Origin: Amoeboradix gromovi X-113
Taxonomy: Eukaryota > Fungi > Sanchytriomycota
Reading direction: 5' to 3'
Assembly (NCBI GenBank): GCA_018985225.1
Contig: JADGIF010000218.1
Location: forward strand, 1 to 13,988
DNA: 13,988 nucleotides
Below the pieces are notes generated by a model. The model saw only the letters and a list, made by a program, of their open reading frames with translations. It was not told where the DNA came from and searched no databases. The position numbers were made by a program, and so were the translations under genes. Shown piece by piece: positions 1 to 13,988 of this stretch (the first letter of the stretch is position 1; each line of letters opens with the position of its first letter).

Positions 1-244
1 TAGTATAACATTACAAAATGGCTCTAGAAAAGAGTACCGTCTAAGAAAATGCACCTTTTGCTTAAATGCTCAAAGACCGTAATTGAAAGAGATGCAGGGT
101 CTTCTAGTTTTATTTGAAGAGGGGAATACAATCAATGAAAGAAAATTGGTATAATAGAAGATCTTTTATTAATGATAGCATTTCCTCAATATGGTGCACC
201 TCCTTTAAAAACGAGTTAGTCTAGTTTTTATATTTGGTGTCCCA
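1..244 (+). mobile_element. Right end of a TIR element (copy 1) carrying the 3' end of a TnpB/Fanzor-like gene; truncated by the window start
   Basis: 50..243 aligns with 6719..6916. The 30-bp TIR at 214..243 has reverse complement GGGACACCAAATATAAAAACTAGACTAACT, 29/30 identical to the left end at 13829..13858. Confidence 0.85.
2..224 (+). pseudogene. Frameshifted C-terminal fragment of a putative Fanzor/TnpB-like RuvC nuclease
   Basis: Manual translation: SITLQNGSRKEYRLRKCTFCLNAQRP (2..79), then a 4-nt deletion vs copy 2, ERDAGSSSFI (85..114), then a 1-nt deletion, RGIQSMKENWYNRRSFINDSISSIWCTSFKNELV* (TAG 222..224). CxxC followed by RD resembles the TnpB/Fanzor Zn-finger plus RuvC-III end (consensus CxxC...RDxNAAxNI). 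Confidence 0.6.
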
Positions 245-352
245 ATTATTAGTAAATGTGTATGCTTTCAAAAACTAACTATTTCTTTCCAAGGATGCTA
301 ATTGGTCTCTTGTAATGAACAATTTTGAGGTTCATTAATTTTTACTTTTACG

Positions 353-3300
353 ATGCGAAACATCATGAGTGATTTGTTAATTTTGCATCATTTACAGGTA
401 CTTCAGTCAGAACTGAGAAAAGTAGACAAGTCTATAATTTATCATCCTGTAAAGCAGAATGAATTGAATTTTAGCTTCTCAACAATTAAAAAATGGTACC
501 AATCTCAGCATCAATTTTCAGATCCTTTTTGTCTTGATCAACTTAATTCTACCTTTGACATACATCAAAAACAAAAGAAAAACTTGACTTTGCTAGCTAT
601 GACTCACCCAAGGTCTTTTCACGTATATACCGTTAGTAATGTAAATGAAATTCCTCAAGTTGAACCATTGGATACATGTATTGGAATGCTTAGGTACTTG
701 CAATACGAAAGGCACACTACACTCAGTGCTCATCATGTTTTAATGCCTTTTTTCCAATCTCTAAACAGTAGCTCCAAAATATCTCTTGTTGCTCTGTCAG
801 CAATTTTGGAGATATTGCCTACGCTTCAGGAATTCAACGATTTTCAATTTTGTGTTAAAATTACTTCATATTACCTTACAAAGTTAGTGCCGAAAGGCAA
901 TGAAGATGTTTTGGGCATTTTACAATTCTTCTTAGACATCTTCAATTTGCTTTTAAATTACAAGATGGATTCGGAGCAATATACTTGGTGGATTTCCACT
1001 TTATTAGGGTACATCGTTGGTAAATTGCCCGATGGATTGAAAATGCAAGCGGAACACTCAATTTTCCAGTTGATCCTCAAGCAATGGGACAACCCATCTT
1101 CTCTCTCAACCTTGCTGCGGATTTTGCTAAGTCCAATTCTTCCGAAATCTCCCTTCACCGTTTACTTTAATAATCTGAAATTTAAAACTTTGTTTTTTGA
1201 CTTTAATAGTTTCTCTACGAACGGCATTGAAACCACGGAATTAGTCGATATCCAGGTTGACGTTTCGTCTGAGGCATTGCAATTATATACGATGAGGTTG
1301 TTGCAGCGTCTATATTCTCACAATCAATCAATTACTCCTCTAGACAATAATTCCTATATATCGCAATGTATTCGTATTAACGGTATATACTCTTTATTCC
1401 GTATACTGTACAACCCTTCTACAGTGTTTCCTATTCGATTTCAAGCATTCAAATCACTGCAATTTATAGTTTTAGATAATGTCCAACAGTATCAATCAGA
1501 GTGCTATATCTTTGTTAATTTCTTAATTGATGCCATAAATCTGCTAGGCCCTCTACCTAGTACTCTGACACATCCAAGGGTATCTCAGTCAAAGTTTAAG
1601 CCTCGTAACAATCAATATCATCCTAATTCTAGTATGAGTGCTAACAGTTCTCTGTACAGTCCATTTAATCAAATTGATGAACCATTTACTAACAATATGC
1701 CCCGAACTTATCCGCTGTGGGTAGCTATGCAAGCTGTAGAGAGTGGTGACGTTGTTTATAATTGGTCTTATACCAGATTGTTTCTGCATTGGTTTGAGAG
1801 TGTTTGCGATCAACTGAATTTGCACGATTTTGAAAACGCTGATAAAGAGGCTAATGGTCAATGTCAGACTACTCTTAATATCACAAAACCTAATGAAATA
1901 CCTGACATTCTCTTTAAACGAATGTGGCACAGTCATGGGCTACTACATTACTATTTTAAGAACTACAGTGGTCCATTTACATATATAGGACATGGTGTAG
2001 TGTACAAACAGGCTGACAAACTACACTACTTTGAACAGCTAGGACAATATCCACCAGCTAGCTTTCTCAAATCATTTCAGGTTAGCCAACAAGCTCAGCA
2101 AACTATAAACTCGCCGTCTGATAACAAGCGTTCTAGCATTGATTCTAGTAAGCATACATCAGGCAAGCATGTTTACTGCCGAGACCCCGATACACCGAAA
2201 CATCAAGAGAGTAGGATAGCTGTAAGTAATGAAGTAGTAGAATGGAGGAACGCACTTATGTCATGTATAGAGCAGATATTTGTTGACAATAAGCTTTTGT
2301 TGCACCTAGCTAATAAGTATGACTACAATGATGGAGACGATATATTTCAGCGTCTTATTACCATAGTTCACAAATACTGCATGCCGGACTACGCTAATGT
2401 GTGTAATAGATCTTTCTGCGCAATCAGCTTAAACAGCTTTATCAGAGTCTTGAAGCATTTGACTGATAACCAGTCTAGCTCAATCAGCTATGAAGATACA
2501 TTAATGTTAAGCAATAAACTAAAGCGGCAGCATTTATTGAAGCAATGTTGTAGGATATTCAAAAGGGATCTAAAGTTAGGGCTAAATGAGTTTATTAAAC
2601 ATGGATTCTTACCCGATGATTTGGAACCACAGCAGTTTGCAACGTTCTTAAAGCAGTGTAGATTATTAAACAAGTACAGAATTGGGGAGTTACTCGGCAA
2701 GCCTAGCAACGTTCTAGTCCTTAAACATTTTGTAAGTACGTTCGATTTCCAAAATGATAGGATTGATGAAGCGCTTAGAGATTTCCTGAGTAGTTTTAGA
2801 TTACCTGGTGAGTCTCAGCAGATAGAACGTATTTTAGAGTACTTTAGTGAGCATTATTACAGCTACAAACCACAATACATCAATGATAAGGATGCGGTTC
2901 TTGTGCTGTCATATGCAATTGTTATATTAAACACAGACAGGCATAGTCCACAAATCAAAAATAGGATGACATTGCAACAGTTTCAAAACAATCTGCGAGG
3001 TACCAACGACAAGGAAAATTTTGACGCTGTTTTTCTCACAAGTATTTACAACGGTATAAGTAACAATGAGATAGTGATGCCGGGTGAAAAGGATAATAGT
3101 GAAACCTATTTCCTATTCTGGGACGAGGTATGTAAGAAGCACATAAACAATAATACTAGAGCGACAAGTAACTCACAAATATTAGAAAAATGTTTGTTTA
3201 TGGACAATTGGGGACTATTTTTAACAACCTTAATAAACTGTAATTACCACTAACATAGGTTGGGATTTCTGCGATGACGAGTACACGCTACAGTTAATAG

Positions 3301-4895
3301 TTCAAGGATTCCATCATTATGCGCAATTGAGTGATGGTGATTCAATAGACGCAATGATCATGGCATTATGTTGTATGAGTGGAATATACCCAGGGTATTC
3401 ATATGCAATGGACAACACTACGATTACAAACGAATTGGGGGGATACTTTAAAGGACAGCTCGCATTGTACATGTTGAGCATATTTATTAGCAAGTACCAT
3501 AGCAAGATCAAGGCATGGGACCATGTAATATGTTTAATAAAAAGATTATATCTGGGTGGATTGCTAAATTCATCTTTGGCAGCAACTGATTTTTTCCCTA
3601 GCAACGAAGAATCAATGAGCAATACCACCTCACTATTTTCAACATTTACTAGTTATTTTAATATAAACACATCACCAAACACCAGTCCATCACAAGAAGA
3701 TAACAAAAATGTCGGCAGATTTGCTGTGAAATGTTTATTAGAATGCAACTTTAATGATTTGTTAATGAAATGTAATATTAACGACTTGCTAGAACATTAT
3801 TTAAGACACTCCGTAGAGACAATAGATAAAAAAAGCACGCTATCACCTTTTAGCTTATATGCTGTATCGATGATAATAAGCCAATTTCTGGAAATAAATG
3901 AGTTTGCAACGATTAAACCATTCATTGAATACATGATGAAAGCGAATCCACTACTAGCATTTCATGTGTCAAGCAGTTTTCTAGAATTGTACACTAATGG
4001 TTACGACCATGAAAAGGATATAAATAGAGAATTTGAAGATTTTAACATGAATTGTATAAATACCTTATTGGAAACTGACCTGCCGATTATAAATGTAATA
4101 GGCTATGTTAAGCCTATATTGAGTAGATTCTACAACAGCCAGTCATTCATTCAATGGTTTAACGATCTGTCTAGTCATATAACATTTGATACGGTGCTAC
4201 TTTCTTCTGTTCAAGAATTCTTATTCAAATTAGGTAAAAATGGACAGGACTTAAAAGTAGTTGAATTAATTACACACATTCTTGCTATATTGATCAGCAA
4301 TGCAGGTGATACAAAGAGCAAATTACATGGACAGTACTTGGACTTGTTGTATCATGCAGTTGATACAGAAAACAGCAGTGAAATAGTAGAGTCTTTGCTG
4401 ACTCATGTGTACTGTCAGGACTCTGATGTTAGGCAAAAAGCGTGGTTTTATTTGCAGCGAATTGTGCAAAACCCAGAGGATTCATTATTTGAAACGCTCT
4501 TCACTAGATTTGATTTTAAAAAAGTAGACAACGAGGAATTGATGGATGAGTTAAGAATGAGAGCAACTGCCATAGTCTGTAAGACATACTTGATAGGAAA
4601 CGACTATAATGTAGACGTGTTAATAAAGATTATAAGATTGTTAAAGGGGTACTATACTGGAGTTATAATGATGGAGATAATACCAGAGGCTATAAAAAAC
4701 ATCTTACTAATAATGATGGATATAGGTGACATAGATGAAGAAGTATGGGAGGAGTTGGAGTTTATACCAAATTTGAAATCTGATTTATTAAAGCAGGAAC
4801 TGCCCAAAACAGTAAACAATACAGATCGAGCAGAAAATGAGAATAGGGAACTAGAGGAAGCAAAAATGGATCCATCAAAGCCAATATACATTTAG
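353..4895 (+). CDS. GBF1: Large Sec7-domain ARF guanine-nucleotide exchange factor, GBF1/Gea family; join(353..3239,3259..4895), about 1507 aa
   Basis: Sec7 catalytic motif FRLPGESQQIERILEYF (Glu finger codon 2810..2812) and LSYAIVILNTDRHSPQIKNRMT. The N-terminus is DCB-like (LQSELRK; LMPFF...VALSAILEIL). Removing 3240..3258 fuses the two track ORFs in frame and gives LFMDNWGLFLTTLINCWDFCDDEYTLQLIVQGF, which resembles the post-Sec7 HDS1 segment. The start could instead be the ATG at 365. Confidence 0.88.
3240..3258 (+). other. Predicted 19-nt spliceosomal intron (GTAATTACCACTAACATAG)
   Basis: GTAA donor, CTAAC branch-point motif and TAG acceptor. It contains the in-frame TAA (3251..3253) that ends the first ORF, and its removal restores the frame into ORF 3327..4895. 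Confidence 0.8.
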
Positions 4896-4905
4896 TGCAG
4901 TAAAT

Positions 4906-5898
4906 TTATTGATACAATTTAATTAAATCTTGCAAATGCTCAATGTTCTGCAAATGGAATACTATACGCTGCTTGCCATTGTTAGGCGGTAGCAGTGATA
5001 CGTTTGAGCTGTTTCTCATCACTGAGTCCGGTACATTCTTTAGAAACACAATGTTTGTATCCGGTGCATACGAACGATATCTAGGATTAATACTATTAAA
5101 GAAAAGGAGAGCTGCGTCGTGAGTTTTTGAGAGTTGTTTGTAGTTAGAATCGAAAGCATACTTACATTGCTCAGTTAACACACTGGCCTGTCTTAAACCA
5201 CCGCCAAGCATTTTACGGTAATATTTGGCGGAATCAACAAAGAATTTACTACCCAACAACATTGCGCCAATTGGGGCACCAATAGCTTTGGAAAAGCACA
5301 AAGAAATCGAGTCGCATACATCCCCGTATTCGTGTAATCCTCGATTCTCTTTGATTGCTGCGTGCCAAATTCTGCACCCATCTAGATGCACATGGATATC
5401 GTTATCGCTTGAAAATTTGTAAATAGATTTTAGGTCAGTGTAGTTGACTACGTGGCCATCCAGTGTGTTTTCCAGCAGGGCTATTTTGGTTTGCGCAACG
5501 TGAACATCCTGCCTGATATTGGAGTGATTAATAAATGAGCTTAAATGATAGTCTGGGACCATTATTGGAAGAGCGCGACTAGTGAAGCTAATACCTGCAC
5601 TTTCCCACCGCATTAAGTGGCAATTGCGGTGACCAATTACGCTTAGGGGCTTCGAACATCTGGAAGATGCAGTGAGGATGCTAATTTGATTAGCCATTGT
5701 TCCTGTAAGCATAAATAACCCTTTCTCTTTATTAAACTTTTTAGCCATAGTCTGTTCAAATTCCTCCACATTCGGGTCTGTCCCAAGCACGCAATCATTG
5801 AATTTTTTGATATTTAAAACTGATTTAAGCATATTTTGAGTGGGTTCCGTAACTGTATCACTACGAAAATCAGCAATGAACCGACGACTTTTTAGCAT
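4906..5898 (-). CDS. GLY1: Low-specificity L-threonine aldolase (PLP-dependent, GLY1/LtaA family)
   Basis: Family motifs DFRSDTVTEPT, TGTMANQI, LLENT, HLDGCR (usually HLDGAR), the PLP-lysine motif SLCFSKAIGAPIG and RKMLGGGLRQ; 330 aa, uninterrupted. Confidence 0.93.
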   Translation of the reverse strand: MLKSRRFIADFRSDTVTEPTQNMLKSVLNIKKFNDCVLGTDPNVEEFEQTMAKKFNKEKGLFMLTGTMANQISILTASSRCSKPLSVIGHRNCHLMRWESAGISFTSRALPIMVPDYHLSSFINHSNIRQDVHVAQTKIALLENTLDGHVVNYTDLKSIYKFSSDNDIHVHLDGCRIWHAAIKENRGLHEYGDVCDSISLCFSKAIGAPIGAMLLGSKFFVDSAKYYRKMLGGGLRQASVLTEQCKYAFDSNYKQLSKTHDAALLFFNSINPRYRSYAPDTNIVFLKNVPDSVMRNSSNVSLLPPNNGKQRIVFHLQNIEHLQDLIKLYQ

Positions 5899-6614
5899 TG
5901 AGTGTATTAAAAAAAATTAAAATTTTGAACTATTGTAATGAAATTTCACATTCTGAAGAAATCGCTAACCTATCTCCATTTTGCATTGCATTCAAATAGT
6001 TGGGAGTTGCAAATGTAGACCTCCCTATTAGCCCCTTACTTGTCTTGCACACTAGAATGAAATAGCGTGGATCACATTCTTTCGCTACTTAAAATTAATA
6101 ATTCTTGAACGCAATTTTAGGATTCTGCAGCGATGTTATTTTGTGATACTCACTTGAATTAAGGTTTCAAGGTTCTGAAATATTACAGAGTAAACATAAA
6201 AATAGTCCAATAGGCGCAGTGTAGTTAATAGACAAAATAATTTTTATAATAGTACGGTATATTTTAGCGCCTAGAGATTAGCGAAGTAGTACTTCTGCTA
6301 TTTCTTCTATGCCAACTTTGTCTTTCGCCATTTTTAGTAGATTTCCAATGACTGGATGACTGATGCTTTCTTTATAACCTTATAGAATTGGGCAGGCATA
6401 GTGACCGTGAATGCATCATAGAAAGAGTTTGGTGAGATATGCACAAGACCGCCTTTGGTCTTTTTTTCTTTGTGTAGTGCAGTAGACAGATGAAATCAAA
6501 TAACCCAGTAGCATTCTACTTGGGTGTTAAATAGTATTCAAGTATACACTTTGTCTTGATCTTAACTGATCGCATGATTCCTATCATATTTTAGTGGTAA
6601 GTAACTTAAACATA

Positions 6615-6917
6615 TGGGACATCAAATATAAAGACTAGACTAACTTTCTGAGACAGTTGGAATCAGTATTTCAAGTGTGTTAACCAGTAGTAAATTAAAT
6701 TAAATTAATCTTGTTGGTTGCACCTTTTGCTTAGACACTCAAAGACCTCGTATATTTGAAAGAGATAGTGGGTCATCTTGTCTTATTTTAAAGAGGGGAA
6801 TTACATTAATGAAAGAAAATTGGTTTGAAAGAAGAACTTTTATTAATAATGGTATTTCCTCCTTATGGAGCACCTATTTTAAAAACGACTTGGTCTAGTC
6901 TTATGTTTGGTGTCCCA
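6615..6917 (+). mobile_element. Complete ~300-bp non-autonomous TIR element (copy 2); putative Fanzor 'ghost' locus
   Basis: Left TIR 6616..6645 GGGACATCAAATATAAAGACTAGACTAACT; right TIR 6888..6916, reverse complement GGGACACCAAACATAAGACTAGACCAAGT. Flanks read CA-TA|TGGG...CCCA|TA, i.e. a TA duplication (alternatively ATAT if the ends are GGG/CCC). The left 58 bp match 13829..13886 and the right 198 bp match 50..243. Confidence 0.9.
6704..6898 (+). pseudogene. Start-less C-terminal remnant of a putative Fanzor/TnpB-like nuclease
   Basis: 64 open codons: INLVGCTFCLDTQRPRIFERDSGSSCLILKRGITLMKENWFERRTFINNGISSLWSTYFKNDLV*, with the TAG (6896..6898) inside the right TIR; homologous to the copy 1 peptide. 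Confidence 0.6.
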
Positions 6918-6935
6918 TATACCGTCCTATTGTTC
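6864..6935 (+). ncRNA. Candidate 3' part of an omegaRNA-like scaffold plus flank-derived guide (5' boundary unknown)
   Basis: TATGGAGCACC (6864..6874) can pair 10/11, including one G-U, with GGTGTCCCATA (6909..6919). An equivalent stem is possible in copy 1. Transcription cannot be shown from sequence. Confidence 0.35.
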
Positions 6936-7481
6936 GATTTATGTCGTAGCCCACCAAGTTATAAAAACAGCTTCCAAAAGGATTTTCTACACCATGGGAA
7001 AAGATGAGCTGAAATCAAGTGAGCCATAGAAATACAACGACAATTTCACACTGTTTGTTTAAAACTCTAGGATTCACAATGTTTACTAAAACAAGCAGTC
7101 AACTATGAGAAAGCATACCTGAAGTTTTGTTAATTATAATTATATGAAGATGCAATCACCAAGACATTATGCTTTTTGCAGCAGTTATATTATAATGCAT
7201 ATTTCCAGGAGAAAACCTACTTATTGATGAACCTCTTCATCTTATGACTTGCTTCTAATCCTAAGATAAAGGCCTTGGGATGGAATATCAGAATCAGAGT
7301 CTTCAGGGGTGTCAAGATTCTTCAGCTGGTTAAGTCACTCGCCTACAGACTGCTAACAAGTTGCGATTCTATAAATAAGAATTTAGGTCACTACCTGTAC
7401 CAAGTCGGAATTTATAGCAGTTGAAGATGATTTTTACTTAATTTCTAATTTTGCATATATAACTTTAAGACCGCAAACAGC

Positions 7482-7781
7482 CTAAACAAAACAGGACTTA
7501 GATACCAACTCTCCTTCGAATAAGACACCCTCTTCGATAAGTATTTTCTTTTTAGCGTTCAATGCATTGTTATCAGTTTTTTTGTAATACCCCTTTAACT
7601 TCCTGTTCACTCCAACAACGCGATGACAAGGAACTGCTCGAAAAGTATTGCAAGATAAGGCATTGGCTACCGCCCTAGGTGATGATTGCAATGTTAAGGC
7701 GATACTCTTATAAGTAGTAACCTTTCCAATGGGTATTAATTTGGCCTGATTGTAGACTTTATTTTGGAAATCTGTAGTCAT
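7482..7781 (-). CDS. MGMT: O6-methylguanine-DNA methyltransferase (MGMT/Ogt), C-terminal domain only
   Basis: Active-site VPCHRVV, IPIGKVTTY, Arg-finger SPRAVANAL and C-terminal KKKILIEEG; 99 aa. Confidence 0.9.
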   Translation of the reverse strand: MTTDFQNKVYNQAKLIPIGKVTTYKSIALTLQSSPRAVANALSCNTFRAVPCHRVVGVNRKLKGYYKKTDNNALNAKKKILIEEGVLFEGELVSKSCFV

Positions 7782-8260
7782 GGGGTTTCGTAGTTTGAAG
7801 TGAGAAACGAGACAGACTGAGAAAATCCCCTTAACACAACACGATGATAAAACTGCGAGAGCGTCTCATACTGCTAACCGCCATTCAGGCTGTATTCTAT
7901 CACCCAGGGTTTCATGCTGCATCAAACTGCTACGTACGGCATTTGGTGTGTTTATAGGAGCTGTGTTATCCGATCAAAGAACTTGGTTAAACTTTCTTAT
8001 TTCTACAGATGCATCGATGCTGGTACCACACCACGATGCATTTCTGTTTGCAACGAGTACTTTCAAGCGTTAGTTTTAGAAATTTTTTGTTATAGATGAT
8101 ATTCTTCTGTTTATACAAGTTATTTCTTAATAAATTCGGTTCTTCTCAATAACATATAAAGTAATTTTATAGTTTTATTAACGACATAATAAACTCCCAG
8201 TGTTAACGATTTTAAATAAAAGTTGCTTATCTTGTCGCGATAAGAGTCCCGTGTAAAGGT

Positions 8261-11200
8261 ATGCCCAAGATGTCTGAAATCAGTTTTAAACAAAATTTCG
8301 ATAATTCGTCTGAAACATATCTTTTAATGGCCAGAACTAAGAAAAAAATGACCTCTTTGACAGAGATATTTAAGAAATATGGAACAACCAAAGAGAAGGT
8401 GATGATGGTAATTGGGTTAATCGCAGCTATTGGATTAGGTGCTGCTTTACCGTTGCAGTCTATCTTTATGGGAAATAGTATTACCGCATTTGTAGAGTAT
8501 GGCTTTGTAACAACTCACAAGGACTTGCCCTTTAAACCAAATTATGATACTGTCAGACAACAAAAGGAGGACAACTTACATGCTCAAATAAATATAGTTG
8601 TTATTGGGCTCTGCATAGTTGGAAGCTCAGTCCTTTTGTTTGCATACCTACAAGAAGCATTTTGGATGTTCACTGGTGAGGAACAAACTCGCAGATTGAG
8701 ATTAATTTACTTGAAAAGTTTACTGTCTCAACCAATAAGTTTTCATGATACTCGAAAACCTGGCGAGCTAATAACTCATCTTATTAGTTCTATCAGTTTG
8801 ATTCAAGAGGGTGTATCTGAAAGATACCCTGTGCCTTTGCAATCTGTTGCGACGTTTGTTGCTGGCTTTGTCATTGGATTTGTTCATAGTTGGACAATGA
8901 CACTGGTCATGTTAAGTACTACTCCATTGCTAGCACTGAGTATGGCAATGTATGGTAAAATTATGAGTCAGGGTGCTGCTAAATCGCAATTGCGCTATGC
9001 TGATGCTGGGGGATTAGCTCAGAATGTCCTTGAAAACATGCGCATCGTCACTGCATACAACTCCCAAAGCTACTTTTTTTCAAAGTTTATGGATCAGATA
9101 AATACAGCATATAAACTAGGTTTTACTAAATCATTTCTAACAGCAACAATTATTGGTGCACTGATGTTTATTTTGTTTGGGACTTATGCCTTGGGTTTTT
9201 GGTTTGGAAGTACTCAAGTTGCTGATGGAAAAATGGCTGCTGGTGATGTTTTAACCACTTTTTTTGCTGTTTTAATCGGCGCTTTTAGCATCGGTCAGAT
9301 AGGTCCTGCTAAAGGCGATATTGATACAGGTGCCGGTGCTTGGGATAATATCAGAGATATCGTGAATAATGTACAGCCAGTTAAGCAAGGCATCATAATT
9401 CCAGTTGAGAAGTTCAAAGGTGAAATTATATTTGATAACGTGTGTTTTACCTATCCATCTCGACCAGATACTCAAGTACTAAAAGGTTTTACCCTTTCTA
9501 TAAGACAGGGCCAGAAGGTAGCATTAGTAGGAAGCAGCGGTAGTGGAAAATCTACGATTGTGTCACTACTATTAAAGTTCTACTACCCTGACAGTGGTAC
9601 GATTACTGTTGACGGTATCAATCTCACAGACATAGATACCAAATGGTGGAGAACTCAAATAGGGCTTGTAAGTCAGGAACCTGTATTGTTTGACACTACA
9701 ATTAACGAAAATGTTTTATTGGGAGCTGTTCACTTTGATTTTGCAAAGCGAATGGAGTTAGTTGAGAGCAATAAGGATAAAATACGGTCCTGCTGTACGC
9801 AATCACTGGCTCATGACTTCATTATGCAATTTCCATTAAAATATGAGACTCTAGTCGGTGAGAAGGGTAGCTTAATGAGTGGGGGCCAAAGACAACGCAT
9901 TGCAATAGCTAGAGCATTAATGAAAGATCCTATGATTATGCTATTAGATGAGGCTACTAGCGCATTGGATTCTACGAGCGAGAGAGTGGTGCAGCAAGCA
10001 CTAGATGAAGTAAGCAAGAATAGGACAACATTCATAATTGCTCATCGTCTAAGTACCATTAAAGATAGCAACGTCATAGTAGTGATGAATAAGGGGTTTA
10101 TCAGTGAGATTGGTGACTATAATGATTTAATTCAAAAAAAAGGTGATTTCTTTGCTCTAGTTCAAGCGCAGGGTTTAAGATTAGCCACAAACGAGAAGAA
10201 AGAAGTCAAGGAGCCCAAAGTCAATGTTGAGGTTGCAGGTGAAGTGGTGACTACACCTTTAGAGACTGACGCATTAATTCCCAAAGTATCCGTCCGTAAA
10301 TGGCCAATACTAAGATTGTTGAGAATGCAGTCAAACGATTTTGTGCTTATGATAGTTGGTTTAATAGCAGCAGTTGTCAATGGTGCCATATTCCCGGTAT
10401 ATACTATAATATTGAGTAGTATGCTCACAGTATTCGCAGGTACTCCGGATGAAATCAGATCTCAGAGTATATTTTGGGTACTGATGTTTATAGTACTAGC
10501 TGTGGTAGCATTCATTTCTATGTTTGGGCAAGTAGCTTGTTTTAGTGTAGCAGGAGAAAGGTTAACAGTACAGATCAGAAGTAGGTTGTTTAGATCATTG
10601 CTAGACAAAGAAATAGCATACTTTGATGTGCAAGAGCATAGTAGTGGTATTCTTAGTAGCAGACTAAGCGAAGATGCCGATAAGATCAAAGCATTAACTG
10701 GTCAGTTGTTAGGTGTACTAGTTCAGTCCACAAGTACCATAGCAACAGGATTAGCTATTGGGTTTTACCACAGCCCAGAGTTAGCAGCTCTGATATCCAT
10801 TGCAGTTCCATTAGTCATATTCATGGGTATAATGAGAAAAAAGATCATGGAAGGAGTGACAAAGAAATTAAGGGATGAATATGTTAAAGCAAGTAGCATA
10901 GCAAGTGACGCTATCATGAATGTACGAATTGTGCAATCATTGAACAGGGAAGATTCATTTCTTGAATATTATAGAGACAGAACCAACATCCCACATCAAC
11001 AAGCTCTAAAGGCTACAATGACCAGCAGTATATATTTTGCTGTGAGTCAAGGGGCGATGTTTTTCGTGCTTGCATATGCATTCTGGTTAGCGAGCGTATA
11101 TATAATTGAAGAGAAGATCAAGTTTGAAGACGTTTTTGGTGTAATATTCCCCATTTTGTTCAGCATGACAGGTGTGGGACAGGCCTTGGCGCAACTGGGA

Positions 11201-12037
11201 GTCATGAGCAAAGCTGCTGTTGCTGCTAATAGCTATTTCGAGACTATTGATCATTTGCAAAATATTGATACAAATAATCACACAGGTCAGGAATTAGTTA
11301 ACGTGCAGGGAAGCGCATTGCTCAAGAACATTGAGTTCAGCTATCCAACGAGACCTGATGTAATGGTGTTAAAGAACATTTTGGTTAACATCGAGGTGGG
11401 TAAGACTACAGCACTGGTAGGTAGCAGTGGAAGCGGTAAATCTACGATTATTCAGCTGCTAGAGCGCTTCTATGATCCTAACAGTGGATTGGTAGAATGC
11501 GAGGGATTAGACGTGAAGAAGTGGCATTTGACTTATCTTAGAGATCAGATGGCATTGGTCAGCCAGGACCCTGTTTTGTTCAGAGGTACCATCTATGAAA
11601 ATATTGCGTTTGGTGCAATGCGCGTGGACAAGCAGAAAGCGGAAGAATGTGCTAAAATGGCTAACATCGACAAGTTTATTCAAGGACTTCCAGATAAATA
11701 CGATACCCTAGTGAACAACACGACGGCTAGCGGTGGACAGAAGCAAAGAATTGTTATTGCTAGAGCGTTATACAAGAACCCCAAGTTTCTTTTGTTAGAC
11801 GAGGCAACCAGTGCATTAGACACAGAGAGCGAAAAGATTGTGCAGGAAGCATTAGTCGGAGCTAGTCAGAACAGAACCACAGTTGTAATAGCACACAGGT
11901 TAAGCACGATTCAAGATGCGGATAAGATTATTGTGATGCAGTTAGGTAAGATTATCGAAATGGGAACCCACGACGAATTGTATCGTCAGCAAGGAATATA
12001 CACAGGATTGGTGGATCAGCAGAAACTTACCAGTTAA
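8261..12037 (+). CDS. Full-length ABCB (MDR/P-glycoprotein-like) ABC transporter, TMD-NBD-TMD-NBD
   Basis: Two Walker A motifs GSSGSGKST, Q-loops VSQEP/VSQDP, signatures MSGGQ and ASGGQ, two Walker B LLDEATSALD and two H-loops IAHRLSTI, with two hydrophobic TM blocks. The true start may be the ATG at 8327 (MARTKKK). Confidence 0.95.
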   Translation: MPKMSEISFKQNFDNSSETYLLMARTKKKMTSLTEIFKKYGTTKEKVMMVIGLIAAIGLGAALPLQSIFMGNSITAFVEYGFVTTHKDLPFKPNYDTVRQQKEDNLHAQINIVVIGLCIVGSSVLLFAYLQEAFWMFTGEEQTRRLRLIYLKSLLSQPISFHDTRKPGELITHLISSISLIQEGVSERYPVPLQSVATFVAGFVIGFVHSWTMTLVMLSTTPLLALSMAMYGKIMSQGAAKSQLRYADAGGLAQNVLENMRIVTAYNSQSYFFSKFMDQINTAYKLGFTKSFLTATIIGALMFILFGTYALGFWFGSTQVADGKMAAGDVLTTFFAVLIGAFSIGQIGPAKGDIDTGAGAWDNIRDIVNNVQPVKQGIIIPVEKFKGEIIFDNVCFTYPSRPDTQVLKGFTLSIRQGQKVALVGSSGSGKSTIVSLLLKFYYPDSGTITVDGINLTDIDTKWWRTQIGLVSQEPVLFDTTINENVLLGAVHFDFAKRMELVESNKDKIRSCCTQSLAHDFIMQFPLKYETLVGEKGSLMSGGQRQRIAIARALMKDPMIMLLDEATSALDSTSERVVQQALDEVSKNRTTFIIAHRLSTIKDSNVIVVMNKGFISEIGDYNDLIQKKGDFFALVQAQGLRLATNEKKEVKEPKVNVEVAGEVVTTPLETDALIPKVSVRKWPILRLLRMQSNDFVLMIVGLIAAVVNGAIFPVYTIILSSMLTVFAGTPDEIRSQSIFWVLMFIVLAVVAFISMFGQVACFSVAGERLTVQIRSRLFRSLLDKEIAYFDVQEHSSGILSSRLSEDADKIKALTGQLLGVLVQSTSTIATGLAIGFYHSPELAALISIAVPLVIFMGIMRKKIMEGVTKKLRDEYVKASSIASDAIMNVRIVQSLNREDSFLEYYRDRTNIPHQQALKATMTSSIYFAVSQGAMFFVLAYAFWLASVYIIEEKIKFEDVFGVIFPILFSMTGVGQALAQLGVMSKAAVAANSYFETIDHLQNIDTNNHTGQELVNVQGSALLKNIEFSYPTRPDVMVLKNILVNIEVGKTTALVGSSGSGKSTIIQLLERFYDPNSGLVECEGLDVKKWHLTYLRDQMALVSQDPVLFRGTIYENIAFGAMRVDKQKAEECAKMANIDKFIQGLPDKYDTLVNNTTASGGQKQRIVIARALYKNPKFLLLDEATSALDTESEKIVQEALVGASQNRTTVVIAHRLSTIQDADKIIVMQLGKIIEMGTHDELYRQQGIYTGLVDQQKLTS

Positions 12038-12383
12038 TAAATAACTTACCAACATCAATGCTTTTAATCATCCTAATCGATACAGAACTGAATTTTACAG
12101 GGCAAAGAGTTAGCGCATACCGTAGCTACAAACTATAAGCCAAGTAAAACAACTCTTTAACAGAAACCCGTGTCTCTAACCCCAAACATATCGTAGCGCG
12201 TTCATCGCTAAAGTAAACTGTTTTTGTTAAGGAGAAACTCTTGTTCATTAAATTTTTGATGAAAAGCCATGAAATTTTGTAGAATAAATTATTTATCGAG
12301 AATTTGTATGTATTTTTATATAATTACATGACCTTTATAGATTTTCCAATACCTTAAATACTCAATACTCTCCATTTTCACAA

Positions 12384-12540
12384 ATGATAAATGGAATCAA
12401 TGGATGTCATCCTGAACAACTCAAATCTAAAGAAATAACTAGCAGGTACAGCATACATTTATCAACGTTGAGAAACTGGTCCAAAAATTGAGCAATTTGA
12501 TGTGTTTCAACCCGTCCTCAAAAGAGAGCAACAATAAATA
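12384..12540 (+). pseudogene. Decayed helix-turn-helix fragment resembling the N-terminal DNA-binding domain of pogo/CENP-B-like transposases
   Basis: Manual translation ...LKSKEITSRYSIHLSTLRNWSKN*AI*CVSTRPQKRAT, matching the pattern 'eia.kygi..STl.nW.k...kR' with two in-frame TGA stops. Assigned by motif recall only. Confidence 0.35.
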
Positions 12541-13442
12541 AACCTGTAAACCATTTACTTGACAATTTGTATGCTGTTGGTCTTACCACTCGTCCAACAA
12601 TAGAGATCATATGGCAGTTAAGAACATATACATCAAGTATATACATCATTATTTAATCCCGCCCCGGGTAGTGAAAGCGTGAGCAATCACTGTAACAGAT
12701 TTACTAGCATTGCTAGTTTCTCGGAAATTAAGACTTTTAACGAGGAGAATACTGGACTCTTAAAATTTGCATAGATTGACGGAAAAACGTCTAAATTCAT
12801 TTTTAAAATATTACGGAAGTGTGGAAAACTTGCGCAGAAAGTGTCTTGGCGTATTTTTTCCTTAAGTATATAAAACGCAGTTCCGACTGTTAACTGAATA
12901 AACCATTTATCGTCTGCATGAGACGCATTGCTCCAATTTACTTCTTTCTATACTTCTGCTACCACTACATTCAGAAACTATTTTGGAAATGAAGTGTAAG
13001 TACAATAAGAGGAAAGACATTGACACAATGCTATGAAATGCTTACTAATTGACACTTACAACGTTTTGCACTATATAGAGAAGCAATCTTGAGAAATTAA
13101 GCTATAAACTGTTAAATCAGATAGAGAACTTAAGGCAATAAGGAACATAAAAGTATATGCGTCCTTGTTCAATCCCGTGTCAAGGTAATGGAAGTGTGGG
13201 CAATTACTGTAACAGAGCGACTGGTTTTATCAGTTTTTTCGCAAAAATTCATACTTTCTCGTAAATCAGGACTTTTAACCAAGAGGCGCTACAATATAAA
13301 GAAATATTTTGAAATATTTAGATGCGGTAAATTTAGCTGCGCAATGTGCTGCAATTGGGTACCGTATTTGTTAGGCACTGCTGTGTACTTGTGTAGTCCA
13401 CTGTCTTGTTTTAAATTATTGAAGTTTCCGAGGTATGAAACG

Positions 13443-13637
13443 ATGCAAAATGTTGACTCGGAAAAGAACGCAATTGAAAGTACTGTTGCATTTAACAAAA
13501 TGATAAATAAATACAGGAAAGAAAGAGGTGCATATCTAGACAGAAACACTGGAGTATGGCAAGGAACGATTGAGGGACTAGCATCTAAGAGTTTAGATGG
13601 AGAGATAAAAACATATTCGAAATACACTGAATTATAA
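13443..13637 (+). pseudogene. Fragment resembling the conserved PHF10/Rsc7-Swp82 chromatin-remodelling subunit motif
   Basis: NAIESTVAFNKMINKYRKERGAYLDRNTGVWQ resembles the recalled motif 'aaeFN..ln..R..r.aY.D..T.v.Q'. The rest of ORF 13188..13637 is unrecognisable and stops follow downstream. Confidence 0.35.
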
Positions 13638-13827
13638 GCGGATGCTATAATAAATCATTCTGCTTTTACAAAATTTGGTTTTTGAAGAAAATATCGGGAT
13701 GATGAAACCGTGAAGTCGAAGTCTATTCTTAAAGAGAAGCGAAATGTTGCGGCTCACACGATAGACTTGCGTCGCCTATAGCAGCAGAAAAACTGTACTC
13801 CATATTGAAATCGTCTTCGAATACATA

Positions 13828-13988
13828 AGGGACATCAAATATAAAAACTAGACTAACTTTCTGTAACAACTTGGAACATTATTTCAGCTTTATTACTTTA
13901 TGGATTTAAGAGATGAGTGGACATTCAGCTAGTTGCGGAGTTGACGAGTATGAAAGGAGAATAAATAACTTTTATAAATAACTTTTTG
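13828..13988 (+). mobile_element. Left end of a third copy of the TIR element; truncated by the window end
   Basis: TIR 13829..13858 GGGACATCAAATATAAAAACTAGACTAACT (29/30 to the copy 2 left TIR). Subterminal similarity to 6646..6673 continues to about 13886. Preceded by CATA (13824..13827). Confidence 0.85.

Follow-up and report, generated by a model that had tools for sequence, protein, structure and literature searches.

A miniature element in Amoeboradix gromovi, very probably derived from a transposon with a divergent Fanzor1-like nuclease gene

The window, that is, the whole 13,988-nt stretch of DNA analysed here, corresponds to an entire contig (C458) of the 10.5-Mb, 1,319-contig assembly of Amoeboradix gromovi. 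Its host genes, each a long uninterrupted frame, are a Sec7/GBF1-like ArfGEF gene (353-4895), a beta-eliminating lyase gene (4906-5898, reverse strand), an O6-methylguanine-DNA methyltransferase gene (7482-7781, reverse strand) and a gene for a full-size P-glycoprotein-type ABC transporter (8261-12037). Between the lyase and methyltransferase genes lies a 301-bp element (6616-6916) that runs from GGGAC at 6616 to GTCCC at 6916, starting with GGGACATCAAATAT and finishing with ATGTTTGGTGTCCC. In an inverted-repeat search, its left terminal inverted repeat (TIR), GGGACATCAAATATAAAGACTAGACTAACT (6616-6645), which has the same terminus in all family copies, paired with the right TIR (6888-6916) over 29-30 nt with four mismatches, and the right TIR lacks one nucleotide of the family consensus. 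This pairing is far above chance. A first-pass annotation, made from the sequence alone, had described a ~300-bp element with ~30-bp TIRs that retains ~58 bp of a left end and ~200 bp of a right end, and the measured values agree closely: 301 bp, TIRs of 29-30 nt, and, by alignment, 59 nt and 198 nt of the two ends.

All parts of the element are given on the forward strand. The left arm (6616-6674, 59 nt) consists of the TIR and a subterminal leader kept from the parent element, and it is 81% identical to the left end of another family copy at 13829-13887. It is followed by AT-rich filler (6675-6718) at the internal deletion junction, which is found in copies of the window element's own subfamily and is absent from the other subfamily and from long copies. 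The right arm (6719-6916, 198 nt) would comprise the 3′ end of the parental nuclease gene together with the right TIR, and is the candidate region for an omegaRNA scaffold. Translation, and alignment with longer family members, place here an open remnant of a putative Fanzor C-terminus, 64 codons and a stop (6704-6898), which reads ...GCTFCLDTQRPRIFERDSGSSCLILKRG...KNDLV. The peptide containing CTFC that had been reported for the right end is matched exactly by the translation of 6710-6898, LVGCTFCLDTQRPRIFERDSGSSCLILKRGITLMKENWFERRTFINNGISSLWSTYFKNDLV followed by the stop. Its recognisable features are CTFC (6719-6730), the second CxxC of a zinc ribbon; ERD (6758-6766), assigned to RuvC-III, where the family has GSSxF in place of the canonical NAAxN that follows; and a TAG stop (6896-6898) inside the right TIR. 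The arrangement CTFC(x10)ERD (6719-6766), with the RuvC-III Asp after the second CxxC, is conserved in the family. The window copy retains of the nuclease only this second CxxC, the ERD motif and the C-terminal tail.

The element is one of a large family. A DNA search of its own genome returned 1131 first-look candidates, and all 40 of the matches scored were near full length at 84-91% identity; the family is put at about 1,000 copies in 10.5 Mb. Two subfamilies are distinguished. In subfamily A, to which the window copy belongs, 22 aligned copies lie ~9% from their consensus, and in subfamily B the copies are 97-99% identical genome-wide; by this divergence A is old and B young. In the loci retrieved, complete A copies are 288-307 bp long and complete B copies 396-726 bp, and the deletion series as a whole spans 288-1,660 bp. 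The copies are MITEs in being short, TIR-bounded and numerous, in having no complete gene and in having a longer coding relative. Further family pieces had been noted at both window edges, and these proved to be B-type copies cut by the contig ends. The piece at 1-243 (forward strand) is a right end truncated at the contig start; it belongs to a younger B-type copy and holds the same ORF remnant with a frame break. The piece at 13829-13988 (forward strand) is the left end of another such copy, cut by the contig end and preceded by the flank ACATAA (13823-13828). The latter piece returned 541 first-look candidates at 94-100% identity in the DNA search of the genome. Breaks inside B-type copies are common among the contigs of this assembly; the repeat limits contiguity and may cause chimeric joins across copies. 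Longer B copies contain a ~130-aa frame starting MAKRKQKLSYTSKSKKKK. Because the N-termini of full-length relatives from metagenomes align with the start of this frame, B copies fuse the true N-terminus of the protein to its C-terminus. No ORF longer than ~165 aa was found among 150 scored copies.

The coding relatives of the MITEs were found through the peptide of the right end. A profile of 14 MITE peptides, searched against 1.84 billion representatives, retrieved eight proteins. Two of these, P0006 and P0001, contain ...VDEYHTSKMCSVCE...RKCTFC...ERD; they read ...VELVDEYHTSKMCSVCENEIDKS...EYRLRKCTFCLDAQRP..FERD, with PF07282 scores of 24.6 and 26.1 bits. P0006 is encoded by a 1.66-kb copy in contig C33 (L092:3231-4890) in which both family ends are present. 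In a further contig, C1157 (L093:3-1310), the sequence opens within a frame of 436 codons that continues without interruption to its end in the same right TIR and carries GIDPGV, FWGDG, NESYTSKHCSVCE and RKCTFC..FERD. Its segments are FIGIDPGVKIP (RuvC-I), LIFWGDGQF, INESYTSKHCSVCE and YRLRKCTFCLDTQRPSLFERDVGSSSFILKRG; the Glu of NESYTSK lies downstream of FWGDG and is accompanied by CxxC...CxxC and the ERD of RuvC-III. A long relative of A type is the degenerate copy in C415, of which L096:3247-3444 is collinear with the window right arm (6719-6916) at 88% nucleotide identity. Directly upstream of the matched stretch the Fanzor frame of C415 goes on (...LVDEHHTSKHCCIC...EYRLRKCIFCLDTQRP), which puts the right-hand border of the window copy's deletion immediately ahead of the second CxxC. 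The window right arm is likewise homologous to the right ends of B copies, of the copies in C33 and C1157 and of one metagenome copy. Full-length relatives of the parent nuclease, of 616 and 585 aa, occur in metagenomes (L099:5001-6851; L102). The contig of the 616-aa homologue is gene-dense and apparently intron-less, with AAA_25, dCMP deaminase and U-box genes beside it, and looks like that of a giant virus. In another metagenome contig (L103:1-250) a fragment of a bacterial-type ABC ATPase runs straight into the GIDPGV region of a family copy, a junction that is probably an assembly chimera. From A. gromovi itself a complete intact gene of the family was not recovered: C1157 is cut by the contig end, copies with the N-terminal half (in C767, C488 and C826) appear to carry stops, and the assembly yielded no intact nuclease gene of A type.

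This chain of copies bears on one alternative, that the element is an ordinary MITE unrelated to Fanzor, in which CxxC...ERD is a chance frame in AT-rich DNA. Several properties of the short copies would be expected under such a reading. The window and B peptides alone have no Pfam match, and for the window peptide this holds even at an E-value of 10; the majority A consensus has a 1-nt frameshift between CTFC and ERD; and comparison of the A consensus with the B consensus gives a dN/dS of 0.37, which is modestly below 1 and comes from 56 codons and 25 differences, too few to be firm. The last value is weak evidence that the frame was under selection in master copies. Against a chance frame stand the collinearity of the right arm with long copies, in which the frame extends further upstream to take in the first CxxC, the alternative Glu, WGDG and GIDPGV, and the retrieval of those long proteins by the peptide profile. 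An origin unrelated to Fanzor is consequently very improbable.

The assignment of the parent gene is based on motif order and on domain similarity. A RuvC-I motif of the form xGxDPGx is present as GIDPGV in the copies of C1157 and C33 (L093, L092) and as GCDPGV in P0011 and P0013. At the canonical RuvC-II position the family has FWG(D/N)G, and, as judged from the alignment, an invariant Glu follows in (N/D)ExxTSK ~35 aa downstream, beside the zinc ribbon. Fanzors have been described with a rearranged RuvC-II in which Gly or Pro occupies the canonical Glu site and a conserved Glu lies ~45 aa downstream (Jiang et al., PMC10530073), and the Gly of the present family together with its displaced Glu matches this rearranged site. 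The long copies in C1157 and C33 hold both the RuvC-I and RuvC-II motifs, whose lack in full-length copies would, by the first-pass annotation, have counted against a Fanzor. PF07282, the TNB domain of TnpB and Cas12f, is the best or second-best Pfam match in all eight members tested. The scores, 13.6-26.1 bits, are all below the 26.3-bit cut-off, with E-values down to 1e-5. Additional support comes from a 693-aa protein of the same genome (L098:1463-3541), which the C1157 protein matches by BLASTP (E 7e-9, 27% identity over 209 aa). This protein scores 33.2 bits on PF07282, above the cut-off, has matches to ISDra2 TnpB (PDB, E 0.004) and to IS200_TnpB (NCBIfam, E 1e-4), and contains the motifs CIDPGIK, IYWGDGSY, PEFKTSKLCCDC and EDRDVNS. 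The language-model neighbours of the C1157 protein were all TNB/DUF8286 clusters, mostly from Nucleocytoviricota, at a similarity of 0.97. Other searches with the family itself were negative: PDB sequence and profile searches gave no matches, NCBIfam gave no match, and hhalign against the intact 671-aa Fanzor of contig C542 matched the RuvC-I motif alone. Two AlphaFold2 models, with mean pLDDT of 39.2 and 41.5, were too low in confidence for use. The proposal of a divergent Fanzor origin is supported for the family as a whole, since its long copies hold RuvC-I, the rearranged RuvC-II and the first CxxC, and their 3′ end is collinear with the MITE right arm. At the level of sequence comparison, these observations support descent of the family from a divergent Fanzor/TnpB-like gene.

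The target-site duplication is best read as the 4-bp ATAT (6612-6615 and 6917-6920, forward strand), with a family pattern of AWWT, rather than as the TA duplication that had been suggested, which would imply an element of Tc1/mariner type. Counted over 42 complete copies set in one orientation, the pattern is A(33) C(40) A(41) W W T(29) on the left and A(40) W W T(31) G(18) T(16) on the right, so that the positions adjacent to the termini are a mixture of A and T and not a fixed TA. In three copies with non-consensus duplications (AATC, ACTA and ATTG) the whole four-base unit is repeated, and a related element of 4.57 kb, in C542, unambiguously duplicated ATTT on entering the right TIR of a B copy. 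A 4-bp AWWT duplication is favoured by these four-base repeats, by the nested ATTT and by the ATAT on both sides of the window copy, and the TA duplication is rejected. Exact 4-bp repeats are found in 8 of the 42 complete copies, against 2.6 in shuffles; the shortfall of identical flanks could be due to mutation or to contigs mis-joined across near-identical repeats. Sola2-type elements that carry Fanzor1 in dictyostelids also have a 4-bp AWWT duplication (Bao and Jurka, 2013; PMC3627910). This similarity could be taken to mean that the ORF remnant is the C-terminus of the element's own transposase, for example a Sola2 DDE enzyme, to which the AWWT duplication would fit (PMC3627910), and a stop codon inside the TIR is known from some transposase genes. 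The long copies, however, have a TnpB-type order of motifs and a consistent TNB signal, they are homologous to a Fanzor that passes the Pfam threshold, their language-model neighbours are all TNB proteins, and no DDE family was detected. A transposase remnant is very improbable.

The left flank of the window copy, ACATAT (6610-6615, forward strand), contains a CA at -5/-4 that is near-invariant in the family: C at -5 occurs in 40 of 42 oriented complete copies, compared with a mirrored G at +5 in 18 of 42 (Fisher p 1.8e-7). A is present at -4 in 41 of 42 copies and at +1 in 40 of 42, and T at +4 in 31 of 42. Such asymmetry is not expected from a symmetric transposase target and is the pattern expected of a left-side TAM, and the near-invariant CA may be the TAM of the nuclease. 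The same kind of left flank, ACAATT, is seen beside a related element whose left end lies in a foreign Logan contig. A third TIR family, ending ...CCCTAGTCTAGTTTTTACAGAGCATGTCCC, was observed in the left flanks of L013, L017 and L019 and at L091:4306-4340 and L084:1865-1890. Three A-type MITEs lie 3-4 nt from its terminus, which suggests that they inserted into the AWWT duplication of an earlier element.

Taken together, the evidence makes it very probable that the element at 6616-6916 is a 'ghost' or MITE, a miniature that cannot move by itself and derives from a TIR transposon whose sole recognisable gene is a very divergent Fanzor1-like nuclease. An internal deletion removed nearly the whole gene; 59 nt survive at the left and 198 nt at the right, and the right part still reads as the last 60 codons of the nuclease with the second CxxC, the RuvC-III Asp, the tail and a stop in the right TIR. 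Copies would have been moved in trans by a Sola2-type cut-and-paste transposase that makes 4-bp AWWT duplications at AC|AWWT|GT sites. If SpuFz1 is a guide, an omegaRNA may be transcribed from the right end of the parental element, with the adjoining flank as its guide segment. The window copy itself is most likely an inert relic in neutral decay.

A more active role for such copies was also considered. The window copy and the ~1,000 like it might be transcribed across the right TIR into the flank and supply guides for a family nuclease made elsewhere, so that the MITEs form a large omegaRNA and guide library that protects or spreads copies. In this case any guide segment would begin at the right copy of the duplication (6917-6920). 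The right ~200 nt are kept in every one of the 42 complete copies, whose left ends are reduced to 59-140 nt, and RNAalifold on ten right ends from five lineages predicts a consensus hairpin at the terminus, formed by the right TIR and the preceding ~22 nt (6865-6916 in the window, forward strand), with one compensatory change, from C-G to U-A, in the C1157 lineage. The 146-nt right end of a B copy (L065) is better folded than shuffles (z -3.6), and the hairpin itself has z of -3.2 to -3.4 in B and metagenome copies. The asymmetric, TAM-like CA and the long open frame kept in C1157 would fit as well, and a precedent exists in the ghost loci of Spu-1, for which a guide repertoire has been proposed (PMC10432273). 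Other results are less favourable. Across 22 A copies, alignment columns are conserved to a similar degree throughout (0.83-0.97) and the right arm does not stand out, which fits neutral decay after insertion. The window copy has the 1-nt deletion in its TIR and a weak fold, with z of -1.8 for the hairpin and -1.3 for the right end, which is no better folded than shuffles. No intact A-type nuclease came to light in the assembly, and the right arm may have been kept simply because it holds binding sites for the transposase. Rfam gave no match for the right end, and the locus was found in one sequencing run, which is of DNA. On balance, a supply of guides by the window copy and its kind is unlikely, and a role as a guide-RNA gene looks unlikely for a copy as decayed as that in the window. 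In its most developed form the proposal is that the ~1,000 MITEs are live omegaRNA genes, with the scaffold in former coding sequence plus TIR and their own flank as guide, used in trans by a few divergent Fanzors whose ORF ends in the TIR. We regard this version as similarly doubtful. Were it true, the asymmetry of the left-flank motif would be accounted for by a retention of copies at CA-type TAM sites that depends on the nuclease. The preferred reading of the window copy is still that of a decaying miniature element.

In bacterial IS200/IS605 elements, the guide-RNA scaffold at the right end overlaps the 3′ end of the nuclease gene, and a motif in the left flank serves as the TAM; these elements have neither TIRs nor a duplication and are moved by a Y1 (HUH) transposase. 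Compared with TnpB-omegaRNA miniatures of this kind, the A. gromovi family is alike in the candidate scaffold region that overlaps the 3′ end of the gene and in the candidate TAM of the left flank, and differs in having TIRs and what is best read as a 4-bp duplication. The Spu-1 elements of Spizellomyces punctatus, which carry SpuFz1, have 30-nt inverted repeats, a conserved CA, a CATA TAM and 134 ghost loci (Saito et al., 2023; PMC10432273), and the same paper bears out the earlier description of ~30-nt TIRs, an upstream CATA and many ghosts in that system. The likeness to Spu-1 includes TIRs of ~30 nt, a conserved CA directly before the left end, a host among the zoosporic, chytrid-like fungi, an element of ~2 kb with Fanzor1 as the single gene, and many ORF-less copies that keep the right-end region, which encodes the omegaRNA in Spu-1. 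Unlike Spu-1, the present family has a duplication best read as 4-bp AWWT, its ghosts number ~1,000 or more in 10.5 Mb against the 134 of S. punctatus, a difference of about tenfold, and its protein, known here from sequence alone, is too divergent for the Pfam threshold or for sequence matches in the PDB. The dictyostelid Sola2-type Fanzor1 elements (DFa-1/2/3 and PPa-1/4/5; PMC3627910) have AWWT duplications (ATAT, AAAT and ATTT), the pattern favoured here too, and share TIRs, Fanzor1 as a passenger and derivatives with internal deletions. Those elements have short TIRs, whereas the TIRs of the A. gromovi family are longer (~30 nt) and amplification has reached the scale of MITEs. No transposase, of Sola2 or other type, was identified for the A. 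gromovi family.

These comparisons extend ghost Fanzor elements, described from one chytrid, to a sanchytrid, and our literature search found no paper that pairs 'Amoeboradix' with 'Fanzor'. To our knowledge, Fanzors are the only RNA-guided DNA nucleases known in eukaryotes. The A. gromovi family offers a natural deletion series that delimits the right end required in cis, a candidate TAM (CA, 3 nt from the terminus) and a compact nuclease lineage, invisible to Pfam, that is open to biochemistry. It also illustrates that nuclease-derived elements can hide under an annotation as MITEs.

The genome contains other Fanzors in abundance. PF07282 has at least 560 candidates, and all 150 of those scored were above the cut-off. 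The related element in C542 (L091:92-4657, 4.57 kb) lies in the right TIR of a B-type MITE and has perfect 33-bp TIRs (GGGACCTGATCTGACAAAATGTCCC..., also beginning GGGAC) and the duplication ATTT; it encodes the intact 671-aa Fanzor (PF07282 at 67 bits, with HTH_OrfB_IS605) and a second ORF of 303 aa, for which neither Pfam nor the Atlas gave a lead. Hundreds of short tails correspond to only the last ~110 residues of another, canonical Fanzor family. Two degenerate tails of this kind lie in the window itself, at 12388-12457 plus 12600-12747 and at 12992-13286; each has a RuvC-III remnant (RDHMAVKNIYIKY) and then a conserved block of ~100 nt ending CTTTTAACGAGGAG. The tail of this canonical family is present in many loci, often as an open frame of 144-145 aa, and may represent a second ghost family that keeps its omegaRNA region.
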